A DNA stretch of 64,000 bases from an uncultured Armatimonadetes bacterium (GTDB taxonomy: Bacteria > Armatimonadota > UBA5829 > DTJY01). The notes under the pieces were generated by a model. It worked only from the letters and a program-made list of their open reading frames with translations, was not told the origin of the DNA and did not search any database. The translations under genes and the position numbers were made by a program. Shown in pieces: positions 1 through 64,000 of the stretch; the stretch's first letter is position 1, and every line of letters starts with the position of its first letter. Where the stretch lies: contig OY970325.1 in NCBI GenBank assembly GCA_963717145.1, forward strand, positions 3,328,001 through 3,392,000. Direction: 5' to 3'.

Positions 1-13
1 CACCGTTTACTGA

Positions 14-1124
14 TCACCGCTTACCGAACACTGCCTTTATCCCCTCCAGCTTCATCTCGCCCTCGCCCTTGGTAGGCGCGACGATTCCGCCCTCGCCGAA
101 CTCGTTCCATGCATAGATGAGGAGCGCCTTCTGACAGCCTCCTTCCACCGGGAAGCCGAGCTTCGGGTACTTGTCGAGCGCGGATTTCACGCCCCTGAGG
201 GCGGCGGTCCACTGCTTCCGGTTCGGGAGATCGAACGACGGCCTCGGATCCTTCCATGGTCGAGGGTCCCATCCCGCCGGGACGAACGGCACGTAGGGCT
301 TCTCGCTCCCTTCGCCGTATGCCTTCCAACCGTCCTGAGCCAGCTTGAGGAGGTCCTCGTACGGATACGGCTCGGCGCGCTGCGGGAGGTCCGGCACGAC
401 CATGTAGGTCGTCAGGAAATCGTACGGCGCGACGACCGGTCCCGTCGTGAGGCCGGTCAAGACCCCCTGAACCGATGAGCGGATTCGGGACGCCGCATTC
501 CCTGCATATCCGGCGAAGGGTGTCGAGCCGGGCGACGACCTTCGCCGGGTCGTTCCCGTTCTGCTGGAGAAAGAACTCTGCGCCGTGGACCTTGAACACC
601 GGTCGCCCGCCGACCCTGAGATAGCTCGGATGCTTCATCGCGGCGACCCACTCCCGGCATCCGGCCTCCCATCGCTCGTCGGTATCGAGCACGAACGGCG
701 GATGGTTGACGTACTCGATGGTGAAGCTCATCCGCTTGGCATTCGGCGACGCCATGAACGTGCGCAGGCCCTCGTTGAGCATCTCGGCATGAGGCTCGGC
801 AGGCTTGCCCGGAATCTGCGGGTACCAGAGGATCTGGAAGAAGTCGACGCCGTGCGCAGACGCCGCGTTGATCTCCCTGTCCATCGTGGCCTGCTCATTG
901 TATTCGCCGAGCGTCGGGACTCGCCCCGGGAAGTCAAGCCGCCAGTCCTTGCCGCCGACATTCCACTTGTTGGGCAACTCCCGCCACCACCCGGCGAAGT
1001 AGTACACCCCGACCAGGTACTCGTCCTTCGGCATGGCTTTCCCCCAGGCATGTGACGTTATCAGCAGGCAGAACAAGACGATGAGACCGATGGGACGGAT
1101 GGGACATATGTGCCGACAAGCCAT
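14..1124 (-). CDS. Secreted glycoside hydrolase, GH99/WbsX-like TIM barrel; one frameshift near 465
   Basis: Signal-like N-terminus, VGVYYFAGWW, PTLGEY..MDREI..A..HGVDFF, HPSYLRVGGRPVF; the second frame (14..460) continues with PFVPAGWDPRPW and IYAWNEFGEG. The break sits at a C5 run. Confidence 0.7.
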
Positions 1125-1185
1125 GGTTATCACCTCTGAGGGTTGGTTCGGTGGAGGGGTGGGAGATTCCTGTCGGACCGGTCTC

Positions 1186-1251
1186 GGGGAGGGCGAGGCT
1201 CCGTCCGAGCCATGTTGCGGCGCGTGGCTCGGACGGAGCCTCGCCCTCCCC
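1186..1251. repeat. Palindromic repeat, family A (GGGAGGGCGAGGCTCCGTCCGAGCC)
   Basis: Inverted arms read directly; second copy at 43245-43341. Confidence 0.85.
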
Positions 1252-1340
1252 CGCACATAGCAGAGGGGCAGGAGTGCAACTCCTGCCCCAACGATCCTAT
1301 CTCTTGTTTTTCTCCGTGTCCTCCGTGCCTCCGTGGTTAC

Positions 1341-3007
1341 TTACGCCACGAGTTCTCGGCCAAGAATCGCCTCGAGGTCGGCCTCCGGCGTGGTGATCGG
1401 CGCGATGTTGAACTTCTCGACCAGCACGTTCAGCACCGGCGGGGTGACGAACGCCGGCAGGCTCGGCCCGAGGCGGATGTTCTTGATGCCCAGGTGCAGC
1501 AGCGTCAGCAGGATCGCCACCGCCTTCTGCTCGTACCAGGACAGGACCAGCGAGAGCGGCAGGTCGTTGACGCCGCACTCGAACGCCTCGGCCAGCGCCA
1601 CCGCGATCTGGATCGCCGAGTAGGCGTCGTTGCACTGGCCGATGTCGAGCAGCCGCGGGATGCCGCCGATGTCGCCGAAGTCGAGCTTGTTGAAGCGGTA
1701 CTTGCCGCAGGCCAGCGTCAGGATGACGCAGTCCTTCGGCACCTGTCTGCGGCGAACTCGGTGTAGTAGTTGCGGCCCGGCTTCGCGCCGTCGCAGCCGC
1801 CGATCGAGGAAGAAGTGCTTGATCGCGCCCGCTCTTGACCGCGTCGATGACCTTGTCCGGCCACGCCCAGCACCGCGTTGCGGCCGAAGCCGACGAGTGA
1901 TCGTCTTCTCCGGCGCGTCCTCGGCGAAGCCCGGCGCGGCCAGCGCCGCCTCGATCACCGGCGCGAAGTCGCGGTTCGGCGATGTGCTCGACGCCCGGCC
2001 AGGCCACCAGCCCGCTGGTGAAGATGCGGCCCTTGTAGGCTCTCCTGCGGCTTCTGGATGCAGTTGGTGGTCATCAGGATCGCGCCGGGGAACGCGTCGA
2101 ACTCCTGCGCCTGGTCCTGCCACGCGCCGCCGTAGTTGCCGACCAGGTGCTTGTACTTCTTCAGCTCCGGGATAGCCGTGCGCGGGCAGCATCTCGCCGT
2201 GCGTGTAGACGTTGATGCCCTTGCCCTCGGTCTGCTTGAGCAGCTCCTCGAGGTCCTTCAGGTCGTGGCCGGAGACGAGGATGCGCCTTGCCCTTGACCG
2301 GCGTGACGCGGACCGGCGTCGGCTCGGGATGGCCGTAGGCGCCGGTGTTGGCCGCGTCGAGCAGCTCCATCACCTTGAGGTTCACCTCGCCGGCCTTCAG
2401 CGCCCATGCCGAGCGAGCTCGTCGACGCGTCGGGTTCGGCTTGCGTCAGGAAGTCGAGCGCCTCGTGGAACGGTCGCATAGACGCCGTCGTCCTCCTGGC
2501 CGAGGATCCGCGCGTGGTCGGCATAGGCCGCCGCGCCCTTGAGGCCGTAGATGACCAGTTCCTGCAGACCGGTGACGTCGTCGCCCGCGCGGCATGCGCC
2601 CCTCGATGCCGATCGCGGCTCCCTGCGCGACGAGTCCCTCGATCGTGGCCTCGGGGACCCACGCCGCCGGTCCGCCGAGCGTCTCGGGGTTGCCGGTCGG
2701 CGCCCTCGTAGAGCTTCTTCGCCCGGTCGCGCATCTCCGCGGCCTTCAGGATGAACTCCCTGAGTCGCTCCGGGTCGAAGTCCACGTTGGTCACCGTGGC
2801 GAACAGCGCCTCGACGACGAACCGGTCGATCTCGCGGTCCGCGCGCCGGGCTGCCGGGCCCGGTGGGCGTACATCGAGATGCCCTTGGTCGCATGCGTAC
2901 AGCAGGTCCTGGAGCGCGGCGGTCGTCGGGTCCTTGCCGCAGACGCCCTGAATCGTGCAGCCGGTTCCCTTTGCCGTCTGTTCGCACTGGTAGCAGAACA
3001 TACTCAT
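1341..3007 (-). CDS. hcp: Hybrid cluster protein (hydroxylamine reductase); several frameshifts
   Basis: [23 protein letters not shown] start; [40 protein letters not shown] and LSWYEQKAV spread over several frames. Confidence 0.92.
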
Positions 3008-3042
3008 TCTCTACAATCGTCCTTTCTGTATGATCTTCCGGT

Positions 3043-3117
3043 CCCCTGTAGTGGCCGTGCCTCTGTGCAGGCCTCCGAGGTACCATGGCCGGCACGGAGG
3101 CGCGGCCACTACAGGGG
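3043..3117. repeat. GTAG-type REP palindrome, family B (GTAGTGGCCGTGCCTCTGTGCCGGCC)
   Basis: Inverted arms; further copies at 3646-3710, 6313-6402, 25904-26063 and 33196-33272. Confidence 0.88.
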
Positions 3118-3120
3118 TCC

Positions 3121-3543
3121 TCAGGTTTGCCCGACTGGTTTCGCCAGTTGAGCGAGAGTTGTGCCGGACAGATATGCTCTTACCTGCCCGTTCACTGATT
3201 CGACCAAACCTCCCAACACGCAGTTCTTTCCATCGCATGCAGGATGTCCGAGCAGGCAGTCGCTCGGGCGATACGGCCCCTCGATCGCCTCGAAGACTTC
3301 CATCAGGGTGATCTCCGCCGGCGACTTGGCCAGCTTGAACCCGCCGGTGGGACCTCGGAAAGCATCGACGAGCCCGGCCTTGGCGAGTTCCTGCCGAACC
3401 TTGGCGAGGTGGTTTTCGGATATCGACAGCGAGTTGGCGATCTCATGCGTCGAGATCAGCCTGTCGGGATCTCGGGCCAACATCGCCATCGCATGGAATG
3501 CCAATACTGCGGCCTCCGATATGTGGAGCATCCTCGGCGTCAT
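3121..3543 (-). CDS. Rrf2 family transcriptional regulator (Cys-containing)
   Basis: [46 protein letters not shown]-x5-C-x4-C; directly upstream of hcp. Confidence 0.92.
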
Positions 3544-3578
3544 ACGCGCGTTCCCCTCAATTCCTGCATTCAGGTACG

Positions 3579-3607
3579 TTTATACCCAAATATTCGGGTT
3601 TTGTCAA
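3579..3607 (-). promoter_or_regulatory. Sigma70-type promoter of rrf2-hcp with a palindromic operator candidate in the spacer
   Basis: Minus strand TTGACA-N17-TATAAA; near-palindrome ACCCAAATATTCGGGT at 3584-3599. Confidence 0.75.
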
Positions 3608-3645
3608 CATCTTCTGCACTTTTTTTTCGCGAGCGATCTTGTGGC

Positions 3646-3710
3646 GTAGTGGCCGTGCCTCTGTGCCGGCCTCACCACGCCGGTGGCCGGCACAGAGGCA
3701 CGGCCACTAC
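3646..3710. repeat. Family B REP palindrome
   Basis: GTAGTGGCCGTGCCTCTGTGCCGGCC ... GGCCGGCACAGAGGCACGGCCACTAC. Confidence 0.88.
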
Positions 3711-3721
3711 ACCAATACCGG

Positions 3722-6109
3722 CTACTGAGCGGCCACCTTGTAGACGTGGACTTCGAGCGGCTTGAAGTCGTCCTGCCAGACGCCCTTCTCGGCGGCGACC
3801 GAGCGCTTCTCGAAGAGTACCTCGACCGGAGCCGAGGCCGTCATCCCCGGCAGTGAGAGCTTCATGGTGCATGGCTTGGTGTCATGGTTCACCGCGAAGA
3901 CGTAGGTCTCGCCACTCAGCTTCTTGACCATGATGTCGATCGGCGTGTCTTTGGGTTCGATGGTCGGCATCACCTGCGAGTCCGGGGTGAGCAGCACCGG
4001 GGTCAGGTCGTGCATCTCGCCGGCGAGTCGCTTCATATACGCCCAATGGTCCGGGTAGTCTCGGATGTAGTACTTCGAGGCGGTGTGCGCCCAGTAGATG
4101 ATTCCCTTCGCGCCGTGGACGAGCGCCAGGTAGGTCATGCAGCGCTCCTCCTCGTTCGTCGGGCGGTGGACTCCATCCACCTTGCCGGTCCGCCAGACAT
4201 TCCAGTCGAACGCCTGCGGGATCGTCCAGACCGGCTTGTCCTTCTCGATGGCCTTCACCGCGCCTGAGACGGTATTAGTCACATATGTCACCGGCGAATG
4301 AGGGATCGGATAGGGGTCGATCCACATGATGTCGGTGCAGGTCCGATATTTGGCAGCCGCGCCGGGGCTCATGATGACGAGCGAGCAGGGATGATCGGGG
4401 TCGGTTTCCCTCACGATCTGGTACAACTCGCGGGTCTTGTCCACAGCCGCCTTGCCGATCCCCTCAGGCTCGTCCACAAGGTACCAGCCCAACAGCGCAG
4501 GGTGATCTCTCCTCGCGATGACATCCTTCGCGGCATTCGCCAGAGTCACATCCGCGCCGACCACGCTGAACGGACCCGTCGGGTATACGAACGCCTTGAT
4601 CCCGTTCCGACCGGCGGCATCGAGCAGTGGAGTGACCGTTTCGACCGTGTAGGCATAGAAGACCGTCGTGTTGAAGCCGGCCTCGCTCGCCTCGCGGAGG
4701 ACCGAGTCGTGATCCGTGCCCTTGCCGTCCTGGAGCGTATACATGCCCACCGGGAAGTATGGCTTGCCGTCCACCGTGAGGAAGCCGTTCGCATCGAATC
4801 CGACAGGCGCATCGGGCGCATACGGCATGGGGCGGCTTCTCGCCGGGTAGATCACCTTGCCGTCCTGCTTCAACTCGACCTGGATGTAGTATCGACCGGC
4901 GGCCCGGTTCGACAGGTCGAAGCTCACCGGCGTCGGATTCGCGGGAGGCGGCTTGATGGTCGCGACCTCGACCGGCGCAGTCACCCCGGCGGCGAGGAGC
5001 GAGACCAGCAGTTCGCAGGTCGCCGCCTGCTCAGGGGAGACGTTCACCTTTACGGACGCCTCGGCCTTCTTGTGGTAGACGGCATACATCGCCTCTTCGA
5101 TGACCACCGGCCCAGGCACCGCGAAGTCTCGTCCGATCGAATAGAGGTACCGCCCCTTCATGTCCTCGACCCTGGCATTGAACCTGAACTGGCCCGGGCC
5201 GCCCATATCGAGCGTGAACGAGCCGACGGCATTCCTCCCGGGCTGAACGATGACGTATTCGGTGTTGCCCGCCATGTTCGCAGCGCCGGTGACGTTGTAG
5301 GCGAAGCGGAGTTGTATTTTGCTCTTCGACTTGTTCGTAATCGTGAATGGAGTCGTCTGCTTCCCGACATAGAGCGTCTCGGGCAGCTTGAGGTCCATCG
5401 TGACGTACGAGTTGTCCGCCGCGGGGATGATCAACTCTCCCAGGCGCGACGGATTGATGAACAGATCCGGGGTCGGCGACCACGAACTCAGTTCCCGAGC
5501 GCCCGCGACCCGCTCCCTGGCGAAGTTCACGCCCAGACAAGGGCTCTCATCCGGCATGACGCCGAGCGACGAGAACGGCAGCTTGATCTCGACGTACCAC
5601 TCCTTCTTGCCCTGGGATCCCGCGGCCTCCCACTCGCCGTTCCAGGCGGGGTCCTCCGCCATTACGCCCTGAGTGATCCTGACGGTCTCGTCATAGCGCA
5701 CACCCGTGGCGTTGACGACGAGGTGGAGCAGCCCCTGCCTGTCGTTGGTCGGATCGATGATCACTTCGACCGAGTCGTCGGTCCACACCTGTGAGTCTCG
5801 TTCGGTCTGCTTTGCCGAGAGCTGATCCATATTCGGCTCGATGCATCTGAAGCCGACGTAGAGCGACTGGCCGTCGGTCAGCACCTTGACGTAAGTCGGC
5901 GCGGCGGGCTTCTCGTCGGAGTTCACCAGTGTGAAGCCGGAGATCTCGCGAGCCTTTGACCAGGCGGCGTCATTCAGCTTGCCGTCGATGACCGGCGGCT
6001 TTGTGATGCGCTGGGCGACCGCTCGTGCGGGGACGGCATCGGCGGACCACGAGCATGCGGTGGCTCCGATCAGAATGATGAGACCGAGGCATATCGAGCA
6101 GACTCTCAT
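3722..6109 (-). CDS. Secreted protein: CBM9-like sugar-binding domain plus C-terminal putative glycoside hydrolase
   Basis: Signal peptide; PPVIDGKLNDAAW, DDSVEVIIDP, WYVEIKLPFSSL (CBM9-like); VDGKPYFPVGMY, HPALLGWYLVDEP, DPYP, YLALVHGAKGIIY. Confidence 0.75.
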   Translation of the reverse strand: MRVCSICLGLIILIGATACSWSADAVPARAVAQRITKPPVIDGKLNDAAWSKAREISGFTLVNSDEKPAAPTYVKVLTDGQSLYVGFRCIEPNMDQLSAKQTERDSQVWTDDSVEVIIDPTNDRQGLLHLVVNATGVRYDETVRITQGVMAEDPAWNGEWEAAGSQGKKEWYVEIKLPFSSLGVMPDESPCLGVNFARERVAGARELSSWSPTPDLFINPSRLGELIIPAADNSYVTMDLKLPETLYVGKQTTPFTITNKSKSKIQLRFAYNVTGAANMAGNTEYVIVQPGRNAVGSFTLDMGGPGQFRFNARVEDMKGRYLYSIGRDFAVPGPVVIEEAMYAVYHKKAEASVKVNVSPEQAATCELLVSLLAAGVTAPVEVATIKPPPANPTPVSFDLSNRAAGRYYIQVELKQDGKVIYPARSRPMPYAPDAPVGFDANGFLTVDGKPYFPVGMYTLQDGKGTDHDSVLREASEAGFNTTVFYAYTVETVTPLLDAAGRNGIKAFVYPTGPFSVVGADVTLANAAKDVIARRDHPALLGWYLVDEPEGIGKAAVDKTRELYQIVRETDPDHPCSLVIMSPGAAAKYRTCTDIMWIDPYPIPHSPVTYVTNTVSGAVKAIEKDKPVWTIPQAFDWNVWRTGKVDGVHRPTNEEERCMTYLALVHGAKGIIYWAHTASKYYIRDYPDHWAYMKRLAGEMHDLTPVLLTPDSQVMPTIEPKDTPIDIMVKKLSGETYVFAVNHDTKPCTMKLSLPGMTASAPVEVLFEKRSVAAEKGVWQDDFKPLEVHVYKVAAQ

Positions 6110-6130
6110 TTCCTTCCTCCTCCACAGTGC

Positions 6131-6223
6131 GGGCCGGGACAGAGCCACGGCCCCTACGGCACGGGCCGGGACAGAGCCGCGGCCCCTACGGGCACGGGCC
6201 GGGACAGAGCCGCGGCCCCTACG
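6131..6223. repeat. Three tandem half-copies of a GTAG-type REP variant
   Basis: GGGCCGGGACAGAGCC(A/G)CGGCCCCTACGG x3. Confidence 0.85.
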
Positions 6224-6312
6224 GGCTTTGATGGAATGGCTTGGTCGATCGCCAACTGTCGAGGCTACATTACGCCGGGAATGGGGTTTGTCCTTCTGTG
6301 CGGAACGTTGGA

Positions 6313-6402
6313 TGTAGTGGCCGCGCCTCAGTGCCGGCCATGCCGCGCCTCAGTGCCGGCCATGCAAGGTTGGGAGGCCGGCACGGAGGCACGGCCACTA
6401 CA
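6313..6402. repeat. Family B REP palindrome with an internal partial duplication
   Basis: TGTAGTGGCCGCGCCTCAGTGCCGGCC ... GGCCGGCACGGAGGCACGGCCACTACA. Confidence 0.85.
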
Positions 6403-6418
6403 ACGGAAGGCAGCAGGG

Positions 6419-7579
6419 TCACTCGACTTCGGTGAAGACCGAGAGCTGACGGTCGAATTCCGATAGCGGCTTGAGGAGCTTCTCCATGACGACCGTCGTG
6501 CCCTCAGGGCCGGTCGCGAGCTTGACGTGGTCGCACACGCGGAGGATCAGCGTGTATCCGAGGCCCATCGAGGCGCGAGTCGTGAATCCCGCGAGCAGGG
6601 CCACCTTGGGGATGATGAAGGTGTCTATCCCCTTGCCGCGATCTACGACGGCAGTCCAGATAGAGCCCTCTTTCCGGCCGACGTACAGCCAGCCCTCTCC
6701 GGCATGCTTCACCGCGTTGCTGAGCGCCTCACCGAGTGCCAGCTCGAACTCCCGCAAGGAGTTCTCTTGCATTCCTGCTTGACTGCAGTATCCCATCGCC
6801 TCATGCCGTGCCTCGGCCAGGTCGTAGGAGGCCGACACGTGGATGGAGATGTCCGGATCGCGGACCCAGTCCCTGGCGTCGGCGGGATCGGTGATCTCGA
6901 ACTTGCCTCCGGTCACGGCGAGGATGGTCTCACGGTAGAACCGCCGCTTGTCCCTTTCGACCTCGACGGCCTGTTCGCGTCTCTCCGTCTCCACGCGTTT
7001 CCTCTCGGTGATATCGCGCGCGATGGCCACACCCATCACTCTCTTGCCGACTTTCACGGTCCGCGAGCTGATCTCGACCGGGATCTCGGAGCCGTCCTTC
7101 GCGACCTGACAGGTCTCATAGACGACGCGGCCCCTTTCCCAAAGCTCGCGAATGGCATCGCGATGCTCATCGCGCAGATCCGGTGCAATCAGTTCAGTCG
7201 GCTCCATCTTCTTGAGCTGAGACAGCGTGTACCCGAGGCGTTCCACCGCGGCCTGATTGGCGGCGATGAACCGACCCGGATGGCCGTCCTCGAGATAGAA
7301 CAGCAGGATCGCATCGTTCACACCGTCGAAGACCAACGCGACCTGAGCTTCGGTGTGCAGGATGCGCTTGATCGCGCGCTTCACAAGCATGTAGAGCAGC
7401 GCCGCCGTGATCAGCACGAATGCGAGCCCCTTGACTATGGAGAGCGAGACCAACAGCCTGGGATTCCTCACGCCGAGGAGCAGCAAATCGGACAAGAAGA
7501 TCCAGAGTGCTGACACTACAATGTATATGAGAGTGATCCGTACTGCGGAGGCGTCGCGTTTTTCTACAGAGTACTCCAT
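6419..7579 (-). CDS. Membrane PAS-domain sensor with RsbW/RsbT-like HATPase (anti-sigma/Ser kinase) output
   Basis: Two TM helices; PAS (ANQAAVERLGY, KDGSEIPVEIS, ARDITERK); EALSNAVKHA, DRGKGI, SMGLGY; no HisKA H-box seen. Confidence 0.75.
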   Translation of the reverse strand: MEYSVEKRDASAVRITLIYIVVSALWIFLSDLLLLGVRNPRLLVSLSIVKGLAFVLITAALLYMLVKRAIKRILHTEAQVALVFDGVNDAILLFYLEDGHPGRFIAANQAAVERLGYTLSQLKKMEPTELIAPDLRDEHRDAIRELWERGRVVYETCQVAKDGSEIPVEISSRTVKVGKRVMGVAIARDITERKRVETERREQAVEVERDKRRFYRETILAVTGGKFEITDPADARDWVRDPDISIHVSASYDLAEARHEAMGYCSQAGMQENSLREFELALGEALSNAVKHAGEGWLYVGRKEGSIWTAVVDRGKGIDTFIIPKVALLAGFTTRASMGLGYTLILRVCDHVKLATGPEGTTVVMEKLLKPLSEFDRQLSVFTEVE

Positions 7580-7640
7580 GAATAATATCCTCAGGGGACT
7601 CTTACCCAGTTGCCCGCACTGTTATACCTGGGGCTGTTGG

Positions 7641-7832
7641 TCAGCTAGTAGCGCGAGCGGCGTCCGTTGCTTTCTCGAACAACTCCACGTCTTCCCGGAG
7701 CATGTTCGGGTTGTGCTCGGTGTAGACGCCGACGCAGACCGCATCGGTCGGGCGCATCGCACGGGCCGCGAACTGGAACGCCTCGGTGGGATCGTTTCGT
7801 CCGGCGGCGAGGATCTTGTAGTGGAACGCAGG
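7641..7832 (-). pseudogene. Duplicated 3' end (~60 codons) of the 9173-9979 gene
   Basis: 7674-7829 nearly identical to 9206-9361; reads FHYKILAAGRNDP...REDVELFEKATDAARATS-stop. Confidence 0.85.
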
Positions 7833-7834
7833 CC

Positions 7835-9088
7835 TCAGATCCCTCCGTCGGGCGGTATGTTGCCGTCTCTGATCTTAGCAGGAGGTACCACCGAGATGAA
7901 CAGGTTCTCGCACGGTCGGCCCTGGATCGTAACCCGGTAGATGTCCATGCCTCCCGATGTGCCGACTTTGTTCGTGGGCGGTCGGATGGCGACCTTGGCC
8001 CACTCCGACGGCACACGGACCTCGATGGTGGTCTTTCTCCATCCCGCCCAGCGTTTTGCGGGCTCCATGATGTACATCAGCCCGAACCATTTCCCAGGCC
8101 CACGATAGATCCCGCCGAGACTCTGGGCGTACTGCACGATGAGCTTATGCGTCTTCTCCGGCTGAAGGGTTATTGGGAAGCGGAATACTCCAAAAGATGG
8201 CTCCCACCCGAGCAGAGCACCCATCATATCCATGAGCTGGTTCGTGTCCGGGTCGAGCAGCACGGGCTCGTGGCCCCAGCGCTCCGAGAGAATCTCGTAC
8301 ACATCGATCGGCTCGTAAGTGGGGTCGAGCCACTTCAGCGCATTCTGGACGAGTTCTTCGAGACTGTTCCCGGTCGCACTCGGGATAACACCGAGCAGCC
8401 CCCCGGCAAGGAACTCTCCCTCAAAGGGACCCTCACGGGGAATGATCTTGTTCTTTGTCAGCCACAGGCCGAGTCGGCCAGCGCCTGCATCCTCCAGCCA
8501 TTCTCGCTCGTACCTGGCCAGGTCTTTGTCCTTCTCCCGGTTCTCCGCGTTGTCAAACAGCATCTTCGCATTCTCTACAGCGTCTCTGCAGGTGGCCTCG
8601 ACCTGGTTCTTCAGCTCGGGTTTGGAGTCGAGCAGCTTGTCGATCTGCGCGAGCCACGGCTTGACATACTGGTCCGCGAGGTCGGCGTATGTGAGCAGTG
8701 TGGCCCCGACCGGCTTGCCGTCCAGCTTGATGGCTGGGGCATAGGCGGGGTCAAGCTTCGAGTGAATCTCAGCAGTATACTGGTAACCCGATGTCGGCCA
8801 GCCGACCATGATCTGCAGGGGCTTGTGTTTGACGTTCTCGATCGTGTACTCGACGCGGATGATCGCCGGCTGAGCATAGTTATCCGTTGGCTTGAGGTCG
8901 AATATGCCCTTGACGGTCGGCATCGTCACAGTGATCTTCTGGTCGCGCACGTATGCTGAGTCGCCGTCGATTGGCACTATGATGCCGCTGCCGGACATCT
9001 CGCCGGTGGGCTCGCCATTTGCATAGAGCGGGCAGGCGGAAAGCAGTACTCCGAGAACAACTAGTGCGGAAAACCACAGCTTGGTCAT
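7835..9088 (-). CDS. Secreted hypothetical protein (DUF4424-like layout)
   Basis: Signal peptide MTKLWFSALVVLGVLLSACPLYA; VEYTIEN..VGWP and YIMEPAKRWAG motifs. Confidence 0.7.
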   Translation of the reverse strand: MTKLWFSALVVLGVLLSACPLYANGEPTGEMSGSGIIVPIDGDSAYVRDQKITVTMPTVKGIFDLKPTDNYAQPAIIRVEYTIENVKHKPLQIMVGWPTSGYQYTAEIHSKLDPAYAPAIKLDGKPVGATLLTYADLADQYVKPWLAQIDKLLDSKPELKNQVEATCRDAVENAKMLFDNAENREKDKDLARYEREWLEDAGAGRLGLWLTKNKIIPREGPFEGEFLAGGLLGVIPSATGNSLEELVQNALKWLDPTYEPIDVYEILSERWGHEPVLLDPDTNQLMDMMGALLGWEPSFGVFRFPITLQPEKTHKLIVQYAQSLGGIYRGPGKWFGLMYIMEPAKRWAGWRKTTIEVRVPSEWAKVAIRPPTNKVGTSGGMDIYRVTIQGRPCENLFISVVPPAKIRDGNIPPDGGI

Positions 9089-9172
9089 TTCCGTGCACCT
9101 CCGGTTTCGGATCGATTGCAGATTATGCAAGCGGGACAGGCATCCTCCGCTTCATCTTCACATCTATACGTA

Positions 9173-9979
9173 TCACGCATGCGGTCGGTTACACCGGCCC
9201 ACTCGCTCGAACAACTCCACGTCTTCCCGGAGCATGTTCGGGTTGTGCTCGGTGTAGACGCCGACGCAGACCGCATCGGTCGGACGCATCGACCGGGCGG
9301 CGAACTCGAAGGCCTCGGCGGGATCGTTTCGTCCGGCGGCGAGGATCTTGTAGTGGAACGCCGGCTTCGAGAGCGTTTGGATCAGGTCGGTCATGATCTT
9401 CCGGTCCTCGGGCCAGAACCATTCGGGCGACCCGTGGACGTGCTCCGGCCGCTCGACGCGGCGCATCGAGTTGTAGTAGGAACACATGTAGTAGTCGACG
9501 TCGAGATGCTCGTCGGCCCACTCGATGACCTTCGGATCGTGTGCCGCTATCCCGGCAAGGAGGCCCGCCGAGCGGATCATTTCGATCAAAGCGGGGATGT
9601 GATCGAGTTCGCCCTTCGCGAGCTGGTGGTCCATGTATCCGCCGTGGATGTGGCACGCCTTCGCGCCGCCCTGAATCGCGCGCTCGATGCACACCTCGGG
9701 CGTCCCCTCCGGCGGGCAGGTCTGCGCGAACCATTGGATCGCGCCGCCCTCGTCCCGGTACTCCCGCACGAAGCGCATGACGTTCATATCGGTCCGGGCG
9801 ATGACGGTGTTGATCCCGAGCGACTCGGCGTCCCGGAGGAGCGCCTTCGTCCGCTCGATGGTGTACCAGCCGACCATCTGTTGGTCCATCTCGACGCTCT
9901 GGTGCGAGAACCCGCTGATCGGGTTCGTCCCCAGGATGAACCGGCTTACTGCGATATCACCGATGTGTATTGTGTCCAT
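9173..9979 (-). CDS. Conserved hypothetical protein, aldo/keto-reductase-like TIM barrel
   Basis: VSRFILGTNPISGFSH, GLLAGIAAH, YKILAAGR. Confidence 0.7.
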   Translation of the reverse strand: MDTIHIGDIAVSRFILGTNPISGFSHQSVEMDQQMVGWYTIERTKALLRDAESLGINTVIARTDMNVMRFVREYRDEGGAIQWFAQTCPPEGTPEVCIERAIQGGAKACHIHGGYMDHQLAKGELDHIPALIEMIRSAGLLAGIAAHDPKVIEWADEHLDVDYYMCSYYNSMRRVERPEHVHGSPEWFWPEDRKIMTDLIQTLSKPAFHYKILAAGRNDPAEAFEFAARSMRPTDAVCVGVYTEHNPNMLREDVELFERVGRCNRPHA

Positions 9980-9997
9980 TTCGTTTCTCCGATTCGC

Positions 9998-10076
9998 AGG
10001 AGACACGTCATGCTGAACTCGGTTCAGCGTCCACGGGCACTGGATGCTGAACCGAGTTCAGCATGACGTGTCTCCT
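9998..10076. repeat. Palindromic repeat, family C (GTCATGCTGAAC.. TTCAGC)
   Basis: Long inverted arms, each itself a small hairpin; relatives at 11864-11912, 20061-20127 and 55926-55986. Confidence 0.88.
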
Positions 10077-11827
10077 TACTTCTCCCAGTACCGATAGTTG
10101 AACCGGCCGTTCGGGGCCGCGTCGCCGTTGACGGTGAACTCCATGATGTCGCCGTCCGCCTGCATGTTGTCCGCCCACTTGAACTCGAAGTCGAGTGGCT
10201 TCTTCAGGTCATCGAGGCCGAGCGCGGATCGGGGGATCGCCATCTCGAGCTGGTTGCCGGAACAAGCATAGGTCACATCCGTCACATGCGTCCCATCGGT
10301 CCCATTCTGTAATGTCGTCGTCTTCGAGTCGATGACCCGCCGGTTCACGACGAAGTCGTAGCCCTCCCAGCCCGACTGACGGTCGCGGTCGGTGTTGATG
10401 AAGAGCATCATCCAGCGCGGATCGGTGTGCGGCGTGATCGGCTCGCGGGTCTGCGCGTAGAAGTAGATGTATTTCGTGTCGTGCGCGACCTTCAGGAGCG
10501 TGAAATCGTTTCGCCCGGTGTCGTTCGTGTAGCGGCCGATGTCATCGTAAGCCGGGATGGTCGCGGTGCATCGTGTCGCCGATCTCGTCGCGGAACTCGG
10601 GCTTGACGTCGACTTCCAGTCGTCGAAGCCCGCCGTCGATCCTGATCGTCTTCTTCGGACCGGCGACCGGCATCTCGCGAGCGCCCTTGAACCGGCGGAT
10701 GTAGTCCACCATCTGGTAGTAGTAGTCGTCCGAGTGGCCGCCCTTCATCGGCTCGATGTCGCGGCTGTACTCCTGGGTGAACTGATCCACGAACATGACC
10801 GGCTCGCGCTCGCCCGCGAACTCATCGAACCGCATGGCGATCCACTCGTTCCAGCCGGTGATGAAGATGAACTCGGGATCGACCTCCAGCGCGCGCTTCC
10901 ACTGCTCGGCGACGTTGAGGCCGAGGTTGACCGCGCCCGGCCGCTCGTCCTTCTTGCCATCGTGCCAGCTCCGCCCGTAGGTGTTCGGGCACGCTGAACG
11001 CAGAGAGCCGTCCGTCGTGCCCGTTCTGGCCGACGCCGACGACCATCTGCTCCGGCTTGCTTGTTCTGCGTCATAGAAGACGTGCTGCGGATGGATCTCC
11101 AGCCAGCCCCACTCGTTCGGGCCGCTCGGGCCCACGAAGTAGCTCGGCTGGGGCTTGCGGAAGGTGAAGAAGTCCTGGTACTGCGGCTCGACCTTGTCCT
11201 GGTACGGCGAGGATGAGCGGCTTGCCTTTCCACTGGAACCAGAGGTCCTTGTAGAGGCCCGGGCCGTAGAGGTCCTCGTATAACTCGGCGACGACTCTCG
11301 GCGGATCCCAGAACGGCGTCAGGAATGCGATCTGCGGCGTGCGCCCTCCGTCCTTCCGCACTTCTGAGAAGACGCCGCACAGCTCCATGTAGCACTTCTT
11401 GTACGTGGCCTGGTTGGTCACGTCGAAGATCACGACGTCGACACCGGCGTCGGCGAGCATCTGAGCGTGCTTGCGGAGCACCCAGGCGTCGTCGGAGAGG
11501 TAGTAGCCGAGGAGCGGCTCGCCCCAGTGGTGAAACTTGTGCATCGGACCCCACGGCGGGCTCGACGGGCTTCTTCATCGCGTCGGGGTTGGCCGCGAGG
11601 ATCTTCGTGATGTCGTATGGGCCGTCGGTCCCGTGCTGGCCCATCCAGAGGAAGTAGAAGATGCCGACGAACTTGCCGTCCCGTGGCCCGCCGACCTCCT
11701 CGTGCGTGGAGACCTTCCGCCCAAGGCCATCCGTCGCGACCCACGTGTCCGGCTGCCGGTCCCAGTCCGCCGACTGAGCGACGGATGCCACTATCAATAC
11801 GATTGCCAACAACATGAGCCAGTGCAT
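10076..11827 (-). CDS. Secreted putative glycoside hydrolase (GH99/GH71-like fold); several frameshifts
   Basis: DTWVATDGLGR, KFVGIFYFLW, HHWGEPLLGYY, KHAQMLADAGVD, FITGWNEW, EYSRDIEPM, FEFKWADN over several frames. Confidence 0.72.
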
Positions 11828-11863
11828 GATTCGCTCCTGACGTTAAAGCGTCAGTCTGGCCGC

Positions 11864-11912
11864 TAAGCATGCTGAAGCAAGCTCTTCATGGCAGCTTGCT
11901 TCAGCATGCTTA
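11864..11912. repeat. Family C-related palindrome
   Basis: TAAGCATGCTGAAGCAAGCT ... AGCTTGCTTCAGCATGCTTA. Confidence 0.85.
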
Positions 11913-11913
11913 T

Positions 11914-12105
11914 TCAGCTAGACTCGCCATTGATGGTGAGGGCGTGGCGACGCATCGATTCCAGATATCCATCGATGGCGTCTTGGATATTCGCCAACGC
12001 CTCCTCGCGTGTCTCGCCTTCGCTTATGCAGCCTGGGAGCGCCGGGACCGTCGCCACGAAGCCTCCCTCTTCAGCCGCCTGTAGAATCACCTTATACTCG
12101 CTCAT
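11914..12105 (-). CDS. HicB-family antitoxin (short form)
   Basis: YKVILQAAEEGGFVATVPALPGCISEGETREEALANIQDAI. Confidence 0.85.
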   Translation of the reverse strand: MSEYKVILQAAEEGGFVATVPALPGCISEGETREEALANIQDAIDGYLESMRRHALTINGESS

Positions 12106-12120
12106 CCCAACACCCAACAC

Positions 12121-13353
12121 CTAACCCCCGCTCATCAAGTACACGCCGCCGGACATCAGAGTCGCAGGGGCGTTCTCCAGCACCACGGTCGAGCCATCCT
12201 CGGCGGAGACCACGAAGTGCCCCTTGACCTCTTTGTCCCTCGGCACGTTGATGATCGCCCGATCCGGTCCGAGCGAACCTGCCACCTCGTACCGGGCGCC
12301 GTCCTCGTCCGCGATGAAGACCACCTTCTTCTGCAGCCATCGAGCAAACAGCCGGTTGCGGTTCAGCCCACCGACCTCGCCCGCGCCGTAGACGAACCCG
12401 AGCAGCCGGTCGCCCTTCGTGACCCATCCGATCGCGACGATGTACTTGTCCGCCGCGCCCTGGTTAGTGATCATCTCCTGCGCCGGGCTGAAAGCCATGC
12501 CATCGGTCGAGAGAGCGTACCAGAGCTTCTGGGTGTTCATATGGAGGCCCATCAGGTACGTCGGTTTGCCGTCAATGACGAACTTCTTCACGTCATTCAC
12601 GACCGCGCCGACCTCGAGCGACTTGCCCTCGAACTTGTAGTTCTTGCCGTCGGTCGAGGTCGCCCGATAGACCCTGCCGAAATCCTTGAAATTGTTGAAA
12701 TAGAGGCGAAATACGCCGTCCTCGTAGAAGATGGTGTTCATGCCATTGATATCGGCGTCGGCGTACTTCTCGTAGCCGTCGATCGCGATGATGTCGCTCA
12801 TCTGCGCGGGATAGGGCGCTTTGGTCCCATTCCAAACGATCCCGTCCGGACTTGAGAACGTGCCCGGCTTGTTGCGGTCGTTCTTGTCGGGGTAGACGGT
12901 ACACATCAGCCGAAACGATCCATCGGGCAGCCGGACCGCGCTCACGTTGCAGCAGTGGATGAAGTCACCGTGGTCGATCACGAGTTGATGATTGTCGAAG
13001 TCGAGGAAACCCTTCGTTTCGACGGAGTAGATGCGGTCGTTGCCGGTCTGAACTCCGTCCCACGCGCCGTAGAAAAGCCGCCATCCCTCTGGGGTCTCGA
13101 CCGCCGCCGGAGCGTAGATGTTGCGCATGAGGCCGCTCTTCCGGGGCGCGATCATCGGGTAGCGCACATCCGGCACGATGTTGAGCGTGCCGGCCTTCCA
13201 AAGGTCGGGGTCGAACTGCCCCGCGCTTAGGCCGAGTACCTCGACCGTCCCGAGTTCCGCCTGCCCGTCAATCTGTCGCATCGAAGGAGCCGCCATGCAC
13301 ATCACCCCCATCATGAGAATCAACACGCTTATGCTGATGAACCTGAGCATCAT
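12121..13353 (-). CDS. Secreted beta-propeller protein, putative glycoside hydrolase
   Basis: Signal peptide; NIYAPAAV, WRLFYGAWDG; repeated S(T/P)DG Asp-box-like motifs. Confidence 0.65.
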   Translation of the reverse strand: MMLRFISISVLILMMGVMCMAAPSMRQIDGQAELGTVEVLGLSAGQFDPDLWKAGTLNIVPDVRYPMIAPRKSGLMRNIYAPAAVETPEGWRLFYGAWDGVQTGNDRIYSVETKGFLDFDNHQLVIDHGDFIHCCNVSAVRLPDGSFRLMCTVYPDKNDRNKPGTFSSPDGIVWNGTKAPYPAQMSDIIAIDGYEKYADADINGMNTIFYEDGVFRLYFNNFKDFGRVYRATSTDGKNYKFEGKSLEVGAVVNDVKKFVIDGKPTYLMGLHMNTQKLWYALSTDGMAFSPAQEMITNQGAADKYIVAIGWVTKGDRLLGFVYGAGEVGGLNRNRLFARWLQKKVVFIADEDGARYEVAGSLGPDRAIINVPRDKEVKGHFVVSAEDGSTVVLENAPATLMSGGVYLMSGG

Positions 13354-13371
13354 TCCGTCCCTCCTCACGTC

Positions 13372-13490
13372 GTTCGTGCTGGAGTTGTACTCCAGCACGC
13401 AGCACTGAGTATGGGGTTGTACCCCATCTGCCAGCACTGTCGGGAGTACAACTCCCGCTCCAGTTGGGCGTACCGGAGTACAACTCCGGT
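13372..13490. repeat. Cluster of family D palindromes (GGAGTTGTACTCC / GGAGTACAACTCC)
   Basis: Four small hairpins; relatives at 1266-1289, 40121-40208 and 54808-54897. Confidence 0.8.
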
Positions 13491-13518
13491 ACGAACAGGA
13501 AGGCGTCCGAGCATCGAA

Positions 13519-14079
13519 TTATCCTCCAGTATCCAGTGTCAGATGACCGGTATCCGGTATCAGCTTCTTCACGAGGCAGTTCACGATCTCGCCGACGTAG
13601 AGGCGGTGGTAGTCCTTCTCCGGATACCACTGCTCATCGAGCAGCGGATCGAGGAAATTCGCCGGATCGAGGTCCTGGTAGTAGATCTTCCGGCATTCGA
13701 GCACCATCCTGGCTTCTGCGAAAGACGTCGTGCCCTCGAGCATCCCCGGGATCGGTGTCAGTCCTGACTCGGCGACCTTGTCTCCGTCCCTCCCCGATTT
13801 CTGGCCGAGGAGTTGGAGCGCGCGCTTGTACTTATTGTCGAAGAAGGCACACGTGAAGGTGTCGTTCTTCTCCAGGAATTCATACGTGTATCTGACCGGC
13901 CTGACGACGATGCTGACAACGTCCTTGTTCCACAGCACGCCGAGTCCGCCCCAGCCCGCGGTCATGGTGTTATACGACTCCATTGGCCCGGCGGTGACGA
14001 GAAACCAGTCCTTGACTATCAGGCTAAACGGATTGAACTGCAGTTCCTTGGGGTTCATCTGGCGGAAATCCGACTCCAT
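13519..14079 (-). CDS. Flavin reductase family protein
   Basis: WFLVTAG, NTMTAGWGGLG, VRPVRYT, SGRDGDK, HRLYVGEI. Confidence 0.88.
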   Translation of the reverse strand: MESDFRQMNPKELQFNPFSLIVKDWFLVTAGPMESYNTMTAGWGGLGVLWNKDVVSIVVRPVRYTYEFLEKNDTFTCAFFDNKYKRALQLLGQKSGRDGDKVAESGLTPIPGMLEGTTSFAEARMVLECRKIYYQDLDPANFLDPLLDEQWYPEKDYHRLYVGEIVNCLVKKLIPDTGHLTLDTGG

Positions 14080-14153
14080 GGCGTACCTCCTGGTGGACGG
14101 TAATCAGTGAACGGTGAACAGTATACCAGTTTGATGGCGAGTCGGCTAGTCTG

Positions 14154-15515
14154 CGAATTGCTTCACGAACGATGTTACCGAAACGGAAACGTTGCCTCAG
14201 ATAAGAATGTTACCGAAACTGAGGCATGGAGAAGATGACAACTGCATCCGTAAGAGAAGTCGTGAGGCGCAAACGCAAAGAATATGGCAAAGCCACCAAA
14301 TCGGAGAAGAAGCTGGTATTGAGTGAAGTCCAGGGATTGACCGGTTACCACAGGAAGTCGCTGGTGAGGCTGTTCGCGAAAGGAGTTCCACCAGCGAGGA
14401 GTCCAGTGAGACGCGCAAGGAAGTCGAAATACGAGCCGATAGCCCACAAGCTGAAGACACTCTGGGCTGCGAGTTTCTACGCGTGCGGTAAGCGTCTGCA
14501 GCCGTTTCTGACTGAGTTTCTACCCATACTGGAGTCATTCGGGGAGATAACGGTTACACCAGAAGAAGAGAGGCTGCTTAACTCGATCAGCGCGTCGAGC
14601 ATCGACAGGTTGATGAAGAAGGAGCGGTCTGCCCTATCGCTAACAGGGAGGACCTTAACAAAGCCGGGGACACTGCTTCGGTCTCAGATCCCGGTGAGGA
14701 CGTTTGCCGACTGGGATGAAGCTGAGCCTGGGTTCTTCGAGATGGACTTGGTGGGTCATTGCGGAGGTGACGGGAGCGGAGAGTTCCTGTATACTTTGAC
14801 TATGACTGATGTAGCGACCGGATGGGTAGCGCTTGATGGAATGAAAGGCCGAGGGGAGCACGGAACCGTGCTTGCGGTGCAGTCCGCGTCCAAGAGCGCA
14901 CCGTTTGCAGTCAGAGGCATAGATACCGACAACGGCGGCGAGTTCATCAACCATCACATGAACAAGTACTGTCGAGCGCACAGGATCACGTTTACGCGCA
15001 GTCGGCCTTACAAGAAGAACGATCAATGTCATGTAGAGCAGAAGAACTGGAGCGTAGTCCGGCAGTTTATAGGTTACCGGCGATTCGAGACGGACGAGCA
15101 GCTTGCGGTACTAAAGGCGATATATCCGCTGATCGTGGCGTATCACAACTTCTGTCAGCCCATGATGCGTCTTAAAGAAAAGGAGCGGATTGGGAGTAAA
15201 GTGATCAAACGCTATGAGCCTGCGATGACGCCGTACCGCAAGCTGATAAGTGTTGAAGGATGGCTTGACGATGAAGCAAAGGATCGCCTCGATAAAGAAC
15301 GTAGAGCGACGAACCCGGTGGAGCTACTAAGACGCATCCACAGGCTATCATCAAAGCTTGACAGGATGCCGAATAAAGACAGATCGAAAGCGAGCAAGGC
15401 GCGGCCCTGAGCGGCGATCAAGAGCCGATCTGACATACTTGAACACACTACTTGGTAACATTATCAATGACGCAACGAATGGCGTTTCGGTAACAAAGTT
15501 AAATGAGGCAACACG
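14154..15515 (+). mobile_element. Insertion sequence with rve-type DDE transposase (unclassified/ISNCY-like)
   Basis: GTCTG duplicated at 14149-14153 and 15516-15520; each end has two copies of a (G/A)TTGC.TCA-N7/8-TGTTACC(G)AA motif, inverted between ends. Confidence 0.85.
14226..15410 (+). CDS. DDE transposase (integrase core, rve)
   Basis: PGFFEMDLVGHCG, IDTDNGGEFIN, FTRSRPYKKNDQCHVEQKN. Confidence 0.92.
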   Translation: MEKMTTASVREVVRRKRKEYGKATKSEKKLVLSEVQGLTGYHRKSLVRLFAKGVPPARSPVRRARKSKYEPIAHKLKTLWAASFYACGKRLQPFLTEFLPILESFGEITVTPEEERLLNSISASSIDRLMKKERSALSLTGRTLTKPGTLLRSQIPVRTFADWDEAEPGFFEMDLVGHCGGDGSGEFLYTLTMTDVATGWVALDGMKGRGEHGTVLAVQSASKSAPFAVRGIDTDNGGEFINHHMNKYCRAHRITFTRSRPYKKNDQCHVEQKNWSVVRQFIGYRRFETDEQLAVLKAIYPLIVAYHNFCQPMMRLKEKERIGSKVIKRYEPAMTPYRKLISVEGWLDDEAKDRLDKERRATNPVELLRRIHRLSSKLDRMPNKDRSKASKARP

Positions 15516-15522
15516 GTCTGCG

Positions 15523-15667
15523 CCCCTCCTTACGAAGGAGGGGCCGGCCAGCAGGCCGGGGGAGGTTCGCCTCGGCGTTCTTGGCGTCTTGGCGGTTCCT
15601 ACTCCGGGTGTACGCCAGGCACAGACCCCCTCGGCCCAGAGGCCGGTCCCCCTTCGCAAGGGGGACA
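15523..15667. repeat. Cluster of short palindromes and tandem 9-mers
   Basis: CCCCTCCTTACGAAGGAGGGG; (CTTGGCG..)x3; TCCCCCTTCGCAAGGGGGA. Confidence 0.65.
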
Positions 15668-15669
15668 TC

Positions 15670-16173
15670 TCACGCGCTGCTCATCTTCTCGAGCCGTAGT
15701 ATGTTGTTTCGGCAGACCCAGAGCGGGATGATGCCGAAGACCCCGAACGAGCAGTCGATCAGCCGCCAGTAGATCGGGATGCCGCGGATCGGCCCGCAGA
15801 TGAACGCGAGCGGGATCACCAGCGCGCAGGCGATCATCCCCCACTCCACAATCCACTTGTTGCGGACGGGATCCCTCAGCGCGCCGATGAACGCCAGCCC
15901 GATGACGATGTGCCCGAACGCGAGCCAGTCCGTGCCGTATGCCATGAAGGGGAATCGCGCGTTGGTGTCGATGAGGCCCTCACGGACCTTGAGTATCCAG
16001 TGGAGCAAGCCGGTCGCATCGCCGGGGGTCATGGAGTCGCTCGCGCCCATGAATCGCGCGAGCGTGCGGACCTCCCACTCCAAAGGGAAGGCCGTAAGCC
16101 CGCTCATCACCAACCCGACGATGAAGATGACCAGGAGGAATTTGATTCGTCGCCTCAGGATGCGCTCGCCCAT
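15670..16173 (-). CDS. Conserved membrane protein
   Basis: SGLTAFPL, PFMAYGTDWLAFGH, RDPVRNKW, RGIP..WRLIDCSFG; several TM segments. Confidence 0.8.
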   Translation of the reverse strand: MGERILRRRIKFLLVIFIVGLVMSGLTAFPLEWEVRTLARFMGASDSMTPGDATGLLHWILKVREGLIDTNARFPFMAYGTDWLAFGHIVIGLAFIGALRDPVRNKWIVEWGMIACALVIPLAFICGPIRGIPIYWRLIDCSFGVFGIIPLWVCRNNILRLEKMSSA

Positions 16174-16206
16174 GGGAGGAGACTTCGCTTCCGCGCGCCG
16201 CGGCGA

Positions 16207-16713
16207 CTACTGCTCCGGGGGCGTGGTGACGCTAACGTCGATCTTCGTCGGGATGCCGGCCTTCCCCTCAATCAGGAGCAGGTCCGACTTCTTCCCTGCG
16301 GTCCGGTAGAAGCCGCTCATTCGCGATCCCTTGGCCCGGGTTTCCTTACTCTCCTTGTAGCCCAGGAGTGACTCCCTGTAGAAACCCATCACCTTATCGA
16401 AGCTGTCCGGGGTCGTCAGGCTGGCCACCACGACCTTGTTACCTTTCCCGTCACCGCCGACCTTGAAGCTCTTCTGCTTGGCGCCGGGGTAGATCGGCAT
16501 GCCGAGCTGATCTTGCAGGATATCTCTGAACTCCGGAGGCTTCTCGTCCTTGCCGGCGTTCGCGCCTGGTGGAGGAGGCGACTTCCCCTCGGCGGGCGGC
16601 GGCGTTTCCGGCTGGGTAGTGACGACGGTAGTCGTCTGCCTCTTCGCGCACCCGGGGATGAAGGCTGTTAGCGCCAGAAGGCACACTATACATGCTACGC
16701 TGAAATATCTCAT
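16207..16713 (-). CDS. Putative lipoprotein
   Basis: Signal ending IPG-C, Pro-rich linker, GMPIYPGA and TPDSFDKVMGFY motifs. Confidence 0.72.
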   Translation of the reverse strand: MRYFSVACIVCLLALTAFIPGCAKRQTTTVVTTQPETPPPAEGKSPPPPGANAGKDEKPPEFRDILQDQLGMPIYPGAKQKSFKVGGDGKGNKVVVASLTTPDSFDKVMGFYRESLLGYKESKETRAKGSRMSGFYRTAGKKSDLLLIEGKAGIPTKIDVSVTTPPEQ

Positions 16714-16757
16714 TGGTTTCTCCTCTTCGGCGCCGCATAGGACGTATGCGCCGCTGT

Positions 16758-18566
16758 CTATTCCCGGTACTTATTCGTGATCGGCAGGCGTCTATCCTTG
16801 CCGAACGCTTTCGGGGTGATCTTCACGCCCGGAGGGGCCTGCCGTCGCTTGTATTCATTCCGGTCCACCATCCGGACCACGCGCTCGACTATCGGACGGT
16901 CGTACCCGAGCGCCACGATCTCCTCGACACTCCGATCCTCCTCTACATACGCATGAAGCATAGGATCGAGCACCTCGTAGGGCGGGAGTGTGTCGACATC
17001 TTTCTGATCGGGACGAAGCTCGGCGGACGGGGGGCGCACGATTATGCTCGCAGGGATGACATCACCCAGCGTGTTCCGGTAGTCCGAGAGTTCGTACACG
17101 AGCGTCTTCGGCACGTCCTTCAGGATGTTGAACCCGCCGGCCATGTCGCCATAGAGCGTGCTGTATCCGACCGCGATCTCGCTCTTGTTGCCGGTCGTGA
17201 TCACGAGCCAGCCGAACTTGTTGGAGAGCGCCATCAGGATGTTCCCGCGCGCCCTCGCTTGGAGGTTCTCCTCGGCGACTCCCTGCTCGGAGCCTTTGAA
17301 CGCATCGGCAAGCGTCTCCAGGTACGCCTCGAAAACCTGCTCGATGGGAATCCAGTAGTGTAGGATACCGAGTCCCTCGGACATCTTGACCGCATCGCTC
17401 TGGGTCGCCTCGGACGAGAACTGCGAGGGCATCACGACCGCCACCACCCGGTCCTTGCCGAGCGCATCGGCGGCGATCACGGCGGTCAGCGCCGAGTCGA
17501 TCCCACCGCTCATGCCGAGGACTACTCGCCGGAATCCGTTCTTCTCGACGTAGTCCCGCGTGCCGAGGATCAGCGCCTTGTAGATCTCCTCCAGCCGTCC
17601 CGGCGGCTCTGTCAGGCACGATGGGAGCGCCGGCCGTTCCGCGCCGCCGGAACGCTGTAGGGGCGTGCCTTGTGCCGCCTGCACCTGTGTGTCGGGCGGC
17701 ACAAGGCACGCCCCTACAGCGTTCGGGTGAGGCGGAATTTGCACGCGCTCGACGGTCACATCGCCGGTGCATGAGAAAACCTTATCCTGGCGGAGGCGCG
17801 CATTCGCCCGCCGCTGATGGCGCACTTCCGTCGGATCGAGATCGACCAGCACGAGCGACTCCTCGCATGAGGGTCCGCGGCAGATGATCCGTCCGTCCGG
17901 GCCGAAAACCATCGAATGGCCGTCGAACACAAGCTCGTCCTGGCCGCCGATGAGGTTGCCATAGACGAAAAAGCAGATGTTGTCGGATGCCCGCGTGGCG
18001 AGCATCTCCTCGCGGAACTTCCACTTGCCCGCATGGAACGGGGAGGAGTTGATAACGAGGATGATCTCCGCGTCGCCGAGGAGCGCCTGATATCTGTGCG
18101 GGCCGTCGGGGAACCAGCTATCCTCGCAGATCTCGACGCCGAAGACGGTCCCGCATGCCTCGAAGACCTTCAGGTCGCTGCCGGTCTTGAAGTAGCGCTC
18201 CTCATCGAAGACGCCGTAGTTCGGAAGGTGGACCTTCCGGTGGACGCCCATCAGCTCGCCGTCCGAGATGATCGCCGCGGAGTTGAAGAGGCCGTCGTCC
18301 TGCTCGACGAACCCGACGACCGAGATGATCCCCTTCGACGCCTCGATGACCCGATCGAGGCATTCCATGTTCCGTCGGACGAACCCGTTCTTGAGCAGCA
18401 GGTCCTCCGGCGGGTAACCGGTGATCGACAGCTCGGGAAACGTGACGATGTCCGCGCCGGCGTCCTTCGCCCGACCGATGTAGTCGATGATCTCTAAGGT
18501 ATTGCCATCCAGATCGCCGACCGTCGTGTCGATCTGGGCGATGGCGATCCTCACCGGCGTCTCCAT
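16758..18566 (-). CDS. nadE: Glutamine-dependent NAD+ synthetase with an in-frame palindromic insertion in the linker
   Basis: Nitrilase domain (FPELSITGYPPED, EICED) plus synthetase (GMSGGIDS, ENLQARARG, TTGNKSE, PPSAEL, NEYKRRQ). Confidence 0.96.
   Translation of the reverse strand: METPVRIAIAQIDTTVGDLDGNTLEIIDYIGRAKDAGADIVTFPELSITGYPPEDLLLKNGFVRRNMECLDRVIEASKGIISVVGFVEQDDGLFNSAAIISDGELMGVHRKVHLPNYGVFDEERYFKTGSDLKVFEACGTVFGVEICEDSWFPDGPHRYQALLGDAEIILVINSSPFHAGKWKFREEMLATRASDNICFFVYGNLIGGQDELVFDGHSMVFGPDGRIICRGPSCEESLVLVDLDPTEVRHQRRANARLRQDKVFSCTGDVTVERVQIPPHPNAVGACLVPPDTQVQAAQGTPLQRSGGAERPALPSCLTEPPGRLEEIYKALILGTRDYVEKNGFRRVVLGMSGGIDSALTAVIAADALGKDRVVAVVMPSQFSSEATQSDAVKMSEGLGILHYWIPIEQVFEAYLETLADAFKGSEQGVAEENLQARARGNILMALSNKFGWLVITTGNKSEIAVGYSTLYGDMAGGFNILKDVPKTLVYELSDYRNTLGDVIPASIIVRPPSAELRPDQKDVDTLPPYEVLDPMLHAYVEEDRSVEEIVALGYDRPIVERVVRMVDRNEYKRRQAPPGVKITPKAFGKDRRLPITNKYRE
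17650..17724. repeat. Family E REP palindrome inside nadE
   Basis: 30 bp perfect arms; same core lies intergenically at 30199-30262. Confidence 0.9.
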
Positions 18567-18645
18567 GGAATCCCTCCGGCATGAGTATACCTTCAGAAGG
18601 GGCAGTTGTTCAAGTGAGGGATGATGCTGAATGTCCAGGAACCGA

Positions 18646-18750
18646 CAGCCCTGAGTGTGCCGGTGAATGACGGCATGTATCGAAGGGCGGCCTCATGCGC
18701 CAAGAACGCCCTTCGATACATGCCGTCATTCACCGGCACACTCAGGGCTG
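18646..18750. repeat. Long palindrome, family F (CAG.CCTGAGTG.GCCGGTGAATGACGGC)
   Basis: Perfect arms; second copy 37950-38066, half copy near 59611-59635. Confidence 0.88.
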
Positions 18751-18757
18751 GACGGTG

Positions 18758-19573
18758 CTATTCCTGGGTCTTCGCATCCTTCGCGCTGCCGTCGGAGACC
18801 GGCTTGAGGGAGAGCACCGGGCGGAGGATGCCGCACATCCCGTAGGCGAAGTCCGCCTTGCCGTCGTGGAACGCCGCATCGTAGTCCGGCTTGCTGCCCG
18901 GGAGCGACTCGATCCGCTGCTGGGAGACCTGACCCCAATGGAGCGGGCCCTGTGCGACCGCATCGGCAAACTTCGGCTTGATCGCCTCCATCGCCGAGAG
19001 ATGCACCTTAGTGAACCGCTTCAGTTCGGCGAAGTATGCCTTCCGGTCGGTCTCCCACAGCTTCATCAGACCCATGTACGCCTTCACCGCCGCGTCCCGG
19101 CGTTCGAGCGCGCCGTCGAGGCCCTTCGCCTTCGCGAGGCCGACCAGCCGCGTAAACTCGGCCGGATTGTCATCGACCGCCTTACCGAAGTAGATCCGCG
19201 CATCCCCACGTTCGGCGAGTCCCGCGTTGCCCATGACCGCCAGAATGACGAGGTGATCGGTGGTGATGATCCGATGCAGGGTGCATGGCGGAAACTGAAG
19301 GTACTGGCCCGGCTTCAACTCGACGGTCCGCAGGCCGTGCTCCACATCGTGCAGTTCGACCCTTCCAGTCCCGCTGAGGATGTAGTACGCCTCGTCGGTG
19401 ATCGCGTGGACGTGCGGCGATCCGGAGTTCAGGCCGTCGGGAGCGGGCCGCTGGTCATAGACGGTCAGATGTGTCAGCCCCACCCCGCCGATGATCCCGG
19501 CGGACGCATCCGCCGCCAAGGCAGGCGTGAGCAGAACTGAAAGCATGAGCAGTGCTATCAAGTGTATTCTCAT
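18758..19573 (-). CDS. Secreted cupin-domain protein
   Basis: Signal peptide; GSPHVHAITDEAYYILSGTG and FPPCTLHR cupin motifs. Confidence 0.8.
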   Translation of the reverse strand: MRIHLIALLMLSVLLTPALAADASAGIIGGVGLTHLTVYDQRPAPDGLNSGSPHVHAITDEAYYILSGTGRVELHDVEHGLRTVELKPGQYLQFPPCTLHRIITTDHLVILAVMGNAGLAERGDARIYFGKAVDDNPAEFTRLVGLAKAKGLDGALERRDAAVKAYMGLMKLWETDRKAYFAELKRFTKVHLSAMEAIKPKFADAVAQGPLHWGQVSQQRIESLPGSKPDYDAAFHDGKADFAYGMCGILRPVLSLKPVSDGSAKDAKTQE

Positions 19574-19610
19574 GTGTCCTCTTGTCTCCTTGTGCTTGGG
19601 TATGCTAGGC

Positions 19611-19940
19611 TCAGGGAGCGGCCGATCTCAAGCTGTGGTCCGTCTCGATTGTCCAGTCTTGCATGATCTGGATCGCAGCCCCAACCTTGTGTTCGATCTC
19701 CGGGTCCGACTCGGCCCGGACGACGATCACGTCTCCCTCAGGTTCCCAAGACAACCACATCTTCAGGGTATGCACGCCGCTGAACTCGTACTCGAAGCGC
19801 TCATCTAGCTCGACACTCGTCTTCTTGATGCCATAGAAAACTGCTGTCCAGTCCGACTCGTCGAAGTCATAGCCGGCGAAACCAGCGCATGCCTTCAGGA
19901 AAGGATAGATATTGCCAGCACCGATCATGTCTCCGACCAT
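19611..19940 (-). CDS. Small acidic hypothetical protein
   Basis: Open frame with GYDFDESDWTAV; start uncertain (19940 or 19928). Confidence 0.55.
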   Translation of the reverse strand: MVGDMIGAGNIYPFLKACAGFAGYDFDESDWTAVFYGIKKTSVELDERFEYEFSGVHTLKMWLSWEPEGDVIVVRAESDPEIEHKVGAAIQIMQDWTIETDHSLRSAAP

Positions 19941-20060
19941 CTCTCGTACTCCCACTCTCCCATTCGCCCACTCGTGCGCTTCTCCCTCCATTGACCCCTG
20001 TTCCCCGGAAGTGCTATCCTCTGCGAAACGGGTACAACCAATCGTTGGTATGGAGCGCAG

Positions 20061-20127
20061 TCGTCATGCTGAACTTGGTTCAGCATCCAGCGACGTGGTG
20101 GATGCTGAATCAAGTTCAGCATGACGA
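20061..20127. repeat. Family C palindrome
   Basis: TCGTCATGCTGAACTTGGTTCAGCATCCA ... TGGATGCTGAATCAAGTTCAGCATGACGA. Confidence 0.88.
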
Positions 20128-20151
20128 TCACGCTCCAAAGGGAGAGACATC

Positions 20152-22149
20152 ATGAGCAAGCTCGCATGGGGAATCATCAGCACCGGCCGAATCGCCGGGG
20201 TCTTCGCGAACGGCGTCAAGGGCTCGGAGACCGGCGAACTCCTGGCCGTCGCCAGCCGCAATCAGGAATCCGCTGACAAGTTCGGCGACGAGCATGAAAT
20301 TCCGCGCCGCTACTGGAGCTACGACGCCATGCTCGCCGACGCCGACGTACAGGCGGTCTATATCGCCACTCCGCATCCGATGCACGCCGAGTGGGCGATC
20401 AAGGCCGCGGAGGCCGGGAAGCATATCCTCTGCGAGAAGCCGCTCACACTCGATTACGCGCAGGCGGTGGCCGTCGTCGATGCCGCACGCAGGAACGACG
20501 TGTTCCTCATGGAAGCCTTCATGTATCTCACCCATCCGCATACGGCGAAGCTCTACGAGGTGGTCAGGAGCGGGGCGATCGGCCAGGTCAAAGTGATCCA
20601 GGCGACGTTCAGCTTCCACGCCGGGTTCAACCCCGAGGCCCGGCTCTTCAAGAATGCGCTCGGCGGAGGAGGGATCCTCGACGTCGGATCGTATGCGACC
20701 TCATTCGCGCGACTGATCGCCGGCGCGGCGAACGGGAAGCCGTATGACGAGCCGATCGAGGTCAAGGCAATCGGTCACATCGGCGAGACCGGCGCGGACG
20801 AATACACGATCGGCGTCATGCGATTCCCCAACGACATCCTCGCCCAGGTAGCGACCGGAGTGCGGCTCAACCAGGAGAACGTCTGCCGCATCTTCGGCGA
20901 CGAGGGCAACATATTCGTCCCCGCGCCGTGGAATCCGACGCGCGATCCCGGTACCGCGAAGTTCATCGTCAACCGCAATGGCAAAGAGCCGGAAGAAGTG
21001 CTCGTCGAAGCCACGAAATTCCTCTATGCCTACGAGGCCGATGCCGTCGCCGCCGGGATCAAGGACCGCCAGGCCGCTCATCCCTGCATGACCCCCGAGG
21101 ACTCGCTCGGCAACATGAGGGCGTGCGACCTCTGGCGCAGTGCGATCGGCCAGATCTACGACATCGAGAAGGCCGACGCCGATTTCCCGACCGCCGACGG
21201 ACGCCCGCTCGCCGCCCGAGCCGACAAGAAGATGGACTACGGCATCATCCCCGGCCTCGACAAGCCGGTCTCGCGGGAGGTCATGGGCATCGCGGTGGCT
21301 CAGCCGCCGTATGCGCTCGCTTACGCATCCATCATGTACGACGAGTTCTTCCGCAACGGGGGCAACTGCTTCGATACGGCATATATCTACGGCGGCGGGC
21401 AGATGGATCGCTTGCTCGGCCAGTGGATCAAGAACCGGGGCGTCCGGGAGCAGGTCGTCACCCTCTGCAAGGGCGCGCACACTCCGAACTGCAATCCGGC
21501 CGACCTGACATCGCAGCTCATCGAGAGCCTCGAGCGGATGCAGACCGACTACACGGACATCTATATGATGCACCGCGACAACACGGAGATCCCTGTCGGC
21601 GAGTTCATCGACGTGCTGAACGAGCATCAGCGCGCGGGCCGGATGCGGGTCTTCGGGGCGTCGAACTGGACCATCGAGCGCATCGAGGAAGCCAATGCTT
21701 ACGCACAGTCGAAGGGCCTCAACTCATTCGCCGCGATCAGCAACAACTTCAGCCTCGCGCGGATGATCGAGGCGCCATGGGCGGGCTGCCTCTCGTCGTC
21801 CGATCCGGCGTCGAGGGAGTGGTTCGAGAAGACGCAGACGCCGCTGATGTCGTGGTCGAGCCTCGGGAAGGGCTTCTTCGTCTGGGGTGACCGCGAGAAC
21901 CTCTCGAACCAGGAGATCGTCCGCTGCTGGTACTCGGAGGACAACTTCAAGCGGCTCGATCGTACAAGGGAATTGGCGGCGAAGAAGGGAGTGCAGCCGG
22001 TGCAGATCGCGCTCGCCTGGGTACTCCGTCAGCCGTTCCCGACCTTCGCGCTCGTCGGCCCGGGAAACCTCTCGGAGCTGCACACCTCGATCGACGCGCT
22101 CGACATCGACCTCACGCCGGAAGAGGTCAAGTGGCTCAACCTGGAGTGA
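20152..22149 (+). CDS. Gfo/Idh/MocA oxidoreductase fused to an aldo/keto reductase
   Basis: WGIISTGRIA, YIATPHPMH, ILCEKP, GGGILDVG; then FDTAYIYG, DIYMMHRD, GASNW, QIALAWVL. Confidence 0.9.
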   Translation: MSKLAWGIISTGRIAGVFANGVKGSETGELLAVASRNQESADKFGDEHEIPRRYWSYDAMLADADVQAVYIATPHPMHAEWAIKAAEAGKHILCEKPLTLDYAQAVAVVDAARRNDVFLMEAFMYLTHPHTAKLYEVVRSGAIGQVKVIQATFSFHAGFNPEARLFKNALGGGGILDVGSYATSFARLIAGAANGKPYDEPIEVKAIGHIGETGADEYTIGVMRFPNDILAQVATGVRLNQENVCRIFGDEGNIFVPAPWNPTRDPGTAKFIVNRNGKEPEEVLVEATKFLYAYEADAVAAGIKDRQAAHPCMTPEDSLGNMRACDLWRSAIGQIYDIEKADADFPTADGRPLAARADKKMDYGIIPGLDKPVSREVMGIAVAQPPYALAYASIMYDEFFRNGGNCFDTAYIYGGGQMDRLLGQWIKNRGVREQVVTLCKGAHTPNCNPADLTSQLIESLERMQTDYTDIYMMHRDNTEIPVGEFIDVLNEHQRAGRMRVFGASNWTIERIEEANAYAQSKGLNSFAAISNNFSLARMIEAPWAGCLSSSDPASREWFEKTQTPLMSWSSLGKGFFVWGDRENLSNQEIVRCWYSEDNFKRLDRTRELAAKKGVQPVQIALAWVLRQPFPTFALVGPGNLSELHTSIDALDIDLTPEEVKWLNLE

Positions 22150-22225
22150 CGATATACGATACATACCACATTAGTGCCAGATACGTGGCTTCATGATGTA
22201 ATCGGCAAAGATTGCTGATAGGGTA

Positions 22226-22254
22226 TTGACAAACAATCCGTCATTCGTTATCAT
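22226..22254 (+). promoter_or_regulatory. Sigma70-type promoter of the peptidase pair
   Basis: TTGACA-N17-TATCAT; AAGGAG RBS before 22331. Confidence 0.75.
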
Positions 22255-22330
22255 ATCGCGCCGGAATCATCGGCAGGTAAGAGGTAGTGAACGGAATGAC
22301 AGGCAATAGCCAAACTGAAAGGAGATCGTC

Positions 22331-23503
22331 ATGCCAGTATCAGCCGAACAGATTCAACGTATTGCCGGGCTCGAGCTTAGTGCGCTACGAGCGGCCGGAG
22401 TTCTGGGCGAGGAGTTCGAAGGGGTAAAGGTTCCCAGCCTTGGGACACCGATTCACGACATCAACGGCGCGCTGCTGTTTTACCGACTGCCGCTGAGTCG
22501 AGGTCGAACGACTGCCGGGTACGCCAACATTGCGGCCAATGAGGCTCTGGGCGAGCCGCTCCTGGCCGTCTCAATGGGCGCAGAATGGAAGGAAAAAGCA
22601 CTTCTCACGGCCGCAACCTCCGCGGCCCGCAAGGCTCAGCGCGGGCTCAAGTTCGATGCGGCCCGCTTCGTGGCCTACAGCTACCCCAAGGTAGCTGTCC
22701 AGTTCTTGCTGCAGGGGAAAGAAGCCCTGATGCTCGAGCTGTTCACCTGGGCAAAGGTCCCGACGGCGAGAACCGAAGGCCGCAAACCGCTCGAACCGTC
22801 GAACTTCGAGCGCTGGAGTCTGCTGGACGAGATGCCAAGAGAGATGCAGCAGTCCCGCACGCGCGGTTTCAAGAAGCGAATGGAACTGTGGGGAGGCGCA
22901 GAGACGTTCCGAGGCCCTGATGCGCAACTGGTAATGAGGGATGCATTCCTCAAGCTTCCTGGCTTCGCCATCAAACGGACAGACACCCGCGAGATCCACT
23001 ACTCATCGAGCGACATCGATCATCACCCGTGCTACGAGTTGCGGGGACAGCAAACAAACGTGTGGTGCGTCGGCGCGAGTTCCGAGATGCTGCTGAACTT
23101 CTACCGCTACTCGTATGACCAGGTCCGTCTGGCGCAGGAACTCGGGCTGGGGACGCCGGCCAACCCAAATGGTTTGCCGTACGCAAATGTCGGAAACGTT
23201 GTCACAGTGCTGGAGAGGCTCACCTCGAATGCACTGGATGTGACGATGCACACGAACCCGGGGTGGAACATATTCCGCGATGAGATTCGGGCGAACCGCC
23301 CTCTGATCAGCTTCATCCCCGGACATTCAAGAACAGTCGCGGGCTACACCACGACTCTCCTCATGCTGCCAAACCAGGTTGGCTTCACAGGCTTGCTGGT
23401 CTATGACCCCTGGCCGCCCAATCAAGGCGTGATCACTCGGTGGGAGAACTTCGCGACCCAGACGTACATGTGGGCCTACTCCTCCGTGCTGCAACACATA
23501 TGA
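22331..23503 (+). CDS. Papain-like cysteine peptidase (C39/C47-like) with N-terminal extra domain
   Basis: GQQTNVWCVGAS (Gln/Cys), GHSRTVAGY (His), LVYDPW (Asp). Confidence 0.8.
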   Translation: MPVSAEQIQRIAGLELSALRAAGVLGEEFEGVKVPSLGTPIHDINGALLFYRLPLSRGRTTAGYANIAANEALGEPLLAVSMGAEWKEKALLTAATSAARKAQRGLKFDAARFVAYSYPKVAVQFLLQGKEALMLELFTWAKVPTARTEGRKPLEPSNFERWSLLDEMPREMQQSRTRGFKKRMELWGGAETFRGPDAQLVMRDAFLKLPGFAIKRTDTREIHYSSSDIDHHPCYELRGQQTNVWCVGASSEMLLNFYRYSYDQVRLAQELGLGTPANPNGLPYANVGNVVTVLERLTSNALDVTMHTNPGWNIFRDEIRANRPLISFIPGHSRTVAGYTTTLLMLPNQVGFTGLLVYDPWPPNQGVITRWENFATQTYMWAYSSVLQHI

Positions 23504-23997
23504 TTGATGGAATGCCGACTGAACGCGATGCGGAGATGATCAGCGAGACGTCTCGTCAGCTCCTCGCCAGAGGCGATGTAGGTGATGAGCAGTTGCACCG
23601 ATCCGGAACCGTCGCCGGCGCGATTCCCATAATCGCGCCGGGCGGCGGTCTGCACGGGTGGTTTGTACCGGTGACCGTCGGCGACCGGCTCGCGGCGTTC
23701 TTTCAGTTCCTTCGCGACGGCACGCTGACGCGCTTCTCATCGTTTCAGCGGAGACCCGGAGAGTGCGGAGACTGTCCGTTGTCAGCGGACTGGATCGACC
23801 GCGAGCGGATCAAAGGGCGCGCCGAGGTGCAGCGGATGGAAGATGAGACTGCCGGCGAGCCCTTTCTCTCATTCGACAGGTCGCCGGACCGACTGGTCTG
23901 GGCGGTTCGAATGACGGACCGGAGCGGCAAGGAGCGGCTGGTGTACATCGTCGGCGACACTGTATACACACCGCCTCCAGGGGACACGATCGGCTGA
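23500..23997 (+). CDS. Hypothetical protein resembling the peptidase N-terminal domain
   Basis: ATGA overlap with the peptidase stop; motif similarity seen by eye. Confidence 0.7.
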   Translation: MIDGMPTERDAEMISETSRQLLARGDVGDEQLHRSGTVAGAIPIIAPGGGLHGWFVPVTVGDRLAAFFQFLRDGTLTRFSSFQRRPGECGDCPLSADWIDRERIKGRAEVQRMEDETAGEPFLSFDRSPDRLVWAVRMTDRSGKERLVYIVGDTVYTPPPGDTIG

Positions 23998-24033
23998 CGG
24001 ATGGCCGAAGCCGGCAGGGGCAAGACCAGCGTG

Positions 24034-24771
24034 CTAGCCCGTGAGGAGCACGTCGCCGGCCGTGAGTTCCTTCCGCGAACCGTCCGAGAGCCGGACCTTC
24101 AGGTTGCCGAGGGGAGTTACCTCGACCGCGGTGCCCTTGACGACGCCGTCCGCCGTCTGGACTTCGACTTCCCGACCGACCGTGCAGTCATACTGCATCC
24201 ATGAGTTGAGTATCGGACGGAAACCCTCCGCCAGGTACTGCTCATAGCGCCGTCGAACCGATTCGAGCAGCATGCGTTCGACCACTCGTATGGAAATGGC
24301 TTCCCCCTTTTCGGCGGCTATCGAGGTCGCCCTGTCAGCGATCTCGGGAGGGAACTCCAGGGTGTTCACGTTGATGCCGATCCCAACGACGACTGCGGGC
24401 TCCGGGCTCGACGGCGATCTTCCGGACTCGATGAGGATGCCGCACAGCTTACTGCCGTTGAGCAGGACGTCGTTCGGCCACTTGATCTGCGGCTCGAGGC
24501 GGGCTGACCACCTGATCGCTTCGGCCGCCGCGAGGGATGCGACGAATGCGAGCTGCCAGACCTTGCTCGACGGGACGCTTGGCCGGAGCACGACGCTGAG
24601 GTAGAGACCTGTGCCCGGCGGCGAGATCCACTGGCGGCCTCGACGTCCCCGTCCGCCGATCTGCTCGTCCGCGACGACGACCGTGCCCTCGGGCGCTCCC
24701 TCCTCGATCATTCCGAGGGCCACGTCGTTGGTCGAGGTGACTGTTTCAAGGCGATGGATGGTGTATTGCAT
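24034..24771 (-). CDS. birA: Biotin--[acetyl-CoA carboxylase] ligase (no HTH)
   Basis: TSTND, QIGGRGRRGRQWISP, IKWPND, KLCGIL, GIGINV. Confidence 0.93.
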   Translation of the reverse strand: MQYTIHRLETVTSTNDVALGMIEEGAPEGTVVVADEQIGGRGRRGRQWISPPGTGLYLSVVLRPSVPSSKVWQLAFVASLAAAEAIRWSARLEPQIKWPNDVLLNGSKLCGILIESGRSPSSPEPAVVVGIGINVNTLEFPPEIADRATSIAAEKGEAISIRVVERMLLESVRRRYEQYLAEGFRPILNSWMQYDCTVGREVEVQTADGVVKGTAVEVTPLGNLKVRLSDGSRKELTAGDVLLTG

Positions 24772-24785
24772 TGGCAGAGTTTTCG

Positions 24786-24860
24786 AGTGTGGGAGTGTGG
24801 GAGTGTGGGAGTATGGGGGTTTTGCTCTCCCACACTCCCATTCTCCCATACTCCCACACT
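24786..24860. repeat. Inverted arrays of the octamer GGGAGT(G/A)T, family G
   Basis: Tandem 8-mers followed by their complements; also 40528-40601, 41540-41613, 52612-52704 and degenerate 19944-19975. Confidence 0.85.
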
Positions 24861-24863
24861 CTG

Positions 24864-25892
24864 CTAACCGGCGATCTCGAGGCTGAGGTCGAGCGCCTTG
24901 ACCGAGTGGGTGAGCGCTCCCACTGAGATGACATCCACGCCGGTTTGAGCGATCTTCAGGACAGTCTCTTCCGTGACGCTGCCGGATGCCTCGGTGATCG
25001 CCCTTCCCCTGCACATCTCGACCGCCTTCTTGAGATTGGCCGTGCTCATGTTATCGAGCAGGATGATGTCCGCACTGACTTCGAGCGCCTGCTCGACCTG
25101 CGCGAGGGTGTCGGCCTCGACCTCGATCTTGACCATCGGCGATGCGCCGGCTCTAGCAGCCAGGATCGCCTCCTTGATTCCGCCCGCCGCCCGAATGTGA
25201 TTATCCTTGATCAACACGGCGTCGTAGAGGCCGAATCGGTGGTTCTGGCCTCCGCCCATGCGGACGGCATACTTTTCGAGCATGCGCAGGCCGGGAGTGG
25301 TCTTCCGCGTATCGACGATCAATGCATCGGTCTCACCCACCAGGCTCACCAATCCCGCGGTCCTGGTGGCGATTCCTGAGAGCCGCTGCAGGAAGTTCAG
25401 GGCCGTCCGCTCGGCGGTCAGGATGGCGGCGGTCGGACCGGTGACCTCGGCAATGGGGTCGCCCGCCTGCACCATCGATCCGTCCGCGACTTCGGGCCGG
25501 AAGATCACGGACCGCTCCTGCTGTTCGAGCGCCTTCCGCTTGGGCGACGGTCCGCCGGTGACTTGAATCGGGGGCTGTCCGAGGTGCTTGGCAGTAATGC
25601 GGATCGGTTTCCCGGCCTGCGTCGGGCCTTCCACCTGAACGGCCGGACCGCGAGCGGGGCGCATCCGCTTGAGGACCATCATATTCCCGGTGGAGTAGCT
25701 GTCGGCGACCAACTGGAAGCATGCGGCGGCAACCGGGAGGCCGGCGATGATCCCTTCTTCATTGGCGATGATATGTGCTGTGCACAGCGAGATCGGAGGA
25801 ACGATGAGGGAGGTCGTGATGTCGCCGCCCCCGATGTCCTCGATCAGTGCTCGCCGGACGATTTCTTCGACTTCAAGGAAGTTCAAGTTCAT
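24864..25892 (-). CDS. nadC: Quinolinate phosphoribosyltransferase with a ~60 aa insertion
   Basis: ERTALNFLQRLSGIAT, DTRKTTPG, HRFGLYD, LIKDNH, ILLDNM, SVGALTHS. Confidence 0.95.
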   Translation of the reverse strand: MNLNFLEVEEIVRRALIEDIGGGDITTSLIVPPISLCTAHIIANEEGIIAGLPVAAACFQLVADSYSTGNMMVLKRMRPARGPAVQVEGPTQAGKPIRITAKHLGQPPIQVTGGPSPKRKALEQQERSVIFRPEVADGSMVQAGDPIAEVTGPTAAILTAERTALNFLQRLSGIATRTAGLVSLVGETDALIVDTRKTTPGLRMLEKYAVRMGGGQNHRFGLYDAVLIKDNHIRAAGGIKEAILAARAGASPMVKIEVEADTLAQVEQALEVSADIILLDNMSTANLKKAVEMCRGRAITEASGSVTEETVLKIAQTGVDVISVGALTHSVKALDLSLEIAG

Positions 25893-25903
25893 TCAAAGTC
25901 ACC

Positions 25904-26063
25904 TGTAGTGGCCGTGCCTCAGTGCCGGCCAAGGCTTGCCAAGAGCCTTCCGTAGTGGCCGTGCCTCAGTGCCGGCCAAGGCTTGCCAAGAGCCTTCCGT
26001 AGTGGCCGTGCCTCAGGGCCGGCCATGCCACATCGATGGCCGGCACGGAGGCACGGCCACTAC
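25904..26063. repeat. Family B array: three direct arms and one inverted arm
   Basis: GTAGTGGCCGTGCCTCAGTGCCGGCCAAGGCTTGCCAAGAGCCTTCC repeated in tandem. Confidence 0.88.
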
Positions 26064-26107
26064 ATGCCGAGTACGATGAGGAGTACGAGTACGAAACCCC
26101 TTGACTC

Positions 26108-27037
26108 CTACCCAATCTCGATCATCCGCTGGATCGCTCCGCGGGCTCTATCCATAGTATCGGCAGAAATATCGATCGGGTACTGCATATCTTCGAGCGA
26201 CCATGCAAGTTTTTCGAGCGTGGTCAGCTTCATGTTCGGGCAGATCGTCCACTCCGTCGGCGCATAGAAGTGCTTGCCGGGGTTGTCCTGGTACATGCGA
26301 TGGAGGACGCCCTTCTCCGTGCCGACGATGAACTCCCTGTGCGGGTCCTCGTTCGCGAATCGGATCATCCCCGACGTGCTGAACACGCCGTCCGCGAGTT
26401 GAATGACCGCGCGAGTACACTCCGGATGCACCATGATGTACGCGTCCGGGTGCTCGGCCTTCTGCTTGAGGATGTCCTCCGGCCGGATCCGCTGGTGAGT
26501 CGGGCAGAAACCGGGATACAGGATGATCTTCTTCGATGTCTTCGATTGCACGTAGTCCCCGAGGCACTTGTCGGGCACGAAGATGACCTCGTCGGCGTCG
26601 AGCGATTCGACGACCTTGACCGCGTTGGCCGACGTGCAGCAGATGTCGCTCTCGGCCTTCACCTCGGCGGATGTGTTCACGTATGCGACGACCGGCCTGC
26701 CGGGATACTGCTCTCTAAGCTTGATGACTTGCTCGGCAGTGATCATATCCGCCATCGGGCATCCGGCCTTCAGGTCGGGCAGCAGGACTGTCTTCGCCGG
26801 CGAGAGTATCTTCGCGGTCTCGGCCATGAAGTGGACGCCGCAGAAGACGATCACTTCGGCCCTGGTCTCGGCGGCTTTCCGGCTGAGTTCGAGGGAATCG
26901 CCGGTGAAATCGGCGATGTCCTGGACCTCGCCGAGCTGATAGTTGTGCGCGAGGATGACCGCGTTGGCCCCGGTCCGCATCCAGTCGATCTTCTCGATCA
27001 GCTCGATGGTCGTGTCTACGATGCCTTTCGATGTCAT
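26108..27037 (-). CDS. nadA: Quinolinate synthase
   Basis: ILAHNYQ, GDSLEL, FCGVHFMAE, AGCPMA, YVNTSA, CTSANA, HPEC, CPNMK. Confidence 0.96.
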   Translation of the reverse strand: MTSKGIVDTTIELIEKIDWMRTGANAVILAHNYQLGEVQDIADFTGDSLELSRKAAETRAEVIVFCGVHFMAETAKILSPAKTVLLPDLKAGCPMADMITAEQVIKLREQYPGRPVVAYVNTSAEVKAESDICCTSANAVKVVESLDADEVIFVPDKCLGDYVQSKTSKKIILYPGFCPTHQRIRPEDILKQKAEHPDAYIMVHPECTRAVIQLADGVFSTSGMIRFANEDPHREFIVGTEKGVLHRMYQDNPGKHFYAPTEWTICPNMKLTTLEKLAWSLEDMQYPIDISADTMDRARGAIQRMIEIG

Positions 27038-27052
27038 CAGTTCCTCACGGAT

Positions 27053-28435
27053 TCACTTCCTGCGCTTGAAATCGCCGATCGCCAACTCGACCGCTTTGAA
27101 CAGGGATTCGACGCCCTGGACCTTGATGCCTCCATTGGCGGTCGCTCGCGACACGCCGTGCGACGAGGTGATGACGCGCTCGAAGCCGAGCCTCGCCGCC
27201 TCGTTCACCCGCTTCTCGAGCTGGTGGACGCCCCTGACCTCGCCCGCGAGACCGATCTCGCCGACGAGGACGGTATTCGGGTCGACGGGCAGGTCCTTCA
27301 GGTTCGAGGCGACCGCCACCGCGATCGCCAGATCGAGCGCCGGCTCCATGACCTTCACGCCGCCCGCGACGTTCACGTATACATCCTTGTTCGCCAGACT
27401 GAGGCCGACCCGCTTCTCGAGCACCGCCAGAATCAACATCGCGCGGTTGTAATCGACGCCGGTCGCCATCCGCCTTGGACTTGCGAAGTAGGACGGGGCC
27501 ACGAGCGCCTGGACTTCGACCAGCAGCGGCCGAGTGCCCTCGATCGTCGAGGCGACGACGGACCCCGGTCCGTGCAGAGGCCGCTCCGAGAGCAGAATCT
27601 CCGACGGGTTGCTGACCTCTTGCAGGCCGTCCTCCCGCATCTCGAAGATTCCCAGTTCGTCGGTCGATCCGAACCTGTTTTTCACCGCGCGGAGGATTCT
27701 GTACGTCTGATGCCGGTCGCCCTCGAAGTAGAGGACCGTATCCACCATATGTTCGAGCACCCTCGGGCCGGCGATCGCGCCTTCCTTGGTCACGTGGCCG
27801 ACGATGAACACCGGCGTCTGAGTGCTCTTCGCCATCCGAGTGAGGATGCTCGTGCACGAGCGCACCTGGCTCACGGTGGCGGGCGCGGACTCGAGATTCG
27901 GGTCGTACATCGTCTGGATCGAGTCGACGATCACCGCGCCGGGGTTGAGCGAGCTGATGCACGCCTCGATCTGGTCCATATTCGTCTCGGCGACGAGATA
28001 CAGCGTGTCGGTCGAGATGCCGAGCCGGTTGGCGCGAAGCTTGATCTGCTCGACGGATTCCTCGCCGGAGATGTAAAGGGTGATCTGCCCGGCGCGGCTG
28101 AGGTTGTCCGCCGCCTGAGTGAGGATCGTCGATTTCCCGATGCCCGGATCGCCGCCGATCAGCACGACCGAGCCGGGGACGATCCCGCCGCCGAGGACCC
28201 GGTCGAACTCGCCGATGCCGGTCGCATGGCGGGCGTGCTCGCCGGAGGTGATCTGATTGATCGGCCTCGGGGCATTGTAGACGGCGGCGGGCTGACGACT
28301 GCTGGAGGCGCTGACCCGCGTCACTACCTCCTCGGAGAAGGTGTTCCACTGGTCGCAGTCGGGGCACCGTCCGAGCCACTTGAGGGACTCGCAGCCGCAT
28401 TGCTGGCAGACATATTTGGTCTGAGTCTTCGCCAT
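27053..28435 (-). CDS. radA: DNA repair protein RadA/Sms
   Basis: C4 zinc finger, GGDPGIGKST, KNRFG, Lon-like C-terminus. Confidence 0.97.
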   Translation of the reverse strand: MAKTQTKYVCQQCGCESLKWLGRCPDCDQWNTFSEEVVTRVSASSSRQPAAVYNAPRPINQITSGEHARHATGIGEFDRVLGGGIVPGSVVLIGGDPGIGKSTILTQAADNLSRAGQITLYISGEESVEQIKLRANRLGISTDTLYLVAETNMDQIEACISSLNPGAVIVDSIQTMYDPNLESAPATVSQVRSCTSILTRMAKSTQTPVFIVGHVTKEGAIAGPRVLEHMVDTVLYFEGDRHQTYRILRAVKNRFGSTDELGIFEMREDGLQEVSNPSEILLSERPLHGPGSVVASTIEGTRPLLVEVQALVAPSYFASPRRMATGVDYNRAMLILAVLEKRVGLSLANKDVYVNVAGGVKVMEPALDLAIAVAVASNLKDLPVDPNTVLVGEIGLAGEVRGVHQLEKRVNEAARLGFERVITSSHGVSRATANGGIKVQGVESLFKAVELAIGDFKRRK

Positions 28436-28445
28436 GGTAGATCAC

Positions 28446-28474
28446 ATGATAACAGGTCGAGCGGTTTGGTTCAA
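28446..28474 (-). promoter_or_regulatory. Sigma70-type promoter of radA-nadA (very short leader)
   Basis: TTGAAC-N17-TATCAT with extended TG; 10 nt to the ATG. Confidence 0.6.
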
Positions 28475-28479
28475 ACCGG

Positions 28480-28548
28480 GGGAAACACGAATAGCACGAA
28501 TCGACGAATGTACGAGTTATTCGTCCATTCGTGAGATTCGTGTTTCCC
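28480..28548. repeat. Inverted tandem repeat, family L (ACGAAT units)
   Basis: GGGAAACACGAATAGCACGAATCGACGAAT ... ATTCGTCCATTCGTGAGATTCGTGTTTCCC. Confidence 0.8.
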
Positions 28549-28586
28549 ACGGAGGTTCGCCATTGACGAACATCTAACTGAGTTAT

Positions 28587-29387
28587 ATGTCGAGAATAGG
28601 TATCGCGATCTGGAATTTCGAGGGCGAGCGGCTGGGGCCGAAGCTGCGGTCGTTCGCGGAAATGGGCTATACGGCCGCGAGCATCAACAACCGCTCGCTC
28701 GATTCGCTCTCGGACGAGGAGGAGTCGGAGGCCGCTGGGGTTGCTCAGGAGTGTGACCTCGCGCTCACGTTTCACGGCGGGCTGCTCGATACCCCGGCGA
28801 TCGCACGGGCCGAGCGCATCGCCCGGTGGCACGAACGCACGGGCCGCGTCGCCAATACGTCCTATGACGTGCCCGGCGTGCCCGTCCCTGGATACTGCAA
28901 CCGGAAGGAACCCGAGCAGATATTCGGGGTGCTCGAGGACGTGCTGTCGGTCATGGCGGGAACAGGCGTGAGGGTCCTGATCGAGGACTGCCCGCTGTAC
29001 CCGAGTGACGCTGAGAGGATGCAGGGATGGACCGAAAAGCACCCGCACCTTGGCGTATTGATCGACCTGGGCCACATGAACCTCCGACTTCGAGAGCCGA
29101 GGCACGATCCCCAGCCGCTCAGACCGGGCGCGATCGAGGCCTATCTCAAAGGTGTACCCTGGAAGATAGAGGAAGTCCACGTTCACAGCAACGACGGAAC
29201 CAAAGATCAGCACGCGCCTCCCTATGCGCCGAACGCTGATATGGTCACAGCCGCCCGCGTGCTTCGAGAGATCGGATTTCAGGGCATTTCCACCATCGAG
29301 TTCGCGCCGTCGTGGTGCGGAATGGCGGAGGAGGAGATCATCCCGGCGTGCAGGAGATCGCTCGAGTTCTGGAGGGATCTCCTGTGA
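28587..29387 (+). CDS. Sugar phosphate isomerase/epimerase (xylose-isomerase-like TIM barrel)
   Basis: LIEDC, LIDLGH, VHVHSNDGTKDQH, STIEF. Confidence 0.85.
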   Translation: MSRIGIAIWNFEGERLGPKLRSFAEMGYTAASINNRSLDSLSDEEESEAAGVAQECDLALTFHGGLLDTPAIARAERIARWHERTGRVANTSYDVPGVPVPGYCNRKEPEQIFGVLEDVLSVMAGTGVRVLIEDCPLYPSDAERMQGWTEKHPHLGVLIDLGHMNLRLREPRHDPQPLRPGAIEAYLKGVPWKIEEVHVHSNDGTKDQHAPPYAPNADMVTAARVLREIGFQGISTIEFAPSWCGMAEEEIIPACRRSLEFWRDLL

Positions 29388-30196
29388 ACTCGGGGTTTCT
29401 CATATCCTCGATCGCGTGGCAGGGAGTCCGGCATTCGGAGGCAATCTCGGCTGTCCGGGCGGCGGGCTTCGGCGGCGTCGAGATTCTCTGCAAGCCGGGG
29501 CATTTCGAATGCGGCAATCGAGCCCATGTCGAGGAGGTCGAAGCCGCGCTCAACGAGTGGCCGGACGCTGATGTGACGTTTCATGCGCCATTCTATGGTG
29601 TCGATCCCGCCTCATCCGATCCGGATGAATGGGATCACTCGATGCGGGAATTGATGCAGTCGCTGGAGGTTGCCTCTCTGCTTCGGGCCGGAAGCATGAC
29701 GGTTCACGTCAGAAGTGTGGAGCAGATGGGCCATTGGGACGATGCCAACCTCCACGCGATTCACCGGGCGCTCGAGCAACTCGTGCCGGCCGCGGCGGAG
29801 AGGAATGTGGCGCTCGCGGTGGAGAACTTCCCGCCTCCGTGTTTCACATCGGACGAACGGGACCTGCTGCAACTGATCGAGGCGTTCCCGTCGGCTGGGA
29901 CGTGCATCGACACCGGGCACGCACATCTCAACGGCAGAGTCGTCGAACTCGCCCGCGCGCTCGCGCCTCGGGCCCTTGCCGCTCACCTGCACGACAACTT
30001 CGGACGCGGGGGAGACAAGCACCTGGTTCCGGGTGAGGGCACGATCCCGTGGCGCGAACTGGTCGAAGCGTTCCGGACCGGCGGCTTTGCGGGCCAACGG
30101 GTGATCGAAGTCAATGCCGTCGGAACGCTCGGGGAGACGCTGGAGAAGGTGAAGACGGCGATCGTGGAAACGGGGCTGTCGGAACTCGCGGCGTAG
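29384..30196 (+). CDS. Sugar phosphate isomerase/epimerase (TIM barrel)
   Basis: GTGA overlap; FHAPF, LAVENF, CIDTGHA, HLHDNFGRGGDKHLVPGEG. Confidence 0.88.
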   Translation: MNSGFLISSIAWQGVRHSEAISAVRAAGFGGVEILCKPGHFECGNRAHVEEVEAALNEWPDADVTFHAPFYGVDPASSDPDEWDHSMRELMQSLEVASLLRAGSMTVHVRSVEQMGHWDDANLHAIHRALEQLVPAAAERNVALAVENFPPPCFTSDERDLLQLIEAFPSAGTCIDTGHAHLNGRVVELARALAPRALAAHLHDNFGRGGDKHLVPGEGTIPWRELVEAFRTGGFAGQRVIEVNAVGTLGETLEKVKTAIVETGLSELAA

Positions 30197-30198
30197 GT

Positions 30199-30262
30199 CT
30201 GTAGGGGCGTGCCTTGTGCCGCCAGGTACCCGGCCCAGGCGGCACAAGGCACGCCCCTACAG
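30199..30262. repeat. Family E REP palindrome
   Basis: CTGTAGGGGCGTGCCTTGTGCCGCC ... GGCGGCACAAGGCACGCCCCTACAG. Confidence 0.9.
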
Positions 30263-30282
30263 CAGATAGACAGGAGATGCGA

Positions 30283-31062
30283 ATGAAGATACTAAGCTGC
30301 AATATCCGGGTCGACGTGAAGGAAGACAGCGATACGGGCAACGGCTGGGACGACCGGAAGGGCCTCTGCCTGGAGGTCATCCGCGCGCAGAACGCCGACC
30401 TCATCTGCTTTCAGGAGTGCAGGGCGGCTCATTACCAGTATCTGAAAAATGGGCTGCCTGAGTACGAGAGCTTCGGTCTGGCGAACCCCGATGCGGTCTT
30501 CAACCCCGGAAACGCGATCTTCTTCTCCCGAGCCCGATTCGAGATTGTCTCAGCCGGGGGATTCTGGCTGTCGGAGACGCCGCACATCGCAGGGTCGCAA
30601 TCGTGGGACTCGGCGCGTCCGAGGTTCGTCAACTACGTCGATCTCAGGGAGCGCGATTCCGGTCGGGAGTTCAGGGTGTGGAACGGCCACCTCGACCATA
30701 TCGGCCAGGTTGCTCGTGAGAATCAGGCGCGGCTCATCGTGGAGGGCGCCTTTGCCCTGCCCGAGGACTTCCCGCAGTTCTTCACCGCCGACTGCAATGC
30801 CGATGCCTCGAATCCCGCGGTTCAGAACGTGATCGCCGGCGGATGGATCGATACCTGGGCGACAGTGAACGGCCCGGACGACCCGGGAATCACCTACCAC
30901 AGGTTCATGGGACCCGGATACGACGGGAAGACGAAGGGGAAGATCGACTTCATCTTCAGCCGCGGTCCGGTCGAGGTGCTCGCCGCCGAGATTATCCGTG
31001 ACAGCCGGGATGGGCATTACCCGAGCGATCACTATTTCCTGTCCGTTGAGGTGAGGATCTGA
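30283..31062 (+). CDS. Endonuclease/exonuclease/phosphatase family protein
   Basis: SCNIR, DLICFQE, NGHLDH, KIDFIF, YPSDH. Confidence 0.9.
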   Translation: MKILSCNIRVDVKEDSDTGNGWDDRKGLCLEVIRAQNADLICFQECRAAHYQYLKNGLPEYESFGLANPDAVFNPGNAIFFSRARFEIVSAGGFWLSETPHIAGSQSWDSARPRFVNYVDLRERDSGREFRVWNGHLDHIGQVARENQARLIVEGAFALPEDFPQFFTADCNADASNPAVQNVIAGGWIDTWATVNGPDDPGITYHRFMGPGYDGKTKGKIDFIFSRGPVEVLAAEIIRDSRDGHYPSDHYFLSVEVRI

Positions 31063-31065
31063 CCG

Positions 31066-31857
31066 ATGAGCAATCAACTGAAGATCATCTGCTGCAATAT
31101 CCGCGTGGATAATCAGGCGGACGCGAAGGCGGGAAATGGCTGGAGCGACCGCAAGGGCATCTGTGTCGAGGTCATGTACGGCCAGCACGCGGACGTCATC
31201 TGCCTGCAGGAGTGCAAAGGGAATCAATACGAGGACCTGAAGCACGGGCTTCCCATGTTCGACGGCTACGGGCTCTCCAACACCGAGAAGGGCTTCAACC
31301 CGTCGAATGCGATCCTGTACCTGCGAACCCGCTTCGACTTGATAACGGCGGGAGGGCACTGGCTCTCGGAATCGCCTCATGTAGCGAGTTCGAAGTCGTG
31401 GGACTCCTCTCTGCCGCGGTTCGTCAACTGGGTCCATCTCAGGGACCGAACTTCCAAGCGGGAGTTCCGGGTCTGGAACGGGCACTTCGATCATATCGGT
31501 CAGGTCGCCCGAGTAAACCAGGCACGGCTGGTCGTCGAGGGCGCGCAGGCCCTCCCGGAGGACCTCCCCCAGTTCTTCACCGCCGACTGCAATGCGGACG
31601 CCTCGAATCCCGCGATCGACGTGTTGAAGAAGGGCGGATGGACGGACACCTATACCGCCGTCCACGGGCCGGAGGACCCGGGGTTCACGTTTCACGGGTT
31701 CATCGGCCCGAAGTATGTGGCCAAGGTGGGCAAGATAGACTTCGTCTTCTGCCGGGGGCCGGTCAAGCCCAAGGCAGCGGAGATCATACGCGATTCCCGG
31801 AATGGCCGGTATCCGAGCGACCATTACTTCGTGTCGGCCGAGGTGACGCTTGAGTAA
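31066..31857 (+). CDS. Endonuclease/exonuclease/phosphatase family protein (tandem paralog)
   Basis: CCNIR, DVICLQE, NGHFDH, KIDFVF, YPSDH. Confidence 0.9.
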   Translation: MSNQLKIICCNIRVDNQADAKAGNGWSDRKGICVEVMYGQHADVICLQECKGNQYEDLKHGLPMFDGYGLSNTEKGFNPSNAILYLRTRFDLITAGGHWLSESPHVASSKSWDSSLPRFVNWVHLRDRTSKREFRVWNGHFDHIGQVARVNQARLVVEGAQALPEDLPQFFTADCNADASNPAIDVLKKGGWTDTYTAVHGPEDPGFTFHGFIGPKYVAKVGKIDFVFCRGPVKPKAAEIIRDSRNGRYPSDHYFVSAEVTLE

Positions 31858-33202
31858 GGACGTTGAGAGAACCGAAGTGGACGTCCTGGTGGTCGGCGGA
31901 GGCCCCTCCGGGATCATCGCCGCCCTCGCAGCCGCTCAGAGCGGACTGAAGGTGGCACTGGTCGAGCAGCGGGGGTACGTCGGGGGCAATCTGACGATCG
32001 GGCTGCCGATCCTGGGGTTCCTCAGTCAAAAGGGCGAGCAGATCATCAAGGGTCTGCCCCAGAAACTCATCGACCGCCTCAGGGCGGTCGATGCCGCAGG
32101 GGAACACCAGCCGTGCCCGCTCCACGTGAGCATCACGCTGATCGACCCGGAGGCGGTGAAGACCGTCGCCCTGGAGATGCTGCGAGAGAGCGGCGTCGAT
32201 GTGATGCTCGACTCGACGTGCGCCGGTGTCGTCATGGATGGAGACAAGCTGACGGGCATCGTCACCGAGGGCAAGGCGGGGCGACAGACGATCACGGCGA
32301 AGGTCATCATCGACTGCACCGGTGACGGCGAAGTGGCGTTCCGAGCGGGCGTCCCGTGCGAGAAGGGCGACGAGCGCGGTGGGATGCAGCCGCCGACCCT
32401 GATGTTCTCCATGGCCGGCGTCGATACCGACAGGCTTCGGATGAGTATCTGCAACCAGCCTCAGACCTACGATGTCGATTTTATCCCGCCGGACTACTTC
32501 TGTCGGAACCGCCGGTTCATCGTCGTCGGGCTGAGGAAGCTCATCGAGAAAGCCCGGGATGCGGGCCTCTCGATCCCGACCGAGCGGACGATCCTCATCA
32601 CCGGACTGCGAGACGGCGAGGTCTGGGTGAACATGACGCGCGTGAAAGGCGTTGACGGCACGGACCCGAGCAGTCTATCAGCCGGCGAGGTCGAAGCCGC
32701 CGGACAGATCGAAGACATTCGAAAGTACCTGATCGAGTACGTGCCCGGCTTCGAGAAGGCTCACCTCGCCCGGACCGCGCCATTCCTGGGTATCCGCGAA
32801 ACGAGGAGGATCGTCGGCCGGTACGTGATGACGAGGGACGACATCCTCGAGTGCCGCCGATTCGATGATGCGATCGCGGTCGGCAGCTACCCCATTGACC
32901 TCCACAGTCCGAACGATCAGGACGGCCTGTTAGAGTGGTGCGGCGACTGTTACGACATCCCCTATCGCTCGCTCGTTCCCCAGCGCGTGGAGAACCTGCT
33001 CGTCGCCGGGAGGTGCATCTCGACGACGCATGAGGCGATGGCGGCGATCAGGGTGATGTCGACTTGCATGGCGATGGGAGAGGCCGCCGGTCGCGCCGCG
33101 GGAATGGCTGTCCGTAAGGGAGTCGCCCCATCTTGCATCGACGTGGATGCGCTCCGAGAGGAACTCATCACTCGCGGGGCATATCTTCGACCCGAGCCGT
33201 AG
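31850..33202 (+). CDS. FAD-dependent oxidoreductase
   Basis: DVLVVGGGPSG, IDCTGDG, IRETRRI, YDIPYRSLVP, LLVAGRCIS. Confidence 0.9.
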   Translation: MSKDVERTEVDVLVVGGGPSGIIAALAAAQSGLKVALVEQRGYVGGNLTIGLPILGFLSQKGEQIIKGLPQKLIDRLRAVDAAGEHQPCPLHVSITLIDPEAVKTVALEMLRESGVDVMLDSTCAGVVMDGDKLTGIVTEGKAGRQTITAKVIIDCTGDGEVAFRAGVPCEKGDERGGMQPPTLMFSMAGVDTDRLRMSICNQPQTYDVDFIPPDYFCRNRRFIVVGLRKLIEKARDAGLSIPTERTILITGLRDGEVWVNMTRVKGVDGTDPSSLSAGEVEAAGQIEDIRKYLIEYVPGFEKAHLARTAPFLGIRETRRIVGRYVMTRDDILECRRFDDAIAVGSYPIDLHSPNDQDGLLEWCGDCYDIPYRSLVPQRVENLLVAGRCISTTHEAMAAIRVMSTCMAMGEAAGRAAGMAVRKGVAPSCIDVDALREELITRGAYLRPEP

Positions 33203-33272
33203 TGGCCGTGCCTCTGTGCCGGCCAGACATGGCACTCGGGGATGGCCGGCACAGAGGCACGGCCACTACGGC
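33196..33272. repeat. Family B REP palindrome overlapping two convergent stop codons
   Basis: The GTAG of each arm contains the TAG stop of a flanking gene (33200-33202 on +, 33266-33268 on -). Confidence 0.88.
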
Positions 33273-34072
33273 GCCACACGATCCTGCAGCAGACGTGCCG
33301 CATTCCCACCGAGCACGGCGGCGATCTCATCATCGGTGAGGTCGAGGGCGCGAATCCCGGCGACCTCGGTGGACTGATCGGTCCAGGGGGAGTCCGTGGC
33401 GAAGAGGATCTTGTCGATGCCGTGAGCGCGCATGAGAACGGTCATCGCTTCCGGCCCCATGTCCGCCAGCGAGTATGACGAGTCGAAGCAGAGATTCCGG
33501 CCCGCGAGGTAGCGCTCGACGTCCTCCCAGCACTTGTATCCCCCCATGTGCGCCGCGATCACCGTCAGGTCCGGGACGGCATCCAATGCGCGGGCCAGGC
33601 GATCGGGCGAGCAGTGTACGGGAGGCGGCAGACCGATATCCACCCCTGCATGGAAGAGCACAATGAGGCCCGCGTCGGCCAGCATCCGATACATGGGAAT
33701 CACTTCGGGCGCATCCACAAAGAACTCCTGGTAGTCCGGGTGGAACTTCACGCCCGCGATCCCATCGGCCACAAGGCGATCGATCTCGGCCTGCATATCG
33801 TCCTGAAGCGGATGAAGCGTCCCAAAGCAGGTCAGCTCCGGGTACTGCTTGTTGACCCCGGCGGCCCAATTGTTGATGCTCCTCACCTGACTCGGCTTGG
33901 TCGCGATCGGCATGATGGCCGAGCGGTCGATCCCGGCGGCCCGCATCGAGGCGATCAGCCCGGCGCAGGTGCCGTCGGTCTGCGGGGGGACATCGCAGCC
34001 GTCGGAGAGCAGTTGGAGAGCGCGTGGGGCCAGCTCGTCCGGGAATGCGTGTGTGTGAATGTCGATGATCAT
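33266..34072 (-). CDS. Amidohydrolase family protein
   Basis: IDIHTH, GVKFHPDYQ, VLFHAG, IAAHMGG, ILFATDSPW. Confidence 0.9.
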   Translation of the reverse strand: MIIDIHTHAFPDELAPRALQLLSDGCDVPPQTDGTCAGLIASMRAAGIDRSAIMPIATKPSQVRSINNWAAGVNKQYPELTCFGTLHPLQDDMQAEIDRLVADGIAGVKFHPDYQEFFVDAPEVIPMYRMLADAGLIVLFHAGVDIGLPPPVHCSPDRLARALDAVPDLTVIAAHMGGYKCWEDVERYLAGRNLCFDSSYSLADMGPEAMTVLMRAHGIDKILFATDSPWTDQSTEVAGIRALDLTDDEIAAVLGGNAARLLQDRVAP

Positions 34073-34145
34073 GGAAGTGTCACCTCGCCTGGTATGCGGT
34101 CAATACATTATAGCGAGGAATCACGAGAGAAGGCAACGGTGTATT

Positions 34146-34250
34146 GCGCGATGCTTCGGTAGCAGAGGCCCGGCGGCGCTACCGAAGCACCATGGCTGAT
34201 GGTCCATGCTTCGGCAGCGCCGCCGGGCCTCTGCTACCGAAGCATCGCGC
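34146..34250. repeat. Palindrome of palindromes, family K (TGCTTCGG.AGC...GCT.CCGAAGCA)
   Basis: Two inverted hairpin units; one unit also nested at 43272-43314. Confidence 0.85.
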
Positions 34251-36902
34251 TCAAAACCGTCCAAGGGCCTGCGCCAGATCGATGCCCGGACCCAGGACCG
34301 GCGTGAAGAGGTCGCCCACCTTGTCGAGCCGCTTGCGGATCGTTCGGATCGTGAACTTCGTCGGATCGAGCCCCGCTTTGACTTCCTCCCATTTCAGTGG
34401 AGTTGATACCGTCGCGCCGGGTCGCGGCCGAACGCAGTACGCGGCGGCGAGCGTCTGTCCGCGGCTGTTCTGCAGGTAGTCGAGGTAGACCTTCCCCTGG
34501 CGCTTGGCCGGATGGCGCTCGACGCTCGTGGTCTCGGGAAGCTTCTGGTTCGCCAGGTGAGCGATGATCTTGGTGAAATCCCGCGCCTGCTCGTAGGTAT
34601 ACTTCGCGCCGAGTGGGATATAGATGTGCAACCCGGTCGCGCCGGAAGTCTTGGGGCAGCTTTGGACGCCCGCGCTCTTGAGTATGCGATGAACCGCCTG
34701 CGCCGCCTTGACGACCTCGCCGAATGAGATGTCCTCGGGATCGAGGTCCATGATGGCGAAATCGGGCTTGTCGGGCTGATCGGCGCGCGAGTTCCAGGGA
34801 TTCAGCTCGATGCACGCGAGATTGGCAAGGAAGACGAGCGCGGCGTCCTCCTGACAGAGCAGGTAGTCGACGTATCCTCGCTCGCCCTCTGACGGGATCT
34901 TCACGGTCGGGATCCAATCGGGGATCTGCTCGCTGTTCACATTCTTCTGATAGAAACTCTCGCCGTCGATGCCGTCGGGATGCCGATTGAGCGACTCGGG
35001 CCGGTCCTTGAGGTAAGGCAGAATGAAGGGGGCGATCTCCCGGTAGTAGTCGATCAGGTCGCCCTTGGTGTAGCCGTCCTCGGGCCAGAAGACCTTGTCG
35101 AGGTTCGTAAGCCTGAGCTTGTGCCCGCCGATCTCGATCTCCATGTCCTTCTCCTTCTTTCCCTTGGGTTTCCGGGCGAACCTGCCCTCGGATTTCGTCT
35201 CCTCGGCAGACACCCTCACCCCCGCCCCCTCTCCCTCAGAAGGGCGAGGGGAGTTCTCCCGCATTCCACTCCCCTCGCCCTTCTGAGGGAGAGGGGGCGG
35301 GGGTGAGGGTCGGTTCTCTGGAGGAGATGTCGGTTTCTCGCGGATGACCTCGCGGGGCGGCTTGTCCTCCCTCAGGCCGACGATCACCGGCTTGCGGAGG
35401 AGTCCATCCCCCGTCCACTCGGAGAACTCCACCTCGCAGACAAGCTCGGGCTCGACCCAGTGGGCCGGCATGTTCGTCTTCGGCTTCGTCTTGAACGGCG
35501 ATTCGGGTCGCTCCAGCGCCTTGAGCTTCGAATGGATCGCGACGAGGCTCTTCTCATCGAGCCCGCTTCCCGCGTGCCCGACATACACGAGGTCATCGCC
35601 GTCGTAGACTCCGAGCACGAGCGCGCCGAAGCCCGTGCGGCTCCCACGAGGCTCGGTCCAGCCGCCGATCACGAACTCCTGACGAAGCTGCGTCCGAACC
35701 TTGAGCCACTCGCGGGTCCGCTCCCCCGATCGGTACGGGCTGTCCCCCTTCTTCGCAACGATGCCTTCGAGCCCCTGCTCCCTGGCCGCACGGAAGAGCG
35801 ATTCGCCCTGGTCCATGACGTGGTCGCTCAGTTTGATCGTTGGCAGGTCGGGGAGAACCGTGTGGAGGATGTCCTTTCGCCTCAGGAGCGGCAGTTTGCG
35901 CAGATCGTGGCCCTCCAGATAGAGCAGGTCGAAGACGTAGTAGACAAGAGTTCCACTTCGGGTGCGAAGGTAGTTCTGGAGGAGCTGAAACTGCGAGACA
36001 CCTTTCTCATCCACGATCACGACCTCGCCATCGAGGATCGCCTCCAGTCCGATCTTCGGGAGCGCCTCCATGATCGATGGAAACCGGTCGTTGAAGGGCT
36101 GCAGGTTGCGCGAGTAGAGACGCACATCGCCCTGACGGACCTCCGCGATCGCGCGGTAGCCGTCCCATTTGACCTCGAATAGCCAACCCTCTCGATCGAA
36201 CGGCTCGTCGACGAGCGTCGCGAGCATCGGCTTCACGTCACGAGGCATCGGAGACTCGGGCGCGTCGGAGAGATCGACGCCCTCCAGTGCCTTGGCGGGC
36301 ATCCACGTCTCTCCGGCGGTTGACGCCTCAGCCGCGATCTCATCCATCGTCCGCCCGGAAGCTGCGGATAGGTCGTCCTTCAGAATATCGTCATCGGAGG
36401 CATCGTCATCCGCGACCTTGAAGAACAACCAGGCGTTCTCCTCTTTGCTGCGCTGCATGTGGGCGAGGACGAACCTGCCGTGCAGCTTCCTACCGTTGAG
36501 GATGAAAGCGAAATGGCCCTTTGTGAGTGCCTTGGAGATCGATTCCTCCATCTCCTCCGGCGAGCACGACTCGGGGATGCAGTAGTAGCCCTCGTCCCAT
36601 ACCATGACCGACCCGGCGCCGTATTCGCCCTCGGGAATGACTCCCTCGAAGGTCCGGTAGTCCAAAGGATGGTCCTCGACCATCACCGCCAGACGCTTCT
36701 CGTGAGGATTCGTGGACGGCCCCTTCGGGATGGCCCAACTCTTCAGGACGCCCGCGAGTTCGAGCCGGAGGTCGTAGTGCAGGTGTGACGACTTGTGCTT
36801 CTGGACGACGAATCGAAGCCGCCCGTCCGAGGTCGCCTCCCCCCCGGATGGCTCGGGCGATCGTTTGAAATCGCGTTTCTCCTTGTACTTTTCCAGGCTC
36901 AT
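34251..36902 (-). CDS. ligD: NHEJ DNA ligase D (phosphoesterase-ligase-polymerase) with an in-frame palindromic insertion
   Basis: FVVQKH..HYDLRLE; FEVKWDGYR, EGIVAK; LTNLDKVFWP, DLDP, KTSGATGLH. Confidence 0.96.
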   Translation of the reverse strand: MSLEKYKEKRDFKRSPEPSGGEATSDGRLRFVVQKHKSSHLHYDLRLELAGVLKSWAIPKGPSTNPHEKRLAVMVEDHPLDYRTFEGVIPEGEYGAGSVMVWDEGYYCIPESCSPEEMEESISKALTKGHFAFILNGRKLHGRFVLAHMQRSKEENAWLFFKVADDDASDDDILKDDLSAASGRTMDEIAAEASTAGETWMPAKALEGVDLSDAPESPMPRDVKPMLATLVDEPFDREGWLFEVKWDGYRAIAEVRQGDVRLYSRNLQPFNDRFPSIMEALPKIGLEAILDGEVVIVDEKGVSQFQLLQNYLRTRSGTLVYYVFDLLYLEGHDLRKLPLLRRKDILHTVLPDLPTIKLSDHVMDQGESLFRAAREQGLEGIVAKKGDSPYRSGERTREWLKVRTQLRQEFVIGGWTEPRGSRTGFGALVLGVYDGDDLVYVGHAGSGLDEKSLVAIHSKLKALERPESPFKTKPKTNMPAHWVEPELVCEVEFSEWTGDGLLRKPVIVGLREDKPPREVIREKPTSPPENRPSPPPPLPQKGEGSGMRENSPRPSEGEGAGVRVSAEETKSEGRFARKPKGKKEKDMEIEIGGHKLRLTNLDKVFWPEDGYTKGDLIDYYREIAPFILPYLKDRPESLNRHPDGIDGESFYQKNVNSEQIPDWIPTVKIPSEGERGYVDYLLCQEDAALVFLANLACIELNPWNSRADQPDKPDFAIMDLDPEDISFGEVVKAAQAVHRILKSAGVQSCPKTSGATGLHIYIPLGAKYTYEQARDFTKIIAHLANQKLPETTSVERHPAKRQGKVYLDYLQNSRGQTLAAAYCVRPRPGATVSTPLKWEEVKAGLDPTKFTIRTIRKRLDKVGDLFTPVLGPGIDLAQALGRF
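35212..35310. repeat. Family I palindrome inside ligD
   Basis: 43 bp perfect arms; related intergenic element at 58407-58498. Confidence 0.88.
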
Positions 36903-36912
36903 GGGAATCATC

Positions 36913-37027
36913 CTTTGGAGTGCGATGGCTTGACATCGCTTTGATCCGGGCAGCTCGATGCCTTCCGGGGGGCCGCCGTGTCCAGCCACGGCTCGGCAAA
37001 GCGATGTCAAGCCATCGCACTCCAAAG
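36913..37027. repeat. Family H palindrome (GGAGTGCG.TGGCT.GACA.CGCTTT)
   Basis: 31 bp arms; second copy 53960-54050. Confidence 0.88.
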
Positions 37028-37029
37028 CA

Positions 37030-37812
37030 TCACGCGGCCTTGTCGGACTTCTGCTCGAGGCTCTTCTTCAGTACCGACATGAGGTCCACGACTTCGGTGG
37101 GCTTGGGCTCCTCTCCGCGAGCAACGGGCACTCTGCCCTGAGACTTCTCCTCGATGACCCTTTTCAACTCGGTCGTGTACCGATCGGTGTACTTCTCGGG
37201 CTTGAAATGGTCCGTCAGCTTGTCGATCAGCGCCAGGGCGAGTTCGATCTCCTTCTCTTTGGCCTCCCCCGATTCGGGCAGCTTGAGGCCCTCGGGCTCT
37301 CTGATCTCGGACTGATACCTCAACTGGTTCAGGACGAGCAGGTCGCCCGACGGCTTGACCGCCGCGATATGCTCGCGGTTCCTCAAGACGAACCGGGCGA
37401 TTCCCACCTTGCCCGACTTGCGGAGAGCTTCCCTGAGCAGCGCATACGGCTTGGCGGCTCCTTTGTCCGGCTCGAGGTAATACGGCTTGTCGAAGTAGAT
37501 GTCGTCGATCTCCGTCTCCTCGACGAAGTCCTCGATCTCGATCGAGTGCGTGAGCGTGACGTCCGCCCGCTGGAAATCGTCGTCCGTCATAACGACGTAC
37601 TGCCCGTCCTCGTATTCGTAGCCCTTGACGATCTCCTCGTTGGGGACTTCCTCACCCTCGACCTTACAGACCTTGGCGTAGCGGATTGGGGACATATCCT
37701 TCTCGTGCAGCAGATCGAACTCGAGCTTCGCCTCGCCGCCTACTGCACTGTAGAGTCTCACGGGAATATTTACGAGTCCGAAGCTGATGGACCCGGACCA
37801 CATGGCTCGCAT
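37030..37812 (-). CDS. ku: NHEJ Ku protein
   Basis: WSGSISFGLVNIPVRLYSA, IVKGYEY, PYYLEP, VVDLMSVLKKS. Confidence 0.96.
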   Translation of the reverse strand: MRAMWSGSISFGLVNIPVRLYSAVGGEAKLEFDLLHEKDMSPIRYAKVCKVEGEEVPNEEIVKGYEYEDGQYVVMTDDDFQRADVTLTHSIEIEDFVEETEIDDIYFDKPYYLEPDKGAAKPYALLREALRKSGKVGIARFVLRNREHIAAVKPSGDLLVLNQLRYQSEIREPEGLKLPESGEAKEKEIELALALIDKLTDHFKPEKYTDRYTTELKRVIEEKSQGRVPVARGEEPKPTEVVDLMSVLKKSLEQKSDKAA

Positions 37813-37853
37813 GGCAACCTCCTTGCCGTGACTACCACGGCGCGTATCAGGTG

Positions 37854-37880
37854 ATACCCCTGGCGCGGATGAGTGAAAAC
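37854..37880 (-). promoter_or_regulatory. SigB/SigF-type promoter candidate of ku-ligD
   Basis: Minus strand GTTT-N17-GGGTAT upstream of an AAGGAGG RBS. Confidence 0.65.
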
Positions 37881-37949
37881 ATGAGGTTGGACGCTTGCTG
37901 TCATTCTGAGCACGTTACTGCACTGCATGCAGTTGTTTCCGTGAGAAAC

Positions 37950-38066
37950 CACCGTCAGTCCTGAGTGCGCCGGTGAATGACGGCGTGTAACGAAGGACGG
38001 CCTTGTGGCACCGAGCCGTCCTTCGTTACACGCCGTCATTCACCGGCGCACTCAGGACTGACGGTG
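37950..38066. repeat. Family F palindrome
   Basis: ~52 bp perfect arms. Confidence 0.9.
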
Positions 38067-38099
38067 AGGCTTTCTTGGGAACGAAAGCGAGAATGTGAA

Positions 38100-38738
38100 C
38101 TACGGGAGGCCGGGGCCGTTGGTGCATATGCTCAGAGCGGGGGTCTGCCTGGGGGTGATTTCGCCTGTGAGATCGGCGACCGCTTTGTCGGCCTCCTGCA
38201 AGGCCCGAAGGAACGACCGCGCGTTGTCCTGGGGGACGTCCGCCAGACAGCGGGCGCAGTATGTCCGCTCGCCCATGAGCGCCCGCCGCTTATCGTAGAA
38301 AGACACGACGATCGGGAACGGCTCGGGCGACCCACAGAGGCGGCATTTCGAGATCGGCCGGACGGTGCTCCCGGTCTGATCGCAGAGGTCGACGATCATG
38401 TCGTAGAACGGCCGGTCGAAGTGCCGGTGAGTGATGACGAACGGGAAGTTCTTCCCGAGAAAGTCCTCGATCTCGTTGAGAAGCTTCTGATCGTCCTGAA
38501 GCACCTGCACCACGTAGCTCGTCAGCTTCCCACTGGAAAGCTCGACCACGGAGATGTCGGCCGAGAGCCCCTCGAAGAAGCCCGCGAGTTGCAGAGACGA
38601 GTTCGGGTCCTCGCCCTCGACGAGATAGACCGCGCGCACTCCATGAGCGCGGTGGTCCACACGGATCTCGCCAAGCCTTCGAGCGGAAGGACTGGATACC
38701 GTATTCGGTTGTCGGCTCAGGCCCTGTCTCGGAAGCAT
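38100..38738 (-). CDS. Hypothetical protein with a CxxC...CxxC motif
   Basis: CRLC and CARC; start uncertain. Confidence 0.65.
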   Translation of the reverse strand: MLPRQGLSRQPNTVSSPSARRLGEIRVDHRAHGVRAVYLVEGEDPNSSLQLAGFFEGLSADISVVELSSGKLTSYVVQVLQDDQKLLNEIEDFLGKNFPFVITHRHFDRPFYDMIVDLCDQTGSTVRPISKCRLCGSPEPFPIVVSFYDKRRALMGERTYCARCLADVPQDNARSFLRALQEADKAVADLTGEITPRQTPALSICTNGPGLP

Positions 38739-38767
38739 CGCCCTTCTCCAACCGATATCTCTCGCAC

Positions 38768-38835
38768 TGTCATTCTGAGCGAAGTGAAGAATCTGGCCGG
38801 TTACAGCCAGATTCTTCACTTCGCTCAGAATGACA
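38768..38835. repeat. Family J palindrome (TGTCATTCTGAGCGAAGTGAAGAATCT)
   Basis: Perfect arms; half-site TGTCATTCTGAGC near 37900. Confidence 0.88.
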
Positions 38836-38892
38836 AATATGCGCTTGCCGGTGCAAGCTCAGCAGTCTGCCTTTACCCGTGAGTCATTGGGG

Positions 38893-40515
38893 CTAAACAT
38901 TGCCCCTTCTGTCACCGAAGGAATGGACGCGGATCGCGGCGACCGGCTGGATCGGGCAGGCGCACTCGCAGAGCCCGCATCCCACGCACTTCTCCTCATC
39001 GACGAACGGCACCTTCCACCCATCGACGACCTTCCACACGATCGCCTTGTAGGAGCAGTATTCGTCGCACACGATGCACTGCTTGCCGGCGTTCCAGGCG
39101 ATGCACCGATCGCGGTGGACGACCGCCGTGCCGATGAAGATGTCCTTCTTGTCCTTGATCTTGAACGGCTCGATTGCGTCCGTAGGGCATACCTCGCCGC
39201 ACGCATTGCACTCCTGCGTGCAGGCCCCGATCTTCGGCACGAGGATCGGCGTCCAGATGCCTTCGATCCCGGCTTCGAACATCGCGGGCTGGACGCCGTT
39301 GGTCGGACAGGCCTTCATGCAGAGTCCGCATCGAGTACACTTGGCGACGAATTCGCTCTCAGGAACTGAGCCCGGCGGGCGAATCAGGTATTCACTGCCC
39401 AACTTCACGGACGAGCCGGCGACCGTCGGGAGCTTCCGGCCGGGATCGATCTTGGCGACGGTCACCAGTCCGAGGCCGACTCCCATCCCCTGGAGCACCC
39501 GGCGGCGCGACAGATCCAGCCTAATCTCCCTGTCGAGCACCGGTCTCGGTCGCATACGGAAGCAGATCGCGTCCTGCGGGCAGACCTCCACGCAGTCGAA
39601 GCATTCGATGCACTCCATCACGCGTGTCTGACGCGGGTTCTCGAGGATCGAGGCCATCTTGCAGTCGTGGACACACCTGCCGCAGTCGTTGCACTTGGGA
39701 CTGACCGCCCGCTTGAGCACAGGGATATGGGCCATCAACCCGAGCAGCGCGCCGAGCGGACAGAGGTTCCGGCACCAATACCGACGCGAGATGCTGTTCA
39801 GGCCGATGATCCCGGCGAAGACCGCAAGAACGAGGAACGCCTGACCGAAGTACATCTGTTCGTTCGTGATGAAATCCGAGCCGGCCATCCGGTCACTGAG
39901 CCACATGCCGGACGACGCGAGCGGTCCGAAGCTGCTCTGGGACAGCGAGTACACATGGTTGGACGCCCATCGGAGCGCCATCTGAACCGGTGCGATGAAG
40001 CCGATCACGACCGTGCGATGGAGAAGGCTGATCGGGTCGAGCAGGTAGACGTACTGCATGCTGAACAGGGCTGTAACCGCCAGTCCCGCAAGGATGTAGT
40101 ACTTGAGGCTGTGCAGCCCACGACCAAGTCGTTGGGGATGGAGTTGGACTCCGTCCCGCTGAGCTTGGCGGGGGATGGAGTCCAACTCCATCCCCAACGA
40201 CTTGGTCGCGGACCGCGTCCTGCGCTTGCGGTAGAACAGTCGGTCCGCGAGATCGAGAGTCGTCCCTAGCGGACAGATCCATCCGCAGAAGATGCGCCCG
40301 AGCACGAGGGTCATCCCGACGATGATGAGCGAGATCGCCATCCCGGGAATGATCTTCCGCGCGGCGAGCATCGCGGTACCGGCGATCAGCGGATCGAGCC
40401 GCAGGAGCAGGTCCGACGGGATGCGGTTCCACAGCGGATATGCGGTTTTTAGCACGAGGAACAGGAACAGCCCGAGGAATACTACCTGGCTGACCCGTCG
40501 GATGGTTCGTGTCAT
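38893..40515 (-). CDS. Membrane polyferredoxin (NapH/MauN-like plus NapG/MauM-like), with an in-frame palindromic insertion
   Basis: GRIFCGWICPLG, RYWCRNLCPLG, several CxxCxxC motifs, IRPPGS. Confidence 0.88.
   Translation of the reverse strand: MTRTIRRVSQVVFLGLFLFLVLKTAYPLWNRIPSDLLLRLDPLIAGTAMLAARKIIPGMAISLIIVGMTLVLGRIFCGWICPLGTTLDLADRLFYRKRRTRSATKSLGMELDSIPRQAQRDGVQLHPQRLGRGLHSLKYYILAGLAVTALFSMQYVYLLDPISLLHRTVVIGFIAPVQMALRWASNHVYSLSQSSFGPLASSGMWLSDRMAGSDFITNEQMYFGQAFLVLAVFAGIIGLNSISRRYWCRNLCPLGALLGLMAHIPVLKRAVSPKCNDCGRCVHDCKMASILENPRQTRVMECIECFDCVEVCPQDAICFRMRPRPVLDREIRLDLSRRRVLQGMGVGLGLVTVAKIDPGRKLPTVAGSSVKLGSEYLIRPPGSVPESEFVAKCTRCGLCMKACPTNGVQPAMFEAGIEGIWTPILVPKIGACTQECNACGEVCPTDAIEPFKIKDKKDIFIGTAVVHRDRCIAWNAGKQCIVCDEYCSYKAIVWKVVDGWKVPFVDEEKCVGCGLCECACPIQPVAAIRVHSFGDRRGNV
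40121..40208. repeat. Family D-related palindrome inside the polyferredoxin gene
   Basis: 37 bp arms with one mismatch; core GGAGTTGGACTCC. Confidence 0.85.
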
Positions 40516-40527
40516 GGCGAAAAACCG

Positions 40528-40601
40528 TGTGGGAGTATGGGGGTATGGGAGTGTGGGAGCAAAGCCGCCCCCACACTCCCATACCCCCATACTCCCATAC
40601 T
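40528..40601. repeat. Family G octamer inverted array
   Basis: (GGG(A/G)GT(A/G)T)n ... (ACTCCC(A/C))n. Confidence 0.85.
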
Positions 40602-40604
40602 CTC

Positions 40605-41522
40605 CTACACTTTCTTCTGCGTGACCTTTGCGAGGTCGATCTGGCCGAGGCCGAGCTTCGATGCGGCAACTATGTGCCCCACGCGCTTCGGGTCCTTCCC
40701 GAGCAGCTTGCACGCATAGGCGTCGATCGCCACAGGATCGGTCGATGCGACGATGTGGCCGACGTCCTTCGTTTCGCCGGGGCCTTTCGGGCCGCGGGTC
40801 ATCAGCACCCGGATACCGTCGAGGATGATCAGGTCGGCCTTCACCGCCGATGCGTAGTCGGCGATGCACTGATCGAGTCCCTTGCGGTGCCAGTTCTGGC
40901 GGTCCCAGTTCAGGCCCATCAGGTTCTTCATGCTCGCGGTCATACCGGTCGAGCCGTGAACCTTCGCGATGGGAACGTTGATGAAGCAGTCGGCGTCGAG
41001 GACCTCCCGCATGCACTCATCCGCCTTCAAGAGCTTGCCCTTCGGGATCGAGACGCGCTTGTACCCCGTCCTGTTGTGGCCGGACACCAATCTGGCCTTG
41101 GTGGCGGCGCAGACTTTCTTGACGCCGCTCAGTTCGAACGCCGTCTGCCAGTCATCGCACGTGTGATCCACAATCGTGATGCGGCTTGCGCCGGCCTGCT
41201 TGCAGAGCTTGATGACGGCTGTCAGGACCTCGGGATTCGTATTCGCCGCCTGCCCGGGACTGCGCGCCCAGGCGATATTCGGCTTGATGGCGACGGAACT
41301 GCCCTTCTTGACGAACTTGCCCATCCCGCCGAGACCGTCGACCGCCTTCTTGACCCTGGCCTCGATGCTTCCGTTCCAGGCGATCGTCATGATCGGTCCG
41401 GCGGCCTCGGCTTCCTCGAGGAAGCCGAGCATCTCGTCGCCGACGAGCGTCAGTCCGTATGTCGCCGCACTTACTATGCCTGCCCGCCGCAGAAACTCGC
41501 GCCGGGTGAACTTGTCTGTCAT
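40605..41522 (-). CDS. DUF362 family protein with Tat signal
   Basis: TRREFL, VAIKPNI, ANTNP, INVPIAKVH, MKNLMG, DPVAID. Confidence 0.88.
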   Translation of the reverse strand: MTDKFTRREFLRRAGIVSAATYGLTLVGDEMLGFLEEAEAAGPIMTIAWNGSIEARVKKAVDGLGGMGKFVKKGSSVAIKPNIAWARSPGQAANTNPEVLTAVIKLCKQAGASRITIVDHTCDDWQTAFELSGVKKVCAATKARLVSGHNRTGYKRVSIPKGKLLKADECMREVLDADCFINVPIAKVHGSTGMTASMKNLMGLNWDRQNWHRKGLDQCIADYASAVKADLIILDGIRVLMTRGPKGPGETKDVGHIVASTDPVAIDAYACKLLGKDPKRVGHIVAASKLGLGQIDLAKVTQKKV

Positions 41523-41539
41523 TGTAACCTCCTGGGGGA

Positions 41540-41613
41540 GAGTATGGGAGTGTGGGAGTATGGGAGTGTCGGAGTCCGAACTCCCATACTCCCATACTCC
41601 CACACCCCCATAC
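41540..41613. repeat. Family G octamer inverted array
   Basis: Same units as 24786-24860. Confidence 0.85.
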
Positions 41614-41619
41614 TCCGCT

Positions 41620-42666
41620 CTACACTGTCCTTCGGATGATCTCCATCTTCGCGGGATCGTTCGTGCCGAGGCCGAGCGATGCCGCGGTCTCGATGAACTT
41701 GGTCGGCCGGCCGGATTCCGCAAACGGCTTGAGGCCGAAAACCTTGCGCTGTTCTTCGATGATCTGCCAGCCCTGGTAGTCCATGGTCACCGGATCGGCG
41801 CTGATCAGGATCGAGCGGTGCTCCCAGGCATACTGCGCGTTGTATCCGGGACCGCCCTGCGCGATCGGCTTGAGCGCATCAGTGACGATCAGCCGAGTCT
41901 TATCCTTGATCGCCGGGATCGAGTTCAACTCGGCGAGAAACGGGTCGCAGTTGTTGCCATGGTGAGCGCTCGGGTTATGATGCGAACCATAGTGGTTCTT
42001 CATCGCGCAGGTGACGCCCGATATGCTGTGGTCCTTGAGGATCGGCACATTGATGAGAGCGGTGATCTTCTCGGTCAGGATCCTGCTCAGCTTGCCGTTG
42101 AAGCTGCCCTTGCTGGTCGGCTCGGGCTCATACTCGCCTTCGGTACCGTAGCACGCGACGCCTTCGCCGGTGCGATTGATCACGAATCCGGCCTGGGTCA
42201 ACTCGCGATCGTTCCTGTCCCAGACGATGATGTTCTCCTCCTTGACACCGGCCAGCTTGAGGCCCGCGATGATGGAGGCGACTACCTCGGGATGCGTCGA
42301 TGCGTTGACCCGAAAGAGGCCGTTGATCTTGATCCCGACGACATCCGCCGGTTTGAAGAGCTTCTTCCACGCCGCCGCCTCGGACGACGCACCGGTGAAT
42401 GCCCTCATGCCACTGGCGACCATGGAGTTCAGCACCGACTGATCGACGGCCGGGTCCACCTCGCCGACTGATGCCATCCCGAGCTTCGAGACCGTCTTGG
42501 CGTTAGTTGCCGGATCGACCAGGACCTTGTCACCCCTGACTATCACCAGGCGAGACCTGCCGTCCGTGGCTGCGAGCGCGTCGAGCGAGAGTATGCCCGC
42601 TCCATATATCCCGGCGCCGGTCACCGCCGCGCCCTTGATGAACTCACGTCTGCTAAGCTTTGTCAT
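41620..42666 (-). CDS. DUF362 family protein with Tat signal
   Basis: SRREFI, VGIKIN, INVPILKDH, MKNHYG, DPVTMD. Confidence 0.85.
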   Translation of the reverse strand: MTKLSRREFIKGAAVTGAGIYGAGILSLDALAATDGRSRLVIVRGDKVLVDPATNAKTVSKLGMASVGEVDPAVDQSVLNSMVASGMRAFTGASSEAAAWKKLFKPADVVGIKINGLFRVNASTHPEVVASIIAGLKLAGVKEENIIVWDRNDRELTQAGFVINRTGEGVACYGTEGEYEPEPTSKGSFNGKLSRILTEKITALINVPILKDHSISGVTCAMKNHYGSHHNPSAHHGNNCDPFLAELNSIPAIKDKTRLIVTDALKPIAQGGPGYNAQYAWEHRSILISADPVTMDYQGWQIIEEQRKVFGLKPFAESGRPTKFIETAASLGLGTNDPAKMEIIRRTV

Positions 42667-42766
42667 ACCTGCTCCTTGATGCTTGACGCCGGAAACCGAG
42701 TAGTGGTTTCCGGATTCTCTATCGATGAACTTCGGGGGAGGAAGGCAGGAACTATGAACGGTGAAA

Positions 42767-43183
42767 CTACTCCAGTATCTCCTCGGGCGCAAACCAGATG
42801 GCGATCTCCGTCTGCGCGCTTTCGGGGGAGTCGGATCCGTGCACCAGGTTCTCGCCGGTGCTGAGCGTGAAATCGCCGCGGATCGTGCCGGGGGCAGCCT
42901 GCAGGGGATCGAGCGCGCCCATCATTCGGCGTACGTGGGCGATCGACTCGTCGCCCGCGATCACCATCGCGACGATGGGGCCGGACGACATGAACTCCAC
43001 GACGCCTTCGAAGAACGGCTTGCCTCGGTGGACCTCATAGTGCTTCTCCACCAGTTGCCTCGACGGCTTGAGGACCTTGAGGGCTCTTATCTCGAGGGTG
43101 CGGCTCTCGAACCTGCGAATTATCTCACCGATCAGGCCGCGCTTGACCGCATCCGGCTTGATCAGCACCAACGTCTGTTGCAT
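42767..43183 (-). CDS. ndk: Nucleoside diphosphate kinase
   Basis: TLVLIKPDAV, PGTIRGDF, NLVHGSDS. Confidence 0.97.
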   Translation of the reverse strand: MQQTLVLIKPDAVKRGLIGEIIRRFESRTLEIRALKVLKPSRQLVEKHYEVHRGKPFFEGVVEFMSSGPIVAMVIAGDESIAHVRRMMGALDPLQAAPGTIRGDFTLSTGENLVHGSDSPESAQTEIAIWFAPEEILE

Positions 43184-43189
43184 GCGTAC

Positions 43190-43218
43190 AGTATAACAAA
43201 GCGGCATTGGGGTGTCAA
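43190..43218 (-). promoter_or_regulatory. Sigma70-type promoter giving a probably leaderless ndk mRNA
   Basis: TTGACA-N17-TATACT, 6 nt before the ATG, no SD. Confidence 0.75.
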
Positions 43219-43244
43219 CGTATTATGCGCCCTTGGAGTGCCGG

Positions 43245-43341
43245 CGGGAGGGCGAGGCTCCGTCCGAGCCGGGATGCTTCGGCAGCAGAGCACAGTGGCG
43301 CTGCCGAAGCATCCCGGCTCGGACGGAGCCTCGCCCTCCCG
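43245..43341. repeat. Family A palindrome with a family K unit nested in its loop
   Basis: Outer arms match 1186-1251; inner GATGCTTCGGCAGC...GCTGCCGAAGCATC matches 34146-34250. Confidence 0.85.
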
Positions 43342-43425
43342 TTGCCATGCCGAGCATCCATCAAGCTGATCACTAGGCAGAGGAAGATGCGCATGTAAAA
43401 TATTATAAAAGTTTTCCTTGCGTAA

Positions 43426-43451
43426 GTTTGGAAACTCGACAGTAGGGGTAA
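43426..43451 (+). promoter_or_regulatory. SigB/SigF-type promoter candidate of the structured RNA
   Basis: GTTT-N16-GGGTAA downstream of an AT-rich tract. Confidence 0.5.
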
Positions 43452-43727
43452 AAGAGAGACGGCAGGGACATGGAAGTCGGCTGACTATAGGACGACTCCG
43501 AACGGGTTAAACCTGAAATGCCGCAGTCAGCCGACTTCCAACCAAAGTGTAGCCGGGAGGCGGGTAGGGCTTGAGGCCGCCCAGTCCCCGAGCGAGTATC
43601 GATCTTCGGACACGCGGCAAGCGTCTCTGGGTGTGACGCTGTGACCCGAAGGTCAAAGGCTTCCGGTAAAGGACTACATGTGGGGTGTGATCCTTATGCC
43701 GGTAAGCGAAAGGCTTGCTCTGGAGAT

Positions 43728-43756
43728 TTGCCCTACATACTGCCTTCTGCTATAAT
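43728..43756 (+). promoter_or_regulatory. Sigma70-type promoter of the amidase gene
   Basis: TTGCCC-N17-TATAAT with extended TG. Confidence 0.65.
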
Positions 43757-43785
43757 GAGGCCGGGCTCACCCCCGGCCTCATTTG
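43754..43785 (+). terminator. Terminator-like hairpin
   Basis: AATGAGGCCGGG...CCCGGCCTCATTT; short U tail. Confidence 0.55.
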
Positions 43786-43816
43786 CATGTATACCGTGAA
43801 TCTCGGGAGAAACACC

Positions 43817-45832
43817 ATGAAACCCGTCACTGCCATTCTTCTCTCCGCTGCCGTCCTCGCGCTCGCTCTCTCATCGCTTCTTGCGGATTCCGGCAAGCGC
43901 ATCCCTGCTCCCAACATAGTCCCAAAGGACCAGTGGGGATCCATGAAAGAGGGTGACCGCTACCAGGACAAGATCTTCGACCCGTATTCCCAGGGTGCCC
44001 TGGGCGATCCGTTGGCGATCACCATCCATCACACCTACCGTCCGGCCGGAGCGAATCCGCCGGACCCCGAGGAGGACAAGAAGAAGCTCCAGGAGATCCA
44101 GAACTTCCACGTCGGCAAGGGATGGGGAGACGTCGGCTATCACCTGCTCATCGGCAGCGACGGCACCGTCTACCAGGGACGTCCGCTCGGCTGGATGGGC
44201 ACACACGCGCCCCCGAATACGTCGAACATCGGCGTGAACGTCATCGGCGACTTCCAGGAGTCGGAGTACCCCTCGGCGGCCCAGCTCGAGGGGCTGACGG
44301 GGCTCGTCACCTGGCTGTGCAACAAGTATGACATCGATCCGGCGGGCAAGGCAGTGATATTCGAGCAGACCGGCCCTGCGGTGGGCGGCCACAGGGACTG
44401 GAATCCGACCCTCTGCCCCGGAGACAGGCTCTATGCCCTCCTGGCCGACGTGCGGACACGCGCCCGAGCGAACCTCCTTGCAGGGCATTCTCCATATGAC
44501 GCGCGCCCGTCCGTGCTCCAGTACTTCCCCCGAGTCCTGCTCGCCGGGCAACCATACGACCTGGCCCTGTACATGAGGAATGTAGGCTACGTGCCGTGGT
44601 CTCACCTCAACAAGATTGGGATCGAGTCCCTTTCACCGAGTCTGGTCACCATCGCCGAACCGCTGCTGAAAGAGGGCGAGGCGGTCGAGACCCTGGCAAA
44701 CAGGCCGTGGCAGATACACATCCAATCGCCGGAAACCACGGGCGTTCAGCGCCTGGCGGTCAGCATGACCGAGGCACATGGCCGCTTCGGAGATGAGATC
44801 GCGTGGGACGCGGACGTTCTCGCCCCTGATGCGTTCATCTCCGAGTGGCTTACCTCGGGTCACTTCGAGATGAAGGCGGCGGACGGAACCGCTGCTGGGG
44901 CCGATGCGCTTATCGCAAAGGACTTCTTTGCCGGCCAACCGCTCGACGTGATGGATACGATGGATGAGGTGAGCGAGAAGGCCCATGGATATGCCGTCAA
45001 GGACGAGTACACAAGCGGCGAGCGGAACTTCCGCGGCCCGGATGGCGAGCGGGTGAAGGACAGCGGTCGGTACTTCTACGGCGAGGAAAGCCTCAAGCTT
45101 TGCCTCGGCGACCACCGGGACGGCGACCTGATCCTCCGCCGGTTGATCGATGCCGGCGACAGAGATCAGCGCGCGGCGATCACGGTCGACGGCAGGTGGC
45201 AGACGGTTTGGAAGCATCCCGGCGCGGAGCGATACCGCCTCTGGAAGGAAGTCGACACCATCATCCCGTCCTACCTTCTTGCGCACAAGCAGGCCATTGA
45301 TGTGAATCTGAAGTCGCTTGGCACGGTGCAGTACGGCTGCAACTCGTTCAGATACGCCCTGCTCGATTCCGGCGAGCCGCTCACAGCGCCGAGGCTCGGC
45401 GACAAGTTCACGGGCGGCGACTGGCAGCAGTGGAAGTCGCACGACGGACTGACCGACCTTTCAACGGCGTTCCCCGGCAACACGAGTGGAGCGGTCTACC
45501 TGGCGGCATACGTGAAATCGCCTAAGACGCAACTCGCCGAGATTCGGACGGGATGCACGGCGCGGATGAAGGCGTGGGTGAACGGCGAACTCGATGTGAC
45601 CGGCCGTGGTGGGAAGCCGAGCTTCCCGGATACCGAGACGGGATCCATTCTGTTGAAGAACGGCTGGAACCGCATACTGGTCAAGGTTGCCCTCGAACCC
45701 GGCATCAAGGACCTCTACGTGCGACTCTGCGACCGCCAGGGGAAGCCGATCCCCGGCCTGAGGGTTTCTCTCGATCCGACTGACAAGAGTGACGCAAAGC
45801 CTGAAGACATCCGAACGGCGAGGAATGGTTGA
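43817..45832 (+). CDS. Secreted multidomain N-acetylmuramoyl-L-alanine amidase (PGRP/Amidase_2-like)
   Basis: Signal peptide; ITIHHT, GWGDVGYHLLI..DGTVYQGR, GHRD..PTLCPG; Ig-like and beta-sandwich domains follow. Confidence 0.85.
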   Translation: MKPVTAILLSAAVLALALSSLLADSGKRIPAPNIVPKDQWGSMKEGDRYQDKIFDPYSQGALGDPLAITIHHTYRPAGANPPDPEEDKKKLQEIQNFHVGKGWGDVGYHLLIGSDGTVYQGRPLGWMGTHAPPNTSNIGVNVIGDFQESEYPSAAQLEGLTGLVTWLCNKYDIDPAGKAVIFEQTGPAVGGHRDWNPTLCPGDRLYALLADVRTRARANLLAGHSPYDARPSVLQYFPRVLLAGQPYDLALYMRNVGYVPWSHLNKIGIESLSPSLVTIAEPLLKEGEAVETLANRPWQIHIQSPETTGVQRLAVSMTEAHGRFGDEIAWDADVLAPDAFISEWLTSGHFEMKAADGTAAGADALIAKDFFAGQPLDVMDTMDEVSEKAHGYAVKDEYTSGERNFRGPDGERVKDSGRYFYGEESLKLCLGDHRDGDLILRRLIDAGDRDQRAAITVDGRWQTVWKHPGAERYRLWKEVDTIIPSYLLAHKQAIDVNLKSLGTVQYGCNSFRYALLDSGEPLTAPRLGDKFTGGDWQQWKSHDGLTDLSTAFPGNTSGAVYLAAYVKSPKTQLAEIRTGCTARMKAWVNGELDVTGRGGKPSFPDTETGSILLKNGWNRILVKVALEPGIKDLYVRLCDRQGKPIPGLRVSLDPTDKSDAKPEDIRTARNG

Positions 45833-45861
45833 TCAACCATAGACCATTCTGCCATCCGCCC

Positions 45862-47840
45862 ATGAACCATAAACCATCAACCATCAGCCATTCTCCCATC
45901 AGCAATCGCGTGACCGTGCGCGCTGTCATCCTGGCGCTGATTCTGGCCGTTTTCAACGACTACTGGGTTGTGCAGCTCGAGGTCGTCAGGATCTCTTATC
46001 CCACCTACGCCGCTCCCTTCTACAACTGCATCTTCACTCTCCTGGTGCTCACGACCGCCAACCTGCTCGTTCGAAGCAAGTGGCCCCGACTCGCGCTCAG
46101 CCGGATCGAGCTGCTCACGATCTACGTGATGCTCTCGATCACGAGCGGCGTCTGCTCGCACCTGTTCCTGATGCCACTGGTATCGGCCATGGGGTACGCG
46201 TTCTTCTTCCGCACGCCGGAGAACGGCTGGGACAAGCTGTTCGTCGAACGCCTGCCGAAGTGGCTGACCGTAAGCGATCCCGTGAGCCTGAAGAACTTCT
46301 ACTACGGCAACTCCACGCTTTACGACCCGGTCAACTTCATGCCGTGGGTCATCCCGGTGATCGCGTGGTCGGCGTTCGCAGCCGTCCTGCTCTTCACCAT
46401 GCTCTGCATCAACAGCATCCTCAGGAAGCAGTGGGTCGAGGCCGAGCGGCTGACGTTCCCGATCATCATGCTCCCGCTCGAGATGACCGAGGAGTCCGGA
46501 TCGCTCTTCAAGAGCCGTCTGATGTGGCTCGGGTTTGCGATCTCCGGCTCGATCACAATGCTGGCGGCGCTCAACTACCTCTACCCGTCGATCCCCCACC
46601 TGCGGATCACGCGCATAGACATCGGGAAGTACGTGACCACTCCGCCGTGGAACGCGATTGGAAGCATCCCGCTGGCATTCTACTTCTGGGCGATCGGCCT
46701 TTCGTTCCTGATGCCGCTCGAGCTGTCGTTCTCCTGTTGGTTGTTCTTCTGGATGACCAGGCTGGAGATGGTTGCGAGCAGAATGATCGGGCTGCATGAG
46801 CTTCAGGTCGTCGGAGGCGGCTTCGACCGGGCGTTCCCGTTCCTGCAATCCCAGGCATACGGGGCCTACTTCGGCTTCTTCGTGATGAGCATGTGGGCCG
46901 GGCGGCACTACCTCAGGCGGGTGTTCCGGACGGCCTTCCTTGGCACGAAGGAGGAGGACGAATCGCGGGAGGCGATGAGCTACAGATCGGCGATACTGGG
47001 AGCGGTCGGCGGGATGCTGTTCCTGAGCGCTTTCGCGGTCAAAATGGGGATGTCGCCGTTTGTTGTGGCTCTCTTCTTCGTACTCTACTTCATCCTCGCG
47101 GTCATCAGCAGCCGGGTCCGCGCCGAGTTGGGCTTCCCGGTGGTCGATCTGTACCCCATGGGCCCGCAGTACTTCATGACGACCGCCGCCGGGACTCAGA
47201 ACCTCGACGCGCAGAACCTGGTCGGGTTCGCGCAGTTCACCTGGTTCAACAAGAGCTATGCGAGCCACCCCGCGCCGCACCAGATGGAAGCGTTCAAGCT
47301 CTCGGAGCGCACCGGTTCGACCGCCAGGCAGATGCATATCGCGCTCATGGTTGCGGGGGTCCTGGCGATGCCGCTGGGGTTCTGGATGCTGCTTCACATG
47401 TACTTCGGCAACGGAGCCGCGACCGCCAACGTCGAGCTTTACTCGCTCCTGCACGGAAATCAGACCTACAACCAGCTCGCGGGATGGCTCAAGCAGCCTC
47501 AGCCGCCGAACAAGATCGGGATGCTCTTCGTCGGCGGGGGTTCCTGGTCTCGATGGCGATGGGATGGATGCGTCTGCGGTTCATATCGTTCCCGTTCCAT
47601 CCGCTCGCCTATGCGCTCGCCCCGTGCTGGGGAGTGGCACAACTCTGGATGCCGCTCTTCATCGGAAGCACCGCGAAGTTCCTGATCCTGCGGTTCGGCG
47701 GACTGCGCATGTACCGCCAGGGACTGCCGTTCGTCTTCGGCCTGATCCTCGGCGAGATCGCGGTCGGGAGCATCTGGACGATCATCGGGATCGTGTGGGG
47801 CGTCCCGACCTATGACTTCTGGCCGGGGAAGTATGGATAA
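45862..47840 (+). CDS. DUF6785/DUF6784-like multi-pass membrane protein (putative transporter); one frameshift near 47538
   Basis: ELLTIY, RKQWVEAERLTFP, RVRAELG, FPFHPLAY, ILRFGG, GLILGE; break at a G run; start uncertain. Confidence 0.8.
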
Positions 47841-47844
47841 CCTC

Positions 47845-47990
47845 GGAGTGATGGAGTAATGGAGTGGTGGAGTATTGGGCCAAGAGGAACGAAATGTGGC
47901 CGGTTGTTTGACCAATGAGCTGCTGATCGTGTAGAATGATGCCTCGGAGAATGGAGCCCAACACTCCAATACTCCATCACTCCATTACCC
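47845..47990. repeat. Inverted octamer array, family M (TGGAGT..), enclosing a promoter candidate
   Basis: GGAGTGATGGAGTAATGGAGTGGTGGAGTATTGGG ... CCCAACACTCCAATACTCCATCACTCCATTACCC; TTGACC-N18-TAGAAT at 47908-47937. Confidence 0.8.
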
Positions 47991-48003
47991 CATAGGTTTT
48001 GCC

Positions 48004-48804
48004 ATGTTCAAGATTTGTGTATGCATCAAACAGGTCCCGGCGACGACCGAGGTCAAGATCAACCCGGAGACCAATACCCTCGTCCGCGAGGGAGTCGAGT
48101 CGCAGGTGAATCCCTTCGACCTCTATGCCCTCGAGGAGGCGGTCCGCATCCGGGAGCGACTTCAGGGTGAAGGCGAAGAGGCAAGCGTTACCGTCGTCAG
48201 CATGGGCCCGCCCCAGGCCGAGGCCGCGCTCCGTGACGCGATCGCTCTCGGTGCGGATGAGGCGATCCTGCTCTCCGACCGGGCGTTCGCGGGCGCGGAC
48301 ACCTGGGCAACGTCATATGCCCTCGCGATGGCCCTCAAGAAGCTCGAGCCGAACCTCATCTTCTGCGGAATGCAGGCGATCGACGGCGACACCGGCCAGG
48401 TCGGTCCCGGGATCGCAGTCCACATGGACTACGCCCAGGCGACCTACGTCTCGAAGATCGAGGAACTCGACGCCAAGAAGGTCACGGTCAAGCGGCTCGT
48501 CGAGCAGGGGTATGAACTCTGCTCCGTGAAGCTGCCCGCGGTCCTCACCGTCGTCAAGGAGATCAACGAGCCGCGGACGCCGTCTCTCCGGGGCAAGATG
48601 AACGCCAAGAAGGCCGAAATCCCGGTCTGGACGGCGGCCGACATCGACGCGCCGCCGGAGAAACTCGGCCTCCAGGGGTCGCCGACTCAGGTCGTGAAGG
48701 TGTTCAGCCCGCCTCACCGCGAGGGCGGAGAGCGATGGGAAGGCGAACCGGCGGAACTCGCCGACAAGCTTGCCGGGCTGCTGAAAGAGTTGGAGATAGT
48801 CTAG
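48004..48804 (+). CDS. etfB: Electron transfer flavoprotein beta subunit
   Basis: VCIKQVP, NPFDLYALEEA, SMGPP, GADTWAT, IDGDTGQVGP. Confidence 0.95.
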   Translation: MFKICVCIKQVPATTEVKINPETNTLVREGVESQVNPFDLYALEEAVRIRERLQGEGEEASVTVVSMGPPQAEAALRDAIALGADEAILLSDRAFAGADTWATSYALAMALKKLEPNLIFCGMQAIDGDTGQVGPGIAVHMDYAQATYVSKIEELDAKKVTVKRLVEQGYELCSVKLPAVLTVVKEINEPRTPSLRGKMNAKKAEIPVWTAADIDAPPEKLGLQGSPTQVVKVFSPPHREGGERWEGEPAELADKLAGLLKELEIV

Positions 48805-50015
48805 TGTCAATCCGAGTTATTGAAGATAAGTGCAACGGGTGCGGGCTCTGCGTGAAAGCATGCCCGATGGCGGCGATCGAAGTCAGCAACAAGATGGCGA
48901 TCATCGACCTCGATATCTGCAACTACTGCAGTTCGTGCGTCTCGACCTGCCGATTCAAGGCAATCGCCATCGAGATCGACAAGCAGCCGGCGGAGGACCT
49001 CAGCCAGTACAAGGACGTCTGGGTCTTCGGCGAGCAGTTCAAGGGCCACATCGCGCCCGTCGTCCTCGAATTGATCGGCGCGGGCCGTCAACTCGCGGAC
49101 GATCGAGGCTCGGGACTCTGCGTCGTCGTGCTCGGCGACAACCTCGATCAGGCCTCAGCCGAACTCGCCGAGTATCCGGTGGATAAGGTTTATCTCTACG
49201 AAGCGCCTGAACTCGCGGACTACGATGGCGAGCGGTATTCCAGAGTGCTTTCGGACCTCGTGCGCCGGATGAAGCCGGAGATCATGCTCGCCGGCGCGAC
49301 TACTCAGGGGCGCTCGTTCATGTCACAGGTGGCGATCCGGCTCTACACCGGCCTCACCGCCGACTGCACCGGTCTGGCGATCGGCAAGGACGACGGGCTG
49401 CTCTATCAGACGCGCCCCGCGTACGGCGGAAACGTCATGGCGACCATCCTGTGCCCGTACACGCGGCCTCAGATGGCGACCGTCCGGCACAAGGTCTTCC
49501 CGACGAGTCCCAAGCAGGCGAACGGCTCGAGGGCCGAGGTCGTCAAGCTGACCGCCAAGCCTCAGCTTTTCAGTTCGAGGAGCCAGATCCTCGATTTCAT
49601 CGAGGCATGCGAGGCGACGGTGAACATCGTCGAGGCGGACATCATCGTCTCCGGCGGTCGAGGGATCGGCGACCCGTCGAACTTCTCAGTGCTGGCGGAA
49701 CTGGCCCAGGAACTCGGAGCCGCGGTCGGGGCGAGTCGCGCGGCGGTCGATGCGGGATGGATTCCATACTGCCATCAGGTCGGGCAGACGGGCAAGACGG
49801 TCTGCCCGAAGCTCTACATCGCCTGCGGGATCAGCGGCGCGGTCCAGCACCTCGCGGGGATGTCATCGTCGGACACGATCATCGCGATCAACAAGGACCC
49901 GAACGCGCCGATCTTCCAGGTTGCGAGCTTCGGCTTCGTCGGCGACGTTCTGGAGATCGTACCGCTTCTCACGAAGCGGATCCGTGCGATGCGGGGACAG
50001 ACCGTGAACGCGTAG
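48804..50015 (+). CDS. etfA: Electron transfer flavoprotein alpha subunit with N-terminal 2[4Fe-4S] ferredoxin
   Basis: CNGCGLCVKACP, CNYCSSCVSTC; TGLTADCT, QVGQTGKTV, GISGAVQH. Confidence 0.95.
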   Translation: MSIRVIEDKCNGCGLCVKACPMAAIEVSNKMAIIDLDICNYCSSCVSTCRFKAIAIEIDKQPAEDLSQYKDVWVFGEQFKGHIAPVVLELIGAGRQLADDRGSGLCVVVLGDNLDQASAELAEYPVDKVYLYEAPELADYDGERYSRVLSDLVRRMKPEIMLAGATTQGRSFMSQVAIRLYTGLTADCTGLAIGKDDGLLYQTRPAYGGNVMATILCPYTRPQMATVRHKVFPTSPKQANGSRAEVVKLTAKPQLFSSRSQILDFIEACEATVNIVEADIIVSGGRGIGDPSNFSVLAELAQELGAAVGASRAAVDAGWIPYCHQVGQTGKTVCPKLYIACGISGAVQHLAGMSSSDTIIAINKDPNAPIFQVASFGFVGDVLEIVPLLTKRIRAMRGQTVNA

Positions 50016-50093
50016 TTCCAGGTTGAGACACGTGCGGCGTGGAGGGATGATTCCTTCCACGCCGTTCTGGCTTAGTGATCAACCTCGAAATCC

Positions 50094-50570
50094 TCACCTG
50101 GTAACCGTTTCCTCTGCACTGATCTTGTCAGGAACGTAACTCCGCAACAAGGACAGTATCTCGTCCATATCTTCTCGGCTACCACTTATCTTAACCGCTC
50201 CACTCTTCCGGTCATTAGCATAGCTGATGCGAAAGATCCGATCGGTATATCGGGACCTGCGACGCCTATGGATGGTGACCGCAGTAACGTCCTGCCAGGA
50301 GAACCTCTGCCCGTCTGATGTCTGAATGCCTGCTTCTGAGATGACCACCAGTTGGTAGTAGGCCCACAGATAGAGAACCCCAGCCCCGATTGCACCTGCA
50401 CCCAGCCCACCGGCCAGTACAAGCAGGTGTCGCGTAGGGTATCCGGTGTACCATGCATGGATCTCCAAGACTAGAGCCATTACGGCGAAGAAGAGCAGTA
50501 TTCCTCGAGCAAGATACCGTGCTTCCCGGGTGTTTTCTTGATGGAACGTTCGTGAGTCCACCAGGAGCAA
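50094..50570 (-). CDS. Small membrane protein with a PH-like soluble domain
   Basis: Two TM segments, then ISEAGI..FSWQDVTAV; visibly less GC-rich than neighbours. Confidence 0.6.
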   Translation of the reverse strand: MLLVDSRTFHQENTREARYLARGILLFFAVMALVLEIHAWYTGYPTRHLLVLAGGLGAGAIGAGVLYLWAYYQLVVISEAGIQTSDGQRFSWQDVTAVTIHRRRRSRYTDRIFRISYANDRKSGAVKISGSREDMDEILSLLRSYVPDKISAEETVTR

Positions 50571-50583
50571 ACTCCTTCCAGTC

Positions 50584-52560
50584 TCAGAAAATGAAGGTCC
50601 TGTACGTGCTGATGCCGAGAGCCCAGCCGATGAGCGACCAGATCGAGGCCACCACGTAATCCCCCAGGATCAACCCCATGAAGAACGGGAGCGCCATCCG
50701 ATAGCCCTTCACCCCACCGTAGCGCACGACCCAGAACTTGATGAACCAGCCGCATAGGATCGCGCTCCAGAAATACTCCAGCGCGTAGGAGTTCGCCAGC
50801 GCGTATCCGATCGGGTGGAACGGCCACCAGACCAGCCTCGACTTCGCCAGCGCCAGGAGAAGGGTCGCTCCCGCGCCGACCCCGCTGTACGCGAGCGCCA
50901 TCCAGTCGGTCTTCTGCGGATTATCGACCCACCCCTGCAGACGGTTGAACGCCTCCCGCCCGATGCCTGTCGAGTACGACATGATGTGCCCGGTCGCCTC
51001 GCCGTTCTTGTAGAAGATCGTCATCAGCGCCCAGAGCGACGCCACCGTGCCGACGACGGTCGCCAACAGGATCGCCACGAGCAGTCGCTTCGGCTCCATG
51101 TGCGACTCCTTGCCGATCTTCATCGCCTCCAACTGGTGCGGCATCGGGTGCGACCGGTAGCCCCGGTTGAACCAGAACATGTACGAAAGCAAGGTGAGAT
51201 TTTGCGCGCCGATCGCCTGAGTGCCGAAGATCTGGACCATGAACCTCTCGGGGTTGACCCAGTTCAGCTCGTGGGCCGGCGGTCCGAGTTCCGCCCGGAC
51301 GCGCGTGATTCCGACCGACAGGATGAAGTAGAAGCCGAAGTAGATGAACGGGAGCCAGAGCGACATTCCCATCATGCCGCACATGAACACCAGCACCATC
51401 AGCCCGAGTCCGACGCCGACGACCGCTGAGCGGTATGTCATCCCGGCATCGGGGTCGTCCTCACCACCGCGACCGAAGGCCGTCCGGAACACTGAGGCGA
51501 AGTGCTTCCGTGAGAGCCAGATCAGCGCGATCGAGAGGCCGATCCATGCGCCCGTGCCCTGCTCCGCGACGTATGGAATGCGGGCGATCGACGGCGGCGC
51601 CCCGGCATCTCGGAATCCCATCGACACGCATCCCACATCTATCAGTTTGCGCAGGATGTAGAAGAACCAGCACGAGAACGAGAGGTCTAGTGGCAAGAAG
51701 AACGCGATTCCGATGGCAAAGGGGAAGAATCCGATCGGCAGCCACCCGACGCCGTTCCAGGGCTGGCCGACGAAGTACTGGCCGACGTTCTGCAGCTTCA
51801 AGTGCATCGTGGGGACATTGGGGTAGAAGTAGCCCAGGCTGTTGATGCTCTGGATGATCATCGGGATCGCGAACCCGATCCACATGAGCTTGTTGCGGAA
51901 GAACCCCGGATCGCTGCCGGTCACGGTCATGGGGATCTGGACGATGGGATACGTCAGACGCTCGCGCTCGGTCCACTGCTTGCGGACAAGGACGTTGAGG
52001 CAGAGCATCATGAACGTCAGGACGAGCACAAAGCATATCCAGAAGAGCAGCGGGATCAGCCACGCCTGGAAGTTCTCCGGCGCGAAGAAGCTTGAGTTGC
52101 CGATGTAGTATCCCTTCAACGCATCCCGGCTGTGGGGGGCCATCCATTTCGGCACATAAGACCAGAACCGCGTGAATCCGTTGCTCGGATCGTTGAACCA
52201 GAAGAGGTATCCGAGGACCGGCGGGAGGTTCTCGAGCGAGTCCCGGCCCATGATCGCCGACGCGATGCTCAGCATGACATAGACCACCATCAACTCGGCC
52301 TGAGTGAGCGCATTCTCAGGGAACCGCCTCTTCACCACAGCGTTCAGGCCCGTGAGGACAAGCAGGAGGAATATCACGTGGAAGAAGAGACTGACGCAGG
52401 TCGTGTCGAGCGAGTTCCACTGGACCTCCATGACGGCCATCCAGTAGGAGTTGAGCGGAATGAGCAGCAGCCCCAGGATGATGACCCTGGTGCTGACGAC
52501 ATGCCGGCGTCTGGGTTGCGTTTCCTCGGTTATGGTCTGAGGCGTTGTCTCAGTGCTCAA
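50584..52560 (-). CDS. DUF6785/DUF6784-like multi-pass membrane protein (paralog of 45862-47840)
   Basis: AELMVVY, RKQWTERERLTYP, RVRAELG, WWPFHPIGY, VVRYGG, GLILGD; TTG start after GGGAG. Confidence 0.82.
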   Translation of the reverse strand: MSTETTPQTITEETQPRRRHVVSTRVIILGLLLIPLNSYWMAVMEVQWNSLDTTCVSLFFHVIFLLLVLTGLNAVVKRRFPENALTQAELMVVYVMLSIASAIMGRDSLENLPPVLGYLFWFNDPSNGFTRFWSYVPKWMAPHSRDALKGYYIGNSSFFAPENFQAWLIPLLFWICFVLVLTFMMLCLNVLVRKQWTERERLTYPIVQIPMTVTGSDPGFFRNKLMWIGFAIPMIIQSINSLGYFYPNVPTMHLKLQNVGQYFVGQPWNGVGWLPIGFFPFAIGIAFFLPLDLSFSCWFFYILRKLIDVGCVSMGFRDAGAPPSIARIPYVAEQGTGAWIGLSIALIWLSRKHFASVFRTAFGRGGEDDPDAGMTYRSAVVGVGLGLMVLVFMCGMMGMSLWLPFIYFGFYFILSVGITRVRAELGPPAHELNWVNPERFMVQIFGTQAIGAQNLTLLSYMFWFNRGYRSHPMPHQLEAMKIGKESHMEPKRLLVAILLATVVGTVASLWALMTIFYKNGEATGHIMSYSTGIGREAFNRLQGWVDNPQKTDWMALAYSGVGAGATLLLALAKSRLVWWPFHPIGYALANSYALEYFWSAILCGWFIKFWVVRYGGVKGYRMALPFFMGLILGDYVVASIWSLIGWALGISTYRTFIF

Positions 52561-52611
52561 TGCGCGCTCCCTCGGGTGGTAGTATTCGAGGGAGAGGGCG
52601 CGGATACCTTC

Positions 52612-52704
52612 GGAGTGTGGGGGTATGGGAGTATGGGAGTCCGGAACTCCCACACTCCCATACCCCCACACTCCCACACTCCCACACTCCCACACTCCCA
52701 CACT
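52612..52704. repeat. Family G octamer inverted array
   Basis: Three forward and about seven reverse units. Confidence 0.85.
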
Positions 52705-52710
52705 CAGTCT

Positions 52711-53916
52711 TCACGACATCGGCTCGGCGGCGACCGGTTCGGCGTCCCACTGGCGGACGAGGAGCGGGAAGATCGCCGCTCCGATCAGGTTCACCACCCC
52801 GACGAACAGGAACACCGACGCAAGCCCGTACACGCCCGCGATCCGGGTCGCCGCAAGAGGCGCGATCAGAGTGCCGACCATCATCGCCGACTGCTGCATC
52901 CCATACGCCCGCCCTCGGAACTCCTCATGAACCTTCGTGCAGATCAGCGCGCCGGTCGAGGGGCCGATCGACGCCATGAAGATGCCTGCCGCAAAGAAGA
53001 CCGCCGCGAAGGCCCAGATGCTGTGGATGAACGCCAGGCATAGCGCCGTCACCGCCGAGCCGATCAGCCCGATCTGAATCCCTCGCTCGTATCCGGACCT
53101 CTGACCGAATCGGGTCCACCTGTGGGCGGTCAGCATCAACGCCGCCGGTGGGAGCGAGAAGATCAAGCCGGAGAGCCAGACTGGCGCGCTGTCGCCGTTG
53201 AGCTTCGAAAGATGAAGGGCCAGGATCGGGTTGATGGAGGCGCTGTATATCCCGAACACCATGACGGTGAGCATGATCGCGCTGAGAACCTTCGAGCGCA
53301 GGGCTATGGCAAAATCCTGTACAAGGCTGGTCTGCTCGGTGATCTCGGGCTTATTCGGCTCTTTCACCAGCAGCAGGACGAGCAATGTCGAGAACAGGAC
53401 CGCCGTCCCCGAGATCCACATCGTGCCCCGGTATCCGAAGACCCCGGCCATCAGCCCGCCGATCGCCGGCCCGATGATCATCCCGGCCGCGCCATAGGAC
53501 TGCGCAGTGGCGATGTACTTCGGCGCCTCGTCCTGGGGCGTGTTAGTGGCTATGAGCGCCATCGACATCGGGACGAACCCGGTCAGCGCGCCGTTCAGGA
53601 ACCGGAGGATCGCGAGTTGGAGCGGCGTCTGGCAGATACTGGTGCCAAAGTAGATCAAGCCGAGACAGAGCCCGGCCCGAATCGCCATCGGTTTGCGCCC
53701 GTACTTGTCGCCGAGCTTGCCCCAAAGCGGCATGGTGATGATGCTGGCCGAGGACTGGAATGCGAAGACGATCCCGACCCAGGTCAGCAGGCTCGCCTTA
53801 CTGACCCCCATTTCTCTCATGAAGAGCGGCAGGAAGGGTATGACCTGGTTCCAACTCGCAGCGGTGAGGAAGATCGCAGCCGACAGTATGTACAGATTGC
53901 GGCGGTAGTATGGCAT
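52711..53916 (-). CDS. MFS transporter (DHA1/MdtG-like)
   Basis: PFLPLF, PLWGKLGDKYGRKPM, LRFLNG, GPAIGG; about 12 TM segments. Confidence 0.9.
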   Translation of the reverse strand: MPYYRRNLYILSAAIFLTAASWNQVIPFLPLFMREMGVSKASLLTWVGIVFAFQSSASIITMPLWGKLGDKYGRKPMAIRAGLCLGLIYFGTSICQTPLQLAILRFLNGALTGFVPMSMALIATNTPQDEAPKYIATAQSYGAAGMIIGPAIGGLMAGVFGYRGTMWISGTAVLFSTLLVLLLVKEPNKPEITEQTSLVQDFAIALRSKVLSAIMLTVMVFGIYSASINPILALHLSKLNGDSAPVWLSGLIFSLPPAALMLTAHRWTRFGQRSGYERGIQIGLIGSAVTALCLAFIHSIWAFAAVFFAAGIFMASIGPSTGALICTKVHEEFRGRAYGMQQSAMMVGTLIAPLAATRIAGVYGLASVFLFVGVVNLIGAAIFPLLVRQWDAEPVAAEPMS

Positions 53917-53959
53917 GATGAGCGAGACCCTTTGGGTACATACTTAGTGTATCATGCCC

Positions 53960-54050
53960 GTCAACCTTCGGAGTGCGGTGGCTCGACACCGCTTTGCATC
54001 GAGCTACCGCCGGCAAAGCGGTGTCGAGCCACCGCACTCCGAAGGTTGAC
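53960..54050. repeat. Family H palindrome
   Basis: 38 bp perfect arms. Confidence 0.88.
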
Positions 54051-54102
54051 AGGGAACCGCCTGAATGTTAGACTTTGGCAGTCTAATGAGGAACAACGTG
54101 CC

Positions 54103-54172
54103 GTAGGGGCGAAGCACTGGCTTCCGTATCCGCAAAGACTCGCGCAAGCGGCAGCCAGTGCTTCGCCCCTAC
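54103..54172. repeat. GTAG-type REP palindrome (GTAGGGGCGAAGCACTGGCT)
   Basis: 20 bp perfect arms. Confidence 0.85.
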
Positions 54173-54207
54173 TGTGATTCATTCATCGAAAGGAGCAGTG
54201 CTTGCCG

Positions 54208-54749
54208 ATGCGAATAACCGTCAAGGGAAAGAATATGGTGGTTACCGATGCCCTGCAGCGGTACGCCGAGAAGAAAGTCGAAAAGCTCGGCAAATACTTC
54301 GAGAACCTCAAGAGCGCGACGGTGACTCAGAGCACCCAGCGCAACTGGCATATAGTCGAAGTGAGCCTCGACGGCGACGGTGTTGTTCTCCGCGGCGAAG
54401 AGCGGTCGGACAACATGTATGCGTCGATAGATGCGGTCGTCGAGAAGCTGGAGAGTCAGATCAAGCGGTTCAAGGGGAAGTTGACGGACCGCGCACACGT
54501 GGAGCCGCCGAGGGAGACCGCCTTGGAGGAAGAGCCCGAGGAGGCGGCCGAGGCCGCTGCTCAGGGGCTGCCCGAGATCGTCCGCACCAAGCGGTTCCCG
54601 ATCAAGCCGATGACCCCCGAAGAGGCATCTCTGGAGATGGAGATGCTGAACCACGACTTCTTCGTCTTCCGCAATGGCGATACCGACGCGGTAAACGTCG
54701 TGTACAAGCGCCAGGACGGCAACTACGGCTCCTCGAGCCGGAGTTGTAG
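54208..54749 (+). CDS. hpf: Long ribosome hibernation promoting factor; probable 1 nt indel near 54728
   Basis: ITVKGKN..TDAL..YAEKK, MYASID, KPMTPEEA, HDFFVF, VVYKR.DGNYG; the expected LLEPE end is in the neighbouring frame. Confidence 0.92.
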
Positions 54750-54807
54750 CGGAGTCGTAACCGCCGATGAACGCAGATAGACGCGGATGTCGGTGCTTGA
54801 ACGGTGT

Positions 54808-54897
54808 TCGGGCTGGAGTTGTACTCCAGCCCGCTTCACAATCGGGGAGTTGAACTCCCCATCCAGTCTCCCGGGAGGGAGTGCAACTCCCTCCCGA
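54808..54897. repeat. Family D hairpin cluster
   Basis: GGGCTGGAGTTGTACTCCAGCCC, GGGGAGTTGAACTCCCC, GGGAGGGAGTGCAACTCCCTCCC. Confidence 0.8.
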
Positions 54898-54924
54898 ACT
54901 GGTAGTCCCGAACGGTGGCATGCA

Positions 54925-55899
54925 ATGCCCGACGTGATCTGCCTGGGTGAGGCGCTGATAGACTTCATCCCGTTCGAGTCCGGATGCTCGCTCGAAGACG
55001 TGACGGCATTCCGAAAGGCGCCGGGCGGAGCGCCCGCCAACGTCGCCGCAGGGCTCTCGAAGCTCGGGAATCCGAGCGCATTCATCGGCAAGGTCGGCGA
55101 CGACCCATTCGGTCACTTCCTCGCGAACACCTTCGAGCAGCATGGCGTCGACATCAGCGGGATGCGGTTCGATAAGACCGCGCTCACTGGGCTGGCGTTC
55201 GTGTCGCTGAGTGCGGCGGGGGTGCCGGAGTTCATGTTCTATCGCAACCCGAGCGCGGATATGCTTCTCACGCCGGACGAGATCGATCGGGAGTTCATCA
55301 GGTCGGCGCGGGCATTCCACTACGGCTCGATCACCCTCATCTCAGAGCCGAGTAAGAGCGCGACCGAGACGGCGGTGAAGCACGCCCTGGACGGCGGGCT
55401 GCTCGTGTCGTACGACCCGAACCTCCGGAAGCCGCTCTGGCGGAACCTCGATCAGGCGAAGAAGCAGATGCTCGAGGCGATGGTCTGGCCGCATTTCGTG
55501 AAGGTGAGCGAAGAGGAACTCGCATTCCTCTCGGACACGCCGGACCTGTCTGACGGCTCGGAGCGCCTGATGAGCGCCTACCCGAACATCGAGCTTGTCG
55601 CCGTGACCCGCGGCGCGGAGGGATGCTATTTCCGGACGGCCCAGGTCGAGGGGAGCGCGCCGGCATTCTCCGTCGAAGTCGTGGACACTACCGGCGCGGG
55701 CGATGGGTTCGTCGCGGGCGCGCTCTCGTGCCTGCTCGATCTCACGTCGAGTCCCGACGACCTCTCGGCCCTGAGTAAGGACGACCTCGCGCGCGCATTC
55801 CGATTCGCCAACGCGGTCGCCGGCCTGACGACCACGAAGCCCGGCGCGATCACGGCTCTCCCGAGTCGGGATGATGTTGACCGGCTGCTCCATGCTTAA
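54925..55899 (+). CDS. PfkB family carbohydrate kinase (fructokinase-like)
   Basis: GEALIDF, PGGAPANVA, GKVGDDPFG, YDPNLR, DTTGAGDGF. Confidence 0.92.
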   Translation: MPDVICLGEALIDFIPFESGCSLEDVTAFRKAPGGAPANVAAGLSKLGNPSAFIGKVGDDPFGHFLANTFEQHGVDISGMRFDKTALTGLAFVSLSAAGVPEFMFYRNPSADMLLTPDEIDREFIRSARAFHYGSITLISEPSKSATETAVKHALDGGLLVSYDPNLRKPLWRNLDQAKKQMLEAMVWPHFVKVSEEELAFLSDTPDLSDGSERLMSAYPNIELVAVTRGAEGCYFRTAQVEGSAPAFSVEVVDTTGAGDGFVAGALSCLLDLTSSPDDLSALSKDDLARAFRFANAVAGLTTTKPGAITALPSRDDVDRLLHA

Positions 55900-55902
55900 T
55901 GG

Positions 55903-56009
55903 GTAGGAGGGGTTTTCCGGGATGGGTGCTGAATCGAGTTCAGCATGACGTGTGGAGCTGACGTCATGCTGAACTCGATTCAGCACCCATCCCGGAAAAC
56001 CCCTCCTAC
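55903..56009. repeat. Chimeric palindrome: GTAG-type outer arms with family C inner arms
   Basis: ~49 bp perfect arms. Confidence 0.88.
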
Positions 56010-56037
56010 GCCGCTTGTGCAGAACGGTCCCTCGGAG

Positions 56038-58320
56038 CTACGGCCCGACCACGTAGATGTGCACCGCGTAGGGCTCGAATGCATCGGTGAAGGCATCGCC
56101 GGTCACAGGTACCGTGCGGTTTTCGTTGTGAACGCCAACCCGCGAGCCGGTAACTCCCGGGCCGGAAAAACGAATCTTGATCGTCTTCTTCGCCCGGTTC
56201 ACGGCGATGATCGTCAGCTTACCATCCTGATCCTTGACTACGAAGTCCACAGGCGAATCGGCGGGCGACTTGGTAATCTTGCCACTCGCGGTCGGTGCTG
56301 TGAGAACGTCGTTCAGACCGCGCATCTCCCCGATCAACTGCTTGATGTACTCCCAGTCGCCCTCCTCGGGGTTGTTGAGGATTCCCGAAGGCTTCTTGTA
56401 GTAGTCGAGCTGACCCGAACCGGTGTAGAAGGCGACACCCTTCGCGCCGTAGACGATCGGCATGTAACACATCTGGCGGTACTCGGCCCGAGTGGGGTAC
56501 CGGCCGTCGACGCGCGGCTGCTTGTAGCACTGGATGGCGATCCAGAGCGGCTTATGGCCGGTGTACTCGGTGAGCCAGCTCGGCGGAACGAAGGTCAGGT
56601 CGTTCCTCTTCGCCGGTGCGGGCGCTTCCGGGTTCGGCTCCATCGGGATGGGATAGTACCACCAGATGCCGATGTCCATCATGCTCTCCGGGAAGAAGAA
56701 GCTCCGGTCCTTCATCAGTTCCGTGATCACCGCGCGGGTGTCGCCGAGGACGAATGGGTGATTGGGATCCATCTCCTTGACTATCCGATAGACGCCCGCG
56801 ATATTCTTGAGCGGACCCTCACCACGGGCGACGCGCTCCTCAGAGCCCCAGTAGCCGAGCCCGGGATGGTTTCGGAACGTCTCGATTCTGTGCCGGACCT
56901 GCTCCCACTTGCCCTGCTCGATGGCTTTGCGGGGCAGTTCCACCATCATCTTCAGGCCGGCCTCCGCGCTTCGGTCGAGCAGGTCCTTCAGACGGATGTC
57001 GTTCGGATTGATGGGGTCATCCGCTTCGCCCGCCACGATCGCGTAACTGTGCGACAACGAGAATCCGGCTTGCGCCATCTCGGGGAAACGTCCGGCGGCG
57101 TAGAGGCCGAGCGGGAACTGGGGTTTTCCATCGACCAGAGGATAGCCGTCCGGGCCCATGGTAATCGGCGTCCTCGGCCGGACGTGGATATCGGCCTGGC
57201 CGCCGGCGATCTCCTTAGCCTCCCCGTCGAGTAGCTTGATCTGAGCGACGAAGTCCCCGACCGCGTCCACGGGAACCCTGAGCACGCGACTGACGAAGCC
57301 GCCCTCGGATGCGTCGGCGGTTCCGCTATCGATGACGTTGCCCGACGAGTCAGCGATCGAGATCCAGACTCGGGCTCGCCCCAGTCGCTCGGGATGCGCG
57401 TTGACCTGGAAATCGAAACTGGTCGAGCCGTCGCCCTCACCTACGGCATGGTAGCACGGGCAGGCGGGATAGATGATCAACGGGGCAGCGACCGTGAAGC
57501 TGCCGGCGATCTTCCTCTCGGGTGTGCCGGATGCGCTCAGGAGTTCCAGCGAGTACTCGTGACTTCCAACTGACTTCAGATTGATCTTGAGGGGGATCCG
57601 GCTCACGGACTTGCCGGCAGCGGAAATGGGAATCTCCGATACCTGCTTGCCGATTGTGATTCTCAGCGACCCGGCCAGGGGCGATTCGCTTCGGTTATCA
57701 AGGACGGCGGTGATCGTCTGCTCTCCCACGAATGGCTTTGCCGCTTCGGCAAGCGTCAGCGAGACCTGGTTAACAGTGACGGCTGAGAGGCTGTCGAACC
57801 AGACCGTGCCTGAAGCGCGATTGAAATGAAGAAATACTTCACCGGTCGCGGCGTTGGCCGGGACATCCGCGACACCGGAGAGATGAATCCACTCGCCGGA
57901 GAGGCGCGCCGTCGGATAGACGAAGTTCCGATCGAAAACCTTGCCGCCCGCGTCTCGAAAGCTCAGCGCAAAGCCAATGGGGTCCTTCCCGCCCTTCAGG
58001 TCCTGCCCGCGCACGAAGGCCTCGAATCGTATGTCATCATAGGGGGTCGCCGGGAAAGGGGCGCTGACAACCGTGAATCGAGCCTGCTCTGAGGCAGACA
58101 GCCTGATCGAGGCGCCCCCCTCATGAGCGACAGTGGTATCGACAATCACGTTGGGCTGCCCTTCCTCGGTCTTGTAGACCCACCACCCTCCGTTGGGAAG
58201 CCCATTCACCCCGGCTCCATCCTCGAAACCGGGGTTCTTGACCAGGTTCTCCTGCGCTCCTGAGACGGATGCGATCAGGACCAGTGCCAACAGATATAGA
58301 AGCGTCACGCGGTTTCTCAT
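56038..58320 (-). CDS. Secreted protein: CBM4/9-like domain plus C-terminal putative glycoside hydrolase
   Basis: NLVKNPGFE..VWFDSLS; C-terminal domain paralogous to that of 3722-6109. Confidence 0.75.
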   Translation of the reverse strand: MRNRVTLLYLLALVLIASVSGAQENLVKNPGFEDGAGVNGLPNGGWWVYKTEEGQPNVIVDTTVAHEGGASIRLSASEQARFTVVSAPFPATPYDDIRFEAFVRGQDLKGGKDPIGFALSFRDAGGKVFDRNFVYPTARLSGEWIHLSGVADVPANAATGEVFLHFNRASGTVWFDSLSAVTVNQVSLTLAEAAKPFVGEQTITAVLDNRSESPLAGSLRITIGKQVSEIPISAAGKSVSRIPLKINLKSVGSHEYSLELLSASGTPERKIAGSFTVAAPLIIYPACPCYHAVGEGDGSTSFDFQVNAHPERLGRARVWISIADSSGNVIDSGTADASEGGFVSRVLRVPVDAVGDFVAQIKLLDGEAKEIAGGQADIHVRPRTPITMGPDGYPLVDGKPQFPLGLYAAGRFPEMAQAGFSLSHSYAIVAGEADDPINPNDIRLKDLLDRSAEAGLKMMVELPRKAIEQGKWEQVRHRIETFRNHPGLGYWGSEERVARGEGPLKNIAGVYRIVKEMDPNHPFVLGDTRAVITELMKDRSFFFPESMMDIGIWWYYPIPMEPNPEAPAPAKRNDLTFVPPSWLTEYTGHKPLWIAIQCYKQPRVDGRYPTRAEYRQMCYMPIVYGAKGVAFYTGSGQLDYYKKPSGILNNPEEGDWEYIKQLIGEMRGLNDVLTAPTASGKITKSPADSPVDFVVKDQDGKLTIIAVNRAKKTIKIRFSGPGVTGSRVGVHNENRTVPVTGDAFTDAFEPYAVHIYVVGP

Positions 58321-58406
58321 ACTGCTGTCTTCGCCATAACCGCACGGATATCATTCTGAGTATGTTCCTGCGCAAGCGCAATTGTCTCCAACGGAAAACC
58401 CGGAAT

Positions 58407-58498
58407 ACCCCTCCCCAGCCCTCCCCGCAACGGAGAGGGAGTTGCTCGCGGCTGCCGATGGTGCTCCCTCTCCGTTGCGGGGAGGGCTGGGGAGGGGT
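58407..58498. repeat. Family I palindrome
   Basis: ACCCCTCCCCAGCCCTCCCCGCAACGGAGAGGGAG and its exact complement. Confidence 0.88.
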
Positions 58499-58508
58499 CA
58501 TTCGGATT

Positions 58509-58538
58509 TTGACTTATCCTGCGCGTTGGCGGTATACT
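58509..58538 (+). promoter_or_regulatory. Sigma70-type promoter of fba
   Basis: TTGACT-N18-TATACT; AAGGAG RBS. Confidence 0.6.
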
Positions 58539-58570
58539 AGTCGCACATCACACGGCAAGGAGATGCTCAA

Positions 58571-59526
58571 ATGATCGTCACCACCAAGGAGCTGTTCCAG
58601 CAGGCTTACGGCAAGTATGCCCTCGGCGCTTACAACATCAACAACGCCGAGCAGACCATGGGCCTCTTCCGCGGCTACCTGGACTCGCAAGGCGCCGTTC
58701 ATCATCCAGATTTCCAAGGGCGCGCGCTCGTACACCAACAAGCTCATGCTCGAAGGCATGATCCGCGCCGCCGATCGAGATCTTCCCGGATGCGATCTTC
58801 GCGGTCCATCTCGATCACGGCGACGAGGAGACCTGCTACGACTGCATCGAGTCCGGGTTCTACTCCTCGGTCATGATCGACGCCAGCCACGAGTCGTTCG
58901 ACGAGAACATCGCGACCACCAAGCGAGTCGTCGACGCGCGCCCACGCGAAGGGCATCAGCGTCGAGGCCGAACTCGGGCAGCTCGGCGGAGTCGAGGAGC
59001 ACGTCAGCGTTTCGGAGGACAAGGCTCACCTGACCGACCCGAAGCAGGCCGCGGAGTTCATCGAGCGCTCCGGCTGCGACAGCCTGGCGTGCGCGATCGG
59101 CACCAGCCACGGCGCGTTCAAGTTCTCCGGCTCGCCAGGGGCTGCACTTCGAGGTCGTCAAGGGTATCCAGGAGCTCGTGCCCGGCTTCCCGCTGGTGCT
59201 GCACGGCTCTTCGTCGGTCCCGCAGGACGAGGTCGAGCGGATCAACGCCGCCGGCGGCGCGCTCAAGGGCGCGAAGGGCGTCGACGCCAACGCAGTATCT
59301 GCCCGCCGCCAAGCTCGGCGTCTGCAAGATCAACATCGACACCGACGGCCGCCTGGTCTGGACGCGGGTCCACCGCGAGTTCTTCCGCGACAAGCCGGAG
59401 GTCTTCGACTTCCGCCCGGTCGGCAAGGTCTTCATGGACGAGTACGCCAAGTTCATCGCCAGCCGCAACGAGCTTCTCGGCTCCGCCGGCCAGCTCGACG
59501 AGGTGCGGACAGCAATCGGCAAGTAG
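58571..59526 (+). CDS. fba: Class II fructose-bisphosphate aldolase; several frameshifts
   Basis: [42 protein letters not shown] over several frames. Confidence 0.92.
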
Positions 59527-59541
59527 TTCGATAGCATTGTG

Positions 59542-59570
59542 GAGGGGCGGGGACATCCCCGCCCCTCTTG
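59542..59570 (+). terminator. Terminator-like hairpin after fba
   Basis: GAGGGGCGGG...CCCGCCCCTC followed by TT. Confidence 0.5.
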
Positions 59571-59688
59571 CGTCTGTGAGATCGGTCAGATCCCATTAGA
59601 TCGCCCAGCGACCGTCAGCCCTGAGTGTGCCGGGAACTCTGACCCCCGAATCTCGTCTAACCAAGTGTTACCTCATCCAGGTGAAAAC

Positions 59689-60615
59689 GTGATCGCAACC
59701 GTAACCCTTAATCCGGCGCTCGACAAGACCATCTATCTGGATCGTCTGCTACCCAATGACACCAATCGGATCAAGAAGATCGAGATGGACGTGGGCGGCA
59801 AGGGCGTTAACGCATCGCGGGTACTAAAGGAACTCGGCACTGAGACCGTCGCGCTCGGATTCCTGGGCGGTCGGACCGGACGCCAGATCGAGAACGAACT
59901 CAAGCACGATGGCGTCCCCACCGATTTCGTGTGGATCCCCGGCGAGACGCGCACCAACATTTCCGTCCAGGAGACATCCGGTGCGCCGCCCACAATGCTG
60001 AACGAACCGGGGCCGAATATCCCGGCGGGGAGTCTCGAGCGGCTCAAGGAGAAGATCTGCGCGGCGGCCCCGAAGGCGGACTTCCTCCTCTTCGGCGGCA
60101 GTCCGGCCCCCGGGGTGCCCGCGGACGTGTACTGCACGCTGGGCAAGTTGGCGATCGAGTGCGGCACGAGGGTCATCCTCGACAGCGACGGAGAGCCGAT
60201 GCGCCTGGGGATGGAATGCCGGCCGTTCATGATCAAGCCGAACAGGGACGAGGTCAGGCGCCTGGTGGGCATAGATATCAAGGATCTCGATGACGGCGCA
60301 AAGGCGCTTGGCGTTTTCCGGAACAAAGGGATCGATGTGGTGGTCATCTCTATGGGGGCAAAGGGAGCAATCGCCGGGAACGACGAGGGCGTCTGGTATG
60401 CCGTGCCCCCCGAGGTCAAGCCCGTGAGCACGATCGGCTCGGGCGATTCGATGGTGGCCGGGATCGCGCACATCCTGTCCCAGGGAGGCGACCTCGGCGA
60501 GGCGCTCCGATGGGGCTCGGCCGCCGGCGCCGCAACCGCGATGACCGACGGTACGGAGATCTGCAAGTGCCCGTTCACGTTGCTCGACCAGATCGATGTG
60601 CGGAAAATCGGGTGA
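59689..60615 (+). CDS. pfkB: 1-phosphofructokinase family hexose kinase
   Basis: TVTLNPALD, GGKGVNAS, IKPNRDE, STIGSGDSMVAG. Confidence 0.9.
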   Translation: MIATVTLNPALDKTIYLDRLLPNDTNRIKKIEMDVGGKGVNASRVLKELGTETVALGFLGGRTGRQIENELKHDGVPTDFVWIPGETRTNISVQETSGAPPTMLNEPGPNIPAGSLERLKEKICAAAPKADFLLFGGSPAPGVPADVYCTLGKLAIECGTRVILDSDGEPMRLGMECRPFMIKPNRDEVRRLVGIDIKDLDDGAKALGVFRNKGIDVVVISMGAKGAIAGNDEGVWYAVPPEVKPVSTIGSGDSMVAGIAHILSQGGDLGEALRWGSAAGAATAMTDGTEICKCPFTLLDQIDVRKIG

Positions 60616-60642
60616 GGGAATGGTTGATGGTAGATGGTTAAT

Positions 60643-61714
60643 TGTCCAGTCTCATGACATTATGAACACCGTGGGTTGAAAAGAAGGAGGTGCATGCGGT
60701 AGTCTCTTTGATGATCGCCAAACCAAAAAAGGAGACCACTCGCATGCAGATCCATTCTAACGCAACCAGCAATATGAAGCAACGGCGGTTTTTCAGGCAG
60801 AGTCCCAAGAGCTGCAGAAAGCTCGCAGATATCTGCCATGTATCGCCGGCAACAGTCTGCAAATGGAAGGCCCGGGGTGACCAGCAAGACCGCAGCAGTC
60901 GGCCCAGGAAGATCCATTATGCATTCAGCCCCGAAGAGGAGGAGATCATCCTCTCGCTCCGGGACAAAGGTCTAGCACTCGATGCACTGGTGCGTGCAGT
61001 AGTCACAGTTCTGCCGAATGCAGAACGCGCCAGTATACATCGCTTACTGAGCAGAAAAGGGGTGAGCAGACTCCCCCAGTACCAAAAAGAAAAGAGAGAA
61101 AGTCCAGGCAAGTTCAAAGAGTATCTGCCTGGATACCTTCACATAGACTGTTTCTACCTGCCCAAGATCGGGGGCAAGAGGAAGTATTGCTTCGTTGCGG
61201 TAGACAGAGCAACAAGGCTAGCCTTCCTCCAGGTGTACGACAACCTAACCAAGGAATCCGCAGTGGGCTTCCTTGGACTGTGCATGTGGTTCTATCCGTT
61301 CATGATCCACAAGATCCTGACAGACAACGGTAGAGAGTTCACTCTGGCCAATTGGAGCCGTTGGGGCAGTCCGGCGAAGAGACCTCACTTCTTTGATGAA
61401 GTATGCTCAGCCTGTGGTATTGAACACAGGCTCACCCGGCCGTATACACCAAAGACCAACGGTCTGGTGGAACGCATGAACGGACTGATCCAGGAGGGCA
61501 CGTACAAGATGCACAGATATCCTGGATATCCGGAGTTGATAGATGGACTCCACCAGTGGCTGACCATCTACAATCTAAGGAGACAGCACAGCGCGATCGG
61601 TGGCAAGACACCCTATGAGAAGGTCTGCGACTGGTACGCGCAAAGACCAGATCTGTTTATCAAAGAGCCTACCGACTTACTGAACTACCGTTCACAACGT
61701 GGTGGGACTTGACA
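60643..61714 (+). mobile_element. IS481-family insertion sequence
   Basis: TGT...ACA ends, 25 bp imperfect IR (TGTCCAGTCTCATGACATTATGAAC / TGTCAAGTCCCACCACGTTGTGAAC), GTTAAT duplicated at 60637-60642 and 61715-61720. Confidence 0.92.
60744..61712 (+). CDS. IS481 family transposase
   Basis: HSNA, DRSSRP, PGYLHID, ILTDNGREF, TRPYTPKTNGLVERMN. Confidence 0.93.
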   Translation: MQIHSNATSNMKQRRFFRQSPKSCRKLADICHVSPATVCKWKARGDQQDRSSRPRKIHYAFSPEEEEIILSLRDKGLALDALVRAVVTVLPNAERASIHRLLSRKGVSRLPQYQKEKRESPGKFKEYLPGYLHIDCFYLPKIGGKRKYCFVAVDRATRLAFLQVYDNLTKESAVGFLGLCMWFYPFMIHKILTDNGREFTLANWSRWGSPAKRPHFFDEVCSACGIEHRLTRPYTPKTNGLVERMNGLIQEGTYKMHRYPGYPELIDGLHQWLTIYNLRRQHSAIGGKTPYEKVCDWYAQRPDLFIKEPTDLLNYRSQRGGT

Positions 61715-61792
61715 GTTAATGGTTAAATGGCGGACGGGAAGCGGGTCTGCCATCAACCATTGACCATAAGGCATGACGAGTTAGGATAGTTT

Positions 61793-62119
61793 GTGGATAC
61801 ACGGGAACTCAAGAGACTCATAACGAAGGAGTTCGGCCACGGACTCGAACACGCCACTCCGGCCAACGTGCGTGACTTCCTCGACCGCATGGGGCTGAAC
61901 GTGATCAACCCGGAGGTCAAGGGAAGGATCATTCTCGAGGAACATGCCTCCTCGTACGAGGAGATCATCAAGGACTTCTTCGTGAAGGTGCTTGAACTGC
62001 CGAAGGACGAGGCGGTAATGCTCCTCTGGCTCCTCGCGTTCGACCTCACTTTCTCCGCCATTGAGCTACAGCACGAGGAGAAGCTCCGGACACTCTTCAA
62101 GGAACTCGAGGAGTCGTAG
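61793..62119 (+). CDS. Hypothetical protein
   Basis: 108 aa open frame with host-like codon usage. Confidence 0.7.
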   Translation: MDTRELKRLITKEFGHGLEHATPANVRDFLDRMGLNVINPEVKGRIILEEHASSYEEIIKDFFVKVLELPKDEAVMLLWLLAFDLTFSAIELQHEEKLRTLFKELEES

Positions 62120-62240
62120 GGGAGGCCTTCTACGGCCTCCCGTCCCGTCGTGGCGTTCAAGTCACCGGCGGCGGATCGGGACGGCGGCCGTTCCCTACAC
62201 GTGTCGCCGACAGCGGAACGGGACGGCGGCCGCTCCCCAC
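62116..62240. repeat. GTAG/GTGG-type REP cluster
   Basis: GTAGGGGAGGCCTTCTACGGCCTCCC and two CGGGACGGCGGCCG.TCCC.AC units. Confidence 0.7.
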
Positions 62241-62332
62241 TGATGCGATCCTCTGTTGCACCCACCCCACCCTTCCGATTATCATGGTACATAGGTGATG
62301 TCTCCCCATATCGAGGGGCGGGGGAATGGACT

Positions 62333-62358
62333 GAACTTTCATGCACATCATGCGTCAA
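62333..62358 (+). promoter_or_regulatory. ECF (sigmaE-type) autoregulatory promoter candidate
   Basis: GAACTT-N15-GTCAA immediately upstream of the ECF sigma gene. Confidence 0.6.
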
Positions 62359-62363
62359 CAAGT

Positions 62364-62984
62364 ATGGAAAATACGATCTGCGCTGAGAGGAGCGTGGGCC
62401 GATTGATCAGTGCAGATGCCGTCCTCGTGCTCAGATGCAAGGAAGGCGATCGCGAAGCCTTTGATGAGATCGTCACGAGATACAAAGACGGGATCTACAA
62501 CTACATCACGCGAATGATCTCCAATCGGGACGAGGTCGATGACCTGGCCCAGGAGGTCTTTGTTCGCGCCTATTCGGGCCTGAAGTCCTTTCGCCAGGAT
62601 TCGAACCTGCGCACGTGGCTGTACAGAATAGCCAGCAACTTGTGCATCGACCGATACCGACGGGCAGGTGTCGAAAAGAAGCTGATCGTCCCGCTCGAAC
62701 GCGAGCAGCCTGATGACGAAGGCTCCAGGGAGATGGACCTCCCGGACCGGACCTACGATCCGCAGTTGGTGTGCGAGCGGACCGAGCTTCAAGCGCAGGT
62801 GCAGAAGGCGCTCTCGAGGCTCCCGGATAAGCTGCGGACGACGATACTGCTTTACGACATGGAGGGCCTCTCATATGAAGAGATCGCGGAGGCGCTCGAA
62901 GTGCCGGTCGGAACGGTGAAGTCCCGGCTGTTCAATGCCCGGATGCAGTTGAGGAACTGGCTGAAGGCATACGTGGAAGGATGA
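62364..62984 (+). CDS. ECF RNA polymerase sigma factor (RpoE/SigW-like); start may be TTG at 62403
   Basis: DLAQEVFVRAY, LRTWLYRIASN, GLSYEEIA..VPVGTVKSRLFNAR. Confidence 0.95.
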   Translation: MENTICAERSVGRLISADAVLVLRCKEGDREAFDEIVTRYKDGIYNYITRMISNRDEVDDLAQEVFVRAYSGLKSFRQDSNLRTWLYRIASNLCIDRYRRAGVEKKLIVPLEREQPDDEGSREMDLPDRTYDPQLVCERTELQAQVQKALSRLPDKLRTTILLYDMEGLSYEEIAEALEVPVGTVKSRLFNARMQLRNWLKAYVEG

Positions 62985-62991
62985 TGCAAAC

Positions 62992-63501
62992 ATGAACTGC
63001 AATCAGTTTGCGAAGTATATAACCGATTACGTGGACGGAACGCTCGGCAAGGGCGTGGCAGGCGACATGGAGATGCACATGAATCTCTGCCCTGACTGCA
63101 ATTCGCTCGTCACGGAACTCGAGAACACGTCATCGCTGATACGATCGCTCGACCGGCTGACCGCGCCGGACGGGTTTGAGCAGGCGTTGAACGCTCGGAT
63201 CGCGTCCACACCGGCGTCCGATCCCAACGCGTCCCTGCGACGGCGGCTGTTCGGATGGCTCGTCGGGCCGGCTCGGCGGCCGCTCATTCTGCGCCCGGTG
63301 TTCACGGCGTTGCTGATCTGCCTGGCGTTCGTCGGCTCGGTGCTCGTACAGAAGACATATTTCGCCCAGCCCGACATGGACTGGGAGTACCTGGGAGAAC
63401 TCCAGGCGCAGCACGCATCCTATGCGTCCGCAAACCCGCTCGCTGACGATTCGGCAATCATCCTCACGGAGCGGGCGAGAGATCTGGGAGAAGAGCTGTA
63501 G
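62992..63501 (+). CDS. Zinc-finger (zf-HC2-like) membrane anti-sigma factor
   Basis: C...YVDG.L...HMNLCPDC, one TM segment. Confidence 0.85.
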   Translation: MNCNQFAKYITDYVDGTLGKGVAGDMEMHMNLCPDCNSLVTELENTSSLIRSLDRLTAPDGFEQALNARIASTPASDPNASLRRRLFGWLVGPARRPLILRPVFTALLICLAFVGSVLVQKTYFAQPDMDWEYLGELQAQHASYASANPLADDSAIILTERARDLGEEL

Positions 63502-63533
63502 CAAATGCGGAATGTATTTCTGAGTGAGATATT

Positions 63534-64000
63534 ATGAGGCTGAGACTGGCTCACATTTGGAATATCGGTCTGCTGATCTGCCTGACAGCGATGGCGGTCG
63601 GGGTTGCCCACGCCGAGATCGATCCCGTGACGATCCTGCGCAACATGCTCAATGCTGAGGGTACCGCCTCGTTTACCGCGTATCAGGTCACGACGATCTC
63701 CAGAGGGCCGGCCGTTACGTCCGAGCAGATCGTCTTTCGCCAGGGGTATCAGGGGATGCGCATGGAATACGAGTCGCCCCCGAAGCTCAAAGGCGAGGTC
63801 CTGGCTGACGACGGGCGTGTGAGCGCACACCTCATCCCCTCTCAGCGGGTCGTCAGGTTGCATCCGTCCAGGCTCCTGGTGCTCCGCCAGCGGACTGAAC
63901 AGGCCGCCCAGGCCCTGGCGAAGGGTCACCTGCGCGTCGAACTCGTAGGCAAAGACAAGATCGCGGACCAGACCGCCTACGTCCTGATCGTTAGACCACG
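63534..64000 (+). CDS. MucB/RseB-like (LolA-fold) secreted protein, truncated by the window end
   Basis: My translation: signal peptide, MRMEYESPPKLKGEVLADDG, LVGKDKIADQTAYVL; follows the sigma/anti-sigma pair. Confidence 0.75.
   Translation, partial: MRLRLAHIWNIGLLICLTAMAVGVAHAEIDPVTILRNMLNAEGTASFTAYQVTTISRGPAVTSEQIVFRQGYQGMRMEYESPPKLKGEVLADDGRVSAHLIPSQRVVRLHPSRLLVLRQRTEQAAQALAKGHLRVELVGKDKIADQTAYVLIVRP

Follow-up and report, generated by a model that had tools for sequence, protein, structure and literature searches.

Introduction

Does the stretch of DNA that precedes the gene of a secreted amidase in an uncultured Armatimonadetes bacterium encode a large structured RNA transcribed in its own right, does it serve as a regulatory leader for the genes behind it, or does its conservation belong to the DNA itself? 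To our knowledge, bacterial non-coding RNAs (ncRNAs) of at least 300 nt with many conserved helices are rare, and the large ones that have been solved are ribozymes, ribonucleoprotein scaffolds or elaborate sensors; the host phylum, moreover, has been little studied. The window, by which we mean the whole stretch of 64,000 nucleotides that was analysed, holds the element at 43460..43786 on the + strand, about 300-345 nt in length and 5' of the amidase gene, and its last ~60 bases also carry the predicted promoter of that gene. The 5' end of the RNA would fall somewhere between about 43408 and 43462, and its 3' end is taken as the end of a terminal hairpin, T, plus the short run of T residues that follows.

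A preliminary description of the locus had proposed a stand-alone, possibly stress-induced ncRNA of an undescribed class, folded into three domains and equipped with its own promoter and terminator. All the pairings in its list prove complementary at the given coordinates of the window, the stretch is effectively free of open reading frames as it had stated (the frames inside are no longer than 30, 52 and 49 aa), and the element is indeed single-copy, with one copy in the 5.37-Mb, one-contig genome. A 705-aa frame opening at 43715 results from extending the downstream gene back to an upstream TTG, the conserved ATG being at 43817. The element and its neighbours in the window are as follows.

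43460..43786, + strand: structured non-coding RNA (six distinct sequences, pairing counts, G-U versus A-C counts, no Rfam match)
42767..43207, - strand: ndk, divergent upstream gene (Pfam PF00334, E = 1.8e-56)
43817..45832, + strand: gene of a secreted 671-aa Amidase_2 protein (Pfam PF01510, E = 1.1e-20; one N-terminal hydrophobic segment)
45829..47685, + strand: second gene of the operon, encoding a DUF6785 multi-pass membrane protein (PF20581, E = 7.8e-151; 7 hydrophobic segments)

Homologues and Distribution

Relatives of the element exist, and they carry compensatory changes. Six distinct sequences are available, which form two subfamilies: subfamily A consists of G000 (the window's own genome), L028 (a metagenome contig), G001 and G006, and subfamily B of G010 and G005, all G labels other than G000 denoting genomes of the same family. 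A BLAST search of 41 related genomes gave full-length matches in two other genera of the family (G001, 82%; G006, 77%), a family-wide search returned the same two genomes, and a covariance model of one hairpin, D1 (see below), found nothing beyond them in 53 genomes of the class. An 18-mer scan of the genomes of 185,579 species produced 15 stretches, among which only L012, the same as G001, matches the D1 model, and a metagenome scan produced three, namely a copy identical to G001 in the aligned region, the new close relative L028, and L026, which is a chance match inside a coding region. L010, another candidate, was discarded as an unrelated palindrome scoring 25 bits on both strands. Subfamily B, from another genus and far more divergent, was found upstream of orthologues of the downstream gene, at the same position and with a length within ~12 nt; the blocks that it has in common with subfamily A are GGGTA, GGGTAGG ... 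CCGCC(C)AGTC, ATGTGGGGTGTG, GATTTGCCC, TG-n-TATAATGAGGCCGG and the terminal hairpin. A strict pattern made of the 3' blocks occurs in 4 of 401 genomes sampled across the phylum, all of them in this family, G006 being missed by this pattern owing to a one-base deletion. Within the family, 5 of the 11 genomes, from 4 of 10 genera, carry the RNA; it also occurs on one metagenome contig, and DNA contigs from public runs contain near-identical copies. It was not found outside this family in the genomes and metagenomes searched. The evidence base thus consists of six sequences from one bacterial family.

At E ≤ 1e-20, amidase orthologues were detected in 7 of the family's 11 genomes, in one case as a partial match at a contig end; at E ≤ 1e-60 they were detected in 6 of the 53 class genomes and are confined to this family. 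The RNA occurs only in genomes that have such an orthologue, in 5 of the 7 in the family, and the orthologous amidase loci of G009 and G007 have no such RNA. In all six sequences the amidase/DUF6785 operon lies directly downstream in the same orientation, whereas the gene upstream is ndk in G000, L028, G001 and G006 but a GxGYxYP-family gene in subfamily B; because the downstream gene is constant and the upstream one differs, the RNA is tied to the amidase side. Both this fixed position and the restriction to amidase-bearing genomes favour a reading in which the element is a cis-regulatory leader of the amidase/DUF6785 operon, either riboswitch-like or an attenuator under protein control, with transcripts starting upstream, the folded domain sensing a signal, hairpin T deciding between stop and readthrough and the promoter behind the folded domain supplying basal expression only. 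We consider this the main rival reading, less probable than the one preferred below, and return to it once that promoter has been described.

Coding Potential, Fold Energy and Strand

Insertions and deletions of 1 and 2 nt, which are not multiples of three, separate the relatives throughout the stretch and leave no frame intact, and because of them we regard the stretch as non-coding. Conservation of the RNA at the DNA level stands at 79.9% and 75.8% identity, as against 77.2% and 71.0% for the adjacent coding gene. The + strand folds with -158 kcal/mol, compared with -121 ± 6.5 kcal/mol for shuffled sequences (z = -5.65; none of 100 shuffles as good), and the subfamily B fold is likewise far from its shuffles (z = -5.01), but the - strand of the window element reaches z = -5.66, equal to the + strand, so that fold energy alone cannot pick the strand.

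A consensus fold was counted as well. It was derived with RNAalifold from the four subfamily-A sequences and the counts were made on the same four, so its pairing figures (106 pairs, of which 72 are invariant and 11 have changed on both sides, with 96.9% of the cells paired) are inflated, having been obtained from the very sequences that gave the fold. None of 500 shuffles reached these counts, although a set of four related sequences may outscore its shuffles even when no structure exists, and sliding the partner by 1-3 columns left 0-3 double changes. The same helices are 96.9% paired when read on the + strand and 87.2% when read on the - strand, and they contain 48 G-U cells in subfamily A as against 7 A-C cells; this excess of G-U over A-C favours an RNA read from the + strand. 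As to transcription, a 212-nt metatranscriptome contig, ~98% identical (4 mismatches, 1 gap) and lying wholly inside the RNA at 43521-43733, offers a weak hint, contigs of this kind giving neither ends nor strand. In the metatranscriptome X8, the matches fall solely on a REP-like palindrome, and in X20 the flanking genes are covered by no contig, an absence that carries no weight as evidence.

Consensus Fold

The consensus describes a 5' leader, a D1 hairpin, a large domain closed by a long-range helix that we call PL, and the G+C-rich hairpin T, and the elements up to H3 are these.

43471..43540, + strand: D1, a long hairpin (stem of 16 bp) containing small inner hairpins at 43490-99 and 43503-15 (consensus helices 2-4)
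43549..43570, + strand: 5' strand of PL (GUAGC, GGGAGGCGG, GUAGGGC), which pairs with 43730-43753
43583..43596, + strand: 5' strand of the inner helix (AGUCCC, GAGCGAG), which closes the H2/H3 junction and pairs with 43714-43728
43601..43654, + strand: H2, a 54-nt hairpin that holds the invariant block GGACACGCGGCAAGCGUC (18 pairs, 100% paired, 1 compensatory)
43659..43707, + strand: H3, a hairpin with the 12-nt tip motif AUGUGGGGUGUG at 43678-43689 (helices 10-12, 4 compensatory pairs)

This fold mostly replaces the three domains drawn previously. Counted alike, those domains comprise 57 pairs with a pairing level of 86.8% and 3 double changes, two of which lie in D1, whereas the consensus reaches 96.9% and 11 double changes. 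The part of the older drawing that carries over is the 16-bp stem of D1 (43471-86/43525-40), 96.9% paired with 2 compensatory pairs in four homologues. The GGCAG/CTGCC stem that had been thought to close the whole structure is 95% paired, but it shows no covariation, and a helix with better support competes with it. The helices assigned to the second and third domains exist in the window and are broken in the relatives: TGTAG/CTACA, CCGGGAG/CTTCCGG and TGACC/GGTCA have 78.9%, 85.7% and 80% of their cells paired, respectively, with uncompensated changes in each, and the GTAAGC/GCTTGC cap hairpin, only 58.3% paired and likewise changed without compensation, is displaced by the inner helix 43583-96/43714-28. 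The complementarity TGCCGC/GCGGCA pointed out between the D1 loop and the second domain, a putative pseudoknot, is invariant on both sides in subfamily A and was not seen in subfamily B, whose sequences were read by eye; a similar 6-bp complementarity in G010, GAAAUG/CAUUUC, does not survive in G005, whose change fits a local helix instead.

Comparison of the two subfamilies separates what is kept from what varies. The outer 9 bp of PL are complementary at 9 of 9 positions in all six sequences, as GGGAGGCGG/CUGCCUUCU in subfamily A and AAGGUGGGC/GUCCACCUU in subfamily B, while the inner 7 bp are complete in four sequences and 5/7 in two; in subfamily B the whole of PL amounts to 18 contiguous bp. 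The inner helix of subfamily A has 13 pairs (96.1% paired) with 3 compensatory pairs and 5 one-sided changes. G000, G010 and G005 share the H3 tip motif AUGUGGGGUGUG unchanged, and L028, G001 and G006 depart from it at no more than two positions; the stem around the motif changes, reading AAGGA/UCCUU in G000 and CUGGGGU/ACCCUGG in subfamily B. In place of D1, subfamily B has a hairpin that is about as large but differs in sequence (outer stem AGGAGGCUGC/GCAGUCUUCU), and in place of H2 a 61-nt hairpin of unrelated sequence; across the interior of the large domain, from PL to H3, no helix-for-helix alignment between A and B was obtained. Between the two members of subfamily B there are 16 differences; 7 of them affect paired positions, and pairing survives in every case.

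Other partners are available in subfamily A for the 3' strand of PL (43727-43748): the H3 loop (the third domain of the older drawing), 43461-65 (its closing stem) and the 5' leader at 43440-52. Given these three alternatives, the RNA may switch between folds. The leader helix (43440-52 with 43727-42) is 95.3% paired with 1 compensatory pair, a level reached by 88 of 500 shuffles, and of all the competing partners PL is the one backed by subfamily B. Three further interactions were considered and set aside. In subfamily A the loops of H3 (GGGGUG) and T (CACCCC) could kiss, but the loop of T is different in B, so that such a contact is not conserved. The H3 loop could also pair with the ribosome-binding region of the amidase gene, over 5 bp in G000 but nowhere in B. 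Finally, GGA motifs that might make the RNA a CsrA-type sponge are, by inspection, frequent only in the D1 of subfamily B.

The Predicted Amidase Promoter, the Terminal Hairpin and the Upstream Block

Three further features, all of them at the edges of the folded RNA, bear on where transcription would start and stop.

43423..43454, + strand: upstream block (TAAGTTTGGAAAC ... GGGGTAAAAG), with spacing fixed in the four subfamily-A sequences
43728..43756, + strand: P2, a sigma-70-type promoter with TTGCCC, a 17-nt spacer and TG-n-TATAAT (10/12 + TG)
43754..43783, + strand: hairpin T, a 12-bp G+C-rich stem with the loop CUCACC, followed by UUGCAUGU, the presumed terminator of the RNA

P2 was scored at the same place in subfamily B, again with 10/12 + TG, and all six sequences keep its spacing of 17 nt, though not the sequence of the spacer. 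At the amidase loci that lack the RNA, a TG-n-TATAAT element stands 29-31 nt before the start codon. From the presence of P2 in both subfamilies and of this element at the RNA-less loci it would follow that the amidase operon very probably has a promoter of its own. The -35 box and spacer of P2 are at the same time the 3' strand of PL. The blocks GATTTGCCC and TG-n-TATAAT hence count both as promoter DNA and as RNA, which explains why the sequences they pair with (GGGTA; the hairpin's 3' arm) are frozen as well. The P2 spacer itself covaries, as the 3' strand of PL, with its partner 180 nt upstream, which the promoter alone does not need.

Hairpin T begins in the -10 box of P2 and straddles the predicted P2 start (about 43763-65). 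It is identical in the four subfamily-A sequences, and in subfamily B the arms are kept and the loop is changed, so that the stem is found in all six. The terminator hairpin that the preliminary description had placed downstream is accordingly real as a structure at 43754-43783, but its tail has only 3-4 T, and a terminator rule demanding 5 T in 8 left it uncalled in both subfamilies.

The upstream block is either the promoter of the RNA (P1) or the first bases of the RNA. It contains the GTTT-N16-GGGTAA arrangement that had been put forward as a stress-type promoter; the arrangement is there and its spacing is kept in the four close homologues, but nothing supports its assignment to a stress-type class, for in subfamily B the GTTTTGG block has moved 9 nt further upstream, the GGGTA block reads GGGTATAAT, and a plain TATAAT occupies the equivalent place, where A has TAAAAG (43449-54). 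A sigma-70 site was scored upstream of the RNA in subfamily B, and no canonical one in subfamily A.

With promoter and fold laid over one another, two readings that give the RNA itself no role can be weighed. In the first, the stretch would be a conserved DNA regulatory region, with operators or UP elements, or the gene of a small protein. Part of the conservation is indeed that of promoter DNA, that is, of the -35, the -10 and the palindromic arms of T; against this stand compensatory pairs 180 nt apart, a strand-specific asymmetry between G-U and A-C, conservation that extends 270 nt upstream of P2 and, for a protein, indels that break every frame and a longest open reading frame of 52 aa, and we hold this reading to be very improbable. 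In the second, what matters is the act of transcription, an upstream promoter occluding P2 and the RNA being a by-product. P2 does lie inside the region that would be transcribed, and T does span its predicted start, but a by-product would not keep ~100 bp through compensatory and G-U-preserving changes, nor a 12-nt loop motif near-invariant across A and B, and this reading, too, appears improbable, if a little less so.

Relation to Known RNA Families

That the RNA belongs to an undescribed class, and bears no signature of RNase P, tmRNA, SRP RNA, T-box or riboswitch, had been suggested from inspection, and this is upheld by the negative outcome of Rfam, by the location of four housekeeping RNAs elsewhere in the genome and by homologues with compensatory changes. 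Rfam 15 (4227 covariance models) gave no match at the gathering score anywhere in the window. When matches up to E ≤ 10 were admitted between 43100 and 44100, there were 26, most of which sit on a 100-bp palindrome at 43243-43344; those inside the feature were only mir-14 (18.4 bits), mir-5881 (16.9 bits) and snoR9 (14.8 bits), which are at chance level and far under their thresholds. The genome has its RNase P RNA (RF00010) at G000:C1:3580208-3580619 (271.2 bits) and its 6S RNA (RF00013) at G000:C1:3075589-3075774 (78.7 bits), and copies of tmRNA (RF00023, 156.5 bits) and SRP RNA (RF00169, 65.5 bits) also lie elsewhere, none of these four models matching at the feature; no Rfam riboswitch or T-box model matches there at E ≤ 10 either. 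With these four abundant housekeeping RNAs the element shares a structured character, a size class of 100-400 nt and a stand-alone reading. A narrow literature search, on ncRNAs of Armatimonadetes and on candidate riboswitches or structured ncRNAs linked to amidases, found no report of the element. Because it belongs to no described family, the RNA is a new family, though one of a known general kind, the orphan structured bacterial ncRNA, and what is unusual about it is the overlap of fold and promoter.

Most orphan ncRNA motifs obtained by comparative genomics are smaller than ~300 nt with several branches. With the motifs of such surveys from the Breaker laboratory (PMC11109978, PMC8632094, PMC6429828), the element shares conservation in an intergenic region free of ORFs, helices that covary, a narrow taxonomic range and the lack of an assigned function. 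It matches none of the orphan motifs already in Rfam 15. OLE RNA (RF01071) is a large, ornate, lineage-restricted bacterial ncRNA whose gene lies beside a membrane-protein gene. The present RNA is similar in all these respects, a membrane-protein gene being nearby, but its size is about half that of OLE, it comes from a different phylum, its neighbours are an amidase and a DUF6785 protein, and the OLE model gives no match at E ≤ 10. The ydaO/yuaA (c-di-AMP) riboswitch (RF00379) sits upstream of genes for cell-wall hydrolases and amidases, and there too a structured RNA stands 5' of such a gene and is followed by a hairpin. The element again shows no match at E ≤ 10, is about twice as long, and has a canonical promoter before the gene.

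A Proposed RNA Gene Interlaced with a Promoter

We prefer, with a probability of roughly 0.5, to read the element as the gene of a structured ncRNA that is specific to this lineage, belongs to an undescribed family, is transcribed independently and is interlaced with the amidase promoter. Its stand-alone character, as claimed at the outset, is plausible in view of the canonical promoter between the structured part and the amidase gene, while the ends of the transcript are predicted ones. The RNA gene would be interlaced with the next unit through the 3' strand of PL, which doubles as the -35 and spacer of P2. Transcripts from the upstream promoter would carry both arms of T and stop there, yielding a discrete RNA, and transcripts from P2, starting inside the 5' arm, could not form T and would continue into the amidase gene. 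Within the RNA, PL would enclose a conserved junction block (GGGUAGG ... CCGCC(C)AGUC), the variable H2, and H3 with its near-invariant loop AUGUGGGGUGUG; the junction and the H3 loop are the probable site for a protein or ligand, and D1 and H2 may be variable scaffolding. Polymerase reading the RNA across P2 would be expected to interfere with that promoter, so that expression of the amidase operon would run inverse to that of the RNA. Of this picture, the conservation, the strand, most of the fold, the promoter-like site and the constant gene order rest on observation, whereas the two transcript ends, a stop at T, the partner bound and any influence on P2 are inferred.

The attenuating leader introduced above accounts for several of the same features. 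Apart from the fixed position of the RNA and its restriction to genomes with the amidase, the conserved nucleotides cluster at the junction and the loop while the helices vary, as in an aptamer, the 3' strand of PL has alternative partners, and T abuts the structured domain; a structured domain upstream of the genes in the same orientation is, besides, what defines a riboswitch or attenuator. Such a device, on the other hand, has no promoter between domain and gene, and here a near-consensus extended -10 promoter, promoter-like by sequence, intervenes in both subfamilies; it would therefore bypass any attenuator. Nor did reading the sequences by eye reveal an antiterminator that convinces, since the strongest competitor of the 12-bp stem of T is a CCUU/GAGG helix of 4-5 bp, and Rfam matched neither a riboswitch nor a T-box.

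A bolder extension of the preferred reading, that of a separately transcribed RNA interlaced with P2, would see in it a large sensor RNA of a new class, with a gene woven into the promoter that it controls: the junction and the AUGUGGGGUGUG loop might bind an envelope signal or a protein, and a switch of partners by the 3' strand might set the output of the potentially self-lytic amidase/membrane-protein operon. We offer this as speculation that is, at present, unlikely to hold in full.

Implications

Because the RNA is confined to about four genera, with six known sequences and no assigned function, its general importance may be small. What it does present, in a family of a little-explored lineage, is an unusual overlap, in which the 60 bases that supply one transcript with its closing helix and presumed terminator would also give the next its promoter and start site. 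This overlap amounts to a directly testable coupling of an RNA gene and a cell-wall hydrolase operon.

Terminator-like hairpin and putative promoter at the 3′ end of the RNA

The terminator-like hairpin at the presumed 3′ end of the RNA (43754-43783) shares bases with the next promoter, the putative one of the amidase operon, at both its -10 box and its predicted start site (43763-65), and both arms of the hairpin would be carried by upstream transcripts only. This compact overlap is present in all six homologous sequences. In G009, a relative that lacks the RNA, a short open reading frame, about 50 aa long (MKKTFDSIEFMRQAREKL...; L034, 1158-1310), fills the space 5′ of the amidase orthologue.

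Palindromic repeats

Two palindromes were considered, one upstream of the RNA and one in the subfamily A genome G001:

Window 43243-43344: near-perfect, G+C-rich palindrome of 100 bp, between ndk and the RNA
Window 43273-43310: its 38-nt core
L010 1501-1636 (G001:C29): 136-nt palindrome, matching the model of the RNA hairpin D1 on both strands

Rfam miRNA matches to the first are spurious (at most 48.7 bits, below threshold). Its core recurs on many unrelated contigs in four public runs, in copies that differ in flanks and loops, and the palindrome is thus consistent with REP/REPIN-type repeats. The G001 palindrome, whose D1-model score is about 25 bits for either strand, was rejected as a D1 homologue and is an unrelated long hairpin repeat.

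Neighbouring proteins

A C-terminal stretch of 145 residues in the amidase (512-656), which contains no Pfam domain, is matched at 35% identity within a 1273-aa open frame in two subfamily B relatives:

G010:C24:174404-174838 (L036)
G005:C11:255821-256255 (L037)

This sequence similarity suggests that the amidase C-terminus and the frame share an unnamed domain.

Other genes in the window include:

48004-50015: genes for ETF beta and for an ETF alpha that carries a ferredoxin domain at its N-terminus
38893-41016 (-): large multi-4Fe-4S protein
41620-42792 (-): DUF362 protein with a TAT signal

Together, these genes point to an anaerobic electron-transfer neighbourhood.
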